From Acidobacteriota bacterium (lineage in GTDB: Bacteria > Acidobacteriota > Polarisedimenticolia > JAPUKU01), in contig JAPUKU010000045.1 of the NCBI GenBank assembly GCA_027295505.1, positions 20,586 through 84,585 on the forward strand: a DNA stretch of 64,000 nt. Direction: 5' to 3'. The notes beneath the pieces were generated by a model. That model did not search any database. It was not told where the DNA came from and worked only from the letters and a program-made list of their open reading frames with translations. Below are positions 1 through 64,000 of the stretch, piece after piece. Every line of letters starts with the position of its first letter. Positions within the stretch are counted from its first letter, which is position 1. The position numbers and the translations under genes are program-made.

Positions 1-246
1 ATACCGGGCGAGAGGCTCCTTTCCTACCGCCTCGGACATCCTTTCGCCAGCGTCTTCTACTCAGGCCGGAGGATTCGTTTCGTGGAAGAGGAGGTCACGT
101 TCGATCAGTTTGTGTCCTCGCCCCGCCGCTTCTGGATCTTGATCGATGAGGAGGAACGTTTGGGGCTCGAGCGGCGACACCAGCGGCCCTTCGAGCCGGT
201 TGCCAGCCACGCGGGCCGGCACCTGATCACCAACCTGCCTGCACCC
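1..246 (+). CDS. 3' end of an upstream gene of unknown function (partial; the frame enters from the window edge)
   Basis: Frame +1 is open from nucleotide 1 to the TGA at 244-246 (...FWILIDEEERLGLERRHQRPFEPVASHAGRHLITNLPAP*). The window contains no start codon for it. With only 81 aa the function is not recognisable. Confidence 0.3.
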
Positions 247-949
247 TGAGACGGGCCGCCCGGCGGCAAAACTCGGAGAAACCCGCCGGGGAGCCCACTT
301 CGTAGAAGCGCCGGCGCACGCGGTGGCAGGCGAGCCGCCCTTCAGCGGCGAGGACCGCAAACAGCGCCGGAAGATCGTCTGCCGGCGCGGCCTTCAGGGC
401 CCCGGCGCTGAGCACCGACAATCCGGCATCGAGCCAGCGCATCTGCCTGCTCCCACCCGGCACATAGCGGCACACCCGGCCGTGGCGGGGCTCGACATTG
501 CTGCGCTCGTAGCGGCCATCGTTTCGGTAGACCACCATCAGTGCCGGGCAGCGGCTGGCGCGCTGGGCGCGCTCTGCGGCTGCGTATTCGACCGGCAGGT
601 ACGAGTCGCCGTACAGGACAAAGAAGCGTTCCCCTAGCTGCGGCAGGGCCCGCCGCAATGCCGCCGCCGTGCCAAGCGGGCGATGTCCCTCATCGCTGAT
701 ACGCAGGCACATTTCACCGGCAGGAATGCCGCGCAGATGGCGTCGGATCGGTGCCGCGAGATGGCCGAGGCAGATGACGACGCGCCGGACCCCCTGCCGC
801 CGCGCCCACGCAAGTTGATAGTCAAGAAAACAGGCGTTCTGCACAGGCAGGAGCGATTTCGGCAGGCGCCTTGTGAGAGCGCCCAGCCGCTTCCCATACC
901 CTCCCGCCAGGATGGCGAGCGGAATCCGGGCCGGCGCGGACAGACTCAT
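227..949 (-). CDS. sugar-phosphate nucleotidyltransferase (NTP-transferase family)
   Basis: Glycine-rich nucleotide-binding motif LAILAGGYGKRLG near the N-terminus; YGDSY motif. I trimmed the start to the ATG at 949 (MSLSAPARIPLAILAGG...), which gives a 4-nt overlap with the upstream GT2 gene. Confidence 0.75.
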   Translation of the reverse strand: MSLSAPARIPLAILAGGYGKRLGALTRRLPKSLLPVQNACFLDYQLAWARRQGVRRVVICLGHLAAPIRRHLRGIPAGEMCLRISDEGHRPLGTAAALRRALPQLGERFFVLYGDSYLPVEYAAAERAQRASRCPALMVVYRNDGRYERSNVEPRHGRVCRYVPGGSRQMRWLDAGLSVLSAGALKAAPADDLPALFAVLAAEGRLACHRVRRRFYEVGSPAGFSEFCRRAARLRVQAGW

Positions 950-1677
950 CGGCCGGGGCGACCCATCGCCTCCCGGCGGAAATTCCACAGATCCCGAAGC
1001 ACCAACAGCACCAGCCCGGGCCGGGGGAGGCCCGGCAGAGACTCCGCCTGCGAGCGCCCCCCGCGGCGCTCACGGTGGCGGACCGGAACCTCACGCCATC
1101 GCCCACCTCCGCCGACAATCCGCGCCACGAGCTCGCCGTCCGCCAGATGTGAAAACCTGAGTGACCCGCCGATCGCCTCACTCCGCAACAGCTTGAACGC
1201 ACAGTCGGTGTCCCGGGTCGGAACTCCCAGGAGACAGCGCAGCAGAAGATTGTAGAACCAGGCGGACAGCCGCCGCGGCCACGGATCCACACGCGGGGAA
1301 CGCATTCCGGCTACCAGATCCACTCCCCGGGAGGCGCCCGCCAGCAATGGATAGTCGAGAGGATCAAACTGGCCGTCCGCGTCGCACAGGAACACCCAGG
1401 GCAGGCTCGCTGCCTCGAGCCCGAGCGCGAGCGCACGTCCGTACGCTCGCCGACCTCGCGGCTGCACGACAACCTTGACTCGCTCCTGCCGTCGGCTCCA
1501 CTCGGCCGCCTTCGCGAGCGTGCCGTCAAGCGCCGAGGCGTGCACCACGAGCAAGATTTCCCAGCGATCGCAGGCGGCATCGAGAGCACGCACGGTACGC
1601 TCCACGACCCAATCGATCGCCTCCGCCTCCTCGTAGGCCGGCAGGATGGCGCTAACCTGTAGGGCCGGATCTGCCAC
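946..1677 (-). CDS. family 2 glycosyltransferase (dolichyl-phosphate-mannose synthase-like)
   Basis: N-terminus VSAILPAYEEAEAI followed by a DAD/DxD-type region (VFLCDADGQFDP), typical of GT2 enzymes; co-oriented and overlapping with the NTP-transferase gene. Confidence 0.75.
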   Translation of the reverse strand: MADPALQVSAILPAYEEAEAIDWVVERTVRALDAACDRWEILLVVHASALDGTLAKAAEWSRRQERVKVVVQPRGRRAYGRALALGLEAASLPWVFLCDADGQFDPLDYPLLAGASRGVDLVAGMRSPRVDPWPRRLSAWFYNLLLRCLLGVPTRDTDCAFKLLRSEAIGGSLRFSHLADGELVARIVGGGGRWREVPVRHRERRGGRSQAESLPGLPRPGLVLLVLRDLWNFRREAMGRPGR

Positions 1678-1764
1678 CGCTCAGGCCTCCCCGTCGACGC
1701 TCAGACTTGCGTTCACAAGGATGCCCCCCGATAATGCGCTCTTCCGCAGGGTGATCCTCCTCCT

Positions 1765-3009
1765 TTGAGATCCTCTAATTCATTCTCCGGACCGGGCCGT
1801 CTGCTCCGTGACGCCGACACACCGATCATCCTGGCGACAGGCACTGCCCACCTGCTCAACCATGCTTATCTGCTACTGTACCCCCAGTTCCTCCTCCTGC
1901 TGCAGCAGGAGTTCGGGATCGGCCTGTTCGCCCTGGGCCAGATCGCCAACTTGCATTACCTGGCCGCCGGAGTTGGAGCGCTTCCGGCCGGCTGGCTCGC
2001 CCACAGGATCGGCCCGGTGGCGACGATCCGGACTTTCCTGTTCGGTTCCTCTGCAGCCCTGATTCTGGTGGCCTCCGTGCAGGGGACCCTGAGCCTCGTA
2101 CTGGCGCTGGCCACCCTGGGTGCCTTCTGCAGCCTTTACCATCCCTCGGGCCTGGCGCTTCTGTCCCTGCGATCACGCCGTATGGGACGGGCCCTCGGTC
2201 TGCACGGCGCCATCGGAAACTTCGGAATTGCCTTCACACCGCTGGTGGCCGCGGGGGTGGCGCAGGTGGCCGGCTGGCGTGCGTGCTGCCTTCTCTTCGC
2301 AATTCCCGGCGTGGTCGTGGGATGGAAGTGGCCGGCTCTACCGGAGGGGAACCGATCTGCCTCCCCCGAACCAGCATCCGAGAACGATCCGTTGCCCGCC
2401 AGCCGGGGTGCCGCACAGCAGAACGGACCGGATTCGATTCACTGGCGCCCTCTGCTTTTTCTCTATGTAGCAGTAGCACTCACCGGCTTCGTTTACAAAG
2501 GATTCACGACGTTTCTTACCGTGCGGTTCGCCTCAGGAGACGGGCCCGGAGCGCTGGGAGCAGCAGGCGCAATGGCGACGTTCGTACTCCTCGTCGGTGT
2601 CATCGGTCAGTACGCGGGCGGCAACCTTTCGCAGCGCCTGCCGCCGGTGCCACTTTTTATCACGCTGATCGCGCTCAGCACCCCGTTCCTGGCGCTGATC
2701 GGCACCGGGCGGCACTGGGCCGCCGGCGCGGCAGCCGGCTTTGCGCTCTTCCATTTTGCCGCCCAGCCCGTCAGCAACGGCTACCTGGCCCGGTGCGTTC
2801 CGGCGCGCTACCGCAGCCTGGGGTATGGGCTCTACTTCACGCTGTCTTTCGGCGTCGGATCCTTCGCCACCTCTGCGGCCGGCTATTTGGCCGAGCACAA
2901 AGGCATCGAAGCAGTGTTTCCCTTCCTGGCCATCGTCAGCGCCGCTTCGGTGGTGGCGATCGCGGCCAGCGCCAGCCGAAAGTTGAAGCGGCCACCCGCA
3001 CCGGCCTAG
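1765..3009 (+). CDS. MFS transporter
   Basis: About 12 hydrophobic segments, about 400 aa, with an internal Pro/Ser-rich loop between two 6-helix halves; divergent from the GT2 gene. The start is uncertain. Confidence 0.7.
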   Translation: MRSSNSFSGPGRLLRDADTPIILATGTAHLLNHAYLLLYPQFLLLLQQEFGIGLFALGQIANLHYLAAGVGALPAGWLAHRIGPVATIRTFLFGSSAALILVASVQGTLSLVLALATLGAFCSLYHPSGLALLSLRSRRMGRALGLHGAIGNFGIAFTPLVAAGVAQVAGWRACCLLFAIPGVVVGWKWPALPEGNRSASPEPASENDPLPASRGAAQQNGPDSIHWRPLLFLYVAVALTGFVYKGFTTFLTVRFASGDGPGALGAAGAMATFVLLVGVIGQYAGGNLSQRLPPVPLFITLIALSTPFLALIGTGRHWAAGAAAGFALFHFAAQPVSNGYLARCVPARYRSLGYGLYFTLSFGVGSFATSAAGYLAEHKGIEAVFPFLAIVSAASVVAIAASASRKLKRPPAPA

Positions 3010-3049
3010 GGAAAAACCGCCGGATCCTGCGGCACGATGCGCGGGGCGA

Positions 3050-4033
3050 TCAGCGCGGCGGCCGCAGATTGTAGAAGAAGCCGATCGTCACGCCCACATC
3101 CGGACTGGTGAAGATGTCAGGCAGCGGTGGCAACTCCGAGACCTCGATCGATGCCATGGAGGTGTTCTCGAAGGGCGGGACCCCATCCGAGACCCGATAT
3201 CGTCCCCCCGAGTCGGCCCGCACCCCGTATGAGTCAATCAGGGAGATGCCCGAGACACTACCGTCCTGAGCGATCCGGAAGTTGACGACGGCTACTCCTT
3301 TGATGCCGGTGCGAGCCGCAGGTGGAAGCCTGGCGATCCAGTTCCGGCGGATAATACGCAGCATGACCCGCGCGTAAGGCCCCCAATCGATGGCGGCAGT
3401 GTCAAACGAGACCGTGCCCAGTTCCATCGGAGAGAACCCCCCGGGGTTATCAAAACTCTCCTGCAGCTCACGCTCCGAAATACGGGGAACCGACTGCAGG
3501 AGATCTCCCTTCGAAGCCGGCTCTTCCTGCTCTCCGAGACCGGATTCCGCGGGGCTTTCGGGCACGGGCCGATCCGGTTCCATGCCGACGGCCGGGGCCC
3601 CCTCTCCGGCGGCCGCTTCTGCCTCCGTGGCCCCAGGCTGTAGTTCCGCCACCGATTCCTCCGCCTCCGGCTGGGGAAGAACCTGGACTTTCTGGGCAGT
3701 GTTTCCTTCCGTGTACGGATCGGGATCGGTGGGTGCGGGTACCGGATCCGGGCGCTCCTGGCCTCGCGCACGGCGGGAGCGATCGGACAGCGCCTCCGGC
3801 TCGTCGGGTTCGACCTCTGGCTCGTCGGGAATGTCCACGAACTCGAATCGCAACGGCGGATCTTCGGCCTGCTCGAGTGCCAGCAGTTGTTCCGGGCTGA
3901 GCTGAAAGTAGGCGGCGAACGCCTCGGGCGACCGATCGAGCAACCAGGCGATCAGCAGATGCGCCAGAAGTGCTATGAGGAGCGCCTGCCAGAACCGCAG
4001 GCTGTCCCTCTCGGTTTTCTTCCTGTCGTCCAT
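3050..4033 (-). CDS. TonB-family energy transducer
   Basis: N-terminal TM anchor (ALLIALLAHLLIAWLL), a long Pro/Glu-rich spacer (PDEPEVEPDEPE..PVPAPTDPDP), and a C-terminal TonB-type domain (GIKGVAVVNFRIAQDGSVSGISLIDS..). Confidence 0.6.
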   Translation of the reverse strand: MDDRKKTERDSLRFWQALLIALLAHLLIAWLLDRSPEAFAAYFQLSPEQLLALEQAEDPPLRFEFVDIPDEPEVEPDEPEALSDRSRRARGQERPDPVPAPTDPDPYTEGNTAQKVQVLPQPEAEESVAELQPGATEAEAAAGEGAPAVGMEPDRPVPESPAESGLGEQEEPASKGDLLQSVPRISERELQESFDNPGGFSPMELGTVSFDTAAIDWGPYARVMLRIIRRNWIARLPPAARTGIKGVAVVNFRIAQDGSVSGISLIDSYGVRADSGGRYRVSDGVPPFENTSMASIEVSELPPLPDIFTSPDVGVTIGFFYNLRPPR

Positions 4034-4148
4034 CGCGTCCGTTCAATCATCCAGAGAAACGGCCCGCGACTCCGATCCGGGTGGAATCTACGGCCCTACC
4101 CGGTCCCGGGTCGCCCCGCTATCGCCGCGAGCCGCACCCCTGGGATCA

Positions 4149-4706
4149 TCAGGACGCCGGCCGGATCAGGCTGTTGAAGTGCTCCCAGTCAAAGACCGGG
4201 CCGGGATCCGTCTTGCGGCCCGGAGAGATATGGCAGTGTCCGACGATGCGCTCCCGCGTGATATCAGGATACGCCAGCATGAGGGCTTCCGCCAACGCGG
4301 CCAGGCTTCGGTACTGGGCATCTTCGTAGGAGATGTCGTCGGCTCCCTCCAGCTCAACACCGATCGAGAAATCGTTGCAACGCCTCTGTCCCTCGAAGCA
4401 GGATTCCCCCGCGTGCCAGGCCCGGTCATGCAGCGACACATACTGGATCAGGGATGCGTCGCGACGCACGAACAGGTGGCTGGATACTCGCAGGTCCCTG
4501 ATCTTCGGGAAATAGGGGTGGGCGTTCAGATCGAGGCAGTTGCAGAACAGCTGCTCCACCCAGGGGCCTCCGAACTGACCGGGCGGAAGGCTGATGCCAT
4601 GGACCACGAGCAGGCTGACCGGCACACCTTTGGGACGCGCATCAAAGTTAGGTGAGGGCGAAAACTGCGCCCCTTCGACCCGGCCTCTCTGCAGGTCGAT
4701 GTTCAT
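4149..4706 (-). CDS. ampD: 1,6-anhydro-N-acetylmuramyl-L-alanine amidase AmpD
   Basis: Strong collinear similarity to AmpD: SPNFDARP, LLVVHGISLPPGQFGG, RVSSHLFVRRDASLIQYV, RAWHAGES, RCNDFSIGVELEG, GHCHISPGRKTDPGP. I chose the ATG at 4706 (MNIDLQRG...) as the start. Confidence 0.85.
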   Translation of the reverse strand: MNIDLQRGRVEGAQFSPSPNFDARPKGVPVSLLVVHGISLPPGQFGGPWVEQLFCNCLDLNAHPYFPKIRDLRVSSHLFVRRDASLIQYVSLHDRAWHAGESCFEGQRRCNDFSIGVELEGADDISYEDAQYRSLAALAEALMLAYPDITRERIVGHCHISPGRKTDPGPVFDWEHFNSLIRPAS

Positions 4707-4731
4707 GGTCCGTGCGACGTGTGGAGAGGAA

Positions 4732-5709
4732 TCAGCGGGCGACGTGGGAAACGCGCCCGCGCTCCAGGGCTTCGCGAACCCGCTCTCCCACCTCCAGACA
4801 GGCCTGAAGCGCGCGCCGCCCCTGTTGCCCGTCGACCGAGGCTGGCCGGCCATCGCGGACCGCTCCCCAGAAATCCTGCAGTTCCAGGCCCAGAGGCTCA
4901 GCGCGCCGCACCGGCAGCGTACGGCTCACGATCTGCGGAAGGGCGCCCTTCTCGGGCCGGTCAAGGGCGTAATGCAGCACTTCCTGTTGGGAGTAATCGA
5001 GCGACAGGTAGCTCGTGGACTCGAACACCCTCAGCTTGCGCACCTTGCCGACGCTGATGCGGCTGGCCGTGAGGTTGGCGGCGGCTCCGTTGCGAAAGAC
5101 GATGCGGGCGTTGGCAATGTCGAGACGCGAACTAAGAGCCTGAACACCCACGGCATCGATACGCTCCACCTCGGAGCGCACCAGGTTGAGAACCACGTCG
5201 ATGTCATGGATCATGAGATCCAAAATCACGTCGATGTCCAGGCTTCGCGGCTGGAACGAGCCCAGACGGTGGGCCTCGATGAAGCGCGGATCATGGCACA
5301 CCTCTCGCAGCGCCGTCACGGCTGGATTGAACCTCTCGGTGTGACCGACCTGCAACAGCGCCCCTTTCCGTTCGGCAAGAGCAATGAGCCGATCCGCTCC
5401 ATCCAGAGCGGCGGCGATCGGCTTCTCCACGAGCACAGCCACACCACGCTCGAGAAGAGACGCCGTGACAATCTCATGATGCTCGGTGGGTACTGATACC
5501 ACGGCGGCATCCAGCTCGAGGCCGGGCAGATCTCTCACCGCGCAGGCCGGCGCACCGTAGCGTCCCGCAACCTCATGGGCGCGTGCGGAATCGGTATCCA
5601 CCACGCCAACCAGATCCACCTCAGGTGACGCGCTGCACAGACGCACCCGGTGCTCACCGATGTTGCCCGCACCGACCACGGCAACTCTGAGCTTGCGCAA
5701 CGCGGTCAC
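4732..5709 (-). CDS. Gfo/Idh/MocA-family NAD(P)-dependent oxidoreductase (possibly a GnnA-like UDP-GlcNAc 3-dehydrogenase)
   Basis: N-terminal Rossmann motif LRVAVVGAGNIGEHR and an EKP motif (VLVEKPIA); length 325 aa; its start overlaps the lpxA stop by 4 nt. Confidence 0.8.
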   Translation of the reverse strand: MTALRKLRVAVVGAGNIGEHRVRLCSASPEVDLVGVVDTDSARAHEVAGRYGAPACAVRDLPGLELDAAVVSVPTEHHEIVTASLLERGVAVLVEKPIAAALDGADRLIALAERKGALLQVGHTERFNPAVTALREVCHDPRFIEAHRLGSFQPRSLDIDVILDLMIHDIDVVLNLVRSEVERIDAVGVQALSSRLDIANARIVFRNGAAANLTASRISVGKVRKLRVFESTSYLSLDYSQQEVLHYALDRPEKGALPQIVSRTLPVRRAEPLGLELQDFWGAVRDGRPASVDGQQGRRALQACLEVGERVREALERGRVSHVAR

Positions 5710-6485
5710 CGTACCACTCCCCTCTTCGCGCCACGCATGAACTCCGCCAGGTAGCGGACCTCTTCGAAATTTTCGAGTTCCGCCGTCAGCTCAGCGAGCG
5801 ATTGATCGATCGGCAACCTCGAACGCACCAGGACCTGATAGGCCCGGCGCAAAGCCTTGACGGCGTCAGCGCTGAACTGCTTGCGCTTGAGCCCGATGAC
5901 GTTGATGCCGTGGGTCGAGGCACGGTTCCCTACCGTGAGCACGAACGGCAGGGCATCCTGCGTAACGACCGAATAACCGCCGATGTATGCGTGCCGCCCG
6001 ACCCTGCAGAACTGGTGCACACCCGAGAAGGCCCCGATGGTGGCATGATCCTCCACGACGACATGTCCCGCGAGCGTGGCGGCGTTGGCTAACAGCGTGT
6101 GGCTTCCGATCTGGCAGTCGTGGGCGATGTGCGTGTAAGCCATGAAGTAATTATGATCGCCAATGCGAGTCTCTCCCCCCCCGCCCTTCGTCCCGACATG
6201 GACAGTCATGAACTCGCGGAAAACATTGTCACGTCCAATGTGCAGGCGCGTGTGCTCACCCCGAAACTTGAGATCCTGGGGAGGTTGTCCGATTGAGGAG
6301 AAGGGGAAGAAGTGACAGCCTTCCTCGACTACCGTGTCACCCTGCAAGACAACGTGCGAATCAAGCCGACACCCACGCCCCAGGCGCACGCCTGCGCCCA
6401 CCTGGCAAACGGCTCCGATCTCGGTGTCTTCACCAAGTTCCGCTCCGGTCTCGACGATGGCACTGGGGTGTATGCGGGCGATCAG
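5706..6485 (-). CDS. lpxA: acyl-ACP--UDP-N-acetylglucosamine O-acyltransferase LpxA (start codon non-canonical or uncertain)
   Basis: Left-handed beta-helix hexapeptide repeats and LpxA-specific motifs (IGQPPQDLKFRGEHTRLHIGRDNVFREFMTVHVGT, HIAHDCQIG, GINVIGLKR). The in-frame sequence upstream of the first GTG (6401) encodes the conserved LpxA N-terminus ..[24 protein letters not shown], with no ATG/GTG/TTG before it. A CTG at 6483-6485 overlaps the fabZ TGA. Confidence 0.8.
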   Translation of the reverse strand: MIARIHPSAIVETGAELGEDTEIGAVCQVGAGVRLGRGCRLDSHVVLQGDTVVEEGCHFFPFSSIGQPPQDLKFRGEHTRLHIGRDNVFREFMTVHVGTKGGGGETRIGDHNYFMAYTHIAHDCQIGSHTLLANAATLAGHVVVEDHATIGAFSGVHQFCRVGRHAYIGGYSVVTQDALPFVLTVGNRASTHGINVIGLKRKQFSADAVKALRRAYQVLVRSRLPIDQSLAELTAELENFEEVRYLAEFMRGAKRGVVR

Positions 6486-6922
6486 GGCGTCCCCCCCTCG
6501 GCGAGCGCGGAGAGAATCTCCGCTTCCGCCACCAGCGAGCCATCCACGTACGCCCGGCCTTGCATCTTGGCGGCTCGAGAGCGAACCTTGAGCACCTTCA
6601 GCTCCAGACGAAGCTGATCGCCCGGGCGCACCGGTCGGCGGAAGCGAGTCTTGTCAATGCCTGTGAAATAGACGATGCGTCGCTTTTCTTCCGGCAAGCT
6701 GGACAGCAGAAGCACGGCGCCGACCTGGGCCATGGCCTCCACGACGAGCACCCCGGGCATCACCGGATGGCCCGGAAAGTGCCCCTGGAAAAACGGCTCA
6801 TTAAACGATACGGACTTGATCCCCACGGCGCTCTCGCCTTCACGGATTTCAATGATCCGATCCAGGAGCAGAAACGGATAGCGATGGGGCAGGATCTTCT
6901 GAATTTCCTCGACGTTCAGCAC
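6482..6922 (-). CDS. fabZ: 3-hydroxyacyl-ACP dehydratase FabZ
   Basis: 146 aa with hot-dog fold motifs: [36 protein letters not shown]. Confidence 0.95.
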
Positions 6923-6926
6923 GCGA

Positions 6927-7958
6927 TCACCCCTTCCTCCTCTTGCCCTTCACCGGCGCTAGTTTGCCTCGTAAGCGCCGCAATAGATCGGGCAGCCGAC
7001 TTAGTGCCGTGACGATCCGCTTCCACTCTCTGTGGTCGATGGCCGGGTGGCCAATGACAAACGCCCCCGGCGGCAGATCCCGCAGGACAGCGGACTTGGC
7101 GCCCACCCGGGCGCCGTCACCCAGGTTCAGGTGGCCGGCTGCGCCCGACTGCCCCGCCATGGCCACGTCCCGCCCTAGGCGTGTGCTGCCGGCCAGGCCA
7201 CTCTGTGCGGCCAGCGCGCAATGCTCACCGATTTCGACATTGTGCGCCACCTGAACAAGGTTGTCGATCTTGGTGCCACGGGCAATGCGCGTGGGACCGA
7301 GCGTGCCCCGGTCAATGGTCGTATTGGCACCGATCTCGACGTCATCTCCCACTTCTACCCAACCCACCTGCGGGATCTTGCGGTACTCCTCGCCCCGGCG
7401 TGCGAAGCCAAAACCATCGCTTCCGAGGACCGCACCCGCGTGCACGATGACTCGATTTCCGAGAACCGTGCGCCGATAAAGGGTTGCGTTGGGGCACACA
7501 ATCGTGTCCTCACCGATCCGGCATCCGTCTCCGATCACCGCGCCGGACTGGATCTGTGCCCGGGCGCCGACATGGCATTCCCGCCCCAGTACGGCGCCCG
7601 GTTGAATCGTCGCCTGCGGATGGACCGAGCAGTCCGCACCGATTTTCGCCTGCGGATCGATGCCAGCAGCCACCCTCTCAGGGGGATGAAAAATCTCCAG
7701 CACTTCCGATAAGGCCAGATAGGGATCCTCAACCCGGAGAAGGTTGCGGCCGGACAGGCTGCCGCGCTTGGACACCAGCAGAGCACCTGCACGGCTTTCT
7801 CCAGCCCGGCGAGAGTAATCGGCCCGTGCCACGAAAGCCATATGCTCGGGACCGGCATCCTGCAGCGTCCGCACCCCCTGGAGCTTCAGGCCAGAGTCGC
7901 CCTCCACCTCGCCCCCCACCTGGTTGGCGATCTCGCCGAGCGTGATCGAACGCTCCAA
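6927..7958 (-). CDS. lpxD: UDP-3-O-(3-hydroxyacyl)glucosamine N-acyltransferase LpxD
   Basis: 343 aa with an N-terminal LpxD domain plus hexapeptide repeats; sits between skp and fabZ as in the canonical cluster. Confidence 0.9.
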   Translation of the reverse strand: MERSITLGEIANQVGGEVEGDSGLKLQGVRTLQDAGPEHMAFVARADYSRRAGESRAGALLVSKRGSLSGRNLLRVEDPYLALSEVLEIFHPPERVAAGIDPQAKIGADCSVHPQATIQPGAVLGRECHVGARAQIQSGAVIGDGCRIGEDTIVCPNATLYRRTVLGNRVIVHAGAVLGSDGFGFARRGEEYRKIPQVGWVEVGDDVEIGANTTIDRGTLGPTRIARGTKIDNLVQVAHNVEIGEHCALAAQSGLAGSTRLGRDVAMAGQSGAAGHLNLGDGARVGAKSAVLRDLPPGAFVIGHPAIDHREWKRIVTALSRLPDLLRRLRGKLAPVKGKRRKG

Positions 7959-7969
7959 ACCCGCTTTCC

Positions 7970-8524
7970 TCAGTTGGCCTTGGAGGCGCTCTGTGCGGCG
8001 GCGTTCAGCCTGCTGACGATGAGATCGGTAATGTCCACGCTGGGAGATACAAACGCCACCGCCGCGCGATCGAGGATGAGGGAGTAGCCTGCTTGCCGGC
8101 CCAGCGTTTCAATGACCTCGAGAACTTTTTTCTGAAACTTCTGTTCTATGTCTGAAACCTGCGCCTGGACCGCTCGATTGGCGTCGTCCCGGACACGCTT
8201 GAGCTCGATGCCTTTCTGCTGCATCTCCCGTTCACGCTCGCTGCGGCGGTCCTCGCTCAGGCTGGGCTCCTGCTGCCGGAACATCTCCTGAAGAGCCCTG
8301 AATTCCTCCTCCTTCTTCTGAACCTCGCCACGCTTTGCCTTGGTGAGGGACTCAATCTCAGATCGCATTTCCTTACCGATCTGGCTGAGCTCGAATACTC
8401 GCGCCGGATCGAAAACACCGATCTTCGAGGCCTCACCAGCCTGGGCCAGAATGTCGCTCGATCCGGCCCCTAGCCAGAGTCCTGCCAGCACGGCGGCTGC
8501 CGCACAGGCTTTCGATGGTCTCAT
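7970..8524 (-). CDS. skp: periplasmic chaperone Skp (OmpH)
   Basis: Signal peptide (MRPSKACAAAAVLAGLWLGA) followed by a long coiled-coil, Lys/Glu/Gln-rich region; located immediately downstream of bamA. Start set at the ATG at 8524. Confidence 0.8.
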   Translation of the reverse strand: MRPSKACAAAAVLAGLWLGAGSSDILAQAGEASKIGVFDPARVFELSQIGKEMRSEIESLTKAKRGEVQKKEEEFRALQEMFRQQEPSLSEDRRSEREREMQQKGIELKRVRDDANRAVQAQVSDIEQKFQKKVLEVIETLGRQAGYSLILDRAAVAFVSPSVDITDLIVSRLNAAAQSASKAN

Positions 8525-8585
8525 GAACACCTCCTGCGGGATGGGTAGTTCATCCACCCGCCCAACTATTTAGGATAGCACATGC

Positions 8586-11051
8586 TTAGAAGGAGCGCCC
8601 GATGGAAAACTGCAGCGAGTTTGGATCCTCATTCCCTATTGGGTCAATGACGAACCCATAAATCAGCCGCAGTGGAAACTGGAACACCGGGAGATAGAAA
8701 CGTGCTTCTACGCCGTACGACATCTTGAGGTCGTTCAGGTTGAAGCTGACATCATCGAGATAGGTATTGCCCGCGTCGAAGAAGAAAGCAAGCTGCATCG
8801 GCTGACCGACCGGAATGACATACTCGAGCTGAGCCAGGAGATATTTGTTTCCACCACACTCATCCAGGAACGGCCGGCGCTCCACCGTGGTGATGGGATT
8901 GCCATTTGAGTCCAAAGCAGGGATCAGAAGGTCTCTGAAGAAACGGTCGTCACTCGGATCCGTGGGATCCGGCGTGGCAGCGACGCAGTCGTTGGTGCCG
9001 TCGAGCGCACGAAAACCCACGGGGCTAATGGAACGCGTCTCGAAGGCGCGCGGACCGCGGAGCTCGCCGCCAAGGAAAAACCGATCCGATATCGGCATCA
9101 GACCGTCGCCGAAACGTTCCACCCAGCCAAATTCAGTATGGGTTCTGAAGAACGTCCGCTTGTAGGCTGGAAAGAAGCTGGTGTTGAGAATGCGCGGCTT
9201 GACGAAGGAGTTGTCTCCACCCAGAAAGCCGCCCGCATACTCCACCGTGAAGCGCAGGGAATGCCCCCGGCTGGGCCGGAATGGGTTGTTGACCGTGTTC
9301 AGCAGGTAACTTGAGATGATGCTGCTGGTCACCGAATCACTGGTGGTGAATTCCTGGCCCAGACGCTCTTCGTCGATCTGCAGATCCTCCAGCAGGTAGG
9401 TGGCGCGGATGAACTGAAAGTTGGCGATGCGGCGTCCCAAGGTCAAGCTGAGTCCCGACCCGCTCTGCGTGAAGTCAGTAAATTGGGTCTCGCGACGGAA
9501 TATGCTGAATCCGAAGGTCACTGGCTTGCCGAGAAAGTAAGGCTCCTCGAACGCAATCATGAAACGATCGCTGCGGCCGCCGATTTGCGCAGAGGTGGTG
9601 AGAATCTCTCCCAGTCCAAGAAAGTTCCTCGTCCTGTAAGACGCCGTGAAAAAGCCCCCATCCACGCCACTGTAGCCGCCACCCATCTGGATCTCATTGC
9701 GGCTCTCCTCCCTCCCGTGAACCGTGATATCGACCTTGTTCTCACCTTCAATTGGCTGGATCTCAGGCTCCTGGGTCAGCTGCCAGTAGCCAAGCTGGTT
9801 GATGCGCCGCACACCGATGCGGAACTGTGTCAGGTCGAACACTTCCTGTTCGTTGACTCGAAGCTCCCTTCTGAGAACCTTGTCTCGGGTGGTCGAGTTG
9901 CCGACGAACTCTATGCGGTTAATGAAATAACGCTGATCCTCGTCTATACGGAGGCGGACATCCACGGTTCCGTCGTCGTTGCGCTTCAGCCGCGGAGAGC
10001 TGGAAACGTAGAAATAACCCTTTTGCCCATAGGCGGATTCGATCGACTTGGTGCCCACCTGCATCCGGCTGCCGTTGTAGGTCATGCCCGGGCGCAGAGG
10101 GATGCTAGCGAGAATCTGTTGCTCCGTGAAGACGGTGTTTCCCTCGACGCTCATCTCGCCAACCGTATAGGAATTCCCTTCCTCGATCGGCACCGTAATC
10201 GACAGCCACTTCTTGCTCTTGTGGGGTTCCTCGTGGGGCTTGTCCTCGACCACCTCGACGATGGCCGGTTTGATCTGCACATCGATGTAGCCCCGATCGA
10301 GGTACAGCCGTCGTACCACCTCCAGGTCTTGGTCGAAAATCAGAGGATGATAGGTCGTTCCCCTCTTGAAGAGTTTCCACCAGTGGTGCTCTCTGGTGTT
10401 CTGGAGGGATTTCCTGAGCTTGCGGCTCGAAAACAGGCTGTTCCCCGTGAATTCAATGCTGCGCACACGGGTTTTCACTCCCGGCTCGATCGTGAACACC
10501 ACGGCAACCGTGCCAGGAGAGATTTCCTCAAGCTCACCCCTGACCATCGAATCCATGTGCCCCTTCTCCGCCAGCATGTTGCGCAGATGCTCCTCTGCCT
10601 CTTTGACATCACCATAATCGATGGGCAGACCAATCTTGAACTCGACTTCACGTTCCTTGAGACGATCCTCCATTTGCGAGCGCGTCAGCATCTTGATCTC
10701 ACTGTACTCGACCGAAGTCAGAAGCGGTCTCTCTGTCACATGAAAGATGACGACGATGCCCCGATCACCCGGCCGGGTCTCGACCGAGAGGTCATCGAAC
10801 ATCTTGCGCTCCCACAAGGCCCGGAAATCAGAACGCACACGCTCGGCATCAAAGGTATCCCCCACCCTGAAGGAGAGCAGGTGACGGAACGCCTCCTCGG
10901 AGAGCCGGCTGTTCCCCTCGACGATAATGGCCTCGATGGTCTGGGAGGTCTGGGCCATGGCCCCGTTCGGAAGAAGAAACAACAGGAATGTCAGAAGGCA
11001 GGTGATGCCCAAAAAGTCGCGTCTACGCGTGGGGAGTGCCAGAAAGGGCAT
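8586..11051 (-). CDS. bamA: outer membrane protein assembly factor BamA
   Basis: Signal peptide, five POTRA-like repeats, and a C-terminal 16-strand beta-barrel ending in an aromatic residue (..LQFSIGRSF); about 820 aa. Start set at the ATG at 11051. Confidence 0.9.
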   Translation of the reverse strand: MPFLALPTRRRDFLGITCLLTFLLFLLPNGAMAQTSQTIEAIIVEGNSRLSEEAFRHLLSFRVGDTFDAERVRSDFRALWERKMFDDLSVETRPGDRGIVVIFHVTERPLLTSVEYSEIKMLTRSQMEDRLKEREVEFKIGLPIDYGDVKEAEEHLRNMLAEKGHMDSMVRGELEEISPGTVAVVFTIEPGVKTRVRSIEFTGNSLFSSRKLRKSLQNTREHHWWKLFKRGTTYHPLIFDQDLEVVRRLYLDRGYIDVQIKPAIVEVVEDKPHEEPHKSKKWLSITVPIEEGNSYTVGEMSVEGNTVFTEQQILASIPLRPGMTYNGSRMQVGTKSIESAYGQKGYFYVSSSPRLKRNDDGTVDVRLRIDEDQRYFINRIEFVGNSTTRDKVLRRELRVNEQEVFDLTQFRIGVRRINQLGYWQLTQEPEIQPIEGENKVDITVHGREESRNEIQMGGGYSGVDGGFFTASYRTRNFLGLGEILTTSAQIGGRSDRFMIAFEEPYFLGKPVTFGFSIFRRETQFTDFTQSGSGLSLTLGRRIANFQFIRATYLLEDLQIDEERLGQEFTTSDSVTSSIISSYLLNTVNNPFRPSRGHSLRFTVEYAGGFLGGDNSFVKPRILNTSFFPAYKRTFFRTHTEFGWVERFGDGLMPISDRFFLGGELRGPRAFETRSISPVGFRALDGTNDCVAATPDPTDPSDDRFFRDLLIPALDSNGNPITTVERRPFLDECGGNKYLLAQLEYVIPVGQPMQLAFFFDAGNTYLDDVSFNLNDLKMSYGVEARFYLPVFQFPLRLIYGFVIDPIGNEDPNSLQFSIGRSF

Positions 11052-11105
11052 CGGGGACAGGAACGCCCATGTTTCAGGGGCGCAAATTTTCACGGGCTGG
11101 CCCGC

Positions 11106-13529
11106 TCAGCGGGCCGGGTTGGTTTCGCGGGCCTCTCGAAAGGTGATTTTACCGTTTTCCAGCACTACCCAGATCGTTGCGGGCCGGGGGAGCTGACCGC
11201 GGATCATCTCCTCGGACAGCGCGTCCTCGATATGTTTCTGGATCGCACGACGCAAGGGCCGGGCACCATAGGACCGATCCTTGCAGGTCGTCTCGACCAA
11301 CCAGTCATGGACATCATCGGACACCCGTAGCTTCAGGCCACGCTCCGAGAGATTCGCGTTGAGCCGATCGAGCATCAAGCCGCTGATGTCGCGCAACTGA
11401 CTTTCCGTGAGCGCGTCAAAAATGACGATCTCATCCAGGCGATTGATGAATTCAGGACTCAGAACACGCTTGACCTCATCCATCACCACCTCGCGGCGCG
11501 CCGTGTTGGTATCCTGTAGGCCCTGCTTGAAGCCCATCTTGCCCCCCTTGTCGATCTTATGAGAACCGATATTGGACGTCAGAATGACAATCGTGTTCTT
11601 GAAGTCGACGAGAGTGCCATAAGCGTCCGTGATCTGCCCGTCCTCGAAGACCTGCAGCAGGATGTTCAGGATGTCTGGATGCGCTTTTTCGATCTCGTCC
11701 AGGAGGATCACGGAGTAGGGCCGGCGCTTAACGCGCTCGGTGAGTTGCCCGCCCTCGTCGTGTCCGATGTAGCCCGGAGGCGAGCCAATCATCTTGGCGA
11801 TCGAGTGTTTCTCCATGTACTCCGACATGTCGAAACGAATGAGCGCATTCTCGTTGCCGAACAGGAACTCCGCCAGAGTCCGCGCGACTTCCGTCTTGCC
11901 GACTCCGGTCGGGCCCAGGAATACGAAAGAGCCCACAGGGCGCAGCGGACTCTTCAGGCCGGCCCGGGAGCGACGGATCGCCCGGGAGATGGCCGAGAGG
12001 GCCGTCTCCTGCCCGACGATTCGCTGATGGAGATATGATTCCATGTTGAGAAGCTTTTCCTTCTCTTCCTCGCGCACGGTGGGCAGAGGCACCCCCGTCC
12101 ATCGTGAGATGACCTCTTCGATGTCCTGCTCGGTCACCTCGACTACCATGTTGCGCTCCTCCTCGCTCTTCTTCCGGGCTTCCTCGAATTTCGTCCGCAG
12201 CAGGATCTCCTGATCGTGGAACTTGATCGCGCTCTCGAAGTCCTTCCTCGACAGAGCGCGCTTCATGCTGCTCGTGGCCTCCTTGATCTCGTTCTCGATC
12301 TTCCGCGTTTCGAGGTACGACGTTTTCTTACGCAGCTTGACACGCGCACCCGCCTCGTCCAGAACGTCGATGGCCTTGTCGGGAAGGAACCGGTCCGTGA
12401 TGTAGCGGTTGGACTGTGCCACCGACGCGCGCACCGCCTCGTCCGAATACGAAACCTGGTGGAAGCATTCGTAGCGCTCCTTGATGCCGAAAAGAACCTC
12501 GATGGTCTCCTGCTCGGTGGGCGGCACAATCTTGATGGCCTGAAAACGCCTCACTAGCGAGCGATCCTTCTCAATGTACTTATGGTAGTCACGTGGAGTC
12601 GTCGAACCAATACACTGAACCTCACCCCTCGACAGCGCGGGTTTGAGAATGTTCGCAGCATCCAGGGAACCCTCGGCCGAGCCAGCGCCGATGAGGGTGT
12701 GGATCTCGTCGATGAAGATGATGATCTCATCATTACCGGTGAGCTCGGAGATGATTCCCTTCAGGCGCTCCTCGAACTGGCCCCGGTACTTGGTTCCCGC
12801 CACGATGAGCGAAAGATCGAGCGCCAGAATGCGCTTATCGACCAGCAACGGCGGCACGTTGCCTTCCACGATGCGGCGCGCCAGGCCTTCAACGATGGCA
12901 GTCTTGCCCACGCCAGGCTCACCCAGGAGCACCGGGTTGTTCTTGCGCCTCCGGGAGAGGATCTGGACCACGCGCTCGAGTTCCGGCTCCCGCCCGATGA
13001 GCGGATCGAACACGCCCTTGGCTGCCATCTCGCTCAGATCACGACTGAACTCATTCAGGAAAGGAGATTCCCGCTTCTTCTTGGGTAGCGCCTTGCGCTT
13101 GAGGATCTCGACCGTGTCCTCACGCACTGCAAAGAGGCGCATTCCCTTGTCCGCCAGCAGCTGGCCCGCCGCGGAATTCTCCACGCGCAGCAGCCCTAGC
13201 AACAGGTGCTCGGTGCCGATGTAGTTGTGCAGAAGCCGCTCCGCCTCTTCCTCCGCGCAGGTGAGAACCTTTTTGGTCTCCTCGCTGAACGGAATTTCGA
13301 CTGATGTCGAGACCCTTTCACGAGAAGGCCCCTGGTTTTCGAGCTCGGCGCGGAGCATTTCCATGCTGATGTTGGAGCGCATGAAGATCTCTCGAGTGAC
13401 TTCCTCACCTTCCTTGAGAAGACCTAGAAGCAGATGCTCGGTGCCGATCACACGGCCCCCCATCTGGCTCGCTTCGTAGCGCGCCAGGAATAGCACCCTC
13501 TTGGCCTTCTCCGTGAACTTCTCAAACAT
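11106..13529 (-). CDS. clpC: ATP-dependent Clp protease ATP-binding subunit, ClpC/ClpA type
   Basis: Two Clp_N repeats (IGTEHLLLGLL x2), two AAA+ modules (GEPGVGKTAIVEGLA; GPTGVGKTE), a UVR-like middle domain, and a ClpP-docking loop region. Start set at MFEKFTEKAKRVL (13529). Confidence 0.9.
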   Translation of the reverse strand: MFEKFTEKAKRVLFLARYEASQMGGRVIGTEHLLLGLLKEGEEVTREIFMRSNISMEMLRAELENQGPSRERVSTSVEIPFSEETKKVLTCAEEEAERLLHNYIGTEHLLLGLLRVENSAAGQLLADKGMRLFAVREDTVEILKRKALPKKKRESPFLNEFSRDLSEMAAKGVFDPLIGREPELERVVQILSRRRKNNPVLLGEPGVGKTAIVEGLARRIVEGNVPPLLVDKRILALDLSLIVAGTKYRGQFEERLKGIISELTGNDEIIIFIDEIHTLIGAGSAEGSLDAANILKPALSRGEVQCIGSTTPRDYHKYIEKDRSLVRRFQAIKIVPPTEQETIEVLFGIKERYECFHQVSYSDEAVRASVAQSNRYITDRFLPDKAIDVLDEAGARVKLRKKTSYLETRKIENEIKEATSSMKRALSRKDFESAIKFHDQEILLRTKFEEARKKSEEERNMVVEVTEQDIEEVISRWTGVPLPTVREEEKEKLLNMESYLHQRIVGQETALSAISRAIRRSRAGLKSPLRPVGSFVFLGPTGVGKTEVARTLAEFLFGNENALIRFDMSEYMEKHSIAKMIGSPPGYIGHDEGGQLTERVKRRPYSVILLDEIEKAHPDILNILLQVFEDGQITDAYGTLVDFKNTIVILTSNIGSHKIDKGGKMGFKQGLQDTNTARREVVMDEVKRVLSPEFINRLDEIVIFDALTESQLRDISGLMLDRLNANLSERGLKLRVSDDVHDWLVETTCKDRSYGARPLRRAIQKHIEDALSEEMIRGQLPRPATIWVVLENGKITFREARETNPAR

Positions 13530-13551
13530 GAAGCTTGTCTCCGTTCCGATT

Positions 13552-14289
13552 TCAGTATTTGACGGCCGGGCTTGCGCTTCCAACCGTCACGTCCTGTCCC
13601 GCCTCTTGCTCACGCAGGACTCCGTCTTCCAGCCTGAGCACCCGGTCACAACGCTGCACCAGACGCTCGTTGTGGCTGGCGAGCACCACGGTCAATCCCC
13701 GGCGCTCGCGCGCGGCGCATAGCAGATCCATCAGCCGCTGGCTGTTGCGCGCATCCAGATTTCCCGTCGGCTCATCCGCCAGCAGCATCGTCGGCTCGTT
13801 GATCAGCGCTCTGGCCACAGCCACGCGCTGCTGCTCGCCACCCGACAGTTCGAACGGGCGATGGGTACTGCGCTCAGCCATGCCAAGCTCCTCGAGAACT
13901 GACTCAGCCCGGCCGCGCGCCACCGCCGCCTGCTCGCCACGAATGCGGAGCGGCATGGCCACATTCTCACAGGCCGTGAACTCCGGCAGTAGCCGGTGGT
14001 TTTGGAACACAAACCCAATCCGGCTGCGGCGGAACCCGTCGGCGCCATCGTCGTCAAGCTCGAGAACATCCTTGCCACAAAACTCATAACTTCCGCTCTC
14101 GGGCCGATCGAGTAGCGCCAGCAGGTTCAGTAACGTACTCTTGCCCACCCCCGAAGAACCCACCACCGCCAGCATCTCACCGCGTCCGGCCATCAGGTTG
14201 AGGCCCTTGAGGACGTCCACACGCCGCACCCCTTCTCCATATCCCTTGACCAGACCTGCACAGCGGATGAACACCGGCTTCTCCCTCAC
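13552..14289 (-). CDS. lolD: lipoprotein-releasing system ATP-binding protein LolD
   Basis: ABC ATPase (GSSGVGKST, LSGGEQQRVAVARAL, LLADEPTGNLD) collinear with E. coli LolD. The GTG start at 14289 overlaps the lolE stop in a GTGA arrangement. Confidence 0.85.
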   Translation of the reverse strand: MREKPVFIRCAGLVKGYGEGVRRVDVLKGLNLMAGRGEMLAVVGSSGVGKSTLLNLLALLDRPESGSYEFCGKDVLELDDDGADGFRRSRIGFVFQNHRLLPEFTACENVAMPLRIRGEQAAVARGRAESVLEELGMAERSTHRPFELSGGEQQRVAVARALINEPTMLLADEPTGNLDARNSQRLMDLLCAARERRGLTVVLASHNERLVQRCDRVLRLEDGVLREQEAGQDVTVGSASPAVKY

Positions 14290-15572
14290 TCGTAGCGCAG
14301 CGCCTCCACAGGAAGCAGCCGCGAGGCCCGCCACGCGGGCACCGCCGCAGCCACCAGAGACAACAGAACGGCAAGTCCTGCCACCGTCGTCAGATCCTCC
14401 CAACGGACCTTGAAGGGAACAAACGAGAGGTAGTAGACCTCCGGCGGCAGAGAAATGACTTGATAGGTGTCCAGGAACCAGCTCATTGCCACTCCAACAG
14501 CACAGCCGACCAGCGTGCCGAGCACCCCGATGAGCAGGCCCTGCAACAGGAAGATGTTCAGGATCTGCCGCCGGGTCGCGCCGAGGGCGCGCAGTGTGCC
14601 CAGATCCCGCATCTTATCCTTCACCGCAAGCAGGAGCGTGGACACGATGTTGAGAGCTGCCACCATGATAATCAATCCGACCGCCAGGAACAGCAGCAGT
14701 TTTTCAAGCCGCATGGCCGAGAAGAAAGGACGGTTCCTCTCGATCAAGTTCGTCACCTGGAAACCGGGTCCCAGTGCCTTTTCAACTTCCTCCTGGGCCA
14801 CCGCCAGCTCCTCGAGATCCCGGATACGAACCTCGATGCCGGTCGCCCCTGCCCCGAGTCCGAACAGCTTCTGAGCCGCCGCCAGGCCCACGTAGGAGCG
14901 CGTCGAATCGTAGTCGTGAAATCCGGCCTCGATCAGACCCACGACCCGAAAGTGTCGGCTTCTTGGACGCAGGCGGAATGGGGTCACATCAACTTGTGGA
15001 ACAAGAAGCTCCACTGTTCCCCCAACGACCACTCCCAAATGATACGCAAGTTCCTTTCCCAGGACAACGCCTTCCTCGCCTGGTTCGGAGCGTGGTAATA
15101 ACCCCTCAAGGTCACCCTCGACCAGATCTCGCGCGAGATCGGTGACCGCGCCCTCACGGAGTACATCAACCCCCTTCAGGAACACTGGCTCCCCGGAGGG
15201 ATTGAGTTCGCTGACGAGAAGGCCTTTCTCGAGGACCACGGGTGCCGCGACTTCGACTTGGGGCAGATCCTGCAGGAGATCGATCAGCGGCTCGACCGGG
15301 TCGATCGGCTTGCCTCCCCATCCGCCGAACACCGTCAAATGAGCGTTGCCCGCCAAGATCCGCTGCTGGACATCCTCCTGGAATCCGGTCATGAGCGCCA
15401 GGGCGATGAGCAGTGCCATGACGCCGACCGCCACCCCGAGGAAAGAGAGCATTGACAGGAGCGCAATGAAGGCGTTGCGGCGCGGCGACAGGGTGTAGCG
15501 AAGAGCAACGTACAGGGAAAAGGCGGGGCTGGCCCTGTTTGGAGGGGGCGAGGCAGGCTCTGGGGGTATCAT
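14286..15572 (-). CDS. lolE: lipoprotein-releasing system permease LolC/LolE (FtsX family)
   Basis: Four TM segments, a large periplasmic loop, an N-terminus (..LYVALRYTL) aligning to LolC/E, and a C-terminal FtsX domain; lies upstream of and coupled to lolD. Confidence 0.8.
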   Translation of the reverse strand: MIPPEPASPPPNRASPAFSLYVALRYTLSPRRNAFIALLSMLSFLGVAVGVMALLIALALMTGFQEDVQQRILAGNAHLTVFGGWGGKPIDPVEPLIDLLQDLPQVEVAAPVVLEKGLLVSELNPSGEPVFLKGVDVLREGAVTDLARDLVEGDLEGLLPRSEPGEEGVVLGKELAYHLGVVVGGTVELLVPQVDVTPFRLRPRSRHFRVVGLIEAGFHDYDSTRSYVGLAAAQKLFGLGAGATGIEVRIRDLEELAVAQEEVEKALGPGFQVTNLIERNRPFFSAMRLEKLLLFLAVGLIIMVAALNIVSTLLLAVKDKMRDLGTLRALGATRRQILNIFLLQGLLIGVLGTLVGCAVGVAMSWFLDTYQVISLPPEVYYLSFVPFKVRWEDLTTVAGLAVLLSLVAAAVPAWRASRLLPVEALRYE

Positions 15573-15618
15573 CCGAACAGGATTATAAATTATTTACCTG
15601 TGGGGCGTTTGAATCCCC

Positions 15619-16464
15619 TCATTCCGCCGGACCGGCTTCCTCCGGCTCTTCGCCAGGCCGGCCTCTCGGGAACGGCCCTTCCGCTTCCTCTCCGGTCCGG
15701 CGGCGGGCCTGCCAGGCTCCGCTTCCCGGTCTGCCTCCCGACACATCCATGCTTTGCCAGGTTCCGCGAATGAGCGTGCCCGCCCGGTTGACACTTCCCT
15801 CGAGCTCCATGGAACGACCCAGGCGTGAATCGATGCGGCTCATAAACACCTTTCCGCTGACCAGCGTCCCTTGCAGGCTGCCATGGTGGCCGCCATCCTG
15901 CAAATACTCCCCGGCCAGAACCGTTCCCGATTGCCGGAGGGCGAAGACCGCCCGGCTGCCCCCGGGAGCCAGGGTGACGTCCCAGAGGCCCGAGAGCGAT
16001 TCCGATGGCCCGGGAAGCTGGGCCGCCAGCTCTGCGAGGCGCTGCTCTCCCGCCTGAATCTGTTCTTCCTGTGCCCGCACGGAGTCTCGCAGCACGCGGA
16101 TGCGTTGAGACGAGGAGGCTGCCTCCGCTTCCAGGGCACGAACCTCGTCCTCCATCTGATCGAGGGCTGCACCGCTCGTGGCGCCGTCAGCCGCGGTGGC
16201 GAGCGCGCGGATCTCCTCAAACCTGCGGGCCAGAGCGGCATAGATCCCTTCCCTGCGCACCATTTCACCGTTCAATCTGTCGAGCTCCGATTCCAGTGCG
16301 CTTCTCTGCACCTCGAGGGTGACCTCGAGGTTGAAGATGGCCATGCGAAGGCTCTCTCCCGGCAACCAGTCCTGGGCCCGGCCGGGAGAGAAGGCCACCC
16401 CGAGCAGGAGCGTCGGAATCAGCACCACCCGGGCAGGCAGGTCGTGGGTCCACCGCGATCTCAT
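15619..16464 (-). CDS. hypothetical secreted protein (N-terminal coiled-coil, C-terminal beta-rich domain)
   Basis: Signal peptide (VVLIPTLLLGVAFSPGRAQD), a heptad-like Glu/Ala/Arg-rich stretch, then a Gly/Ser/Thr-rich C-terminus. Its start overlaps the stop of the Asd-like gene by 4 nt. Confidence 0.45.
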   Translation of the reverse strand: MRSRWTHDLPARVVLIPTLLLGVAFSPGRAQDWLPGESLRMAIFNLEVTLEVQRSALESELDRLNGEMVRREGIYAALARRFEEIRALATAADGATSGAALDQMEDEVRALEAEAASSSQRIRVLRDSVRAQEEQIQAGEQRLAELAAQLPGPSESLSGLWDVTLAPGGSRAVFALRQSGTVLAGEYLQDGGHHGSLQGTLVSGKVFMSRIDSRLGRSMELEGSVNRAGTLIRGTWQSMDVSGGRPGSGAWQARRRTGEEAEGPFPRGRPGEEPEEAGPAE

Positions 16465-17489
16465 TCAGGGACAGCTCCGGGCTTGCGGGGCTCAAAGCCG
16501 AGCAGGCGCGCCGCCATCAGAACGGCCCCTTCGGCCGCCGCTGCTTCCACGCGATCCGCCAGCACCCACAGCCACACCCCGCCACCGACCGGATCGTTGC
16601 GGATGAGCCCGACATGGGGCCGCGGGCGTTCCTCGAGCTCGGCGGACGTGAGCGGTCCCGACCCCACCGTGAGTTCGTTCGAGGCACCCAGCAGTTTGCG
16701 CAGCTTCGCCTCGCTGGGCAGATCCTCGATATCCAGGTGCATGACGACGGTGTGGGCATGGAACACCGGCGCCACGGCCATGAACAAGCTTACCGGGAGA
16801 TCGGTCGATCCCATGAGCGCCCGCACCTGCGAGGAGACCAACGTGCTCTGGACGCCGGCGGCCTGCAGCACATCGGTCGGCATCAGGTTGAACGCCAGCT
16901 GCCGGCCAAATACCTGTCGCGGCAACTCCGAGAAATTGAGAAGGTTGACTGACTGCTGGTACAGCTCCTCGAGCCCCACCTTACCGAAATCGGAAGCAGG
17001 CCTCAAAATGACGCCCCGCAGGGCGGTCACTTCGAGATGCGCCGCGAGCGGCGCCACGATTGTGTGCACGAGGTGGGCCAGCGGATGCGCTCCACCTATC
17101 CAACCGCGACGGGGTTTCGGCAGCGCCTCCTGCCGTCCCAGGGCTGCGAAAGGCATCTTCTCGGTGATGTCGGCGGCGTTCGTCAGATCCATCGCCAGAT
17201 AACCGCCGCTCGACGGCCAGTTGCGGTAGGCACCTCCGGTCGCGGGATCCTCGCAAAAGAAGGCGAGCTGAACTCCCTCGAGCGCCTGCTCCTCCGCCTT
17301 CAGGACGATTCTCGGCTCGCCGTTGAACTCCGCCAGGCTTCCCTCGCCCGAACCCGAAGCCAGCAGCCGCACCTCGTTGTACGGGAATGGAGTTTCGGAA
17401 AGCGCTTCGCGCAGCGCCACCGCGAATGGGTCCGTGCCGACGATCGCCAGATCGACAGAACGGCTACGCTTACGGGCCCTCGCTCGCAT
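16461..17489 (-). CDS. aspartate-semialdehyde dehydrogenase (Asd/USG-1) family protein, probably non-catalytic
   Basis: Asd-family landmarks are conserved (ASDFGKVGLEEL, QLAFNLMP, PVFHAHTVVMHLDIE). The NADP motif is degenerate (IVGTDPFAV instead of GATGxVG), and the NCST active-site Cys region is replaced by GAHPLAHLVHT. The ATG at 17489 overlaps the last 20 nt of pssA. Confidence 0.55.
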   Translation of the reverse strand: MRARARKRSRSVDLAIVGTDPFAVALREALSETPFPYNEVRLLASGSGEGSLAEFNGEPRIVLKAEEQALEGVQLAFFCEDPATGGAYRNWPSSGGYLAMDLTNAADITEKMPFAALGRQEALPKPRRGWIGGAHPLAHLVHTIVAPLAAHLEVTALRGVILRPASDFGKVGLEELYQQSVNLLNFSELPRQVFGRQLAFNLMPTDVLQAAGVQSTLVSSQVRALMGSTDLPVSLFMAVAPVFHAHTVVMHLDIEDLPSEAKLRKLLGASNELTVGSGPLTSAELEERPRPHVGLIRNDPVGGGVWLWVLADRVEAAAAEGAVLMAARLLGFEPRKPGAVPE

Positions 17490-18300
17490 CCTGGGCTCCG
17501 AGGGCCGATCCCACCAGGCGACTCCCGGCCCGGCCAAATCGTTTGGGCAGAAAACCCGAGGTGACGTAAGCGAGAGACAACATTGCGAGGAAGGTCGGGG
17601 GATGGTAGGCAAATGTAATGTAGATCAGCGTCACGATGATAATCGCCAGAAACGGTTTGCGCACCATCTGATCGACATTTTTGAGGCTGCGATAGCGAAG
17701 GCGGCTGATCATCAGAATAGCCACGAGGACGACCACCGCCGTCATGGCGCTTACGGCCAGACCATCCGTCACCTGCTCCGGATGGAAATTTACCATGGCG
17801 GCGATCGTGAGTGCCGCGGCAGGAATCGGCAGACCCACGAAGTAGCGCCAGTCTGAGGGGCGGCGCAGGTTGAAGCGTGCCAAGCGTGCGGTTCCGCAGG
17901 CCACGTACAGGAAAGCAACCAGCCAGCCGATACGCCCCAGCAACGAAAGCGCCCAGGTGTGCACCAGGATTGCTGGCGCGATGCCGAATGAGACCACGTC
18001 GCCGAGCGAGTCGAGCTGCAGGCCAAAATCGGTGTTGGTGTGGGTCAGGCGGGCGACCTGGCCATCCACAACGTCAAGAATCGAAGCCCCCAGGATGAGG
18101 AAGGCAGCAAGCTGGTAGCGACCCGCGCCTGCGCAGATGATGGCGTAAAAACCGCAGAACAGGCTGGCAACCGTGAACAGGCTGGGAAGGATGAAGATCC
18201 CGCGTCGAAACCGTGGGGGCATCTTCGGTCGGATGGGGAGCATGAACCTCCTCGGTCGAACGACCTTTGGATCATCCGGCTCTGGCGGACGGGCGTTCAT
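17470..18300 (-). CDS. pssA: CDP-diacylglycerol--serine O-phosphatidyltransferase (CDP-alcohol phosphatidyltransferase family)
   Basis: CDP-OH transferase motif DVVDGQVARLTHTNTDFGLQLDSLGD; multi-TM; adjacent to psd. Confidence 0.8.
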   Translation of the reverse strand: MNARPPEPDDPKVVRPRRFMLPIRPKMPPRFRRGIFILPSLFTVASLFCGFYAIICAGAGRYQLAAFLILGASILDVVDGQVARLTHTNTDFGLQLDSLGDVVSFGIAPAILVHTWALSLLGRIGWLVAFLYVACGTARLARFNLRRPSDWRYFVGLPIPAAALTIAAMVNFHPEQVTDGLAVSAMTAVVVLVAILMISRLRYRSLKNVDQMVRKPFLAIIIVTLIYITFAYHPPTFLAMLSLAYVTSGFLPKRFGRAGSRLVGSALGAQDASEGP

Positions 18301-18304
18301 GCGG

Positions 18305-18988
18305 TTACGGTCCGGACGCAGGCTCCGTGCTGCGTGCCAACGGCGTCAGGCCTCCCCGTACATGATCTCCGACGCTCACTTGCCATTCTACTGGATCCCG
18401 GAAAAGCACTTCAACGCGGGAACCCATGCGGATCAGGCCTACCTTCTCGCCAGCGCTGACCCGATCTCCGGGCTGCTTCCAGGCTATGATGCGGCGGGCC
18501 AGCACACCCGATATCTGCCGAAAGAGGATAGCGCTGTTCTGTCCCTGCAACCACCATGTAAAGCGTGTGTTCTCCTCGCTGGCCCGCGGGTGGAACGCAG
18601 CGTGAAATCGCCCCGGGCGGTGTTCGATGCGCTCGATGCGCGCAGAGATCGGCGAGCGGTTGACGTGCACGTCCCAGATCGACAAAAAGATGGCAATGCG
18701 CTTGCCGAATCCAAGAGCGCGTCCCTCCTCATCTGCCTCACCCATCTCCACCACCCGGCCGTCCGCGGGAGAAAGCACGAGCCTGGGATCCTCGGGGGGC
18801 GTACGCTTCGGGTCCCGGAAGAAGAACCCCACACTTGCTGCAAGCAGGACCACGACCATTGCGGCCGGAATCCACCCGATCCACACCAGGGTCACGGCCA
18901 CCACTGCCATCACCGCAACCGCCACGTACCCGTCTCTAACCATCTCAACCGCCTCTCGAGCCTCGTTCTCCGAAATCAGCTGGCACAA
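18305..18988 (-). CDS. psd: phosphatidylserine decarboxylase (short, archaeal-type Psd proenzyme)
   Basis: N-terminal TM anchor, PSD-family motifs (LSPADGRV, FLSIWDVHVNRSPI), and a C-terminal GS site in IRMGSRVEV for self-cleavage and pyruvoyl formation. Confidence 0.8.
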   Translation of the reverse strand: MCQLISENEAREAVEMVRDGYVAVAVMAVVAVTLVWIGWIPAAMVVVLLAASVGFFFRDPKRTPPEDPRLVLSPADGRVVEMGEADEEGRALGFGKRIAIFLSIWDVHVNRSPISARIERIEHRPGRFHAAFHPRASEENTRFTWWLQGQNSAILFRQISGVLARRIIAWKQPGDRVSAGEKVGLIRMGSRVEVLFRDPVEWQVSVGDHVRGGLTPLARSTEPASGP

Positions 18989-19039
18989 AAAAGGGGCCTT
19001 GCGGGCCCCTCAATTCTAGCGCCTTCGTGGGCGATCTCC

Positions 19040-19279
19040 TCAGCCAGTCGCCAGATGTCTGTTCTCATCCAGCCGTTGGGCAATAACCGCCATTTGATCT
19101 TTCAGCGCCAGCTTCTCTTTCTTGAGCCGACTCTGTTCCATTTCTTCCTTGGGGATCAGGTGATGCCGACTTTGAAGCTCCTGGAGCCGGCCTTTGCATC
19201 GCCTGTGTTTCTCCGCCAGCCGTCGGTAATCCTCATCCTGCTCCAGGATGGCATTCGGGTCGGTTTTGGGAGCTCCCAT
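19040..19279 (-). CDS. DUF465 (YdcH-like) small protein
   Basis: 79 aa with the hallmark LKKEKLALKDQM (compare E. coli YdcH MKKQKLQLKDEM). Confidence 0.55.
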   Translation of the reverse strand: MGAPKTDPNAILEQDEDYRRLAEKHRRCKGRLQELQSRHHLIPKEEMEQSRLKKEKLALKDQMAVIAQRLDENRHLATG

Positions 19280-19413
19280 CGAGGCACCTCCTATTGCTGC
19301 TAAGGTTTCATGGAATTGTCACGACTCTGCACATTCTGCTGTTTCCTCGGGCCAGTATAGCACCGGCAGCCGGCGGGCATCAAGCCGCACGGAATCGCAT
19401 AAATCCTTAAAAA

Positions 19414-19905
19414 TCAACGAGTTTCACTGCCCATCCAATCGTGGCCCCGGCGTGTCGTTGGCCGGAGCCTGAGACTGGCGCTCATGACCAGAGCGTCTTC
19501 CAGATCGTCGGGATAATACCTTCTGCGAAGCCCGACGGTGTGAAATCCCTGGTGGCGGTAGAGGCGCCGTGCCTGCTGATTGCTCAGCCGAACTTCCAGC
19601 AGGGCGTGCTCGCACCCGAGCTTCCGGCCCATATCAAGCGCCGCTTGGAGCAGGCGGGTGCCAAGGCCCCGGCGCCGATGTGAAGGATGAACGGCCAAGT
19701 TGTTGATCCAGAGTTCGCCCTGCACCCGCCACACACATACGTAACCCATCAGGGGCGCCACGCCTTCGCGCCCCCGGGCACGGACGACAAGTGGGTAGGA
19801 TCGTCCCGTGTTCTCGACTTCCACCATGAATGAGGACCGGCTCCAGGGTGTGGTGAAGCAAGCCTGCTCGATCTCCAGGACCTCAGACAGATCGGAGCGA
19901 TTCAT
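19414..19905 (-). CDS. rimI: ribosomal-protein-alanine N-acetyltransferase RimI (GNAT)
   Basis: GNAT acetyl-CoA motif (HRRRGLGTRLL) and a RimI-like N-terminus (MNRSDLSEVLEIEQACFTTPWS). Its ATG overlaps the tsaB stop in an ATGA arrangement. Confidence 0.8.
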   Translation of the reverse strand: MNRSDLSEVLEIEQACFTTPWSRSSFMVEVENTGRSYPLVVRARGREGVAPLMGYVCVWRVQGELWINNLAVHPSHRRRGLGTRLLQAALDMGRKLGCEHALLEVRLSNQQARRLYRHQGFHTVGLRRRYYPDDLEDALVMSASLRLRPTTRRGHDWMGSETR

Positions 19906-20600
19906 GCGCTGGATGTCAAACGCGACGGACGCCAACGCCTTCTCCTTTCAGCATCGCTGGGGCGGATGTAAAGCGGGCGCAGGCTCTCTGGATCAGGCTT
20001 TACACCCGCTGCGGCGAGTCGGGCCCAGGCACGCGCTGCGTCCGCAGCCAGGTGCGGGCGGTGCCCCACCACCCGGAACTCCGGCCCCCTTGTTTCGATC
20101 TCCCCACGGTAGCGCTTTGCACCCGAGCCCAAAAAGGCGCCCGGCAACGCCTGCGCTGCCGCACGAGCGTAGCTCAGGAGCTCATACTGGGTCTCCAGTT
20201 CCCATTCACCCCGGCTCTTACGATACCCCGCTGTATAGACTTCCTCTCGGTTTGCGTCGATCCACACGCTCACTCGCAAAAGGTCCGCCGGCGCCTGCCT
20301 GGCTAGCAGATCCAGGGCGCTGAAACCCACGGCGGGCTTACCCGCCGCCATCGCCAGCCCGCGGGCCGTTGCCAGGCCGACGCGAAGGCCGGTGAACGAG
20401 CCGGGCCCGCGCACCGCCGCAAGACCGTCCACACTCTCCATGCTCAGCCCGGTCATCGTCATGACACGGTCAAGCGCCGGGAGCACCTCCCGGCTCGGTC
20501 GCGCGCCCTCCTCCAGTCGTTCCTCGGCCAGCAGCTCACCATCGCGGATCAGAGCGACGCTGCTCATGGGCCCGGAGGCATCGATGCCGACAACTACCAT
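19902..20600 (-). CDS. tsaB: tRNA threonylcarbamoyladenosine biosynthesis protein TsaB (YeaZ)
   Basis: N-terminus MVVVGIDASGPMSSVALIRDGELL.. and GPGSFTGLRVGLATARGLA, typical of TsaB; follows the conserved tsaB-rimI order. Confidence 0.85.
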   Translation of the reverse strand: MVVVGIDASGPMSSVALIRDGELLAEERLEEGARPSREVLPALDRVMTMTGLSMESVDGLAAVRGPGSFTGLRVGLATARGLAMAAGKPAVGFSALDLLARQAPADLLRVSVWIDANREEVYTAGYRKSRGEWELETQYELLSYARAAAQALPGAFLGSGAKRYRGEIETRGPEFRVVGHRPHLAADAARAWARLAAAGVKPDPESLRPLYIRPSDAERRRRWRPSRLTSSA

Positions 20601-20664
20601 GAATACGTATTGTATCCCGTAGAGAGTTCGGCGGAGGCGGCGGCCGTAGGCAGGGGGGGCAGCT

Positions 20665-21900
20665 TCAGGAGCGGGGCGTCGGGGCCAGCGGCCTGGCGGG
20701 GTCGAGTTGTTCACGGCGCAGGAATTCGGCGATCTCCGATTCCTGTTGTTCCCACTGGAACAGGAAGATCACACCGATTTCGTAGCGCGGAGCTGGAGGG
20801 GTCACTTCCAGTTCCTCAACCCGGACCACGCGCGCCTGCACTGTGAGGGTCGCACCACCATCCGAGCTCGTACAGACGATCTGCAGGACCTGTCCGAGAG
20901 GGTACGCGGTGTCACTCTCAAACAACATCCCACTGCGGGATATGTTCTTGGCCTGCAATCCTGAATCGGCGGGACCGGGAGCGACTGAATCCAGCGCCTG
21001 CACGCTGAACTTGCGCCGGCGGGTGTCGAAGCGGATATAGTCGCGCTTCTCACGGAAGAAAACGCTGACCCGGTTCTTGCCTCTTGCCTTGGCCTGATAA
21101 AGTGCCTCAGCAGCGGCCAGAATCAGTTTTTCGCCCACCCCCGCATCCGAGGGGTACTCCGCGATCCCTGCTGACAGCGTCAGGCGGACTGCTTTCCCGG
21201 CGTGCTCGCGGCGCAGGAAGTGCTGCTCAACCGCCGAGCGGATGCGCTCGCCAACCACGTAGGCCCCCATGCGCTCCGTTTCTGGCAACGACACCAGGAA
21301 CTCCTCACCACTCCAGCGTGCCGCCACGTCGATGTCCCGCACCTTGTTCTTGATGAGCACCGCGACCTCCTTGAGCAGCAGATCGGGAACGGCATGGCCG
21401 AACCGTTCACGCAGGTAGCGGAAATTGTCGATGTCAAGGTAAAGCAACGAAAAGACCAGACCGAAGCGCTTGCAGCGCCTGAGCTCGGTACGCAGACATG
21501 TACGGAAGAAATGCTGATTGTACAGGCCCGTTAACCAGTCGTTGCTGGCCGTACGCTGAGCGTGCTCGTACATCCCGAGCTCGATGATCTTGGGGCTCAC
21601 AATTCTGCGGTTGATGTTCATGAAGTAATCGAACACCGCCAAGCGCACCCCGACCGGGCGCCCTGTCTGGCGACGGAGCTGAACATGGTGCCGGAGAATC
21701 GCCTCCCAGTGCTGACGGGCCTCTTTCTGATCGAAAGAGATCTGGGTCAGCGAGAGGAGCAGAGCTGAGTGGGCCGGGATTCCCTTTTCGGCGCAGATGT
21801 GGTCGAGCTCCTCTAGAACGCGGTTCGCGTTGTGCATGTCCTCGTCCAGCAAGTCCAAGAGCTGCTGGCGGATCTGGGCGGGATCGTGGGTTTCAATCAT
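20665..21900 (-). CDS. diguanylate cyclase (GGDEF, SGEEF variant) fused to a C-terminal PilZ domain
   Basis: GGDEF domain with an I-site RDID and an SGEEF signature. C-terminal PilZ motifs (RFDTRRR..., NISRSG), preceded by an unknown N-terminal domain of about 130 aa. Confidence 0.8.
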   Translation of the reverse strand: MIETHDPAQIRQQLLDLLDEDMHNANRVLEELDHICAEKGIPAHSALLLSLTQISFDQKEARQHWEAILRHHVQLRRQTGRPVGVRLAVFDYFMNINRRIVSPKIIELGMYEHAQRTASNDWLTGLYNQHFFRTCLRTELRRCKRFGLVFSLLYLDIDNFRYLRERFGHAVPDLLLKEVAVLIKNKVRDIDVAARWSGEEFLVSLPETERMGAYVVGERIRSAVEQHFLRREHAGKAVRLTLSAGIAEYPSDAGVGEKLILAAAEALYQAKARGKNRVSVFFREKRDYIRFDTRRRKFSVQALDSVAPGPADSGLQAKNISRSGMLFESDTAYPLGQVLQIVCTSSDGGATLTVQARVVRVEELEVTPPAPRYEIGVIFLFQWEQQESEIAEFLRREQLDPARPLAPTPRS

Positions 21901-22121
21901 GGCTGTGGACGCGCGTCTATATTTAATGCGCGCCCAAGCCAGCGTCAAACTCGACAGGATGGCCAGCGTAGGTTTTTTTCCACAGAGTGGTAATTTTTTT
22001 GACAGGGGGCGGTGCCAGGACTATATTAGGTCACGCGCCGTCGTAACCTACGGTGTCTATGGGAGTTGTTCCCACAACCCCGTGGGTTCAGGCGGCCAGC
22101 CCAGGTAGGAGGATGCCAATT

Positions 22122-24185
22122 ATGCCCACCGGTCTCGGAATTCTCAACGTCATCGGCGAAATGCAGGACTTGCGGGGATTCCGCGAGCAGCATTGGGAAG
22201 GCGGCTTCGAGGAATACCTGGATATTGTCCAGAAGCATCCCGAGGTCGCACGCTCCGCGTTCCAGCGCGTCTACGACATGATCCTCGCGAAGGGCACCCG
22301 GGAATACTTCGAGTACAAGAAGAAAATTATCCACTACAACTTCTTCGATGATCCGGACCGTGATGGCAGGGACGCGGTCTACGGCCTCGACATCCCTCTC
22401 ATGAAAATGGTCAACATCTTCAAGGCTGCCGCCAACCGCTACGGCACCGAAAAACGAGTGTTGCTGCTGCACGGTCCGGTCGGCTCGGCGAAGAGCACGA
22501 TTGTGCGCCTGCTTAAGAAGGGTCTCGAGGACTACACGCGCACGCCCGAAGGCGCCCTGTACACGTTTCGCTGGATGCTCGAGGACACCGGCGGCCGCAA
22601 GGCCACCGCCGATATTCATGAGTTTCCGTGCCCCATGTTCGAAGATCCGCTGCACCTCATTCCGTCCGAGAGCCGGCAGAAAGTGCTGGATATGCTCAAC
22701 CACAACCTGCCTCCCGAGCGGCGCGTCGTTGTGGCCGGAGACCTTTGCCCCGCATGCCGGCAATACTTCAAAGAGTTCAACCTGCGCTACAACGGTGATT
22801 GGATCAAGATCATTCAGCACATTCGCGTCCAGCGGCTGACCCTGAGCGAGAAGGACCGCGTGGGCATCGGCACCTTTCAGCCGAAAGACGAAAAGAACCA
22901 GGACTCGACCGAGCTCACCGGCGACATCAATTACCGGAAGATCGCTGAGTACGGATCGGATTCGGACCCGCGGGCGTTCAACTTTGACGGAGAGTTCAAT
23001 GTTGCGAACCGCGGCCTCGTCGAATTCATCGAGGTCCTGAAGCTCGACGTGGCTTTCCTATATGACCTGCTCGGCGCCTCTCAGGAGCACAAGGTCAAGC
23101 CCAAGAAGTTCGCCCAGACCGACATTGATGAGGTCATCATTGGCCACACGAACGAGCCAGAATACCGCCGGCTCCAGAACAATGAGTTCATGGAGGCCCT
23201 GCGTGACCGCACGGTCAAGATTGACGTGCCCTACATCACCAAACTCGACCAGGAGGTTAAGATCTATCTGAAGGACTACTGCCCCGACCGCATTCGTGGC
23301 AAGCACATAGCCCCTCACACCATTGAGATGGCAGCCATGTGGGCAGTCCTCACTCGTCTGGAAGATCCGAAGAAGGCCGACCTGACCCTGCTGCAGAAGC
23401 TCAAGCTGTATAACGGCAAGACACTCCCCGGCTTCACCGAGGACAACGTCAAGGAGCTCAGAAAAGAGGCGCAGCGCGAGGCCATGGAGGGCATTTCGCC
23501 GCGCTACATTCAGGACAAGATTTCCAATGCTCTGGTCTCGGAACGCGGCGACGGATGCGTCAACCCCTTCATGGTGCTGAACGAGCTGGAGAGCGGACTC
23601 CGCCACCACTCCCTGATCAACAGCGAGGACGTGCGCAAGCGTTACCGCGACCTTCTGCAGGTGACCAAGCAGGAGTACGAGGACATCACCAAGAACGAGG
23701 TCCAACGCGCCATTTCGGCCGACGAGGAGTCGATCTCGCGCCTGTGCGGCAACTACATCGACAACATCAAGGCCTACACGCAAAAAGAAAAAGTGCGTAA
23801 CAAGTACACCGGCCAGGACGAGGAGCCGGTTGAGCGCCTGATGCGGTCAATCGAGGAAAAGATCGACATCCCGGAGAATCGCAAGGAGGATTTCCGCCGG
23901 GAGATCATGAACTACATTGGCGCTCTGGCGGTCGAAGGAAAAACGTTCAACTACCGCACGAATGAGCGCCTGCACAAGGCTCTCGAGCTCAAGCTCTTCG
24001 AGGATCAGAAGGATTCGATCAAACTCACCAGCCTGGTCTCCAGTGTCGTCGACCGCGACACCCAGGAGAAGATTGACGTCGTCAAGGCGCGGCTCATCAA
24101 GGATTACGGCTATTGTGAGGTCTGCTCCACCGACGTCCTCAACTACATCGCCAGCATCTTCGCGCGTGGCGACGTGAAGAGCTGA
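22122..24185 (+). CDS. prkA: PrkA-family AAA+ serine protein kinase
   Basis: Collinear with PrkA/YeaG ([24 protein letters not shown]; Walker [12 protein letters not shown]). I preferred the ATG at 22122 because AGGAGG lies 9 nt upstream of it. Confidence 0.9.
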
Positions 24186-24207
24186 GGGGGAGACCTCTCG
24201 TCCTGCA

Positions 24208-25310
24208 ATGGCGCTCCGGATCGACCAGGACCATAACCGCTTTCGTCAGATCGTCCGCGGCCGCATCAAGCGTGACCTCAAGAAGTACATCACGCACAGC
24301 GAGCTGATCGGACGTCGCGGCAAAAATCTCGTCAGCATTCCCCTGCCCCAGATCGATATTCCTCATTTCACCTTCTCCCCCCACCAGCGCACAGGCGTCG
24401 GCCAGGGAGAGGGCGAGGTCGGCACCGTGCTCGGTTCTGGTGAGCCGCAGGACGGCACCGGCAAGGCCGGTGATGCTCCCGGCGCACACATCCTGGAGGT
24501 GGATGTCACGCTCGAGGAACTGGCCAGGATTCTTGGAGAGGAACTGGAACTACCCGACATTCAGAATCGCGGCACCAAGAACATCGCCTCCGACAAAGAC
24601 CGTTACACGGGAATTGCCCGCTCGGGCCCCGAATCCCTGCGGCATTTTCGCCGCACGTACCAGCAGGCGCTCAAGCGGCAGATTGCCGCCAACCTGTACG
24701 ATCCCACCAACCCGAAGATCATCCCCATCCGGGAAGATCGCCGATACCGATCCTGGAAGGTGTCCAAGCAGCCGCAGAGCAACGCGGCCATCATTTACAT
24801 GATGGACGTATCCGGCTCCATGGGTGATGAACAGAAAGAGATCGTACGTATTGAATCGTTCTGGATCGACACTTGGCTGCGCTCCCAGTACAAGGGAATC
24901 GACGTGCGCTACATCATCCATGACGCGGAGGCACACGAGGTCGATGAGGAGACATTTTTTCACACTCGCGAGAGCGGCGGCACGGTGATAAGCAGCGCCT
25001 ACAAACTCTCCGAGCAGTTGATCCAGAAGCACTACCCTCCCGGCGAGTGGAACCTGTATCTTTTCCACTTCAGCGATGGTGACAACTGGTCGCAGGGCGA
25101 TACGGAGGAGTGCGTACAGCTCCTGCGTGAACGGCTTCTCGCCGCGGTAAATTTGTTCTGTTACGGCCAGGTAGAAAGCCCCTACGGTACGGGGCAGTTC
25201 CTGGTCGATCTCAAGGACGTTTTCAAGGATGAGGAGAAGGTGGTTCTCTCGCAAATCGAGAACAAAGAGGCCATCTACTCTTCGATCAAGGAATTCCTGG
25301 GGAAGGGTAA

Positions 25311-25314
<4 letters not shown>
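24208..25314 (+). CDS. yeaH: YeaH/YhbH-family protein (DUF444, vWA-like)
   Basis: DUF444 hallmarks and the conserved middle position in the prkA-yeaH-spoVR operon; its stop overlaps the spoVR start in an ATGA arrangement. Confidence 0.85.
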
Positions 25315-26801
<1,487 letters not shown>

Positions 26802-26811
26802 GGCGCGATCC

Positions 26812-28539
26812 ATGAACGAGACCCGCCTCCTGCCGACGCCCCGATCCCTGGTGACTGCGAACCCGCCCCCGGCGGCTCCCGGGTTCGGCAGTCCCTCCGC
26901 GGCGACCCAGACCAAGGGCCGAGAGTACCGCAAGGTCAACACCTGCCGTCTGATCGCTTTCGCGAGCGGCAAGGGTGGGGTGGGCAAGAGCCTGCTGGTG
27001 GCGAATCTTGGCATTCAGCTCGCGCGCCAGGGCCGGCGGGTGACCCTCATTGATTGCGACGTGTTGAGCTCCACCCTCCACTCCTATCTGGGAACCGTGT
27101 GCTCAGGCAGCGGCGTGGATGAGGTTCTGGGTGGTAATTCAACTCCCCTCCGCTCCCTGGCGCGTGACACCTCGGTACCCTACCTGCGCCTAATCTCCGG
27201 ACCACGGAATCGCGCTAGAGCCCTTCCTTCAAGAGAAGTTTTGCAGTCGCTGGCCCTCGAGGCCCGCGAATTGGCCTCTGATTTCGCGATCTTTGACCTG
27301 CCCTCGGGAATGCACCCCTTCAGCCTAGATGTCTTCAGCCTTGCTGACGGCGGCGTGCTAGTGACCACGGCCGAACCGGGGTCTCTGGAGGGCGCTTTCC
27401 ATTTCGTGGAGGAGCTGGGCAAACGCCGTCTCGACGAGATGGAGTCTGACATCCGGTGTGCGGTCGAAGCAACGCTGGGCAGCTCGGCGCTCGAGCGAGG
27501 GACGGCTTCCTGCCTCGACGCGCTGGCCGAGATCGATCCCGGTCTGGTGAACCGGGTCGCCGCCCGCCTCGCCGGGCTTCGCCTGTCTTTCGTCGTGAAC
27601 CAGGTGCGGGCCGATGCCGAGGCTCAGGCAGCTCTCAACCTGCGCAGCCTGTGCCGGCACTACCTGGGGGTGGAAGTGGAGTTTACTGGAGCGGTTGAAT
27701 ACGATCTGTCCGCCTGGCAAGCCACCCGGCAGCGCAAGTCACTTTCACAGAAGTATCCGAATGCCTCGGCCACACGCAGCATCGAGCAGATGGCCGCTCT
27801 CCTCTCCTCGCGCACGGGTCCAGAGCCGGGCTCAGAACCCCGCTGGATACGCCTGGCTGAGCGCACGCACTACCAGATCCTCGAGGTGCCGCCCTCGGCC
27901 TCCCAACGCGACCTGCAGCGCGCCTACGACCGCCTACAGGCAATCGCCTCCCCCGGGATCGAGCAGCTTGGAGGTGCCATCCACAGCGAGAGGGTCAAGG
28001 CGGTGCGCTCGCGGATCGAGAACGCCCACCGCACTCTTGTATTTCTCGAACCCAGGAGGGGATACGACCGCAGCCTCGTCGCGGCCGGCATCCTGCGATC
28101 TGAGGAGTTGCGTGATCTCAGGCTCGAACTGAACGAGCCGCCCCCTCCCAAGCCCGTGGAAGGATCCTCACCCACCAGGACTCCGGACAGGAGCATGGGA
28201 AAAACCAAGAAGCGGCGGGCCGACACGGATGAGTCGCTCGAGGAAGAAGCGGCACCCCCTGCCACCTCCGGCACCCCACTTGCCTACACCGGGGCCGTCC
28301 TGGCAGCCCTGCGGCGTGAGCACGGCCTCAGCCTCGAGGCCATCGGGGCGGTGACCAAGGTGCGGATCATCCACCTGCGCTACCTCGAGGAAGAGCGCTT
28401 TGGGTCCCTGCCAGCGCTCATCTTCCTGAAGGGATTTGTGAGGGAGTACGCCCGCTGCCTGAAGCTCGATCCCGACCGTGTGTGGCAGGATTACCGGACG
28501 CGATTCGAAAACTGGAAGCGCAGCCGCAGCGAGGACTGA
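26812..28539 (+). CDS. ParA/MinD-family P-loop ATPase fused to a degenerate J-like segment and a C-terminal RodZ-type helix-turn-helix
   Basis: Deviant Walker A IAFASGKGGVGKSLLVANLG. Residues about 360-400 read HYQILEVPPSASQRDLQRAYDRLQAI, a J-domain-like helix pair lacking HPD. After a Pro/acidic linker the C-terminus reads LSLEAIGAVTKVRIIHLRYLEEERFGSLPALIFLKGFVREYARCLKLD (an HTH of the RodZ N-terminus / XRE type). Starts 10 nt after the spoVR stop. Confidence 0.7.
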   Translation: MNETRLLPTPRSLVTANPPPAAPGFGSPSAATQTKGREYRKVNTCRLIAFASGKGGVGKSLLVANLGIQLARQGRRVTLIDCDVLSSTLHSYLGTVCSGSGVDEVLGGNSTPLRSLARDTSVPYLRLISGPRNRARALPSREVLQSLALEARELASDFAIFDLPSGMHPFSLDVFSLADGGVLVTTAEPGSLEGAFHFVEELGKRRLDEMESDIRCAVEATLGSSALERGTASCLDALAEIDPGLVNRVAARLAGLRLSFVVNQVRADAEAQAALNLRSLCRHYLGVEVEFTGAVEYDLSAWQATRQRKSLSQKYPNASATRSIEQMAALLSSRTGPEPGSEPRWIRLAERTHYQILEVPPSASQRDLQRAYDRLQAIASPGIEQLGGAIHSERVKAVRSRIENAHRTLVFLEPRRGYDRSLVAAGILRSEELRDLRLELNEPPPPKPVEGSSPTRTPDRSMGKTKKRRADTDESLEEEAAPPATSGTPLAYTGAVLAALRREHGLSLEAIGAVTKVRIIHLRYLEEERFGSLPALIFLKGFVREYARCLKLDPDRVWQDYRTRFENWKRSRSED

Positions 28540-28591
28540 GCCTCGCCCGCAGTTCGACCCGCGAGACCCACCCGCGGAAGACACACCCGGT

Positions 28592-29011
28592 TCACAGGCC
28601 GATAGCCTTCTTCCAGTCGTCGGTTGGAGGCACCAGCTTTCGGGCGTTCACGTCCATCAGCGCGATGGCGAACTCCGCCACGCAGCACACCCGTCCCTTC
28701 TCGTCGAACATCTTCTGTTCGAGCCTGCCGACCAGGCGATCGTAGCCCACACACTCGGTTTCAATACGAACTTTCTGTCGCGGGAGGAGTTCCTGTCGGT
28801 AGCGAATTTTGATCTCGAGGATTGTCGGTCCCAATCCAGTTTCGCGGATCTTGGCGATCCCGTATCCATTGCTGGTCATGAGATCCCAGCGCGCGTCTTC
28901 AAGGATCTGAAAATAGAATGCATGGTTCACATGCCCAAAGGAGTCCAACTGGGATTCCCGTACCATGAATTCGAAGATCGATTTTTTACCTTTCCCGTGC
29001 GATTTTCTCAT
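28592..29011 (-). CDS. acyl-CoA thioesterase (4HBT / hot-dog fold, YbgC-like)
   Basis: 139 aa with an N-terminus ..VRESQLDSFGHVNHAFYFQILEDAR characteristic of 4HBT thioesterases. Confidence 0.7.
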   Translation of the reverse strand: MRKSHGKGKKSIFEFMVRESQLDSFGHVNHAFYFQILEDARWDLMTSNGYGIAKIRETGLGPTILEIKIRYRQELLPRQKVRIETECVGYDRLVGRLEQKMFDEKGRVCCVAEFAIALMDVNARKLVPPTDDWKKAIGL

Positions 29012-29040
29012 CCGAGGACTCCGTAATCCACAGGCTCGAG

Positions 29041-30447
29041 TCAGGCGGCCAGGGTGTCTGGCTCATGCAGAGTGCGCTCGAGGCCTCGCAGAACGCGCAC
29101 CATCCAGACCAGGAAGAGGAATGAAGCCAGCCCACTTGCCAGAACGAGCCCAGCCACGATCCCGTAAAGGGCAGGGTGTCCCATCTGCAGCGCAATCTGC
29201 CTGCCGAGAAGCGCCGCCGGAACCGTGAAAACGCCGTAACGCAGCACCGCCATCACCAGCCCCGGCCATCCCCGTTGCATGCCCTCGAAGGCGGGCCGCA
29301 GGAGCTGGAACGGGACCATCGTCAGGCACGCCAGCGGACACATCCACAGGATGACGCGCGTCAGCTCAGCGGTCGTCTCCGTCTCGGCAAGGAACCGGGC
29401 GATGATCGCTCCCGCCACCAGAAGGACCGGCGTCACCAGGAATACACAGTACGCTGCCGAGGCGGCAAAAACCTGCCTCAACCCCTTGCGGATGGCGGCC
29501 AAATCCTGCTCACCGAAACGGCGGGCCACGAAAGGCAACACAGCCACGGCGGCGGCAATGATCGGCATCAACATGAAAAGCAGGATGCGATAAAAGATGC
29601 CGTAGGCAGCGATCGATTCCATGGCGTACGGATGGCCTGCCAGCAGGCCATTGACGAGGGAGGCCTCCACGGCCATGAGGGCATAGGTGAGCGCGGCCGG
29701 CATGGCGAGGGCCAGGATTGAGCGCAGCGGATGCGGATCGAGATCGGGTGAAGTATCCTCCCCCCTTGCCCTGCGGGCGGCCTCGTGGGCTGAGGCACGG
29801 CGCATGGCGTAGATGAGCCCGCCGAAGCGCCCGAGTACGGTCGAGAGCGCGATCCCGAACACCCCCCAGTGGAACACGAACATGAACAAGGTGTTGAGAA
29901 TTACATTGATGAGGTTCGACCAGATCCCCGCCCACATCGTGGAACGGGTATCCTGGTGCGCCTTGACGATTGAATCGGGGATGATCGACCAGAAGGCTGT
30001 GAAGGCCGATCCACCGACAAGAACGCCAGCATAGATGGAGAAGAGGCGCGCTGTCTTGGGGTCGAGCCCCAGACGGCCCCCGCCGATCAAGACCCCCGCG
30101 GCAAGAAGCAGAAAGAAAAACACCAGGACCCAGATGATGCGGCGGGTCACCGCCAGGAGCTGGTCGATGCGGGCTCCGGCCCGGATACCCATAGCGCGCG
30201 ACAGGTTCGAGGTCAGGCCTGTGGACACACCCACCCAGCAGGCGATCAGCAGGAACTCAAGAGGGATCGACAGCCCAATCGCAGCCACCGCGGCGTCCCC
30301 CAGGTAGGCGGCATAGATGGTATCGACAAAGCTGAACAGCGCCCGCATCCAGAATGACACCACGAGAGGGGCCGCCATCTGGAGGATCGACGGGACGGCC
30401 CCGGAGCGGGCGGGCGCCGCCGGGCCTTCGGAGCTAATGCTCGGCAT
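29041..30447 (-). CDS. MATE-family efflux transporter
   Basis: 12 TM, 468 aa; the N-terminal region LQMAAPLVVSFWMRALFSFVDTIYAAYLG is typical of MATE/NorM. Confidence 0.8.
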   Translation of the reverse strand: MPSISSEGPAAPARSGAVPSILQMAAPLVVSFWMRALFSFVDTIYAAYLGDAAVAAIGLSIPLEFLLIACWVGVSTGLTSNLSRAMGIRAGARIDQLLAVTRRIIWVLVFFFLLLAAGVLIGGGRLGLDPKTARLFSIYAGVLVGGSAFTAFWSIIPDSIVKAHQDTRSTMWAGIWSNLINVILNTLFMFVFHWGVFGIALSTVLGRFGGLIYAMRRASAHEAARRARGEDTSPDLDPHPLRSILALAMPAALTYALMAVEASLVNGLLAGHPYAMESIAAYGIFYRILLFMLMPIIAAAVAVLPFVARRFGEQDLAAIRKGLRQVFAASAAYCVFLVTPVLLVAGAIIARFLAETETTAELTRVILWMCPLACLTMVPFQLLRPAFEGMQRGWPGLVMAVLRYGVFTVPAALLGRQIALQMGHPALYGIVAGLVLASGLASFLFLVWMVRVLRGLERTLHEPDTLAA

Positions 30448-30501
30448 GAACCGTTAATGATAGCGCCGAATCTGGTTTCGGGTAAGGGAAGGGGGGTGGA
30501 C

Positions 30502-33156
30502 CTACTTGTGGATCGTGATGTGGTTCTTTCCTTCGCGCTTGCTCTGGTAGAGGGCCCTGTCGGCGTTCTCTATGAGGACTCCCTTGGTTTCTCCGTTCGA
30601 CACCGTGATCCCGGCGCTGAAGGTGATCTGCAGGGGGGCAGGATTTCTACCAACGCTCGACACCTGCATTCTTTCGACTGCGATGCGCAGCCTCTCGAGT
30701 GATTTCGCCGCCAGAGAAAGCTCCGTTTCCGGATAAATGATAGCGAACTCCTCACCGCCATAGCGGGCCACAACATCGGTGGTACGCACCATGGTCAGCA
30801 ACAACCGGGCGAGGGCCCTCAGCACGATGTCACCGGTTTGATGTCCATACTGGTCGTTGATCGGCTTGAAGTTGTCGAGATCAAAAAGAGTCAGACAGAA
30901 CGGCTTCTTGTAACGCGCGAACCGGTTGATTTCGTAGTCGAGCCGCTCCTGGAAGAACCGGTGATTGTAAAGGCCTGTGAGTCCGTCTCGCAGCGCCAGA
31001 TCCTGGTTCACCTTGGCACGCTCGAGCCTGGACACCACCCTTGCCACCAGTTCCTCCGGCAGGAACGGCTTGGTGACATAATCATCCGCTCCCGCCCGCA
31101 GGGCCTGCACCTTGTCGTCCAGCTGGGTTCGCGCGGTGACGAAGACGACCGGTATGAGCTGCAGCTTCGGATTGGAGCGGATAGTGGACAACAGCTTGCG
31201 ACCGTCCATGTCAGGCAGCATGATGTCGAGGATGATGAGGTCTGGCACGTGATCGCGGACGAAATCCAACGCCTCCGATGCGCTGAAGGCGGAGTAGGTG
31301 TCACAGCCGGCTCGGTTGAGGCTGGCCTTGATGGCCTTCTGCGTGACCTGCTCATCGTCCACCACCATCACCAGGGGACGCTCCCCCGTGCGCACGGCGG
31401 TCTCAGGCACCGCGTGGGTGAACAATGTGTTGCGCAGATGTTTCTCCCGTCCCATGACTCGGGTCGCTTCATACGTCCCCACGCGTAGGCTGGCTGCGAT
31501 CCACTGCAGGCACTCCTGCGCTTCGGACAGAATGCTCTCGGAGCCGATGGGCGGCACGGCTGATTCGAGGAGGTTGTTCATCGCCACCTCGAACAGCTTG
31601 CCGAGAGTCGAGAGCTCCGGGTAACCGCCAATGGGACCGCTGCCTGCAAGGAAATGCGCGGCGCGTTGAATGGTGCGGGCCCGGTCTCGAATGGGCTCCC
31701 GTGGATCGATATTCCCCACAGGTTTCAGGCGGTCGCTGATCTCAGCGATGAATGCCTCCTTCAGGACCTGCGCTTCCTCCGCGGAGAGCTCGCTCAAGCT
31801 CGCTGAGGAAGTCTCCATACTCGGTTCTCGCCGGGCGGCTCCGGTATCCGGCACCTGGATCAGCCCATCACTGCCACAGCTGGCGAGGTGCACTCCACCT
31901 GCTTCCGCCGATTTCGCCCGTTCTAGCGCGTCGCGCGTGGCCGAGAGAAGATCCTGCCGGGTCGAGGCAGTCTCGGGACAACCGGCTACGCCGGACGACA
32001 AAGTGACGCTGGGCAAGTTTGAGCCGCGGATGATCGCATGAACCTTCATCAGCATTCTCTTCATGACGCTCGCGGCCGACACCAGGTTCGTCTGGCACAG
32101 GAGGATCCCGAATTCCCCGCCGGAGAGCCAGGCGGCGAGGTCGGTGCGCCGGACCTGCCCACGAAGTTCCTGACCGACGCGCTGCAGGATCTCGTCCGCA
32201 GCTTCGAAGCCAAAGGCATCGCTGACGCGCTCCAGCTGATCGATGTTGATGAGGGCCACAGCAAATGAGGATTTGTAGCGTTCGTGCCGGGCCAGCTCTG
32301 TGCTCAGGAGTTCGTCAAACGACCGCTTGGTGGCGATGCCGGTGACTGGATCCCGCAGCGCAATTTCCTGAAGCCGGGTGGAGCGTTCGATGCGCGAAGC
32401 CACCCGGGCGACCAACTCGTCGGGATGGAACGGCTTGGTGATGTAGTCGTCGGCCCCGCCCCGAAAAGCATCCAGCTTCTCCTCCAAGCCTTTCCTGGAG
32501 CTCACGAAGACCACCGGAGTCCCCACGTGATAAGGATCGCGGCGGATCCTGCGCACGAGGCGGGGTCCGCGGATGTCGGGCAGATCGACATCCATGATGA
32601 TCAGCGCCGGCCGGTGCGAACGGAGCCGTTCCAGGGCCTCGCGGCCCCCCATGCAGGAAGTGGCCACGAAACCGGCGTTCTCCAGCGCTCCGCAGATCAG
32701 CTTCTGCGAAGTGGGATTACTGTTGATGACCAGGACGTGTCGCGTCGTGTGGTCGGCTTTCGGCGTTATCTTGCGGAGCGCCCTCTGAAGCGGCCCCCCC
32801 AGGTCGTCGATCTTCTCGCGACTCCACTGCATGGGTGAGTCGCTCTCTGAGAGAACGCGCAGGATGCGTCGAACCTTCTTCGCCAGGGCAACCGTCGGCC
32901 TCAGGGTCTGCTCTGCGATGCTACCGCTCAGATCCTTGAGAGAAGCTCCGAGCTCGAACAGCTCGGTGCGGTGCCCTCCGGCCATGATCTCGAGCTCGGC
33001 CCCGACGCGGTACAAGGCGTCCAGGCAAGTGGAAGGAATGATCGACGAGGCAGGGATATCGTGGAGAAGATTCGCAGCCTGCCCCGCCAGGTCCAGAGTC
33101 TGGGTGGCGGTAGGTGCCATCCCCACTAATCTTGTCGAATGACCTTCATTCGTCAA
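30502..33156 (-). CDS. multidomain c-di-GMP signalling protein with tandem duplicated HPt-like-REC-GGDEF modules (first GGDEF degenerate)
   Basis: Two REC domains (DVDLPDIRG..DYITKPF and DIMLPDMDG..DYVTKPF). Two GGDEF domains: the first reads RRTD..LSGGEFGIL (GGEF, one acidic residue missing), the second RTTD..RYGGEEFAII (canonical). HPt-like segments precede each REC (..GGHRTELFELGASL.. and ..AAHFLAGSGPIGG..). Confidence 0.8.
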   Translation of the reverse strand: MTNEGHSTRLVGMAPTATQTLDLAGQAANLLHDIPASSIIPSTCLDALYRVGAELEIMAGGHRTELFELGASLKDLSGSIAEQTLRPTVALAKKVRRILRVLSESDSPMQWSREKIDDLGGPLQRALRKITPKADHTTRHVLVINSNPTSQKLICGALENAGFVATSCMGGREALERLRSHRPALIIMDVDLPDIRGPRLVRRIRRDPYHVGTPVVFVSSRKGLEEKLDAFRGGADDYITKPFHPDELVARVASRIERSTRLQEIALRDPVTGIATKRSFDELLSTELARHERYKSSFAVALINIDQLERVSDAFGFEAADEILQRVGQELRGQVRRTDLAAWLSGGEFGILLCQTNLVSAASVMKRMLMKVHAIIRGSNLPSVTLSSGVAGCPETASTRQDLLSATRDALERAKSAEAGGVHLASCGSDGLIQVPDTGAARREPSMETSSASLSELSAEEAQVLKEAFIAEISDRLKPVGNIDPREPIRDRARTIQRAAHFLAGSGPIGGYPELSTLGKLFEVAMNNLLESAVPPIGSESILSEAQECLQWIAASLRVGTYEATRVMGREKHLRNTLFTHAVPETAVRTGERPLVMVVDDEQVTQKAIKASLNRAGCDTYSAFSASEALDFVRDHVPDLIILDIMLPDMDGRKLLSTIRSNPKLQLIPVVFVTARTQLDDKVQALRAGADDYVTKPFLPEELVARVVSRLERAKVNQDLALRDGLTGLYNHRFFQERLDYEINRFARYKKPFCLTLFDLDNFKPINDQYGHQTGDIVLRALARLLLTMVRTTDVVARYGGEEFAIIYPETELSLAAKSLERLRIAVERMQVSSVGRNPAPLQITFSAGITVSNGETKGVLIENADRALYQSKREGKNHITIHK

Positions 33157-33422
33157 CCGGATACGGCTTTAAGAACTTGTAGTCAATTACATGACATGGA
33201 AGGAGTTACACCCTTCTGCTGACTGGATCTCAAAAACGACCCGGTGCACCGGCACCCTTCAGGGCCGTTCCGGCGCAGGATCCGCTGGAGGCAGGCAAGT
33301 CATTTATTTTTAGTGGCTTAGGGCCATCCGTCCGGTGAGGATGGCCGCGGGGTCCAGGCGGACATCCCGAAACCTTCAAGCCTCCAACGGACACCGCCCG
33401 GATTTCAGGCGGGTGGATGGAA

Positions 33423-34826
33423 TCAGCTTGCCTTGCGCTCCTGCCGCCGCTTGGCGTCGGCCCGCTGCACCGCTTCCTCGAAGATATCGAGCCCCCTCAG
33501 GAACAGGTCTGCGGAGATGTCCAGCACGGGCAGCATGCGGGCGAACCAGTTCGAGTCGTACATCAAGCACAGACCGTTCTCCATGCAGTCGTAATAGATC
33601 TCCTTTGCAATCTCGTAGTCCCGCTCTTTGGTCTTGTGGTCCTTGATGAACTCGATGGCCAGGAAGAGGCCCCGGCCCCGGACGTCACCGATGAGCGGAT
33701 ATCGCTCCTTCATTTTTCTCAGACGTTCGAGCCCCTGTTCTCCCAGGCGCGCACAATTCTGGAGGATCCCTTCTTTCTCGATCCTCTCCAGGGCCTTGAT
33801 CGCTGCGGCGCAGGAAGCAGGTTGTCCACCAAAGGTGCTACCGACCGACACCTCGCGATCCATGACCTCCGGGGTAGCGGCGATCGCTGTGATGGGGAGG
33901 ATGCTGCCACTGATGCCCTTGCCGATCACGACAATATCCGGCTTGACGTCGGAATACTCGAAGGCCCACATCTTGCCGCTACGGCCGAAACCGCTCTCGA
34001 CTTCATCGATACACAGAAGCCATCCGTATTTGCGGCACATCTTCTCCAGACGCGGCAGGTAGTCTTCTGGAGGCACCCAAATCCCCGCCTCCCCTTGAAT
34101 CGGCTCGACCAAAATGCCGGCGATCGATTCCGGCGGAGCAGTGTAGCGGGTCAGAATGTCCTCGATGAACTCCGCGCACCACAGATCGCAGGACGGATAC
34201 TCGAGCTTGAACGCACAGCGGTAGCAGCTGGCGTACGGGGTGTGGATATGGCCCGGCATGGCCTGCATCACCGGATCCCGCATGGAGGAAAGCAGGGGAC
34301 CGGCTGCCATGGCGCCGTACGACAGGCCGTGGTAGTTGGCGTGGAACGAGATAATATTAGACCGGCCGGTTGCCGCACGCATGAACTTCATCGCCCCCTC
34401 GACTGCCTCCGTACCCGTGCAGCAGTAGGCAACCCGCTGGATATGATTCGGGAGAGTTTGAAGCAGCTTGCCCGCCAGCTCGTAGCGATGGATAGTTGCG
34501 ATGCCGTCCGAGCTGCAAACCACTCCATAATCACGCAGAACCTCCACTGCGGAATCGACGATTTCCTTCGTCGGGTGTCCAACATTGTTCGTGGCCCAGC
34601 CTGAGTTGAAATCAATGAAACGGTTGCCGTCCACGTCCCAAACATAGCCATCCCGCTGCGCGGCCATCATCAGCACGTAACCGGGGTCGCGTGGGTTCTC
34701 ATACCCGCCGAGACGCGGGCGCTCGCTCAGCTGCTTGATCAGCGCCTTCCCCTTGGGTCCGGGAAAGGGGGTGCGGACCAGAGGATCTGTCTGTTTCCTG
34801 CCTTTGTCGTTTGCGAGCATCGTCAT
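33423..34826 (-). CDS. class III (omega) pyridoxal-phosphate aminotransferase
   Basis: EPIQGEAGIWVPP, the DEVESGFGRSGKMWAFE motif, and the Schiff-base lysine context IVVIGKGISG; 467 aa. Confidence 0.85.
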   Translation of the reverse strand: MTMLANDKGRKQTDPLVRTPFPGPKGKALIKQLSERPRLGGYENPRDPGYVLMMAAQRDGYVWDVDGNRFIDFNSGWATNNVGHPTKEIVDSAVEVLRDYGVVCSSDGIATIHRYELAGKLLQTLPNHIQRVAYCCTGTEAVEGAMKFMRAATGRSNIISFHANYHGLSYGAMAAGPLLSSMRDPVMQAMPGHIHTPYASCYRCAFKLEYPSCDLWCAEFIEDILTRYTAPPESIAGILVEPIQGEAGIWVPPEDYLPRLEKMCRKYGWLLCIDEVESGFGRSGKMWAFEYSDVKPDIVVIGKGISGSILPITAIAATPEVMDREVSVGSTFGGQPASCAAAIKALERIEKEGILQNCARLGEQGLERLRKMKERYPLIGDVRGRGLFLAIEFIKDHKTKERDYEIAKEIYYDCMENGLCLMYDSNWFARMLPVLDISADLFLRGLDIFEEAVQRADAKRRQERKAS

Positions 34827-35188
34827 GCTCCTTCTAGTCTTGCGGTTAGTGGAACGATTGCCCTCCTCCTTCCGGCAGGCGGGTCAGTTCCCCGAACCCA
34901 TGCTGGTTGAGAGCGAAGAGAAAGGGTGTGGAAGGGGTATCAGCCCGGAAGGTAACTGCCCTTCGACTTCTTCCATAGCTCGGCTCGCACACCTGGATCG
35001 TCCCGCAGGCGGTCGCAGCGCACGAGGTCGGGCCGAGTGTCCGTGGGTTTCAATACAGGAGATCGTATCCCAGTCGCGAACGACGGGTCAACAGCCCCGG
35101 CTCCGGTCACGGCTGCCTGGAGGAGGGGGGAAGGCCGGTGTCTAACAGCGCGCCCGGTCGCTCACAAGGCTTGAGTTCGCGCCACAGC

Positions 35189-35224
35189 AAAGAAAAGCCC
35201 GCCTCCGGGGTTGGAGGCAGGCTC
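35189..35224 (-). terminator. Rho-independent terminator downstream of the 35284-36177 gene
   Basis: On the minus strand: GCCTGCCTCC-aacccc-GGAGGCGGGC followed by TTTTCTTTG (a 10-bp stem with one mismatch, then a U-tract). Confidence 0.5.
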
Positions 35225-35283
35225 GGTGGATCCGGCGCTTCGTGTGAGGCCGCAGAGAGCGCGTGCCCCACGCTCCCGGGCGC

Positions 35284-36177
35284 TCACCGATGAGCGACGG
35301 GAGCCGCCTCCACGACGGGTATGGGGACAAAGCAGTCGGGCAACCGTCGCATGAGTTCCAGCGCCAGAACGAGGTTGCGTCCATCGATGTAGGCGCGGCT
35401 GTTTGCGACCGCAGCGTTCACCACGCTGCTCCTCGTCGTTCTTGAGCTGTGTGGCTTCCCAAGCTTGGCGGCCATCATGCTCTGGCAGCTGTTGAGGCTC
35501 ACCAACTTGCCGACCTCAACGCCCTTCGCGAAGCTGGTGAGGTACGAGTAGTCGCTGCTCATGCGGCTGGTGATGCCCGCCGTCACATCGAGGGTGACGT
35601 CAATTTTGGCCTGTACCGCGGCGTTAGCCTGCTCCGCTTCCCAGATCGCGTGCTCGGCCAGTGTCTCCTCGTAGTCGTCCGGATACGATCGCCGGACGCG
35701 CTGATTGTAGGCGCGGGTGCTGCGTGCCTCGTCTTCCGTGGCGTGGCGCTCCAGGATGGGCCGCAAGCTCCGCTCGATTCCGGCCACGTCCTTTGATTTT
35801 ACCAGCTCACGGGGTAACACAACTTCGAGCTCGAACTCGCAGTAGACCTGATCGTACAGGGTGAAGGGCCCCTCGTGCCGGGGCACGAGCAGCGGCTCGT
35901 TCACCCGCAAGAAGAGATCGAGCCGCGAGCGCCTGGCATCCACCTTCACGACCTTGGCGAGCTCCCCCGGGCGGAAACGATGCCGACCGCTGCTGTTGAC
36001 GAACCTGCCATTGATCCGGTTCTTGGTGTAACTCCCGGAACAATCGGAGTGCGTCTCAACGGTCGTAACAGCCCAGGCACCCAGCCACCGGTGTTTCAGG
36101 GCTTTTTCGAGCTTGCCGGCGTAGGAGGGCGCTGAAAGGCCCGTGAGAATGGTCAGAACGATAAGAATCCGCTTCAT
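35284..36177 (-). CDS. hypothetical secreted protein
   Basis: Signal peptide (MKRILIVLTILTGLSAPSYAG); roughly 300 aa, mixed alpha/beta composition, no recognisable motif. Start set at the ATG at 36177. Confidence 0.5.
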   Translation of the reverse strand: MKRILIVLTILTGLSAPSYAGKLEKALKHRWLGAWAVTTVETHSDCSGSYTKNRINGRFVNSSGRHRFRPGELAKVVKVDARRSRLDLFLRVNEPLLVPRHEGPFTLYDQVYCEFELEVVLPRELVKSKDVAGIERSLRPILERHATEDEARSTRAYNQRVRRSYPDDYEETLAEHAIWEAEQANAAVQAKIDVTLDVTAGITSRMSSDYSYLTSFAKGVEVGKLVSLNSCQSMMAAKLGKPHSSRTTRSSVVNAAVANSRAYIDGRNLVLALELMRRLPDCFVPIPVVEAAPVAHR

Positions 36178-36656
36178 TTGAACTCCCCTCGGTGATTTGC
36201 CCGGTGCGGGCGCAGACATCAGATTGTCGTTCAGGGAATTTAGGGTCTGAGCGGCTCTCAGTCAACTACTGGAGAACACAGCGTTTCCCCCCCCAACCCC
36301 GCACCTTTTGGCATGCAGAACCCGCGCACAATTCGTCCGGGTTCCGTCCCCGCGAGCGGCCTCAGGTCAAGCTCGCGCAGGTCACCGAAGCGGCCGGCTC
36401 CGGCCCGTCGGCTGGCATACCAGCCGATCAAAAGAGCACGCTCAGCCTGGAGGAAGTGCAACCGGTCGCTTCGAGTCCACGGGCGCCATGCCAGCCTCTC
36501 TGCGCATACCCTGCGCGGTGCTCGACTACACCGTCGGCAGACACTTTAACGCTCTCAAAAACATGGACAAGCTGCGCTTACCCCCCCTCAGGTCGAAGAC
36601 CTGCGCGTGGAGAACGGTGAGCTCATCGTCTCTTATCGCTGATAAGCTCTGCCCGT

Positions 36657-38021
36657 TTAGCGGGGAATATTGATGCCGTATGATTTGATCTTGCGGTGCA
36701 GATGACTGCGTTCGAGCTTGAGGACGCGGGCCGCACGCGTGATGTTCCAGCTGTTGTCTTCCAGCGTGCGCTGGATCAGCTCGCGCTCGAAGCGCTCCTT
36801 GCCTTCCCGGAGCGATAGCGGCCGGCCACTATTGCCACCGGCCCGGGCCGGATCTTCTCCACGCAGGCCGGCCGGAAGATCGGATATACCGATCTCGTCG
36901 TGCGGCACCATGATGACGAGCCGTTCGACAACGTTCTTGAGCTCACGCACATTTCCTGGCCAGCGATATGCCTTGAGCGCCGCCAGAGCCGGCGCCGAGA
37001 AATCTTTCGGCCGGCGGCCATATTCCTGGGCGAACTCCCCGGCAAAGTGTTCGGCCAGCAGGGGCACATCACTGACCCGGTCGCGGAGCGACGGCACCTG
37101 GATGGGAATGACCGCCAGGCGAAAGTAGAGATCCTCGCGGAAGCGCCCCTGGTGAATCTCCTCCTGCAGATCCTTGTTGGTGGCCGTGAGCACGCGCACG
37201 TCCACCTGTATGGAGGATGCGCCTCCGACGGGCTCGAACTTCTGCTCCTGCAGCACCCTGAGAACCTTGGCCTGTGTGCGCAGGCTCATGTCCGCTATCT
37301 CATCCAGAAACAGGGTACCGCTGTCCGCCAGCTCGAACTTCCCCTTCTTGTCGTGCACCGCACCGGTGAAGGAGCCTTTGACGTGGCCGAACAGCTCGCT
37401 TTCGATCAGCTCTTCCGGGATGGCGGCGCAGTTCATTTCTACGAACGCTTCCTCGGCACGCAGGCTGGTACCGTGAATCATGCGAGCCACGAGCTCCTTG
37501 CCGGTCCCGTTCTCGCCAAAGATGAGCACACGTCCGTTCGTGGGCGAGGCCCGCCGGATCTCCTCCCTCAATCTCTCGATCTTGCTGCTCTTGCCGATGA
37601 GGGTATGCCGGCGTTGCAGTTGCTCACGCAGCACGCGATTGCGCGCCTCGAGGAGACGCTGCTTGAGGGCGTTGCGCAGCACGAGCACGGTCTTTTCGAG
37701 TGACAGAGGTTTCTCAACGAAATCAAACGCACCGAGCTTGGTCGCGCGCACCGCCGTCTCGATATTACCGTGTCCCGACATCATGACCACGGCCGCATCC
37801 ATGCCTCGCTGCCGTAGTTCACGAAGCGTCTCGAGCCCGTCCATTTTGGGCAGCCATACATCCAGCAGGACCGCATCGCACGGTTTGCGCTCGTAAGCTT
37901 CCAGGCACTGCTCGCCGCTCTCCGCAACTTCCACCTTGTAGCCCTCATCGAGCAAAACACCGCGCAGCGATGAGCGCACTCCCGCTTCATCATCAACAAT
38001 TAGGATGCGCTCGCCTGCCAT
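36657..38021 (-). CDS. ntrX: sigma54-dependent response regulator, NtrX/NtrC type (REC-AAA-Fis HTH)
   Basis: REC (ILIVDDE..DVWLPKMDG), a sigma54-interaction AAA+ domain (GENGTGKE, GAFTGA-like, ESELFGH), and a C-terminal HTH (ITRAARVLKLERSHLHRKIKSYGI). Confidence 0.85.
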   Translation of the reverse strand: MAGERILIVDDEAGVRSSLRGVLLDEGYKVEVAESGEQCLEAYERKPCDAVLLDVWLPKMDGLETLRELRQRGMDAAVVMMSGHGNIETAVRATKLGAFDFVEKPLSLEKTVLVLRNALKQRLLEARNRVLREQLQRRHTLIGKSSKIERLREEIRRASPTNGRVLIFGENGTGKELVARMIHGTSLRAEEAFVEMNCAAIPEELIESELFGHVKGSFTGAVHDKKGKFELADSGTLFLDEIADMSLRTQAKVLRVLQEQKFEPVGGASSIQVDVRVLTATNKDLQEEIHQGRFREDLYFRLAVIPIQVPSLRDRVSDVPLLAEHFAGEFAQEYGRRPKDFSAPALAALKAYRWPGNVRELKNVVERLVIMVPHDEIGISDLPAGLRGEDPARAGGNSGRPLSLREGKERFERELIQRTLEDNSWNITRAARVLKLERSHLHRKIKSYGINIPR

Positions 38022-38024
38022 CCG

Positions 38025-40244
38025 TCAGCCCTGCACCGGGAGATCGATGACGAACGTCGTGCCCTGCGGCACGTTGGCGCGCACGTGGATGGCTCCATTG
38101 TGGTCGGAAATGATGCGATCGACGATTGCCAGACCGAGACCGGTCCCGCGGTTCTTGGTGGAGAAGTAGGGCATGAACAGGCGTTCACGATCTTCTGGAG
38201 GAATACCGGGGCCGGTGTCGCTGACCTCAACCCGAACCACCCGAGGGTCCTTCAGGTAGCAGGTACCGATGAGCACCTGGCCCTGTCCGTTCATGGCCTC
38301 GATGGCGTTGTCGATCAGGTTGATGAACACTCGGCGCATCTGCTCAGGATCGACGTGCACGGCGGGAGTCTCACCATTGTCTCGGCGGACGATCGAAAGG
38401 TCTGTGCTGCGCCCATTGTAATGAGCCAGCGCCTCATCGATCACAAGGCCGAGATCGACCGGTACCGGCTGCACATGGGGCATTTGCGCAAAACGCGTGA
38501 AGGCGTCGACGAGGCTCTTGAGCGAATTGACCTCACGCACGATGCTGGCACTTCCTTCCTCGACGATCTCACCCAGCCGGGGACTCTTCTCGCGCCACTT
38601 CTTGCGAATGCGCTCCGCCGACAGCTGGATGGGCGTGAGCGGGTTCTTGATTTCATGTGCGATGCGGTGTGCGACTTCCCGCCAGGCGGCGAGGCGCTGG
38701 CCCTTGATGAGATCGGTGAGATCTTCCAGCACGATGAGCATACCCAGGTAACTGCCCTGGCCGTCATCGAGCTGAGAGAGGTGGGCAGCCGCAGTAACCG
38801 TTCGCCCCCCACTGACGAAGCGCAGCTCCCGCTCCAGCGAGGTCTTGGCTCCCGACTGAACGCTCTCGATGGCTTCGCCAAGGCCTTTCAGATCGGCACT
38901 TCCCTGCTGCAGGATCTCCGCCGGTTTGTTGAGGATGGCTCCGCGGCGCGGCAGTCCCAGAATGCGGTGTGCAGCGCGATTGATGGTGCTCACCCTTCCC
39001 TGGCGGTCCAGCGAGATGACGCCCGTGGTGATGTTTTCGAGAAGGATCTCGATGTAGCGGCGGCGCTCCTCGAGGGCCTGGTTGATTTCGTTGAGTTCGC
39101 GGCTGCGCTGGTCAATGGTTTCCCGGTTGCCCCGCAGCTCCTCGGTCATGGCGTTGAATGAATCCACCAGGATCCCGAGCTCGTCTCCGGCTTCCACTTC
39201 AACCTTGTAGTTGAGGTTGCCCGAAGAGATTTCACGCGTGCCGTGAGCAAGCATCTGAATGGGCACCGTGATGCGCTTGGACAGGTACAGGCCGATCCAA
39301 GTCACCGAGAATAGGATGATCAGGGTCACGAGCGCGAACGCGAACGTGTATAGGCGCTGGATGTTTGACTTCTGGGCTTTGTTCTGGCGGTAGTTCTCGC
39401 TCGCACGGCTGATGCGCGAAGTTAAACCCATCAGATCCCGCGAAACCCGGTAGCCGGCCACTAGCACGCCCTGGGCCGGCTCGCCGGGCTTGAGAGAGGC
39501 GATGGGCACGCCATAGCGCACCAGTTGTGAACCGCTATGCGAATTGATCCACCCAAACGGCTCCCCCGCCAGGGCTTTGTCGATCAGGTTCTGGGGAAGC
39601 TGCTCGATCGAGTCCACCGGGATACGCGGATCCAACACAACCAGTGGCTCTCCTCCACCCACGTAGACACCGATGAAGTCGAGGCCATACTGCTTGAGAC
39701 GGCGCTTGAGCCAGCGCCCGAGATAGCGGCGGTTCTCTCCCAAGAGGCCGTTTTCCGCCGCCAGCCTGCTTGTACGCTGTGCGAAGTGGGCTGCGCGCTG
39801 CCTGACGTCGTCGTAGTAGGCGTCCACGACCTCCTGCGAGTACTGGGTGACCTCATCCACAGGGGTGCTGAACCACTTGTCCACGCTCGACTGGATGAGA
39901 TGGAGGGCGGCCAGGAATATCAGCAGGGACGGCAGCAGCCACAGGGCCAGCAGTGTGAACACAACCTTCGTCTTGAACTTGGCGCCGAGAATGTTGCGCT
40001 TGCGCTCCACCAGCAGCTTGATGAGGTTGCGGAAAAGGATGAACAGGAAGGTGAGTATGAGGATGGCATTGGTAATGCCCAGAAACGACAGCAGCACCGA
40101 GTTTGTGAGGTAGGGCCAGCTAAAATCCTCGGTCTTCTGGAGGAAAAAGTAGATGGCCGAAACAACCAACACCAGAATCGCCACTCCGAGCAGGAGCAGG
40201 CGATCGGTGTTCAGTCGCGGACGGCTACGGCTGGATCGGCTCAT
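38025..40244 (-). CDS. ntrY: sensor histidine kinase, NtrY type
   Basis: Multi-TM N-terminus, HAMP, PAS, an H-box ([20 protein letters not shown]) and a HATPase_c domain ([33 protein letters not shown]); lies upstream of ntrX. Confidence 0.85.
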   Translation of the reverse strand: [739 protein letters not shown]

Positions 40245-40797
40245 CGTCCTGGATCAGATCGGACTTGGCCCATTCGGTCTCGAAGTCCCAGGGGATGAAG
40301 AAGAACACGAAACGGTTCTGGATCTCAGACTTGACCTTCACGTAGAGGCGATCGAGCGTCTCCACGGGGTTCTCAGAGGGCAGGGGGATCTTCTCGAACA
40401 CCGTCATCCAGTTCTTCATGTCCTCGGCCTTGTCGGTGACCAGGGTGTCGACCATCTGGCCGTTGACAGTGCGCGAAACTCGATACTGCTTCGTCAGAAT
40501 GTCGAATGTCACACTGGTGGTGACGAGCTTTTCGGAGAGCCGCTGATCAACCCAGACGGTCCGGCGCCGGTAAGCGCGCAGTACGTGATGAAATGTCACC
40601 GGCAGCCCGCTGGCGATGACTTCCTCCACCTCCTCAGTGAAGGCCCCCGAAACACGGAAATCTACGCTTATAGCTCCCTCGCTGAGCGCAACCTGGAGCT
40701 GGTCAATCTGAACTCCACGACCACGCCCCAGCGGCAGGGGCAGGATGATGAGAATCAGGGCGCCGCCAAGCCAGCGCCGCAGGAGATGGTCGAACAC
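40225..40797 (-). CDS. DUF4390-like periplasmic protein associated with ntrYX
   Basis: Signal peptide, about 190 aa, overlaps the ntrY start. This matches the usual position of DUF4390 genes upstream of ntrY in proteobacteria. I recall the family-level similarity but cannot compute it here. Confidence 0.5.
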   Translation of the reverse strand: MFDHLLRRWLGGALILIILPLPLGRGRGVQIDQLQVALSEGAISVDFRVSGAFTEEVEEVIASGLPVTFHHVLRAYRRRTVWVDQRLSEKLVTTSVTFDILTKQYRVSRTVNGQMVDTLVTDKAEDMKNWMTVFEKIPLPSENPVETLDRLYVKVKSEIQNRFVFFFIPWDFETEWAKSDLIQDDEPIQP

Positions 40798-40919
40798 TTT
40801 GCCTTTCTGTCCGGAGATCTTTTGCTCCCGAACAGACTATTTTAGGGGACGGAAAGACCTGTGGCAAGAGGATTTGCGGCGTAGGGTCCGGGCGGGAGGT
40901 CGGGTGCAGGGATCCAGCC

Positions 40920-41846
40920 TCAGAGAGAGGCGGTCTGACTGCCTCCGGCCACCATAGCGGGCCGGGAAGGAATGTGGTGTGCGGCCACCTCGGTACTGCC
41001 TTCGAACCTCCAGGCATCCGGCCGGGCCAGGATCTCCTGGACCAGGCGGGTGTGGAGGCGGTGCCCAGCGCGCTCGGCTCGAACGTGGCCCACGAAAAGC
41101 ATGCCGAGCAGGGCCAGATCCCCGATTAGATCGAGTACCTTGTGGCGCACGAACTCATCCTCAAAGCGTAGCGAATCGTTCAGGATCCCATCGTCCCCCA
41201 CCACGATCGCGTTCTCGAGGCAGCCGCCGAGAGCCAGCCCCTGTCTTCTCAGGGCCTCAACATCACGCAGAAAGCAGAACGTACGGGCCGTGGCGATTTC
41301 GCTCAGGTAGCTCTTACAGCTGATGCTTCCCCGGAAGTTCTGGGATCCAACGAGCGGATGGTCAAAATTGATACTGTAGTCGACGCTGAAGGAAGGAGCT
41401 GGACTGGCGGTAATGCGCCCCCCCTGCTCGCTGACTGATAGGGGTTTCTCCAGCACGAGCCGCGGGCGCGCGGCACCCAGCTCGAAGATCCCGGCCTCGT
41501 GAATGAGGTAGATGAAGGGCGCCGCACTGCCATCCAGGATCGGCACCTCAGCCCCATCCAGTTCAACGAGCACGTTATCAATCTCAAGGGCATACAGGGC
41601 GGACATCAGATGCTCGGTCGTAGAGATGCTGCAACCGTTCTCGGAGAGGGTCGTCGCAAAGGAAGTCCTGACGACGTTTACGGCCCGTGCATAAACGCGC
41701 CGCCCCCCCTGATCGAGCCGGGCGAAGACAATCCCGTGGCCTGCAGGAGCCGGGTTGAGACGCATCGAAACCGGCCTTCCCGAGTGGAGGCCGATCCCCA
41801 CGCACTCGGCACTTTTCTTCAGGGTCCGCTGATTGGATCTCGGCAT
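40920..41846 (-). CDS. lpxC: UDP-3-O-acyl-N-acetylglucosamine deacetylase LpxC
   Basis: NQRTLKKSAECVGIGLHSG.. aligns to the E. coli LpxC N-terminus. Contains TTEHLMSAL and HKVLDLIGDLALLG (zinc and hydrophobic passage motifs). Start set at the ATG at 41846. Confidence 0.9.
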   Translation of the reverse strand: MPRSNQRTLKKSAECVGIGLHSGRPVSMRLNPAPAGHGIVFARLDQGGRRVYARAVNVVRTSFATTLSENGCSISTTEHLMSALYALEIDNVLVELDGAEVPILDGSAAPFIYLIHEAGIFELGAARPRLVLEKPLSVSEQGGRITASPAPSFSVDYSINFDHPLVGSQNFRGSISCKSYLSEIATARTFCFLRDVEALRRQGLALGGCLENAIVVGDDGILNDSLRFEDEFVRHKVLDLIGDLALLGMLFVGHVRAERAGHRLHTRLVQEILARPDAWRFEGSTEVAAHHIPSRPAMVAGGSQTASL

Positions 41847-41995
41847 GGGTCGCGGCGCTCGCGCGCGCACCTTCTGGTTATGCATCATCCGTGCCAGTCA
41901 TGATTTCATCAAGGAGATCGTGAGAATTCTCTGATTTCACAGATAGTTAACCGATCTACCATCATTCACACACGGCCGAACCGATCACAGATTCG

Positions 41996-42032
41996 TGGCA
42001 TCCGCAACACATGCAGTGTGTTGCGGATGCCA
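41996..42032. repeat. 37-bp near-perfect palindrome (16-bp arms, 5-nt centre) in the lpxC / 42141-gene divergent intergenic region
   Basis: TGGCATCCGCAACACA-tgcag-TGTGTTGCGGATGCCA, read directly from the sequence. Confidence 0.6.
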
Positions 42033-42140
42033 TAGTAGCCCCGGAGCAGTTCCGGCATCCCCTCGGGCCCTGCCGCGTTGACAGTTCCGAAAAGATTATG
42101 TTAACAACAGGCCTTCCCAAGGAGCCAGAGCCTTCCTCAA

Positions 42141-43157
42141 ATGAGCAAAACGAACCCAGAGTCCCACTCCCTCAAGGAGAAGTTAGCCTTCCTGCGGCAG
42201 GAGATCGAGTCACTAGAGCGTCACGCCGAGGGCCTTTACGCCTCGGGTGGCGCCCCGGGAGAGGATGTTGATTTGGCCGAGTCCCTTGGCCGGGTCCGCG
42301 ACGGAGTTCGTCAGATATTGCAGACCACCAGCGCCCCAACCGCGCTGAATCTGCTCCTGATTCAAGCATCCCACTTTGGGGAGAGGGCTGTCCTCTTTCT
42401 CTCCCGCAAGGGGAACCTGTGGGCATGGTCCGGCCTTGGCAGAGGGGGTGTCAAGCTGGGGATTTCGAGCCTGACACTGGATCCGGAAGAGTCTCCCCTG
42501 CTCACTTCGGCGCTGCAATCACAGCGGTGCGAGAGCGGCACCGGCCCCGAACCCTGGGAGGCACGGCTGGGAGAGCCCAGTGCAGGCGGTCGCGTCGCCG
42601 TGCCGATCCCGGGCCGCGAGCGCTGCAGCGGATTGCTGTGGTTCGACACCGGCCCCCTGGCCACCCCGGGTGCCGTGGAGGCTGTCGAGTGCCTAGCCAC
42701 CACCGCCGGGGCCGCACTCGAGATGATCGCCCTGAGGCGGGCGCCCACTCCCCCCGGCGGCGGCCGGGTCACAGCTGATGAGAGCGCGATCAGGTCCCCG
42801 CTCCCCTACTCGGTGTTCGAGGGGCAGGAAGCCGGCGAGCAGGCACCGGCCTCGAGCACCTCCGGTAACGCACCCGATCCGAGCCTGGGAGGACAGCATG
42901 AGGATGCCCGGAGGCTGGCCCGCTTGCTCATCTCCGAGATCAGGCTCTACAACGAGGAGAAGGTCGCGCTGGGTAGAAAGAGCCGGGACCTGTGCACCCG
43001 GCTGCGTAACGACATCAATCGTAGCCGGCAGACCTACGAGGAGCGGATCTCCCAGGAGGTCCGCGACGCCACCGACTACTTCCAGGCGGAACTGATCAAG
43101 ACCCTGGCTGACGGCGACGCCTCCCTCCTGGGCCCTGTCACCGCGGCCGCGAGCTGA
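42141..43157 (+). CDS. hypothetical protein (N-terminal coiled-coil, central GAF-like region, conserved C-terminal helical segment)
   Basis: 338 aa with no assignable family; the C-terminus reads ARLLISEIRLYNEEKVALGRKSRDLCTRLRNDINRSRQTYEERI. A TTGACA box lies about 60 nt upstream. Confidence 0.45.
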   Translation: MSKTNPESHSLKEKLAFLRQEIESLERHAEGLYASGGAPGEDVDLAESLGRVRDGVRQILQTTSAPTALNLLLIQASHFGERAVLFLSRKGNLWAWSGLGRGGVKLGISSLTLDPEESPLLTSALQSQRCESGTGPEPWEARLGEPSAGGRVAVPIPGRERCSGLLWFDTGPLATPGAVEAVECLATTAGAALEMIALRRAPTPPGGGRVTADESAIRSPLPYSVFEGQEAGEQAPASSTSGNAPDPSLGGQHEDARRLARLLISEIRLYNEEKVALGRKSRDLCTRLRNDINRSRQTYEERISQEVRDATDYFQAELIKTLADGDASLLGPVTAAAS

Positions 43158-43196
43158 GCGGCTTGGTGCCGGCGCTTACGCGCCCCTGCCGACTGC

Positions 43197-43658
43197 CTAA
43201 CGATTCAACCCGGGCGGCGGGCTTCCCGTTTCAACCTCGGTGATCGCAAACTCCAGTGTCTTCAAAACGCTTCCGTCGGCGCGGCGCACCTCGATCTTCC
43301 ATTGGCCGGTCCAGCTCGGAAGCAGGCGCTTGCTGCTCCAGGTCCGCCAGTTGGGTGAGCGCACCGGCAGGCTGACTCGACCCCGCTCCTCGCCCTCGTG
43401 CAACCACACGTGCTCGATCCGGGTATCTTCCGATGCGCCCTCGATGTGGGTGTAGCAGAAAACCTGTCCGACCTGGTTCGAGAAAACGCTGTCAATGTTC
43501 ACCGGCTCGCGCTCCTGGACATCCAGGCAGGTCACCGCCCTCGACACCCTTATCTCCTGCCCGGCACCCTCGGCCGCGACATCCTGAGCGCCCAGGCCGA
43601 CAACGGCCACGGCAGCGGCTGCGAGAAGCCCCCTCTTGAAACCTATCAACTCGCGCAT
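43197..43658 (-). CDS. hypothetical secreted protein (DUF2914-like)
   Basis: Signal peptide (MRELIGFKRGLLAAAAVAVVGLGAQD) plus a domain with VQEREPV..VFCYTHIEG..HVWLHEG..WRTWSSK..GQWKIEV. I recall this pattern as DUF2914 but could not verify it. Confidence 0.45.
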   Translation of the reverse strand: MRELIGFKRGLLAAAAVAVVGLGAQDVAAEGAGQEIRVSRAVTCLDVQEREPVNIDSVFSNQVGQVFCYTHIEGASEDTRIEHVWLHEGEERGRVSLPVRSPNWRTWSSKRLLPSWTGQWKIEVRRADGSVLKTLEFAITEVETGSPPPGLNR

Positions 43659-43908
43659 AGCTCCTCCTCGTTCAACGGGTGGAACGACTCTACAGGCGTC
43701 TCTCTCCGAGGAGGATTCTGAATCCACCTGCTCACCCCTGTCAAGGTGATCGCTTCCGCCTCAGCCTCTTCAGGCGCTGGTACAAATTACGGGCCAGGGG
43801 CACGTCGACGGAGAGGAGGGCCAGGCTGGAGATGCGCAACACCCGGAGGACCTGCGCCGAGCCCCCTGCCGCATCTTTCTCTGCAACCGGCTGGGAAGGG
43901 CCCGTCGC

Positions 43909-44757
43909 TCATGCGGAGTGCCCTGGCAGCGCCTGTGCTTCCGGCGTCAGGTGGCCTCGGTAGACCAGGCGGGCCTCCCCGCACAGGGTGACCTCGTCCA
44001 GGCGTCCGGAGTTGCGTCGGAAACGGATGCTGATGGTCGCTCCCGAGCGCACCCGGAAACGCAGGGGCGATCGCAGACCCGGATCGCGATGGGCCAGAAC
44101 CAGGGCGGCCGCAACACAGCCGCTGCCGCAAGCAAGGGTCTCCGATTCCACGCCGCGCTCGAACGTCCTGAGAGGGCGCACCCCTCTCCGAGGGGAACCC
44201 ACAAAATCGATGTTTGCGCCCGACCGGAAGGCAGAGTGCCGTCTCAGGCGTGCAGCAAGCGGAGGTAACAGGAGACTTTCCGGCACGCCCCTGAGCAATA
44301 CGAAGTGGGGAACACCCGCGAGGATCTCGTAACCCCACACGTTCCGGCCGTCCACCCGCAGGCACCGCCGCCGCGGCTGTCCCATGGCGAAGCCCAGGCC
44401 GGAGTCAACCCCGCCCCGGTGCACGCGAGCGCGGATCTCACCCGCGTCCGTGTCGAGCCGCACGATTCCGTCCCGACCCCGGCGCAGGGCCTCCCACCGT
44501 GCCAAACAGCGGCTGGCGTTGCCGCAGAAAGGGTGGCTGCGACCGTCCGGGTTATAAAACTTCACCCGCAGTGCTCCATGCCGACGGCCCAGTATTACGG
44601 CCACTCCATCCGCTCCGACCGAGACCCCGCGCCGGCAGACGGCGCGAACCCAGCACCCCATGGAGCGCGGCAGCCTCGCCTGCCGAGCATCGACCAGAAT
44701 GAAATCGTTGCCAGCTCCCGAAAACTTGGCAAACGGTATTGGCGGGGACTTTCTCAT
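43909..44757 (-). CDS. dapF: diaminopimelate epimerase DapF
   Basis: FAKFSGAGNDFILVD near the N-terminus, NPDGSHPFCGNASRC, and the second catalytic Cys in ETLACGSGCVAAA. Confidence 0.9.
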   Translation of the reverse strand: MRKSPPIPFAKFSGAGNDFILVDARQARLPRSMGCWVRAVCRRGVSVGADGVAVILGRRHGALRVKFYNPDGRSHPFCGNASRCLARWEALRRGRDGIVRLDTDAGEIRARVHRGGVDSGLGFAMGQPRRRCLRVDGRNVWGYEILAGVPHFVLLRGVPESLLLPPLAARLRRHSAFRSGANIDFVGSPRRGVRPLRTFERGVESETLACGSGCVAAALVLAHRDPGLRSPLRFRVRSGATISIRFRRNSGRLDEVTLCGEARLVYRGHLTPEAQALPGHSA

Positions 44758-45908
44758 GGTTCACCTGCGGGTCGGCGAGCGGGGCGCCCGGGCCTCTCAA
44801 CCGTGACTGCACGCGGTCGCCTCACGGTGCCGGACACCGGATCCGAGGGCTCGCTCTCGTTCTGCTGCGGCGAGGAGTCGATGGCGGTCATCCGGTACTC
44901 GACGGCGGCGCCCTCCGGCGGCTCTTCATCCAGCCAGGTGACATCCCAGGGGGGAAGCTCCGTCACCTTCGCCTCCTCCCCACCCTCCAGGCGGCGGTAG
45001 ACACGGTAACCCGCGAGATCCGGCTCGCGGTTGGGGGACCACAGGAGCCGTAGGCCCTCACCCTCGATCACCAGCGTCAGCCTCTTCGGCGCAGCGGGAG
45101 GAAAGATGTCACGATACGTCATAAGCTCCGATTGCACGAACGGTCCTGCGACCCACGCACGCTCACCTGCCTTGCGGCGCAGGCGCACCGAGTATCGGTA
45201 GCTCCCGCCCAGGCGCACGGAGGCATCCTCGAACTCCCCGGCGGCGGGGCTTACGTGCGCCAGCAACACCCTCGGCTGGTCTTCCTCTTGCCGATACATC
45301 TCCAGACGCCCCTCACCTTCCAGGGGTTCCCACCGAACACGCAACCCGTCAGGCTCAGGGATCAGCTCCAGGGAAGATGTCGCCGGGAGCGGCTGCGCCG
45401 GTACCTGCAGATGCACTGCGTTCGAGACCGTATGCCGCCGGCCGCTGCGGGTCAGAAGCACAACCCGCAACCATTCTTCCGGCGCCAGTTCCCGGGTTTC
45501 GATCTGCCAGCTCATACGCCGCGGGCGGCGGCCGGACTGCGACGCCCAATCGATGACGGGGCCTTCCTCCTGCGTCGCGCGCTGGAGGAATTGTTTGAGA
45601 TCGGACGCTTCGGGCTCCGCGGGGGCAGCACCGGGACCCGCTTCCCAAGCCGCGCGATACTCGACGTGTGCCGGGCCCGGCTCGAGGGGCGGTGAAGCCC
45701 CCCAGGCGAGTTCCAGTGCATCGCCGGCAAGCGTCACCTCCAGGTCGCCCACCGGGGGCGGCGTGCGTGGAAGCGGAGGAAGAGGAGGGCCCTTCTTGCC
45801 GCACGATCCGGCAAGGAGAGCTGCCAGCAGCGCGGCCGCCAGCGGGCCGGCCCATAATGGGCGGCTGGCCGCGTTAGAGGATGTACTTGCTGTGATCCTG
45901 ATCACGCG
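44754..45908 (-). CDS. lipoprotein with a Pro-rich linker and two fibronectin-type-III-like domains
   Basis: Lipobox LLAGSC after a hydrophobic stretch. FN3-like segments: [19 protein letters not shown].. and [59 protein letters not shown]. The only in-frame start before the signal peptide is the GTG at 45908, overlapping the hslU 3' end by about 35 nt. A competing ATG ORF in another frame (45355-45855) was rejected. Confidence 0.5.
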
Positions 45909-47235
45909 CAATGCTGGCCAGCATCCGGTGCACGTAGGCGGCGTCAATGCGCTGCTTCTTGGTGGCCAGATCGGGAGCTTCGAAGGAAATCTCGTCGAGC
46001 AGCTTCTCCAGCACGGTGTGCAGGCGACGGGCTCCAATGTTTTCGGTTCGCTCGTTGACCTGATGGGCATATTCCGCGATGGCGTCGATGGCATCCGGTG
46101 TGAACTCGAGCTGCACGCCTTCCGTTCCGAGCAGAGCAGTGTACTGCCGGATGAGGGCGTTCTGCGGTTCGGTCAGAATGCGCACAAACTCTTCCTTACC
46201 CAGCGGGTCCAGTTCCACACGGATCGGGAACCGGCCCTGCAGCTCCGGGATCAGATCGGAAGGCTTGCTGGTGTGAAAAGCACCCGAAGCTATGAAAAGA
46301 ATGTGGTCGGTGCGAACCATGCCCTGGCGCGTGTGCACTGTGGTGCCTTCCACGATGGGTAGAATATCTCTCTGCACGCCCTCACGGCTGACATCCGGCC
46401 CGTTGCCGCCCTCTCGCCCAGCGACCTTGTCGATTTCGTCAATGAAAATGATGCCGCCCTGCTCGACTCTGCGAACCGCTTCGCGCGTGACCCGTTCGTG
46501 ATCAATCAGGCGTTCCTGCTCCTGCCGGATGAGATGGGGTCGCGCCTCGGACACCTTCATGCGCTGCTTGCGTCCACGCGCACCACCGAACAGGCTGGGG
46601 AGGATCTCCTTCATGCTGATCTCCAGATCCTCCATGCCGCCACCCGTGAACAACCGCACCGATGAGGGGGCCGCCATGGGGACCTCGATCTCAATCATCG
46701 CTTCCTCGAGATTGCCGGCCCGGAGTTTCTGGCGCAGCTTCTCCCGGGTGCGCTGATGTGACTCGATCCCTCCCTCCTCGGGGGACGCCGCGGCCGCGCC
46801 TCCGGCGGCCGTCGGCAGCAGGGCGTTCAGGAGCCGATCCTCCGTTTGTGAGGTCGCCTGTTGAAGAACCTCGGCAAACTTCTCTTCCTGCACCATGTCC
46901 ATTGCCAGCCCCATCAGATCACGCACCATCGACTCCACGTCCCGGCCCACGTACCCGACTTCCGTGAAACGGGTTGCCTCGACCTTGAGGAACGGCGCTT
47001 GGGCGAGTCGGGCCAGACGACGGGCGATCTCGGTCTTGCCAACACCCGTAGGTCCGATCATGATGATGTTCTTCGGCGCGATCTCCTCGGCCAGCTCCCG
47101 CGGCAGCTTCTGCCTGCGCATGCGGCTGCGCAGGGCCACCGCAACCGCGCGCTTGGCCGCGGTCTGTCCGATGATGTAACGATCGAGCTCGGTGACAATC
47201 TGCCGGGGGGTGCGCTCTTCCGGCGTGGAAGCCAT
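45874..47235 (-). CDS. hslU: ATP-dependent protease ATPase subunit HslU
   Basis: N-terminus [33 protein letters not shown] aligns to E. coli HslU. Walker A ([16 protein letters not shown]), an I-domain, and a C-terminal second AAA module. Confidence 0.9.
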
Positions 47236-47283
47236 CTGCACCGACTCACCGCCAGTGGCGCCGGGCAACTCGAACACCATGCC

Positions 47284-47862
47284 TCAAAGCTCCTCTACGA
47301 CCACACTATCGTTCGTATAAACGTCAATGCCCGCTGTGATGCACATCGCCTCACGGGCGATATCGGCGGCTTCCATCTGCGTGTGTTGAACCAGCGCGCG
47401 CGCAGCCGCCAGCGCACAGGATCCACCTGAACCGATGGCCAGCAGGCCGTCGTCCGGTTCGATGAGCTCTCCCGTGCCGGAAAGCAGGAACGTGCGTTCG
47501 CTGTCTCCGACGACCAGCAGGGCTTCGAGTCGCCGCAGCACCCGATCCGTGCGCCAGTCCTTGACGAGTTCCACGGCGCCGCGCTCAAGGTTGCCCCGGT
47601 ACTCCTCCAGCTTAGCCTCGAAGCGGGCGAATAGGGACATCGCATCCGCGGCCGAGCCCGCGAACCCGACCAGAACCGTGTCCCGGTACATTCTTCGAAC
47701 CTTGCGGGCGCCGTGCTTGACGATGGCCTCGCCGAGCGTCACCTGCCCATCCCCTGCCATGGCCAGACGGCCTCGATGACGGATCGACAGGATGGTCGTG
47801 CCGCGGAACTTTGGGTGAATGCGACTTATGCGATGGCTCCGTTGGGGTGGGAGAGGGCCCAC
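47284..47862 (-). CDS. hslV: ATP-dependent protease subunit HslV (CodW-like), start or pro-sequence unresolved
   Basis: [23 protein letters not shown]...[12 protein letters not shown] is strongly HslV/CodW-like. The codon before the catalytic Thr-Thr is GGC, with no adjacent start. The nearest in-frame canonical start is the GTG at 47862, which would give a 21-aa N-terminal extension. The 318-aa ORF in the track is an artefact of the open frame. Confidence 0.75.
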
Positions 47863-47892
47863 GCGTCCCGGGTTAGCCGTACAATATACCAC

Positions 47893-48801
47893 GTGTCCGA
47901 CGGGTCTCCAGGAAGACAGCGGCCGGCCATCCGGGTCGGCACCGCCGGCTGGTCGTATGCGGACTGGGAAGGCATTGTCTATCCGCGCCCCGCCCCCGCC
48001 CATTTCGACCGGCTGGCCTTTGTGGCATCCTTCTTCGACACAGTGGAGATCAATACATTCTTTTATCGCCTTCCCGAACTCCACCAGGTAGAGTCCTGGG
48101 CCCGGAGGGTCGCCAACCGGCCCCGCTTCAGGTTCGCGGTAAAGGCCTGGAGCCCCCTCACGCACGGCCGCTCCGGGATTAACGTCGAGGATGCGGCCGA
48201 TCAGTTCGTCCGGAGACTCCAACCTCTGCGGGAGGCACACCTCCTGGGTGCGGTGTTGCTGCAGTTTCCCTACCGATTCCGCCCCATCGACAGTTCAATC
48301 CGACATCTGGAGAACCTTTCGAAGCTGCTGGCCGGCCTGCCTCTAGTGGCGGAGTTCCGTCGTGCGAGCTGGGATTCGGGCCAGCGCCTCGAAGCGCTCG
48401 CCGAGCTCGGCGTGGCATTCTGTAATATCGATCAACCACCGATTTCCGGAAACCTACCGCCGACAGCCCATGCCACCACACGCCTGGGGTACGTGCGCCT
48501 GCACGGGCGTAACCGCGATTCCTGGTTCAACGAGGAAGCAGGCCGCGACGCTCGCTATGACTATCTTTACGGGAAAGCGGAGCTCGAGGAGTGGGTTGCG
48601 CGGATCGAGGAACTGGGCGCGCGCGGAGCCGAGGAAATTTTCATCATCGCAAACAACCATTATTGCGGCAAGGCGGCCTGCAATGCGCTGGAGCTCCAGC
48701 GCATGCTCGTCGACAACAACTCCCGCGCGCCCGCGTCGCTGGCGGACGCCTATCCCCGCCTCGGTCCGTCCGGATCCTCGTTCCAGCGCCGCCTGTTCTG
48801 A
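47893..48801 (+). CDS. DUF72-family protein (YecE-like)
   Basis: [21 protein letters not shown].. N-terminal motif and the overall DUF72 pattern. I chose the GTG at 47893 as the start so it does not overlap divergent hslV. Confidence 0.75.
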
Positions 48802-48814
48802 GACTTTCCTTCTC

Positions 48815-49642
48815 TCATTCTTCGATCACGCTGGCCACGCCCACCGGCTGAGCCGCTTTCTTGTCCAGCTTGCGCAGCATCTGCTCCGCCGGAGGACGGA
48901 CTTCGTGGTCCGGATAGTTGGCGATGAGGAGCTTGAGGTAGGCCCGCGCCTCTTCGAAGCGCTCCAGGGCCCTCAGCGCCTCTGCGAGGAGGAGGTAAAC
49001 GGTGGGTTTATCGTCAATGCGGGGGAAACGGTCGAGGATCACACGATAGCGATCGATCGCGGCCATGTACGCCTTGCGAGAAGCATAGAAACGCCCGACA
49101 ACTAACTCGTGGTCGGCCAGGAGCTGCCGCGCTTCCTGCATGCGCGTCTCGGCATCCGCCACATGCGGACTCGCCGGATAGAGAGCCCCCACCTTGCGGA
49201 ACTCCTCCATGGCCTTGCGCGTCTGTCTCTGATCCTTGTCGGAGGAGTAGACCTGCTCGAAGTGACACATGCCGACCTGGTATTGCACGTAGTCCGCCCG
49301 GGGATGCAACGGATTGAAAGCCAGGAAATTGGTGTAGCGCGCCAGCGCCTCAGCGAGGTTGAGCGTTCCGCCGTCCTGATAGTAGGCGTCGGCCAGGGCA
49401 ATCTGCGCCCGGCTGTTGAGTTCCTTGTCAGCAATGCCAAGCTGCAGGATTTCCTGCAGCTTCATACGGGCCTTGTAGTATTTTTTTGTTGCCACGAGCT
49501 CGTCCGCCCAGGCCAGCTCACCTCTGGGATCCGGCATCGGCTTCTTGTCGGCTGAAGCGCATCCGGAAACCAGAAGGAAGATCGGAGCCACGACCACAAA
49601 CAGCGCTGCTGCTGTGCGCGCCCCACGCCCGCGGCAAAGCAT
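48815..49642 (-). CDS. bamD: outer membrane protein assembly factor BamD (TPR lipoprotein)
   Basis: Lipobox LLVSGC and TPR-like repeats (ADAYYQDGGTLNLAEALARYTNFLAFNP; GRFYASRKAYMAAIDRYRVIL). Confidence 0.8.
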   Translation of the reverse strand: MLCRGRGARTAAALFVVVAPIFLLVSGCASADKKPMPDPRGELAWADELVATKKYYKARMKLQEILQLGIADKELNSRAQIALADAYYQDGGTLNLAEALARYTNFLAFNPLHPRADYVQYQVGMCHFEQVYSSDKDQRQTRKAMEEFRKVGALYPASPHVADAETRMQEARQLLADHELVVGRFYASRKAYMAAIDRYRVILDRFPRIDDKPTVYLLLAEALRALERFEEARAYLKLLIANYPDHEVRPPAEQMLRKLDKKAAQPVGVASVIEE

Positions 49643-49696
49643 CTGTTCGCGCGCGTCCTTCCTACACGGGGAAAGGCGGATTCGTAGCACCAGGAC

Positions 49697-50365
49697 TTAT
49701 CGGACTCTCTGTGATGTGGCTCTGGACAGCAGACGGCGTAGATCGCGGGTGGCCGCAGCGGGGCGGCCACCGTGGAAGATGGCGGAACCGACTACAAGGA
49801 CATTGGCTCCCAGGGCCGCAAGCGATACGGCGTTCGCACGGTCGACTCCGCCATCCACCTCGATGTCGAAGTGCCAGCCTCGCCGGTGGCGTAGCTGATC
49901 GAGGGCACAGATCTTGTCGCGCACCGCTTCGATAAAGCGCTGCCCACCAAAGCCGGGGTTGACCGACATGAGGAGAACCAGATCAACATCTCCTGCCAGC
50001 AAATCGACGCTGTTCAGAGGAGTGCCGGGGTTGACAGCCACTCCGGCCCGCAGGCCCAGAGCGCGAATCTGCTGCAGCGTGCGGTGAATGTGGGGGTCCG
50101 CCTCCACGTGCACTGAGATCCAATCGGCGCCAGCTCGCGCGAAAGCCTCCACGTAGCGCGACGGTTCCTCAATCATGAGATGAACATCGAGCGGCAGGCG
50201 GGTCGCACGCCGCAGCGCCTCGACTACCGGAATGCCGATCGACAGGTTCGGCACAAAACGTCCGTCCATGACATCGATATGGAGCACATCCGCCCCTCCA
50301 TCCTCGACCTCACGGACCTGGGCCCCCAGAAATGCGAAGTCGGCCGACAGGATGGACGGCGCCAC
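49697..50365 (-). CDS. rpe: ribulose-phosphate 3-epimerase
   Basis: VAPSILSADFAFLG.., HIDVMDGRFVPNLS, LMSVNPGFGGQRF, VDGGV; the GTG at 50365 reproduces the usual Rpe N-terminus. The upstream 80-aa extension in the ORF track was rejected. Confidence 0.85.
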   Translation of the reverse strand: MAPSILSADFAFLGAQVREVEDGGADVLHIDVMDGRFVPNLSIGIPVVEALRRATRLPLDVHLMIEEPSRYVEAFARAGADWISVHVEADPHIHRTLQQIRALGLRAGVAVNPGTPLNSVDLLAGDVDLVLLMSVNPGFGGQRFIEAVRDKICALDQLRHRRGWHFDIEVDGGVDRANAVSLAALGANVLVVGSAIFHGGRPAAATRDLRRLLSRATSQRVR

Positions 50366-50438
50366 CCTGACAGAGGGTGAGGTCGTGCTGATCCCCCGGA
50401 ACCGGGCGGGTACCCGCTTCGTTCTCTTGGTTGCCCGC

Positions 50439-51209
50439 TTAGCTTTCGTGGGTGAAGAGCGTGATGACATCTCGCTTGGTAACCGGATAGCCCGCCAGTG
50501 GATGTTGCCGCGCGACCGCACCGTCAGAGCTTTCGTAACCGGGTTCAGCCACCACGTTGGCGGCACGGAATCCCGAGCGCTTGAGGAGCTGCCGTGCACG
50601 CTCCGCATCCATTCCCACCAGATCAGGCATCACGAACGACTCCTCGTTAGGCCCCTGGCTGACGAGAAGGTTTACGCGATCGTCGCGCACCCGATCCGCC
50701 TCCGGAAGCGGCTCCTGGGAGATTACCTGACTCTCCCGCACCTCTGGTGAATGGATGTAAGACAGGTTTCCCAATCGGAGCCCCTGCTGCCTCAGCGTGA
50801 TCTGCGCCTTGCGTACAGCGCTGCCGCGGAGGTCCGGAATGGTGATCACCTTAGAGCCCAGGCTGGTGATCACCTTGACCTTGCGGTCCCGCTTGGTTTC
50901 GGCCCCGGCGGGCGGGTCCTGGGCCAGAATCTTACCTGCTTCCACCCGTAGATCGTAACGTTCACGGCTAACCTCGAGCGTCAGGCGGCGCTCCGCCAGG
51001 ACGAGCGCAGCTTCGGCCGGATCGAGATCAATGACATCCGGCACCGTCACCTCACGCCCAACGAGGGCATGCCGCATCGAGTAGATGGCGCTGCCTGCGA
51101 ACAGCAGACCCAGGACCGCCAGCAGTGTCCCGAACCGCAGGACACCATTCAGGACAGCGCGCACCACAGGTCTTGACCACCAGGAAGTTCCATTCGAGGT
51201 CATGATCAT
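50439..51209 (-). CDS. PASTA-domain-containing membrane protein
   Basis: N-terminal TM segment followed by three PASTA repeats of about 65 aa (VPDVIDLDPAEA.., IPDLRGSAVRKAQITLRQQGL.., MPDLVGMDAERARQLLKRSGF..). Confidence 0.7.
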   Translation of the reverse strand: MIMTSNGTSWWSRPVVRAVLNGVLRFGTLLAVLGLLFAGSAIYSMRHALVGREVTVPDVIDLDPAEAALVLAERRLTLEVSRERYDLRVEAGKILAQDPPAGAETKRDRKVKVITSLGSKVITIPDLRGSAVRKAQITLRQQGLRLGNLSYIHSPEVRESQVISQEPLPEADRVRDDRVNLLVSQGPNEESFVMPDLVGMDAERARQLLKRSGFRAANVVAEPGYESSDGAVARQHPLAGYPVTKRDVITLFTHES

Positions 51210-51282
51210 CTGTTCCGTCGCGGCTCCACGCCGGGTGCGAAGCGCATTGTACTGGCCGACCGCAGACCGGGCAAGGCGGCGA

Positions 51283-52635
51283 TCAGGTGTGCCGCATCAG
51301 TCGGCAGGCATAGAACCCATCGATCCGATCCCTCCAGGGCAGCGTGACAAGATCACCGCACCGGTCCAGCAACGCGTCCGCACTGCGCGGGAAGCAACTT
51401 CCCGCAGCGGCGCGCTTGAACTCCGGATGCCGGCGCAGAAACTCATCGACCCGGTGAGCCCCCTCCTCCTGTTCCAGACTGCACACTGCATAGACCAGCT
51501 GGCCCCGCGGCGCGGTCATGCCCGCGGCTACCTCCAGAAGTCGTTCCTGAAGCCGGGCCAGGCGGTGCACATCACACAGCTGAAGGCGCAGCTTGATCTC
51601 TGGCCGGCGGCGCAGAACACCGGTGCCGGTGCAGGGCGCGTCCAGGAGTACTGTGGAGAACCGGGCGCGCAACGACTGGCCCGTCTCCCAGTCAGCGCCG
51701 AGCAGCAGAGGCAGCGGCAGTCGCAGGCGTCTGAAACGCGAGCGCAGATCTTGCAGCGCGGCGCGGTTCCGATCCGAGGCTACCAGCAGCGATACCTGTG
51801 TCGACCAGCCGGCAAGCTGTGCCGTCTTGCCCCCGGTGCCGGCACACAGATCGAGAACCGCTCCGCGGAGAGGGCGCTCGAAGAGCCAGCACACGAGCTG
51901 TGAGGCCTCATCCTGGATTGTGAACGCGCCGTCCTCATGGAGCGGCGAAAATGCCAGGCTGCCCCCGCGGGCACGCAGGGCCCCGGGGACGAAGTGTGCC
52001 GGCTCGGGATCCACCCCCGATCGACGCAGGGCCGCGACCAGATCGCCTCGGTCCGGTGTCGGCCACAGAGACACTTCAGGAACCTGCTGGTTGAATGCGA
52101 GCAACGCCTCCACCTCCGGTGCACCCCAGCGTTCCCTCCAACGACGCACGAGCCAGACCGGATGGGCGTAGCGAAACGCCAGGCGCTCGGCTTCGTCCGT
52201 GCTTTTCGGCTCGAGCAATGCCTGTCCGATCCGGCCGGCGCGGCGCAGCACGGCGTTGACGAAAGAGGCTGCCGGCGCCCCTCCCAGCGCGCGCGCCTGA
52301 TCGACAGCGCGGTTCACGGCGGCGTGCGCCGGAACGCGCGTGAGCAGCAGCATCTGATAGAGGGCGAGGTGGAGCACATCGGCAATCTCAGGAGCGGGGG
52401 GCTTCCGGCGGCACAAACGGAGTACGGCCGCCTCCAGGGCCAGCTTCCAGCGCAGCGTCCCGTAAACGATCTCCGTGACCAGCCGGAGCTCGCGCCCGGC
52501 GATTCCCTGGCGCCGAACCGCGGCCAGTAGCGGGGAGGCGCGCCGACGCTCCTCGCGCACGCGCCTGAGGATACGAAGGGCCACCGCCCGGGCATCAGGC
52601 CCCGAGACGATCGTCTTTTCGAAGGGTTCGGCCAT
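51283..52635 (-). CDS. rsmB: 16S rRNA (cytosine967-C5)-methyltransferase RsmB
   Basis: NusB-like N-terminal domain and MTase motifs (DLCAGTGGKT, LLDAPCTGTGV, the catalytic Cys in YAVCS). The start is uncertain and may overlap the fmt 3' end. Confidence 0.8.
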   Translation of the reverse strand: MAEPFEKTIVSGPDARAVALRILRRVREERRRASPLLAAVRRQGIAGRELRLVTEIVYGTLRWKLALEAAVLRLCRRKPPAPEIADVLHLALYQMLLLTRVPAHAAVNRAVDQARALGGAPAASFVNAVLRRAGRIGQALLEPKSTDEAERLAFRYAHPVWLVRRWRERWGAPEVEALLAFNQQVPEVSLWPTPDRGDLVAALRRSGVDPEPAHFVPGALRARGGSLAFSPLHEDGAFTIQDEASQLVCWLFERPLRGAVLDLCAGTGGKTAQLAGWSTQVSLLVASDRNRAALQDLRSRFRRLRLPLPLLLGADWETGQSLRARFSTVLLDAPCTGTGVLRRRPEIKLRLQLCDVHRLARLQERLLEVAAGMTAPRGQLVYAVCSLEQEEGAHRVDEFLRRHPEFKRAAAGSCFPRSADALLDRCGDLVTLPWRDRIDGFYACRLMRHT

Positions 52636-53545
52636 TGATGGCGTCGCGCGCGGTGGATCTCCGGCCCCCCGCCGGCTGGATCTCCAGCAGATCGAGGGCC
52701 GCCCGTCCGCAGGCAACCCGCAGCGTGTCCCCCGAGACGACCGTCACAGTTCCCGGCCTGGGGGGGCTCTCGCCGTCGGGAACCACGTCGGCGGACACGG
52801 GTCGGCTGCCCCAGATCTTCAGGCGCTGTCCGCGGAACTCGGTCCAGGCCACGGGGCGCGGATTGTAGGCACGCACACGGCGATCGAGATCGTCCGCCGC
52901 CAGCGACCAGTCGAGGCGCGCTTCATCCACGCTCAAGCGCGGAGCGCGCGTCACTCCTTCCGATGGCTGCGGGCGTGGCTGGAGCGAGCCTTCCTGCAGG
53001 CCAAGCAGGGTCTTTTCCAGAAGCGCCCCGCCGAGATCGGCCAGGCGGATCTCCAGTTCCCCCGCCGTCTCACGGGCGCCGATTTTCACCTCCTCCTGGA
53101 GAAGGATGTCACCTGTGTCGATCCCGGCATCCATGCGCATCGTGGTAAGACCTGTTTGGGGATCGCCCGCCAGGATCGCCCTGGCAATGGGAGAGGCTCC
53201 CCTCCACCTCGGCAGCAATGAAGCATGCAGGTTGACCGGGGCGAGGCGGCCCACCTGCAGGACTTCCGGCGTCAGGATCTGCCCGTACGCGGCCACCACA
53301 AGGAAGTCCGGATCCAGATCTCGCAGCTGCGCCAGAGCTTCAGGAGCGCCGATAGACTCGGGGTGGCTCACAGAGAGACCGAGTGATCTGGCCATGACCT
53401 TGAGCGGCGTCGGTGCCGGGCGCCTTCCCCGTCCCGCCGGGCGATCGGGTTGCGTGATGACGGCGGCTGGAGCCAGCCCCCGCCTGCAGAGATGCTCCAG
53501 TGAAGGCACCGCGAATTGGCCGCTTCCCAGGAAAACCAGCCGCAT
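52595..53545 (-). CDS. fmt: methionyl-tRNA formyltransferase
   Basis: MRLVFLGSGQFAVPSL.., HASLLPRWRGASPI (the SLLP motif); follows the conserved def-fmt order. Confidence 0.9.
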   Translation of the reverse strand: MRLVFLGSGQFAVPSLEHLCRRGLAPAAVITQPDRPAGRGRRPAPTPLKVMARSLGLSVSHPESIGAPEALAQLRDLDPDFLVVAAYGQILTPEVLQVGRLAPVNLHASLLPRWRGASPIARAILAGDPQTGLTTMRMDAGIDTGDILLQEEVKIGARETAGELEIRLADLGGALLEKTLLGLQEGSLQPRPQPSEGVTRAPRLSVDEARLDWSLAADDLDRRVRAYNPRPVAWTEFRGQRLKIWGSRPVSADVVPDGESPPRPGTVTVVSGDTLRVACGRAALDLLEIQPAGGRRSTARDAINGRTLRKDDRLGA

Positions 53546-53546
53546 C

Positions 53547-54068
53547 TCAGATCCGGGCCCACTCACCCTGCTCGATGGCCCGGTCGATTCGCTTCTTGAG
53601 GCGCTCACGCTTGAGGCTGCTGAGACGGTGCAGGTAGAGACGCCCGTCCAGGTGGTCCAGCTCATGGCAGATGGCGCGCGCCATCAGCCCCTCGCTGACA
53701 ATTTCGTGGCGCTTTCCGTCGAGATCCGTGGCCTCCACGCGCACCCATGACGGGCGCGCCACCGGGGCAGTAAACCCCGGCACGCTCAGGCAGCCTTCCT
53801 CCTCGACCTGCCGACCGCGCTCTTCGAGTATCCTCGGATTGATCAGCACGCGCAGCTGATCCGGCGCTTCCCCGACCGAGAGATCTATCACAGTCAGGCG
53901 CAGGCCGACACCAACCTGGTTGGCTGCAAGGCCAACACCGGGCGCCGCATACGCGGTCTCGATCATGTCCGCAACCAGTGTGCGGATCGAGTCGTCAATC
54001 TCGTCCACGGGCTCCGTCGGGCGCAAAAGGATCGGATCGGGATAGTAGACTATCTTGCGGATGGGCAC
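53547..54068 (-). CDS. def: peptide deformylase
   Basis: All three PDF motifs are present: GVGLAANQVG, EGCLSVPG, HELDHLDG. Confidence 0.95.
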   Translation of the reverse strand: MPIRKIVYYPDPILLRPTEPVDEIDDSIRTLVADMIETAYAAPGVGLAANQVGVGLRLTVIDLSVGEAPDQLRVLINPRILEERGRQVEEEGCLSVPGFTAPVARPSWVRVEATDLDGKRHEIVSEGLMARAICHELDHLDGRLYLHRLSSLKRERLKKRIDRAIEQGEWARI

Positions 54069-54289
54069 GGAACCTGGCGTCCTCGCCGGAGGCCGGTGGC
54101 GAGGGTACTGTTATCCTATATAGCCACAAGGACTTAAGTCAATCTCTGGCCGCCTGTCCTCGCGGGGGGGCATCAGCGGACCGAAAACGTCCCGAATCGG
54201 GGGCATCACCGGGGGATTGCCGGGATCCGGGGATTGCCGTAAAGTGAGCCGTATCAACAAAATCGTCGTTTCAACTCAGAGTGGCCTCC

Positions 54290-54305
54290 TGGCACGATGT
54301 CTGCT
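54290..54305 (+). promoter_or_regulatory. candidate sigma54 (-24/-12) promoter upstream of the FecR-like gene
   Basis: TGGCACG-atgt-CTGCT compared with the consensus TGGCACG-N4-TTGCW. The predicted transcription start site falls at about 54315, essentially at the ATG/GTG start cluster. Confidence 0.35.
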
Positions 54306-54318
54306 TAACTAGCATGTG

Positions 54319-56244
54319 ATGATCAACGCATGTACCAGCCTCCCGCGGGCCGCAATTCACCGTCACCCGCTCCTGACGGTGGCGGCGGGGGTGTTCCTCT
54401 CCTTCACGGCAGTTTCCTCCCAGGATAGCGAAGCGCCGGATGACGGTTCGCGTTTCGCCCACGTGCGCTTCGTCAGCGGCGAGGCGGATCTGGTGCGGGC
54501 GTTTGACGGTGACATGGTTCCCCTGGTTCTCAACCTGCCGATCATTGCGGGAGACCGGCTCGAAGCCGGCGCCCGGGCGCGCCTGGAGTTGGGACTGGCT
54601 GATGGGTCTCTCCTGCGCGCTCAGGGACCGCTGGTGCTCGACGTGCACGCCCTGTCGGCGACCGGCGAAGGATCCGAGTCACTCACGCTTCTTGAACTGC
54701 ATCGAGGCGATCTGTCGCTCGAGATCACCGGCATGGATCAGAGCCCCGATAAGGCGTTCCAGGTGGACACACCGTCGGGAACCTGTTACTTGATGACGGA
54801 CGGGCTGTACCGCGTGAGCGTTGAGCAGAGCGGCAGTGCCATGGTCACGGTGCGCGCCGGAGTGGCCGAAGTCTCGGGAGACGGTGGCACGTCGCTGGTG
54901 CGCAGCGGGCAGACCTCGCTCCTGGCGAGCGGGCGAGCCCCGGAGCGGCCGGCATCACATGGGCTGCGCACTGATGATTTCGATCGCTGGATTGACGAGA
55001 GGAATACAGAGGCTCTGGCGTCGCTTCCCCCCGAGGCCGAGGATCTCCCTGACCCGGTTCGGCCGTACGCGGAAGACCTGACCCGGTACGGTACATGGCA
55101 GACGGTCCCCGAATACGGCATGGTCTGGTTCCCCGCGGACGTACCGGTGGGCTGGTATCCCTACTACGACGGCACCTGGGTCACTTCACCCTCCGGCCAC
55201 CTGTGGGTTTCCTACGAGCCGTGGGGCTGGATCCCATACCATTACGGACGCTGGGAGTACGTGGCAGGTGGCGGCTGGTTCTGGATCCCGGGACCCGTCT
55301 TCGCCGGAGCCTGGGTGCACTGGTGGGTGGGTCCATCCTACGTCTCCTGGGTGCCTCTCGGCTACAACAACGGGCCGGTCATCGACCTGAGCTTAAGCCT
55401 ATCTTTTCATCGCGCGCCATTCAGAGGCTGGGCCTGCGTCCCCTACCACGAATTCCACTCGTCCGATCTGCCGCACAAGTACGTGCGCGACGCGCGCGTC
55501 ATGAAGGCGCACCTCAACAAATCCGTTCGGGTACGACGCCTGCCTGATTTTCATCCCAGGCACCTGCGCACCGGCTCCGATTTCGGGAACGAGATCGTGC
55601 AACGGGCCCGCGGTTCGAGAGATGATCTGCCGCGCCGCAGGTTCCACTCCGCAGGAGTCCGCGCTCGCCCCGCCTCCGGGACCGATCGGGGCTCCCATCT
55701 CTCATCCACCCGGCAGAGCAACCGGCGCAGGTCGATCCGCATGACGACCATGATCCAGGTCCAATCCAACCGGCGCACGTCACGGCGCGGGGACGGGACG
55801 ACCGGCACGCCCCGTCAGAGGACTCCCGTGAGGGAGAGAGGAAGATCCGTGGAATCGCGGGGAACCAGCCCTGCCCCGGCTCCACAGACTTCCAGACAGG
55901 CCCGCCGGCAGGGGCGCAGGAGCTCGGAGCGCGGCGTGGCCGACCTGCTGCGCAGGGTAACCCGGACGCCGGCACCGCGGCGTGCTACTTCGCGTGGAGG
56001 CCAGGTTCCTCGCCGGCCCCAGCCCCGCAGCGTCAGGAGCGGTTCACCGTCGTCCAGAAATGGCGCTCAAGCTCCTCAGGTGAGAAACTCCTCGAAGTCC
56101 CACAGCCGGAAACAGGGCACTTCCGCAAAATCGGTGCGTTCGCGATCCGGCAAGAAGGTTTCCACTGGCTCCCGGCCCAAGGCCCGGAAATCCTCCTCCG
56201 GCAAGGCCAAGCGATCGAACAAGCCCAAGCCACGTCCCCGGTGA
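54319..56244 (+). CDS. FecR-domain protein with a W/Y/G-rich repeat region and a long Arg/Ser/Lys-rich disordered C-terminal tail
   Basis: Signal or anchor peptide, then a FecR-like domain (..NLPIIAGDRLEAGARARLELGLADGSLLRA..FQVDTPSGTCYLMTDGLYRVSV..). A region follows with the repeated motif W-x-P-Y-x-x-G-x-W (YGTWQTVPEYGMVWF, GWYPYYDGTWV, WGWIPYHYGRWEY, GGGWFWIPGP). The last roughly 230 aa are basic and low-complexity. Confidence 0.6.
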   Translation: MINACTSLPRAAIHRHPLLTVAAGVFLSFTAVSSQDSEAPDDGSRFAHVRFVSGEADLVRAFDGDMVPLVLNLPIIAGDRLEAGARARLELGLADGSLLRAQGPLVLDVHALSATGEGSESLTLLELHRGDLSLEITGMDQSPDKAFQVDTPSGTCYLMTDGLYRVSVEQSGSAMVTVRAGVAEVSGDGGTSLVRSGQTSLLASGRAPERPASHGLRTDDFDRWIDERNTEALASLPPEAEDLPDPVRPYAEDLTRYGTWQTVPEYGMVWFPADVPVGWYPYYDGTWVTSPSGHLWVSYEPWGWIPYHYGRWEYVAGGGWFWIPGPVFAGAWVHWWVGPSYVSWVPLGYNNGPVIDLSLSLSFHRAPFRGWACVPYHEFHSSDLPHKYVRDARVMKAHLNKSVRVRRLPDFHPRHLRTGSDFGNEIVQRARGSRDDLPRRRFHSAGVRARPASGTDRGSHLSSTRQSNRRRSIRMTTMIQVQSNRRTSRRGDGTTGTPRQRTPVRERGRSVESRGTSPAPAPQTSRQARRQGRRSSERGVADLLRRVTRTPAPRRATSRGGQVPRRPQPRSVRSGSPSSRNGAQAPQVRNSSKSHSRKQGTSAKSVRSRSGKKVSTGSRPKARKSSSGKAKRSNKPKPRPR

Positions 56245-56705
56245 AAGTGGTGAGGGCTGGAACCCCTGTTGCAGTTGTCACCGCGATCCTGACCCTCAGC
56301 GCCCTGCAGCCCGTCTTCGGGAACGCAACTGCGCCGGAAGGCGGCGGGCCATCCACCGAAAAGCCGAAACTGGTCCTGAAAGCCGAGCCGCGAATCGGCT
56401 TCAGCCCCCTGCGGCTGACCCTGCGCGCCGTGCTCAGCGGCGTGTCAAGCGATGACCTTAACTTCTGCCACGTGGATCAGCTCTGGCTCGGCAAGCGCTC
56501 TGACAGCCCCGGGGCGCGAGAGCGCGCCTCCGCACACCGGCCGCGCTGCCACCATCCGGACGACAAGAAGCAGGTCGAGATGGTCTTCTTCAAGGACCTG
56601 AACCTCTACTCCCCGGGGGCTTACATCTATCGATTGAAGTTGGAGCCCAAGCAGGGTCCACCCCTCATCTCGAATCCAGTGACGTTGCGGGTTCTGAGGC
56701 GCTAG
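56241..56705 (+). CDS. small secreted two-cysteine protein (paralogue 1), translationally coupled to the FecR-like gene
   Basis: GTG start in a GTGA overlap with the upstream stop; signal peptide; 154 aa. Paralogous to the 57840/57876 ORF, sharing the pattern L..L.GV..DD..FCH......GK....H.PRC.H..KK.......KD....PG.Y..RL........I.SN. Confidence 0.5.
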   Translation: MKVVRAGTPVAVVTAILTLSALQPVFGNATAPEGGGPSTEKPKLVLKAEPRIGFSPLRLTLRAVLSGVSSDDLNFCHVDQLWLGKRSDSPGARERASAHRPRCHHPDDKKQVEMVFFKDLNLYSPGAYIYRLKLEPKQGPPLISNPVTLRVLRR

Positions 56706-56753
56706 GGGGAGAGCGGCGCGGCGCACTGAGGCTGCGGCGAGAGGCGCCGCCGT

Positions 56754-57683
56754 TCAGCGGCGGGTGAGGTTGTAGGCTGCCAGCTGCGCCTGGAAGCGCA
56801 CGCTCTGCTTCGGGTCGGTGCCGGCGATCTGCTCCAAGGCGGGAAGAATGTCTGTCTTACCCCTTGCCTCCAGAGTGCGCACCGCTTCCTTCCTCACCGC
56901 CGTGTCCTCGTCTTCACGTGCCCGGGTGAGAAGATGCGTGAGAAGGTGATCCTCGTTGTTGAGCTGTGCCTGCCACAGATCCCTGTCCTCGTACATCTGC
57001 GCCAGCAGCATGAGCGCCCCACGTCGGAAGTCCGGCACCGCATGATCCAGGATCGGTAGCACCGCACGGATCTGTTCCGGTCTACCCAGCCTCAGCCGCA
57101 CCATCTGCTGCAGACCGGCCTCCAGCACAAGTGGATTGGGATCAGAGAGAAAAGACTGCAGGTCCTCGTACATTTTTTCGATGTCGGCCTGCTCCTGTAC
57201 GTGCACAAAGCGGCGGGTCGCCTCCAGGAGGGCGTTGGCGCCTTCGGGAGGCAGCGTCACCTTGCCTTGGTGCCCGTAGACGAGCGAAAAGCGATCCGGG
57301 CGCGGGTTCTCACCGCGGATGTCCTCGAACGGCTTCATGAACAGCAGTACCCGTTCTCCGTTACTGAACTCGACCTTTTCTTCCCAGATTCTCCGTGTGA
57401 AGTTGTCGAGCCTGAAAACGATCCATAGTCGCGGCTCATCGTAGAACCCTTTCAGGACCTCCTCGATCTCGATCTCCGCAAGGCGAAGGTCGCCGCGGAT
57501 CACTTTCCCTCGCACCACGAGCGTGCTCATGGCCGGCTTTTCAAAAAGGCTGAGATGGATGAGGTCGGCCCATGCCGGGCACAGCCCCGCGAGCCAGCCG
57601 ATCGCCAGAACGAGGAGGAATCCCCGTTCGAATCCGGCGCGGTGGGGGCGGGTCGGAGAGATCCTGCACGGTCGTTCACGCAT
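56754..57683 (-). CDS. secreted HEAT/PBS-lyase-repeat protein
   Basis: Signal peptide (FLLVLAIGWLAGLCPAWA) and C-terminal HEAT-like repeats (NPLVLEAGLQQMVRL.., VLPILDHAVPDFRRGALMLLAQM.., DTAVRKEAVRTLEARGKTDILPALEQIA..). Confidence 0.6.
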   Translation of the reverse strand: MRERPCRISPTRPHRAGFERGFLLVLAIGWLAGLCPAWADLIHLSLFEKPAMSTLVVRGKVIRGDLRLAEIEIEEVLKGFYDEPRLWIVFRLDNFTRRIWEEKVEFSNGERVLLFMKPFEDIRGENPRPDRFSLVYGHQGKVTLPPEGANALLEATRRFVHVQEQADIEKMYEDLQSFLSDPNPLVLEAGLQQMVRLRLGRPEQIRAVLPILDHAVPDFRRGALMLLAQMYEDRDLWQAQLNNEDHLLTHLLTRAREDEDTAVRKEAVRTLEARGKTDILPALEQIAGTDPKQSVRFQAQLAAYNLTRR

Positions 57684-57755
57684 CTGGGTCTTCTCGAATT
57701 ATAGGGCCTGGACGCGCCGCGACAATCGACCGGACAGCTTCACCTGAAAATCCAG

Positions 57756-57878
57756 GGCTTACAATCTATTTTATTCGTATAGTTGACAATTATATATTGA
57801 ATATACATATTGTAGGATATCGAGACAAAAATATATGTAATGAATATGTATTATAAGAAAAATAGATATTCAATAATG
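57756..57878. promoter_or_regulatory. AT-rich island (GC far below the local background of about 66%) with a perfect -35 TTGACA (57783-57788) and an inverted pair of TGAATAT(A/G)(C/T)AT motifs
   Basis: Seen directly: ..tattcgtatagTTGACAattatatattgaatatacatattgtaggatatcgagacaaaaatatatgtaatgaatatgtattataagaaaaatagatattcaataATG.. The motif at 57798-57811 is approximately the reverse complement of the one at 57841-57854. Confidence 0.45.
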
Positions 57879-58304
57879 CTGATTCCGACTGCCCTCCTGC
57901 TGGCCGGCGCCACGTCCAGCCTTCCCAGGGCGGCATCCCTGCCTCCCGATCCTCAAAGGGAGTTCACTCCGCACCTGAAAATCTTCGCTGACCGGTACGT
58001 CGCGCTCGCTCCGGCCCGGGTGCGAGTCTACGCACAGCTTGGTGGGGTCGATGATGACGACGTGCGTTTCTGTCATGCGGGAGAGACCTGGATCACCGGT
58101 AAGGTGGAAGGCACCAGCACGCTGAACTCGATCTCCAAGCACGATCCTCGCTGTGTTCACGATCCCAAGAAACTGTCCGTCAGCCGCTCGTTCACCAAGG
58201 ACTACGAGTTCTCACGACCCGGCTCCTATGTCTGCCGCCTGGTGGTGCACTCCAACGACGGGCGCATTGTCCAGTCGAACATGATTGTCATCAACGTTCG
58301 CTGA
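57876..58304 (+). CDS. small secreted two-cysteine protein (paralogue 2)
   Basis: Signal peptide MLIPTALLLAGATSS.. The ORF track starts at 57840 inside the AT-rich island, and I prefer the ATG at 57876. Homologous to the 56241-56705 product (FCHAGETWITGKVEG...HDPRCVHDPKK...KDYEFSRPGSYVCRLVVHSNDGRIVQSNMIVINV). Confidence 0.5.
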   Translation: MLIPTALLLAGATSSLPRAASLPPDPQREFTPHLKIFADRYVALAPARVRVYAQLGGVDDDDVRFCHAGETWITGKVEGTSTLNSISKHDPRCVHDPKKLSVSRSFTKDYEFSRPGSYVCRLVVHSNDGRIVQSNMIVINVR

Positions 58305-58311
58305 GCGCCGT

Positions 58312-60030
58312 TCAGCGGAACAGACCCTTCAGCTTCTCCAGGAGTTTTTCCTTGCCTTTCTCCTCGGCCGCTCGCTTGAGCCCTTTTCGAAATTGGGCCT
58401 GATCAATCTGCACGCTGGGGCCTGCGAGCGGCCCGTGCAGGCGGAAGCGAATCTCCAGGCGCTCGTCCTCACCGACCAGATAGCGCAGGGAACTGGTCTC
58501 GGCCACCATCTCACGGCTCACCTCGGGTGAGAAGCGGCCCACCACGTCGAAGTCGAGCGTGGCATCCAGCCCGAAGGTGCCCTCGCCATCCAGATCCAAA
58601 TCCTGTGATCGCACGGTGAGGTTCCGAGTGTGCGCCTTTCCGCTGCGGATGTCGAAATCACCCCGGATCGAGTCATACGGGGTGGTTTCCTTGCCGATTC
58701 CCCTGCCCCCCGCAACTTCCAGGAGCTTGGCAACCTGGCGCAGGATACTCACGCTCATCAGCTCGCCGTCACGCAGGTCCAGGCTCAGGCCGCCGCGCAG
58801 GTTGCGCGACAGGTCCAGCTGTGTGAGCCCCTGGCCCTCGAGCTTCATCTCACCCGAGAATCGACCCGTCAGGAGGCCCTCGAGATCGGCGCTCAGGGCC
58901 GGCAGGGCGCCCGCCAGATCGATCCGGCTGGCGCGTGCCTGAAGGCTGAAGGGCATGGGGTCGACGAAGGGATTGAGCGAACCGGTGCCGTTGAGCTCGC
59001 CGCCGTACAGGCTCGTGGACAGCTTCTCCAGCTGCAATGCCCCGCCCTCGAGCGAGAACTCCATGGCAACATGGAAAGTTTCAGCTAGCATCCGGAAGCG
59101 CGGCCCCTCTCCCAGCTTCACCTTCAGATCTGAGAGGTCCAGGCTGCCGTTTGCAACAACACCGTCGAGCAGACCCGGCACCGCCCCGCTCCCCTCCTGC
59201 GCGCCGAAAGTGTGGAATTCGATGCTGCCGCGCGCCACACCAGAGTGCACGGCCTCGGGCACCTGCACTCCGGCGACCAGGAGCAGCGGGCGCAGTGTCT
59301 CCACGTCGACATCCAGAACCTCTGCCAGGACGTGAGTGCGGGCGCCGCCGTCGAGTGGAACCTCGCCGCTGAGTTTCACCTTCTCATCGTCCGTGCCGCC
59401 GAGCGCCACGCCGATTTCGAAGCGCCACGCCGCACCCACCCCCCGGCGCTCCAACGTCACCCGCGCGGGCCCCAGAGTCACTCCCTCACGTAACCCGGCC
59501 GGCCCCTCGGGATCAATGAAGACCACGCGCACGTCGCGCAGATCGATTCGATCGACAGGAAGATCCGCAGCGGCAGTCTGATCGGAATCGGCCCGCGTCT
59601 GCTTCACCCGGGGTGTTGCCTGACCTGGGAGCGAAGCCCCGCTCACACCGGGTATCCCCCATCCGCGGCTCTGTGGAAGACGCTGCAGGCGCAGGACCAC
59701 TCCCTTCACATTCACGCGGCCAAGGCGCACCTCCCCGCGCACCAGTGGCCACAGGCGCAGGCCGACGCCAAACTCCTCGACGGTCAGGTCAGGAGCGTTC
59801 TCCCGGCCTCCCACGCGCACGCCGCCACCCTGCAAGCGCAAGCCAAGTCCCGGTTTGAGCCGCAGGTGATCGATCTTTACCGGGAGTCCGATGGCTGCCG
59901 ACGCCTGCTCCTCCAGCAGCGGCAGGAACCGATCGCTTGATATAAGAAAGGGAAGGGCCAGAAAAACAAGAAGCAGCAGCGCGGCCGCAGCCGCCACGAC
60001 CAGGAGCGCGATGCGTGGTTTGCGACCCAT
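58312..60030 (-). CDS. AsmA-family protein
   Basis: N-terminal TM anchor (RIALLVVAAAAALLLLVFLALPFLI), then a long beta-rich periplasmic region of about 550 aa with the AsmA-like N-terminal pattern (..GLPVKIDHLRLKPGLGLRLQGGGVRV..). Confidence 0.65.
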   Translation of the reverse strand: MGRKPRIALLVVAAAAALLLLVFLALPFLISSDRFLPLLEEQASAAIGLPVKIDHLRLKPGLGLRLQGGGVRVGGRENAPDLTVEEFGVGLRLWPLVRGEVRLGRVNVKGVVLRLQRLPQSRGWGIPGVSGASLPGQATPRVKQTRADSDQTAAADLPVDRIDLRDVRVVFIDPEGPAGLREGVTLGPARVTLERRGVGAAWRFEIGVALGGTDDEKVKLSGEVPLDGGARTHVLAEVLDVDVETLRPLLLVAGVQVPEAVHSGVARGSIEFHTFGAQEGSGAVPGLLDGVVANGSLDLSDLKVKLGEGPRFRMLAETFHVAMEFSLEGGALQLEKLSTSLYGGELNGTGSLNPFVDPMPFSLQARASRIDLAGALPALSADLEGLLTGRFSGEMKLEGQGLTQLDLSRNLRGGLSLDLRDGELMSVSILRQVAKLLEVAGGRGIGKETTPYDSIRGDFDIRSGKAHTRNLTVRSQDLDLDGEGTFGLDATLDFDVVGRFSPEVSREMVAETSSLRYLVGEDERLEIRFRLHGPLAGPSVQIDQAQFRKGLKRAAEEKGKEKLLEKLKGLFR

Positions 60031-60039
60031 GGACCGCCT

Positions 60040-61071
60040 TCAGGAGCGCGGTAGTTCCGCCTCTTTGTGCTCGGGCACGGGCGCGCTGGCCTCTTCCTCC
60101 GACAGGTCGAGATGGACTGTTCCGACCTGCAGTCGTTCGAGGAACATGCGGGCCAGCCGGCGGCCCCGGAAGAAGCGCATGCGGGGAGGTAGCCGGCGGC
60201 GCATCAAGAGCTTGTGGATTTTCGGCAGAGCCGCCGTGGCGGCGCGCTCGCCCGCCGCGATCGCTTCATCCAGCGCGGAGAAGTCAGCCCAGTGGATGTG
60301 GCCAACATCCGGCTCGATCAGCACGTCCGCGAAGGAGCACTGAATGCGCTTCAAGGCCTCGGTCTTGATGGCGTTGGCGCGAACCATGATGTCGAAACCC
60401 TTGCGCAGGGCGCGCGTGTCATCGATCTCCTTCGAGATGTCGACTCCGATGGTGATGTCAGCCCCGAGCTGGTATGCCGGAAGGATCGGAATCTTGTGCA
60501 CACATCCGCCGTCGATCAGACGCCGGCCGGCGATGTCGATCGGCGGCAGCAACCCTGGAATGGCGCAGGACGCTGCCACCGCGCGCCGCAGCGGCCCGGA
60601 TGTGAAAATGACCTCCTCGGCGCGGTCGATGTCGACGGCGAGGACCGCGAACGGCAAGGGCAAATCCTCGATGCGGATATCGTCCAGCAAGGAATTGATG
60701 TTGTGGGCGAAGTGCTCTGCGGAGATGAACGATGTCTTGGCCACCGACAGGCTGTAGAAGATACCCTTGCGGACCAGGTTGGAAAAGCTGTACAAGATGC
60801 CCGGCTTCGTGCGCCGGCTCTCCGTGAGAAAATCGAACTCGTTGCGCTTGAACTCCTTGCTGTCGACGAAACTCCGGAAGCGGCTCTCCATGGCGGTGCA
60901 GTCCCGCATCGAGGCGTAGACACCCCCGATCAGAGCGCCGACGCTGGTGCCGGTTATGATGTCGACTGGAATCTTTTCGCGCTGCAGAACTTTCAGCACG
61001 CCAAGATGAGCCAGACCACGGGCCGCTCCACCTCCAAGGGCGAGCCCTACCTTAACGTCACGAAAAATCAT
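60040..61071 (-). CDS. patatin-like phospholipase
   Basis: Oxyanion hole GGGAARG, nucleophile elbow GTSVGA, and a catalytic DGG (LIDGGCV). Confidence 0.85.
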   Translation of the reverse strand: MIFRDVKVGLALGGGAARGLAHLGVLKVLQREKIPVDIITGTSVGALIGGVYASMRDCTAMESRFRSFVDSKEFKRNEFDFLTESRRTKPGILYSFSNLVRKGIFYSLSVAKTSFISAEHFAHNINSLLDDIRIEDLPLPFAVLAVDIDRAEEVIFTSGPLRRAVAASCAIPGLLPPIDIAGRRLIDGGCVHKIPILPAYQLGADITIGVDISKEIDDTRALRKGFDIMVRANAIKTEALKRIQCSFADVLIEPDVGHIHWADFSALDEAIAAGERAATAALPKIHKLLMRRRLPPRMRFFRGRRLARMFLERLQVGTVHLDLSEEEASAPVPEHKEAELPRS

Positions 61072-61075
61072 CGTC

Positions 61076-61729
61076 TCACTGCCAGTCTATCTCTATCGAG
61101 CGGGCCGTTTCCGGAATCGCCTCGAAGTCACGCACCAGCCAGCCGGTCGGGTGCAAGGGATCATTCGTCTTCTCAAGCCGGCACACGATCTCCACGGTGG
61201 CGAGCACCTCTAGCTTACGCGGACCGTCCCCCCGCACCGGCGCCTGCAGCCGCCCGAGGGGCATCCCCATCAGATAAAGGCGGGTCTGCGGCGGAAAAGC
61301 CTCGAAGGAAACCGCATGATACCCGAGCTGGGCCTCGATCCGCGCCCGCGCATGTTCGTTTTCCTCCACGACCTCACGGACCTGATAGTAGCCTCCCCGT
61401 CCCAGACCCAGGGCCCGGATGAGCCCAAAACCGTCCGGGGTCAGCTCAATGGTGCCGGTCTTCTTGGCCTGCTCGAACCCTTCCCAGCGCTCATCGAGCC
61501 AGCCCGAGAAGCGCTCGAAAACCTGCTGCGCCGCAGGGCCTTCGAGGCCGCGCACCTCATCGTGGTAAGCGGCGCTCAGGCGCGCCACGGTGGCGCGATC
61601 CCCGGCCTGCAGCGCGTTCAGGTATTGCTCGATCGTGCGTCCAACTTCCAACTCCGTGGCCGAGCAGGCAAGGTGAAGGGTGGCGACCGCGAGCACACAG
61701 GCTCTGCCTGCGGGCCGCGCCGATATCAT
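61076..61729 (-). CDS. hypothetical exported protein
   Basis: Signal peptide, 217 aa, no recognisable motif; its start overlaps the stop of the downstream lipoprotein gene by 4 nt. Confidence 0.45.
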   Translation of the reverse strand: MISARPAGRACVLAVATLHLACSATELEVGRTIEQYLNALQAGDRATVARLSAAYHDEVRGLEGPAAQQVFERFSGWLDERWEGFEQAKKTGTIELTPDGFGLIRALGLGRGGYYQVREVVEENEHARARIEAQLGYHAVSFEAFPPQTRLYLMGMPLGRLQAPVRGDGPRKLEVLATVEIVCRLEKTNDPLHPTGWLVRDFEAIPETARSIEIDWQ

Positions 61730-62139
61730 AGGCCGGGAAAGGCTCCCCGGATTCCCGATTCGCGCTTCAGATCGTCCTCGGTCTCCGGCACACCATCAGG
61801 TCCGTCGCTCGAGAGAACGAAATGATCCGCGCTCGAGGTCAGCCGCCATTCCTGCCTCCAGCTGTCCCTCTGCGGCACCCGGCTCATGTAGGTCGGCGTC
61901 ACCAGGTCTTCGATCTCCTGCACCGATGAGGCCTCGGGATAGCCTCCGTGATCGATGGCGTAGCGCTCCAGCGCCGAGCCGATGAGCTCGAGGTTCTGGC
62001 GTGTCTCCTGCCCCTCCGCCGCGCGGGCGCCCCGCACCAGGTGATCCGTATACGTCTTTTCCTCGCCAGCACAGCCCCCGACGAAGACCGCGGCCAGGAC
62101 ACAGAGCAGCAGAGCGGATGGGTGAAACGCGCGTTTCAT
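61726..62139 (-). CDS. lipoprotein with a pseudopilin (GspG)-like core
   Basis: Lipobox FVGGC. The core NLELIGSALERYAIDHGGYPE ... RDSWRQEW resembles the GspG/pseudopilin motifs (Q.I..AL..Y..D.G.YP ... DPWG..Y), but it carries a lipoprotein signal instead of a prepilin signal. Confidence 0.45.
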   Translation of the reverse strand: MKRAFHPSALLLCVLAAVFVGGCAGEEKTYTDHLVRGARAAEGQETRQNLELIGSALERYAIDHGGYPEASSVQEIEDLVTPTYMSRVPQRDSWRQEWRLTSSADHFVLSSDGPDGVPETEDDLKRESGIRGAFPGL

Positions 62140-62327
62140 GAAAGATCACAGGAACAAACTGTCATGCCGGCGGGCCACAGCCCGTGACAGCATCCAGGAG
62201 CGCATTCTAAGGCTCCCCATCAGAAACAGTCAATCATGACCCAATCGGTCCCATCACCCTCCGGGTGCGCTTGACGCGGCTTGCGGCCGCGAGATAGTTT
62301 GGGGCATTCACCTGAGAGGACTGCCGT

Positions 62328-63005
62328 GTGCCCCTCGCCCTGAAGCATCGCTGGAACCTGTCGTTCGAGCAGGCCGCGCGCCTGCAGGTGCGGTTGCGGA
62401 GCCGGGTCCGCCTGAGCCCACCCCGGGGGGCCATTCGCAGGGTGGCCGGAGCCGATGTCGCCTACGATTCCTCGGGCGACACACTGGTGGCGGCGGTGCT
62501 GACCTACCGGCTTCCAGGCATGGAGCTCGAGGAGGTGGTGACTGCCCGTGACCGCGTACGCTTCCCCTACGTTCCCGGATTCCTGTCGTTCCGGGAGGTA
62601 CCTGCGATCGTGCGCGCCGCACGCCGCCTTCGAGCGAAACCGGACCTGCTACTGTGCGATGGACAGGGCCTGGCGCACCCTCGGCGCTTCGGCCTGGCTT
62701 GCCATCTCGGGCTGCTGCTCGACGTGCCGAGCATCGGCGTGGCGAAGTCAATCCTGGTCGGCCGCTGCCGCGAGCCCGGCTTCCGGCGCGGTAATCGCTC
62801 GCGCATCGTGCATCAGGACGAGGTGGTGGGGTGGGCGATACGGACACGCTCCGGAGTGCGGCCCGTGTATGTCTCGCCCGGACACCGCTGTAACCTGCCG
62901 TGGGCTGCCCGCAAGGTTCTCAGCTGCTGCAGAGGGTTCCGCCTCCCGGAGCCGGTGAGACAGGCCCACCTCGAGGTGACGCGGCTGCGTCACCGTGCGG
63001 AATGA
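62328..63005 (+). CDS. nfi: endonuclease V
   Basis: GADVAY, PYVPGFLSFRE, CDGQGLAHPRRFGLACHLG, PSIGVAKS: all EndoV landmarks. Confidence 0.9.
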   Translation: MPLALKHRWNLSFEQAARLQVRLRSRVRLSPPRGAIRRVAGADVAYDSSGDTLVAAVLTYRLPGMELEEVVTARDRVRFPYVPGFLSFREVPAIVRAARRLRAKPDLLLCDGQGLAHPRRFGLACHLGLLLDVPSIGVAKSILVGRCREPGFRRGNRSRIVHQDEVVGWAIRTRSGVRPVYVSPGHRCNLPWAARKVLSCCRGFRLPEPVRQAHLEVTRLRHRAE

Positions 63006-63029
63006 GGAAAATCTGTCGAGGCAGGGACA

Positions 63030-63788
63030 ATGACCACCGCATCGAGAGGCTGGACCCGGGCGGTGTGGCTCGCGTCCGCCTTCCTGCTGGGGTTCACTTT
63101 CTGGATGATGCAAGACGACGCTGGGCAACAGAGTCGCGGTAACGACGATTCCTGGTCCGCCGAACGGCGGCGCATGGTACGTACCCAGATCGAGGCCCGG
63201 GGCGTTCACGACACCGCCGTGCTGCGCGCCATGCTCGAGGTGCCCCGCCACCTTTTCGTCCCTGAGAATCTGCACTCTCAGGCCTACGCCGATGGACCCC
63301 TTCCGGTCGGACATGGCCAGACGATTTCCCAGCCTTACATCGTTGCCCTGATGACCGAAGCGCTCGATCTCAGAGAGCAGGATCGAGTCCTCGAGGTCGG
63401 CACCGGCTCTGGTTATCAGGCGGCGGTTCTGGCGGAAATCGTTCGCGAGGTTTTCACCATCGAGATCATCGAGCCGCTCGGACGCCAGGCGGAGAAGCAT
63501 TTACACGCTTTGGGGTACTCGAACGTCCGTGTTAGGATAGGGGACGGTTATCAAGGTTGGCCCGAGCAAGCCCCCTTCGACGCCATCCTCGTCACCGCTG
63601 CCCCGGACCACGTCCCCCAGCCTCTCGTGGAACAGCTCAAGGTCGGCGGCCGCTTGATCATCCCGGTTGGCAGGCAAGAGCAAGAGCTGGTTCTCCTGCA
63701 TCGCAGGGAAGACGGCATCGCGCGCCGTGTGCTCACGCCCGTTCGCTTCGTGCCCATGACCGGAGAAGCGGAAGAAGCCATGCGCTGA
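63030..63788 (+). CDS. pcm: protein-L-isoaspartate O-methyltransferase with an N-terminal signal/TM extension
   Basis: PCMT motifs ([38 protein letters not shown]) preceded by about 45 aa that include a hydrophobic segment [17 protein letters not shown]. Confidence 0.85.
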
Positions 63789-63826
63789 GGCGGGTGCGCG
63801 CCAGCAAACGGCAACAGGATCCTGGA

Positions 63827-64000
63827 ATGTCCAAAGTCATCACCCCGAGAGCGAAAGACTACTCGCGCTGGTATACCGACCTGGTAATTCAGGCGCAGCT
63901 CGCTGATTACGCGCCCGTGAAGGGTTGCATGGTGATTCGCCCGCACGGCTACGCTCTGTGGGAGAACATCCAGCGAACTCTCGACGCCATGTTCAAGGAG
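63827..64000 (+). CDS. proS: proline--tRNA ligase, archaeal/eukaryotic-like type (5' partial; continues beyond the window)
   Basis: [49 protein letters not shown] is the characteristic N-terminus of type-II-like ProRS. There is no stop in the window. Confidence 0.8.

Follow-up and report, generated by a model that had tools for sequence, protein, structure and literature searches.

The gene analysed here, which lies in a 64-kb window (the whole stretch of 64,000 nucleotides under study), encodes a typical representative of a very large and as yet uncharacterised family of bacterial proteins that combine a FecR-like fold, a DUF6600 domain and a cationic tail. Comparison of related loci strongly supports its transcription from a sigma-54 (-24/-12) promoter, and there is also strong evidence that the product is not an anti-sigma factor, orphan or otherwise. 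As a whole, the results are best explained, with moderate probability, by an exported protein made of a FecR fold, DUF6600 and a cationic tail that would act as a sigma-54-driven, inducible envelope effector. The DUF6600 family is already known, being catalogued in Pfam though unstudied, and a first regulatory handle is now available for it, namely a conserved sigma-54 promoter that in many genomes neighbours a histidine kinase and an NtrC-type activator.

The open reading frame lies on the + strand and runs from a GTG at 54316 or an ATG at 54319 to position 56244, encoding 642 or 641 aa, respectively; it is not extendable upstream owing to an in-frame TAG at 54310-54312. The GC3 values stay between 0.70 and 0.83 throughout the frame, the part that encodes the tail included. 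The following parts were distinguished:

54319 to 54417, + strand: start codon and putative Sec-type signal peptide, residues 1-33, from a by-eye reading of the sequence
54451 to 54933, + strand: acidic FecR-type beta-sandwich domain, residues ~45-205
55072 to 55368, + strand: DUF6600 domain (PF20245, Pfam match), a Trp/Tyr/Gly/Pro-rich beta-hairpin block with EPWGWIPYHYGRW
55369 to 55632, + strand: structured basic extension after DUF6600, residues ~351-438, net charge +6 (AlphaFold)
55633 to 56241, + strand: polycationic disordered tail, residues 439-641, rich in Arg/Ser/Lys/Thr/Pro/Gly, net charge +52, pI 12 (composition and AlphaFold)

This arrangement of a FecR-type fold, a W/Y/G region and a basic tail agrees with the overall architecture of the original prediction. 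Export of the protein through an N-terminal signal peptide is strongly supported, although this is our own reading of the N-terminus: the n-region would contain R10/R15, the h-region would be LLTVAAGVFLSFTAV and cleavage would probably occur between A-V-S and S, and the sites read in the orthologues appear to be of the AXA type (after ALA or PLA, in both cases before QE). An N-terminal hydrophobic segment was present in at least 80 of the 90 homologues, and a further TM-like segment in only 4/90.

The Pfam FecR score of the protein was sub-threshold (17.8 bits against a cutoff of 24, E 0.0047), but structure comparison with the predicted model confirmed the FecR fold of the N-terminal sandwich, which matched the periplasmic domains of PupR and BDI_1681; the FecR domain claimed at the outset thus stands as a fold and not as a Pfam hit above threshold. 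The sandwich is followed by a helix and by DUF6600, the latter matched at 97 bits (cutoff 27, E 8e-28) over profile positions 2-101 of 102. Repeats of the W-x-P-Y-x-x-G-x-W type do occur, but the count of 'four or more' was generous because the motif is exact only twice (WYPYYDGTW and WIPYHYGRW), with 2-3 looser copies. The repeat region does belong to a known family, which tells in part against the original prediction, DUF6600 being a Pfam family without a defined role. In the basic extension the mean pLDDT of 10-residue blocks was 83-94, except for 60 (residues 361-370) and 71 (431-440), and conserved columns were not found there in a family alignment of 53 sequences.

The extremely basic, low-complexity character of the tail was borne out: its composition includes R47, S35 and K11, with 9% hydrophobic residues, and its AlphaFold pLDDT is below 50. 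Both its reading frame and its length are retained among orthologues, although it evolves faster than the head, with amino acid identities of 78% vs. 88% to locus L001 and of 39% vs. 64% to locus L003; among relatives, what is conserved is composition, not sequence. No DNA tandem repeats were found in it with Tandem Repeats Finder. A wrong-frame artefact is excluded by the GC3 across the tail and by the frame kept in the orthologues. All 90 homologues have such a tail, 180-540 aa long, which is net positive in 89/90 of them and in 139/140 independent cluster representatives, while the heads carry a net negative charge in 89/90 and 138/140, respectively. Therefore, the tail is universal in the family rather than a peculiarity of this gene, and an acidic folded head followed by a long exported polycationic disordered tail shows up as the family hallmark. 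Regarding the suggestion that the tail binds nucleic acids or polyanions, nucleic acid inside the cell is an unlikely target, given that the protein appears to be exported, with a putative signal peptide and a periplasmic-type fold, whereas another polyanion is possible. Passage of a tail of net charge +52 through Sec is unfavourable against the membrane potential.

The combination of FecR and basic tail had been proposed to be unusual, a view that did not survive a search of other genomes, in which the core search returned 13,421 clusters at 50% identity and the family was present in at least 600 GTDB species. DUF6600 was detected in 90/90 homologues, most of them also carrying FecR (PF04773), and FecR, DUF6600 and a long tail were also seen together in the 140 independent cluster representatives; the NCBI label for the identical protein is 'DUF6600 domain-containing protein'. 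PF20245 proteins with an N-terminal FecR share with the window protein the same order of signal peptide, FecR-type sandwich, DDFDRW helix, Trp-rich EPWGW.PYHYGRW block and cationic low-complexity tail, with no essential difference at the protein level. Specific to the clade of the window are a sigma-54 promoter placed so that almost no leader is left and an overlapping gene for a small Ig-like partner. The RIN periplasmic retention domain of RTX adhesins (MpIBP, PDB 5IX9) showed 15% sequence identity, and the window lacks a T1SS adhesin context. In literature searches, no paper was found on 'DUF6600' or combining FecR, RpoN and Acidobacteria, the search for FecR with acidobacterial genus names gave no paper in which FecR occurs, and FecR is absent from a sigma-54 comparative paper and from a Geobacter RpoN-regulon paper.

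Upstream of the gene, two elements were considered:

54290 to 54305, + strand: sigma-54-type element TGGCACG-ATGT-CTGCT (TGGCACGATGTCTGCT), with GG at -24 and GC at -12 and 1 mismatch to TGGCACG-N4-TTGCW
54212 to 54239, + strand: candidate enhancer (UAS), a direct repeat GGGGATTGCCG-N6-GGGGATTGCCG whose centre lies ~80 nt before the predicted transcription start

The -24 GG and -12 GC are separated by exactly 10 nt (GG-N10-GC). Taken alone, the element does not reach significance in the window, where 2 sites with up to 1 mismatch were found against 0.62 expected and 14/100 shuffles reached 2, so its significance derives from position and conservation and not from window statistics. In the four orthologous intergenic regions, whose proteins are 47-83% identical, TGGCA..G / GCTTA is invariant and the rest of the spacer divergent. 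Across the 80 GTDB loci, an upstream site was detected in 51 with up to 2 mismatches and in 29 with up to 1 mismatch; the family scan gave 52 sites in 35 kb vs. ~1.5 expected from a background of 0.043 per kb, a ~30-fold enrichment. Most of the remaining loci with an upstream activator gene had weaker GG-N10-GC sites, and no such element was seen in the non-Acidobacteriota loci (Gemmatimonadota, Nitrospirota, Pseudomonadota). The + strand of the window's intergenic region contained no sigma-70-like site. These comparisons give strong support to the sigma-54 control put forward in the original prediction. The promoter-proximal copy of the candidate UAS (GGATnGCCGTAA) is kept in 4/4 orthologues, and the GGGGATTGCCG repeat may function as an enhancer. 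The homologue of Geothrix fermentans DSM 14018 (locus L042) has the element TGGCACGACCCTGGCT 56 nt before its ATG, and cultured Geothrix species allow a direct test of both the sigma-54 link and the head/tail charge hallmark. A second sigma-54-like site of the window, at 41881-41896, overlaps the start of lpxC.

A sigma-54 promoter needs an ATP-driven enhancer-binding activator. A gene for an NtrC-type bEBP (REC + Sigma54_activat + HTH_8) was located directly upstream and on the same strand in 17/80 loci, and this was the commonest upstream neighbour family (13/65); a histidine kinase preceded it in 4/4 loci scanned. In Terriglobia-type loci, the N-terminus of the upstream kinase is embedded in the membrane (DUF4118-like), and an obvious sensor domain on the periplasmic side is lacking. 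No adjacent activator or kinase gene was found in the clade of the window, nor an adjacent kinase in most relatives. The only bEBP seen in the window is NtrX-like and lies 16 kb from the gene; since the window itself encodes it, the organism uses sigma-54. As the cognate activator this protein is unsupported, the kinases that adjoin the genes of relatives being of a different type.

The neighbours of the gene are def and the genes for a small Ig-like, a HEAT-repeat and an AsmA-like protein, and those in the clade of the window (AsmA-like, patatin, HEAT-repeat and small Ig-like proteins) are all envelope or secreted; the N-terminus of the HEAT-repeat protein resembles a signal peptide by eye. 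Besides the regulator genes, no conserved functional partner was detected among the neighbours, and no Rfam RNA family was detected in the whole window.

In the four orthologues, the ATG lies 15, 15, 17 and 16 nt after the -12 GC and is the earliest start that an upstream in-frame stop allows; in the clade of the window, no Shine-Dalgarno sequence precedes it. In most other relatives, 25-83 nt separate the two, with GGAGG. Transcription of a sigma-54-dependent gene is expected to start ~12 nt after the GC. A leaderless mRNA has at most 5 nt from start site to start codon (definition quoted in PMC12754779), and the end of the motif usually lies 5-12 nt from the start site (search parameter in PMC3616915). 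With this spacing, the leader would measure 1-8 nt. Because of the 15-17 nt after the -12 GC and the lack of a Shine-Dalgarno sequence, the mRNA of this clade is predicted to be leaderless or to have a leader of at most ~9 nt, and the very short leader that had been suggested for this gene is supported by sequence. If true, a sigma-54 promoter placed right against the start codon would generate an unusual leaderless sigma-54 transcript.

FecR-type anti-sigma factors have a cytoplasmic N-terminal anti-sigma domain (~80-90 aa) followed by a single membrane span, and their genes adjoin that of an ECF sigma (FecI-like), usually with a TonB-dependent transducer. That the window protein is a genuine regulator of this kind for cell-surface signalling, with its ECF sigma and TonB-dependent transducer encoded elsewhere, would fit the fold match to PupR and BDI_1681, but is the least probable of the readings considered. 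Only ~17 residues precede the hydrophobic segment and the in-frame stop at 54310 bars extension, so the window protein has neither a cytoplasmic anti-sigma domain nor room for one; the FecR_C / STN-binding subdomain gave no Pfam match at E up to 1. With an E. coli RpoE sequence as the phmmer seed, no ECF sigma was detected in the 64-kb window, and one was found near only 3/87 loci; ECF-type families (Sigma70_r2/r4) are missing from the 25 commonest upstream-neighbour families, and no TonB-dependent transducer was found near the window gene. At locus L048, the DUF6600 gene does come after the genes for an ECF sigma and for a probable anti-sigma factor, which might be counted in favour of this reading; however, the anti-sigma slot is held there by a separate protein and, therefore, the DUF6600 gene is a target and not a regulator. 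The window protein thus has in common with FecR/PupR-type regulators the periplasmic FecR fold, and differs from them in having no anti-sigma domain, FecR_C, nearby ECF sigma or TonB-dependent transducer and in its control, which appears to be exerted by sigma-54 and a bEBP. The missing ECF sigma, regarded as an anomaly in the original prediction, is none for a protein without anti-sigma domain and FecR_C, from a family with an ECF sigma near 3/87 loci. Also very unlikely is that the sigma-54-like element is fortuitous, or a site for another factor, with an ordinary promoter and a normal leader, or that the tail is an over-extended ORF. The weak statistics at the window level and the fact that long spurious ORFs do arise in high-GC genomes could be invoked here, but the conservation of the element, its enrichment across the family, the activator genes that adjoin in many relatives and the lack of a sigma-70-like + strand site in the intergenic region argue against the former, as do the GC3 and frame conserved along the tail and the tails of all homologues against the latter.

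Our best guess is an inducible envelope protein whose tail would bind anionic envelope polymers. The gene would be switched on via sigma-54 and an NtrC-type activator, in many relatives encoded with its kinase directly upstream, and the protein may be what a sigma-54 response directed at the envelope produces on induction, in a circuit resembling ZraSR-ZraP. In the latter system (E. coli/Salmonella), an NtrC-type two-component system and a sigma-54 promoter serve one periplasmic protein, and the Terriglobia-type loci likewise have a histidine kinase, a REC-AAA+-HTH_8 activator, a sigma-54-like site and a single exported protein. The top sub-threshold NCBIfam matches included ZraS and ZraR, which scored far below the equivalog cutoffs and lower than AtoS/AtoC. 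In contrast, ZraP has no sequence or fold relation to the window protein, and the two-component genes are not adjacent in the clade of the window. Once exported, the aromatic acidic head might dock a periplasmic or surface partner, protein or glycan, and the polycationic tail might stick electrostatically to anionic envelope material such as LPS, phospholipid head groups or acidic exopolysaccharide. A secreted matrix or adhesion protein, with a Trp-rich head that binds polysaccharide and a tail that cross-links acidic exopolysaccharide, extracellular DNA or mineral in biofilms, overlaps with this explanation and differs only in the final location; we regard it as unlikely, though the better placed of the alternatives. 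The putative signal peptide, the aromatic-rich head without enzymatic signature, the universal charge dipole and the envelope or secreted neighbours in the clade are consistent with it, as is the wide association of sigma-54 with the cell exterior and biofilm (PMC3162934), but outer-membrane export signals (PEP-CTERM, T9SS, autotransporter domain) were not found and a carbohydrate-binding module was not detected. More doubtful is a role beside the adjoining histidine kinase, as its periplasmic accessory or feedback partner, i.e. a co-sensor like ZraP or CpxP instead of a structural effector. FecR-type domains are periplasmic signal-relay modules in FecR/PupR systems, which favours such a co-sensor together with the Terriglobia-type kinases devoid of an obvious periplasmic sensor domain; however, no kinase adjoins the gene in the clade of the window or in most relatives, and a cationic tail of 200-500 aa would be superfluous for this role.

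Regarding the end of the gene, two features were relevant:

56241 to 56244, + strand: GTGA stop/start overlap of the two genes
56241 to 56705, + strand: secreted protein of 154 aa, in which two Cys are invariant (alignment) and the fold is an Ig-like/CARDB-like beta-sandwich (AF2 model)

The proposed overlap of the stop with the GTG start of a secreted two-Cys protein was confirmed, and an identical 4-nt overlap is called in the orthologous loci L001, L003 and L004. The 154-aa protein, whose N-terminus looks signal-peptide-like by eye, gave a moderate AF2 model (mean pLDDT 68.7), with generic Ig/CARDB sandwiches as the only fold matches and no Pfam or NCBIfam match. It is absent from 80 distant loci and has 3 close homologues only, being confined to the clade of the window. 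The protein might be made by termination-reinitiation at the GTGA overlap. A joint reading, which we consider unlikely in its entirety, would be that of a hitherto unrecognised class of sigma-54/NtrC-controlled envelope effectors in Acidobacteriota, whose exported tails, with the acidic heads, would assemble with anionic polymers of the envelope or matrix into an electrostatic network or condensate, with a rare leaderless sigma-54 mRNA and a co-translated small Ig-like partner in the clade of the window. A paralogue of the 154-aa protein (32% identity, E 4e-21) is encoded at 57840-58304.

Upstream of the DUF6600 gene is the divergent def gene, with fmt, rsmB, a PASTA protein gene and rpe beyond it. 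The gene, its putative promoter and its junction with the following ORF are as follows:

54290–54305, sigma-54-type element TGGCACGATGTCTGCT (GG-N10-GC), upstream of the DUF6600 gene
54316 (GTG) or 54319 (ATG) to 56244 (+), DUF6600 ORF
56241–56244, GTGA, the DUF6600 stop overlapping the GTG start of a 154-aa ORF

Extension of the ORF further upstream is barred by an in-frame TAG at 54310, and the database copy of the identical protein, named 'DUF6600 domain-containing protein [Acidobacteriota bacterium]' by NCBI, begins at the ATG and has 641 aa. GC at third positions was 0.70–0.83 along the entire ORF, including the tail (residues 439–641), and the orthologues keep the frame and length of this tail, which diverges faster than the head. 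Therefore, the tail is translated, and a GC-rich artefact was ruled out. On the other side of def, the rpe (ribulose-phosphate 3-epimerase) ORF is listed at 49697–50608 (−) with 303 aa, including an Arg/Ser-rich N-terminal extension of ~80 aa; as its orthologues are called at only 222–255 aa, the true start is probably downstream of the listed one.

In Pfam searches, residues 253–351 matched DUF6600 (PF20245, E 8e-28), and FecR gave only a sub-threshold match (E 0.0047). In an AlphaFold model based on 53 homologues, most of residues 45–435 had a pLDDT above 90, and values were below 50, indicating disorder, from residue 440 to the C-terminal end. Over residues 45–350, the folded head carries a net charge of −19 and is acidic, and the tail, with 47 Arg, 35 Ser and 11 Lys, has a net charge of +52 and a pI of 12. 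The four or more W-x-P-Y-x-x-G-x-W repeats of the original prediction come to two exact copies, with two or three loose ones besides, in a block holding 14 Trp per 100 residues. At the N-terminus, two Arg are followed by LLTVAAGVFLSFTAV, AVS|S and acidic residues, which by our own reading of the sequence resembles a Sec signal peptide, and putative cleavage sites in orthologues are ALA|QE and PLA|QE. We infer that the protein is exported.

This protein is no oddity and belongs to a known, uncharacterised family. DUF6600 was present in 90/90 matches of a first homologue search (500–930 aa long), together with FecR in most, and all 90 carried a low-complexity tail of 180–540 aa, of drifting composition (R/S, R/P/E, G/S, Q or P rich). 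The charge dipole was found throughout, with net-negative heads in 89/90 and net-positive tails in 89/90 of these homologues, and in 138/140 and 139/140, respectively, of an independent set of cluster representatives. With the folded core as phmmer query, an exhaustive search matched 13,421 clusters at 50% identity, 9,462 of them at E up to 1e-10. A strict peptide pattern gave at least 600 matches in one-genome-per-species GTDB contigs and, among the matches listed, Acidobacteriota were in the majority, with some Gemmatimonadota, Nitrospirota and Pseudomonadota. A literature search for DUF6600 found no paper mentioning it.

The gene had originally been regarded as encoding a FecR protein anomalously deprived of its ECF sigma. 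FecR-type regulators are defined by an anti-sigma domain in the cytoplasm, a single membrane span, a FecR domain in the periplasm that includes a C-terminal STN-contacting subdomain, and an ECF sigma encoded next to them. Of these hallmarks the DUF6600 protein has the fold only: just ~17 residues precede its hydrophobic segment, FecR_C had no match in Pfam and, using as query an E. coli RpoE sequence, no ECF sigma was detected within the 64-kb window and one was found at only 3/87 loci. A function as anti-sigma factor was thus rejected, and the missing ECF sigma is expected, not anomalous. The sole clear ECF link among the 87 loci is in a Candidatus Acidiferrales genome (L048, 3148–7187), where genes for an ECF sigma and for a probable anti-sigma factor of the zf-HC2 type (378 aa) precede the DUF6600 gene on the same strand; there, the DUF6600 gene looks like a target, the anti-sigma being a separate protein.

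When the window was scanned for sigma-54 sites with at most one mismatch, two were observed vs. 0.62 expected, and by such statistics alone TGGCACGATGTCTGCT is not significant. The other site, TGGCACGGATGATGCA at 41881–41896 (−), overlaps the start annotated for the lpxC ORF (40920–41888), so either it is a chance match or the true lpxC start is further downstream. Despite these weak statistics, the standing of TGGCACGATGTCTGCT was changed by comparison with orthologues and with the family. In four orthologous loci (protein identity 83, 51 and 47%), TGGCA.G-N5-GCTTA is invariant and the GG-N10-GC spacing exact, whereas the remainder of the def-DUF6600 spacer is poorly conserved. A GG-N10-GC site was found just upstream in 51/80 GTDB loci with at most two mismatches (29/80 with at most one), and the 35 kb of upstream sequence scanned held 52 sites vs. 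~1.5 expected from the background measured over 1.5 Mb (0.043 per kb). Where a locus lacked such a site yet had an activator gene upstream, a weaker site was mostly present; at the six non-Acidobacteriota loci no sigma-54 element was found. As judged by these alignments and scans, the elements are conserved and enriched in the family, and the gene probably depends on sigma-54 in vivo. Further upstream, a direct repeat of GGGGATTGCCG (two copies at 54212–54239, the proximal one conserved) is a candidate enhancer, and a conserved AGTCAA block is accounted for as the def promoter by a sigma-70-like site at 54142–54113 (−).

A gene for an NtrC-type regulator (REC + Sigma54_activat + HTH_8) was directly upstream on the same strand in 17/80 loci, being the commonest upstream neighbour family (13/65); a HisKA/HATPase kinase preceded it in 4/4 loci scanned for the kinase, and detectable sigma-54 sites lay between regulator and target. 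The immediate upstream neighbour was a histone-deacetylase-domain gene in six relatives and a cNMP-binding gene in six; judging from ORF sizes, these relatives may be L013, L015, L017, L023, L024 and L032 (Aminicenantes/Saccharicenans-like). In the window, a block at 36657–40797 (−), just downstream of lpxC, comprises:

36657–38021 (−), NtrX-like sigma-54 activator
38025–40244 (−), NtrY-like kinase
40225–40797 (−), DUF4390 protein

As the window encodes this NtrY/NtrX-like pair, the organism uses sigma-54; the pair is 16 kb from the DUF6600 promoter, and no feature links the two.

Counted from the C of the -12 GC, the ATG lies 15, 15, 17 and 16 nt downstream in the window's clade; it is the first start after the in-frame stop and has no Shine-Dalgarno before it; the next in-frame starts would cost the signal peptide its n-region. 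With transcription starting 5–12 nt after the motif end, as set for the search in PMC3616915, the leader would be 1–8 nt; the usual definition of leaderless puts the limit at 5 nt (quoted in PMC12754779). In most other relatives the distance is 25–83 nt and a clear GGAGG is present, so the putative near-leaderless placement is a conserved, clade-specific trait. The very short leader proposed originally thus fits the spacing, and the transcript is probably near-leaderless in this clade.

These results bear out what the original prediction had observed and only part of its interpretation. The DUF6600 protein may be what an envelope-directed sigma-54 response produces on induction, with a circuit logic like that of ZraSR-ZraP; sigma-54 has been argued to be linked in general to the cell exterior (PMC3162934). 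In this model, the head, aromatic and acidic, would bind a partner in the periplasm or at the surface, and the polycationic tail would stick to anionic polymers of the envelope or matrix. For an exported protein, nucleic-acid binding by the tail, one of the possibilities raised originally, is unlikely in the cytoplasm, with the caveat that exporting a +52 tail has an energetic cost. What gives the family its interest is its regulatory link, the charge architecture shared across it and the possible leaderless sigma-54 transcript, all of them testable in cultured Geothrix carriers (L039, L042 and L069).

The overlap with the 154-aa gene was as predicted, and its four nucleotides are conserved down to 47% identity, as is the order def / DUF6600, small protein / HEAT / small paralogue / AsmA-like, patatin. 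The N-terminus of the 154-aa protein is signal-peptide-like, its two Cys are invariant in the alignment, and it was modelled with moderate confidence as an Ig/CARDB-like sandwich. Only three close homologues were found, and none of the 80 distant loci has the small proteins; the coupling is real yet limited to the window's clade. Between this pair and the AsmA-like gene (58312–60030) lie a HEAT-repeat gene (56754–57683, −), whose protein start is signal-peptide-like by eye, and the paralogue of the two-Cys Ig-like protein (57840–58304, +; 32% identity, E 4e-21). Between these two, a strongly AT-rich island (57740–57880, in a window of 63% GC) has sigma-70-like promoter matches on both strands, and the first codons of the paralogue are AT-rich too.

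Follow-up and report, generated by a model that had tools for sequence, protein, structure and literature searches.

An AT-rich island in G+C-rich Acidobacteriota DNA probably joins a conserved promoter to an unstructured A-rich translation start region

Introduction

AT-richness across the entire footprint of RNA polymerase characterizes strong sigma-70 promoters like rrnB P1, which carries an UP element, and the early phage T5 promoters. Divergent promoter pairs can be placed under a central site, as with activator sites near -61.5 and in LysR-type intergenic regions. On the transcript, AU-rich leaders are bound by ribosomal protein S1. To our knowledge, hardly anything is known from experiments about the promoters and translation signals of Acidobacteriota. 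In Bacteroidetes, initiation independent of a Shine-Dalgarno sequence is driven by start regions that are A-rich and unstructured, and such regions also tune initiation in E. coli (PMC6847099). G+C content and mRNA structure fall locally at gene starts, most strongly in G+C-rich genomes (PMC2816680).

Here we analyse an AT-rich island at positions 57756-57878 of a 64-kb stretch of Acidobacteriota DNA, the whole of which is referred to as the window. The island lies where the first-pass annotation had placed it, flanked by a minus-strand HEAT-repeat gene (56754-57683; Pfam HEAT_2, E 2e-12) and a plus-strand gene termed paralogue 2. The coding sequence of paralogue 2 (57846-58304) specifies a small secreted Ig-like beta-sandwich with an invariant C-H ... 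H-x-P-x-C-x-H motif; its open reading frame (57840-58304, 154 aa, plus strand) yields a product 32% identical to that of the paralogue 1 frame (56241-56705, 154 aa; E 4e-21). The paralogue 2 protein belongs to no family in Pfam or NCBIfam, and its predicted fold, a generic Ig/FN3/PKD-like sandwich, gives no hint of a regulator or a signal.

Results

The island is the unique G+C minimum of the window

The G+C content of the window is 62.6%, compared with 21% in the island, and no second such dip occurs within the 64 kb. All 120-bp segments together average 0.626 (sd 0.056) and reach their minimum, 0.19, at 57758, which bears out the sharp AT-rich dip in high-G+C DNA previously read from the letters. 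The runner-up region has a G+C content of 0.43, and the other low-G+C spots, at 28.9, 33.1 and 41.9 kb (0.43-0.44), bear no likeness to the island. The island is also the least stable 100-bp duplex of the window, with -1.03 kcal/mol per step versus a mean of -1.56 (sd 0.07) and -1.30 for the next candidate, and 23 of its 122 steps are TA. Taken from -120 to +40, the start region of paralogue 2 has a G+C content of 0.29, against at least 0.49 at every other gene start in the window (next lowest 0.49-0.51). AT-richness so far beyond that of the other genes leaves over something gene-specific that a promoter and a leader do not account for.

Within the single sequence, composition is the only property that goes beyond chance. 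TTGACA on either strand, for instance, is seen in 5.9% of dinucleotide-preserving shuffles of the island, and the promoter elements described below become significant only because they are conserved in relatives.

Position and core sequence are retained in orthologous loci

The exact paralogue 2 protein is present on four near-identical metagenome or MAG contigs labelled Acidobacteriota, and a protein search returned 15 relatives with 55-100% identity, while a scan of the genome collection with the single paralogue 2 protein gave zero matches. From metagenomes of uncultured Acidobacteriota we collected 12 distinct orthologous loci by looking up exact proteins and running two profile scans; the scans contributed only five loci, and hence most orthologues stem from the look-ups. 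In all 12 the gene order is DUF6600/FecR-like, paralogue 1, HEAT (minus strand) and, beyond the intergenic region, paralogue 2; minus-strand AsmA and patatin genes usually come next. The 100 bp of lowest G+C content occupy the same intergenic position in every locus examined, with values of 0.17-0.26 in loci of 63-70% G+C.

Anchored on the -35 hexamer of paralogue 2, whose first base is counted as 0, the alignment of the 12 sequences is gap-free from about -36 to the start codon. The G+C content per 10-nt block stays between 0.15 and 0.34 from -32 to +87 and amounts to 0.5-0.7 in the flanks. Invariant columns comprise TTGAC (0 to +4), T+7, A+11, T+19, A+20, A+24 and ATT (+26 to +28) as well as, upstream of the hexamer, T-24, T-9 and A-2.

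Selection was assessed on the 57 pairs of sequences whose proteins are less than 75% identical in the C-terminal 108 residues; fourfold degenerate sites in these pairs are 0.49 identical and thus near saturation for the given composition. The promoter block (-14 to +31) shows a pairwise identity of 0.67 compared with a shuffle expectation of 0.34, which excludes neutral drift of this core. The values are 0.32 versus 0.31 for the leader (+32 to +61) and 0.30 versus 0.27 for the G+C-rich DNA farther upstream. Since leader identity does not exceed the shuffle level, its sequence drifts freely, while its length, low G+C content and bias of A over T are kept. Judged from the alignment, the island is built of two modules under different selection, a promoter block constrained at the level of DNA and a leader with early codons constrained at the level of RNA. 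Absence of the island, or lack of its conservation, in close relatives had been named beforehand as the mark of random drift; instead, the same position and core sequence recur in 12 orthologous loci at near-saturated synonymous distance.

The promoter block of paralogue 2

The perfect TTGACA (57783-57788) and the CATATT hexamer (57806-57811) at 17-nt spacing, both noted in the first-pass annotation, are confirmed. They form a predicted promoter on the same strand as paralogue 2, located 35 nt 5' of its conserved ATG. In all 12 orthologues TTGAC is invariant and the sixth base is A or T. The AT-rich spacer (57789-57805) has an invariant length of 17 nt in 12 of 12 sequences, with T at 57790 and A at 57794 invariant as well, and with proportions of 0.40 A and 0.42 T it renders the promoter half A/T symmetric. 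In the -10 hexamer, A.ATT (positions 2 and 4-6) is invariant, position 3 is T in 11 of 12 sequences and position 1 is C, A or T. Together, the two hexamers and the spacing match 10 of 12 consensus positions; CATATT by itself agrees with TATAAT at four of six, and -10-like hexamers are common in DNA of 21% G+C. Across a 900-bp region, three promoter-like sites were observed versus 0.4 in shuffles. From the usual distance between -10 hexamer and start, transcription is predicted to begin at 57816-57819, about 7 nt past the -10.

Directly 5' of the -35 hexamer lies the AT-rich block TTTTATTCGTATAG (57769-57782, plus strand), which is partly conserved: T-9 and A-2 are invariant, and T-14, A-10 and T-3 are found in 11 of 12 orthologues. 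It may represent the site of a proximal UP element or of an activator; from -14 to -1 it alternates TA where the UP-element consensus has A- and T-tracts. A second conserved block, the 17-nt TGAATATACATATTGTA (57798-57814, plus strand), spans the -10 hexamer and extends beyond it. T+19 and A+20 are invariant here, T+21 occurs in 11 of 12 orthologues, and the block contains an ATAT-NN-ATAT dyad symmetry. A position weight matrix derived from it scores 30.5 at the island and at most 13.9 anywhere else in the window. The block is a candidate operator or spacer contact, and T+19/A+20 together with the invariant spacer positions could reflect either contacts between sigma and the spacer or an operator. 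The conservation of T+7, A+11 and T+19/A+20 is not obviously due to hexamer contacts of the polymerase or to constraints on the RNA.

The region thus displays a -35 hexamer, a -10 hexamer with A2 and T6 at a distance of 16-18 nt, and conservation above that of neutral DNA upstream of a gene on the same strand, as is characteristic of a sigma-70-type promoter. The earlier reading of the island as a regulatory region is supported in this form by the invariance of TTGAC, spacer length and A.ATT in 12 orthologues.

The divergent HEAT promoter

The HEAT-repeat gene is preceded by its own promoter on the minus strand (57698-57725), composed of the -35 hexamer TTGTCG (57725-57720), a 16-nt spacer and the -10 hexamer TATAAT (57703-57698). 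It is conserved in 12 of 12 orthologues as TTG(C/T)C(G/A), 16-17 nt, TATA(A/C)T, with a G+C-rich spacer and G+C-rich surroundings. Its hexamers are of the same types as those of paralogue 2; promoters in these organisms can therefore do without an AT island, which is peculiar to paralogue 2. The HEAT ATG follows the -10 hexamer by 13-14 nt in all 12 orthologues (14 nt in the window), so that the leader should measure only about 8 nt.

The distance from the HEAT -10 to the paralogue 2 -35 is 84-86 bp in 12 of 12 orthologues, and in most of them an indel-free stretch of 163-165 bp separates the start codons of both genes, yet despite this fixed spacing about 25-45 bp between both promoters show identity at the random level only.

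An unstructured A-rich leader precedes the conserved start codon

Downstream of the predicted transcription start, an A-rich, G-poor leader of about 28 nt (57818-57845, plus strand) leads to the ATG at 57846-57848, which is located at +63 to +66 from the -35 in all 12 orthologues. The leader is unstructured and devoid of a Shine-Dalgarno sequence. Its composition is 0.48 A, 0.27 T and 0.12 G, and codons 2-9 continue this trend with 0.39 A versus 0.27 T. The first codons (57849-57878), encoding YYKKNRYSIM, the charged N-terminal part of the signal peptide, have a G+C content of about 0.3 with A exceeding T; low G+C persists to about +87, roughly eight codons into the gene, and a value of 0.6 is attained from about +95. 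This asymmetry of A over T in the transcribed half, which stops some 25-30 nt inside the coding sequence, speaks for a constraint that acts on the ribosome-binding region at the level of RNA, as a reader of AT-rich duplex DNA would not be expected to yield such an A-rich, G-poor strand.

Three in-phase ATGs are present, as had been described, at 57840 (an in-frame alternative), 57846 (the conserved start) and 57876 (the start in the NCBI record, which gives a product of 142 aa); the TGAATAT-type motif said to overlap all three covers only the first two. Initiation at 57846 results in proteins of 152-157 aa in every orthologue, with a basic N-terminus and a hydrophobic, signal-peptide-like core, whereas the annotated TTG start of locus L007 cuts off the signal peptide. 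The ATG at 57846 is preceded by an invariant A at -2 and T at -1 in 12 of 12 orthologues. Neither this invariant AT nor the indel-free distance between the divergent start codons is obviously explained by a promoter and a leader.

Between -17 and -4 from the start codon, none of the 12 orthologues carries GGAG, GAGG or AGGA, and the best match is GAGA in two of them. Shine-Dalgarno sequences are present at about 38% of the rough gene starts in the window, and the organism is not known to avoid them generally. The region from -13 to -19 is A-rich, and A at -3 is found in only 3 of 12 orthologues. RNAalifold detected zero consensus pairs in the leader and early coding region of the 12 sequences. 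Segments from -28 to +30 fold with 0 to -12 kcal/mol, compared with -13 to -22 kcal/mol for windows of equal size inside the same genes, and of the 53 rough gene starts in the window, that of paralogue 2 has the joint weakest fold. Lack of a Shine-Dalgarno sequence, low structure and A-richness together characterize an unstructured A-rich start region.

Repeats in the island occur at chance level

The first-pass annotation had described two inverted TGAATAT motifs about 43 bp apart. The spacing holds, the inversion does not: TGAATATACAT at 57798 and TGAATATGTAT at 57841 are both on the plus strand, 43 nt apart, and the heptamer is accordingly a direct repeat. Truly inverted are the 9-mers ATACATATT (57803-57811) and AATATGTAT (57843-57851), in addition to one ATATTCA at 57866. 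Of dinucleotide-preserving shuffles of the island, 56% contain an exact inverted repeat that equals or exceeds the longest observed one (10 nt), and 91% a direct repeat of 7 nt or more. With repeats at chance level and a second copy that is unconserved apart from the start codon, the proposal that the TGAATAT motifs form a pair of binding sites is unconvincing.

Outside the island, the 64 kb contain no further copies of the conserved blocks, of ATAT..ATAT or of CATATG.ATATG, and none of TACA..TGTA, the BlaI/CopY-type box. The region upstream of the DUF6600 gene likewise lacks a related motif. A literature search with the motif strings retrieved only primers and unrelated sequences, and one for mapped promoters in Acidobacteria nothing relevant.

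Alternative explanations

The TGAATATACATATTGTA block might be an operator array for a dedicated transcription factor, an idea that adds to the promoter reading and does not replace it. Conservation of the 17 nt past the -10 hexamer, the invariant spacer positions and the dyad would all fit, as would the constant distance between the promoters over intervening sequence of random-level identity. In eight distant orthologues, moreover, the palindrome GCATATGAATATGC is found at -34 to -21, midway between the divergent starts and about 62-64 bp from each predicted start, and ATATG/CATAT pentamers are enriched in distant orthologues (P 0.000-0.12 per sequence) at conserved positions. There, the regulator would also bind the palindrome, and paralogue 2 and HEAT would be switched together. 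The palindrome is, however, absent from the window's own clade, and in the window the pentamer occurs three times versus 1.5 expected (P 0.18), with island repeats no more frequent than by chance. The -10 hexamer read in reverse, together with the start codon, can account for the shared ATATG core, neither the 64 kb nor the fetched loci hold a second site, the conserved cluster includes no DNA-binding gene, and the motifs have no counterpart in the literature. We therefore consider an operator at this block a tentative possibility. A broader version, in which the whole divergent region of 163-165 bp is a fixed-geometry nucleoprotein switch of a regulator reading ATAT-NN-ATAT-type sites, appears rather doubtful to us. 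If true, such sites would lie at the -10 in all lineages and, in most, also in the central palindrome; the switch would co-control an uncharacterised Acidobacteriota envelope cluster (DUF6600/FecR-like, two Ig-like Cys/His, HEAT-repeat, AsmA and patatin), and the AT island would be a landing pad, more than a strong promoter.

Other readings take composition as the starting point. A target of a nucleoid-associated silencer (H-NS, Lsr2, MvaT or GapR-like), keeping the gene off until relieved, would agree with the extreme AT contrast to the genome, with the many TA steps and with a leader half that keeps composition and not sequence, as a protein that reads composition would need. Yet the island extends over only about 120 bp in front of a gene of native composition in a conserved native cluster, its promoter half harbours invariant single positions, and its transcribed half is strand-asymmetric and ends where a ribosome footprint would. 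No H-NS-, Lsr2-, MvaT- or GapR-like protein is encoded within the 64-kb window, and we know of no silencer of these types in Acidobacteriota; the reading is thus quite improbable. A supercoiling-sensitive melting element, with divergent HEAT transcription 85 bp away coupling both promoters, draws on the lowest duplex stability in 64 kb, the divergent layout and the promoter distance retained in 12 of 12 orthologues. It is purely inferential, the fixed spacing may have other causes and the RNA-level asymmetry of the leader would stay unexplained, which makes it unlikely. In favour of a small RNA gene or of a cis-regulatory RNA structure such as a riboswitch or thermometer, one may cite an AU hairpin over the start codons in the window lineage (57841-57872, centroid -8.2 kcal/mol). 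This hairpin has a z-score of only -1.09 relative to shuffles, two close relatives, L016 (0.0 kcal/mol) and L005 (-2.8 kcal/mol), lack it, and the orthologues share no consensus pairs. Rfam gave no match at E <= 1 for 56500-58500 nor at gathering score for the whole window, and tRNA or tmRNA genes were not found. A minus-strand promoter inside the island (TTGTCT, 17 nt, TATATT) keeps its position in only 4 of 12 orthologues and is effectively excluded as a conserved feature. Structured RNA is accordingly very improbable. Finally, the atypical composition could be the scar of foreign or mobile DNA, such as a miniature transposable element, an insertion sequence end or a phage attachment remnant, or the product of neutral drift. 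Position and core sequence common to 12 orthologues, a single copy in the window, and the lack of terminal repeats beyond chance and of similarity in phage or plasmid collections effectively exclude this origin. The related suggestion that the island marks horizontally acquired DNA is unsupported, as gene order is conserved and the GC3 of paralogue 2 (0.70) is native, other genes of the window ranging from 0.68 to 0.81.

Discussion

We propose that the main function of the island is probably to provide the gene for a small secreted protein with its promoter, its unstructured A-rich leader and its first codons. According to this model, 57769-57814 would act as a housekeeping-sigma promoter, with a near-consensus -35 hexamer and an optimal 17-nt spacer set in easily melted AT-rich DNA, from which RNA polymerase would start near 57818. 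The promoter may be strong and expression correspondingly high. The stretch 57818-57878 would then constitute the translation initiation region, consisting of the leader of about 28 nt and codons 2-11, which is A-rich, G-poor and free of structure. The ribosome is envisaged to load on this single-stranded A-rich RNA, through binding of protein S1 or a 'Kozak-like' context, and to start at the ATG at 57846. The 17-nt block around the -10 hexamer could additionally be an operator for some regulator, a part of the model that we advance with reserve.

Most likely, then, the island is a real but fairly ordinary gene-control region and not foreign DNA. It offers a phylogenetically footprinted example of a housekeeping-type promoter, TTGAC(A/T), 17 nt, (C/A)ATATT, and exemplifies a start region without Shine-Dalgarno sequence in a high-G+C member of the Acidobacteriota. 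The start codon of paralogue 2 in public records is corrected, and promoter and leader together are a candidate strong expression cassette or reference element for Acidobacteriota. The analysis also illustrates how conservation of sequence versus conservation of composition plus length, and strand symmetry versus asymmetry, separate DNA-level from RNA-level constraints within one island.

With strong sigma-70 promoters the island shares a near-consensus -35 hexamer, the 17-nt spacer and a -10 hexamer with A2 and T6, and it is AT-rich in the spacer as well as on the outer sides of both hexamers. In contrast to rrnB P1 and the T5 promoters, it resides in an Acidobacteriota chromosome of 63-70% G+C, where the neighbouring promoter does without AT-rich flanks, and the block 5' of its -35 hexamer appears not to follow the UP-element consensus of E. 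coli. The back-to-back promoters at fixed distance, and the midway palindrome of distant relatives, resemble divergent pairs under central control; the window's clade differs from these in missing the palindrome, and no regulator gene is adjacent. As in targets of H-NS, Lsr2, MvaT or Rok, AT content far exceeds that of the genome and TA steps are numerous, but in contrast to targets of xenogeneic silencers the island is short, is surrounded by native genes in conserved order, and has one half that is sequence-specific and another that is strand-asymmetric.

On the side of translation, G+C content and folding energy fall around the start and into the first codons, in line with the trend described for gene starts (PMC2816680); the island departs from this trend as an extreme case (0.29 versus at least 0.49 at other starts) that is fused to an equally AT-rich promoter. 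The start region further parallels those of Bacteroidetes and 'Kozak-like' starts (PMC6847099) in having no Shine-Dalgarno sequence, A-richness at about -13 to -19 and minimal structure from about -28 to +30, and differs from the 'Kozak-like' type in that A at -3 is unconserved (3 of 12), A-2 and T-1 being invariant instead. The island belongs to known kinds of element, a sigma-70-type promoter and an unstructured A-rich start region, and represents no new type.

Geometry of the divergent intergenic region

Spacing was compared over window positions 57681-57848 and the equivalent region in 11 loci from relatives. The middle of the region between the HEAT-repeat gene and paralogue 2 shows only random-level identity, and despite this no indels are found. 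The distance from the -10 element of the HEAT-repeat gene to the -35 element of paralogue 2 (TTGACA, 57783-57788) is 84-86 bp, and in most orthologues 163-165 bp separate the two start codons. The predicted HEAT-gene promoter (57681-57725, minus strand) is conserved and consists of TTGTCG and TATAAT at a spacing of 16 nt. In 12 of 12 orthologues just 13-14 nt separate the end of this -10 element from the ATG; the implied mRNA leader would be about 8 nt long, too short to hold a Shine-Dalgarno sequence.

The palindrome GCATATGAATATGC is kept in eight more distant orthologues at -34 to -21 from the -35 element of paralogue 2 (2903-2917 in both L008 and L009, 2901-2915 in L020, and the same relative position in L023, L012, L025, L026 and L015), roughly halfway between the predicted transcription starts of the two divergent genes. 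The window's own clade lacks it and carries GGCTTACAATCTATT at that position instead.

Proteins and gene order of the cluster

Paralogues 1 (56241-56705) and 2 (57846-58304) share an invariant C-H ... H-x-P-x-C-x-H motif set within an Ig-like β-sandwich, and no described family fits either protein. The paralogue 1 gene shares a 4-nt overlap with the stop of the DUF6600 gene that precedes it, and the two are therefore probably co-translated. Paralogue 2 has its own predicted promoter. The last 230 or so residues of the DUF6600/FecR-like protein (54316-56244) form a tail in which R, S, K and P are extremely abundant.

While the AT-rich island and the upstream half of the cluster remain constant, gene order downstream of paralogue 2 varies among loci (L008, 3524-4492; L017, 538-1395; L018 and L019). 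One clade has a PAP2 phosphatase gene inserted between paralogue 2 and AsmA; the P0015 clade is without AsmA, and patatin follows directly.

Start codon and leader of paralogue 2

Public records probably place the start codon of paralogue 2 wrongly. Within 57840-57878, it is the ATG at 57846 that is conserved and keeps a constant distance to the promoter; the NCBI product of 142 aa starts at 57876. In the orthologous locus L007 (2917-3001) the annotated start is a TTG, and the resulting 126-aa product loses the entire signal peptide. A start-stop mini-ORF, ATGTAATG (57835-57842), whose stop overlaps the ATG at 57840, occurs in the window lineage only and is out of frame with the conserved start.

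In the window lineage, an AU-only hairpin (57841-57872; centroid structure -8.2 kcal/mol) might form over the start codons. Its stability is not significant against shuffled sequences (z -1.09), and it is missing from the close relatives L016 and L005. The leader of L005, a 90%-identical orthologue, carries AATAATGATAATATTTAAA (2966-2984), which agrees at 14 of 19 positions with the E. coli Fur-box consensus; this match is clade-specific, and the resemblance to a Fur box probably arose by chance in AT-rich sequence.
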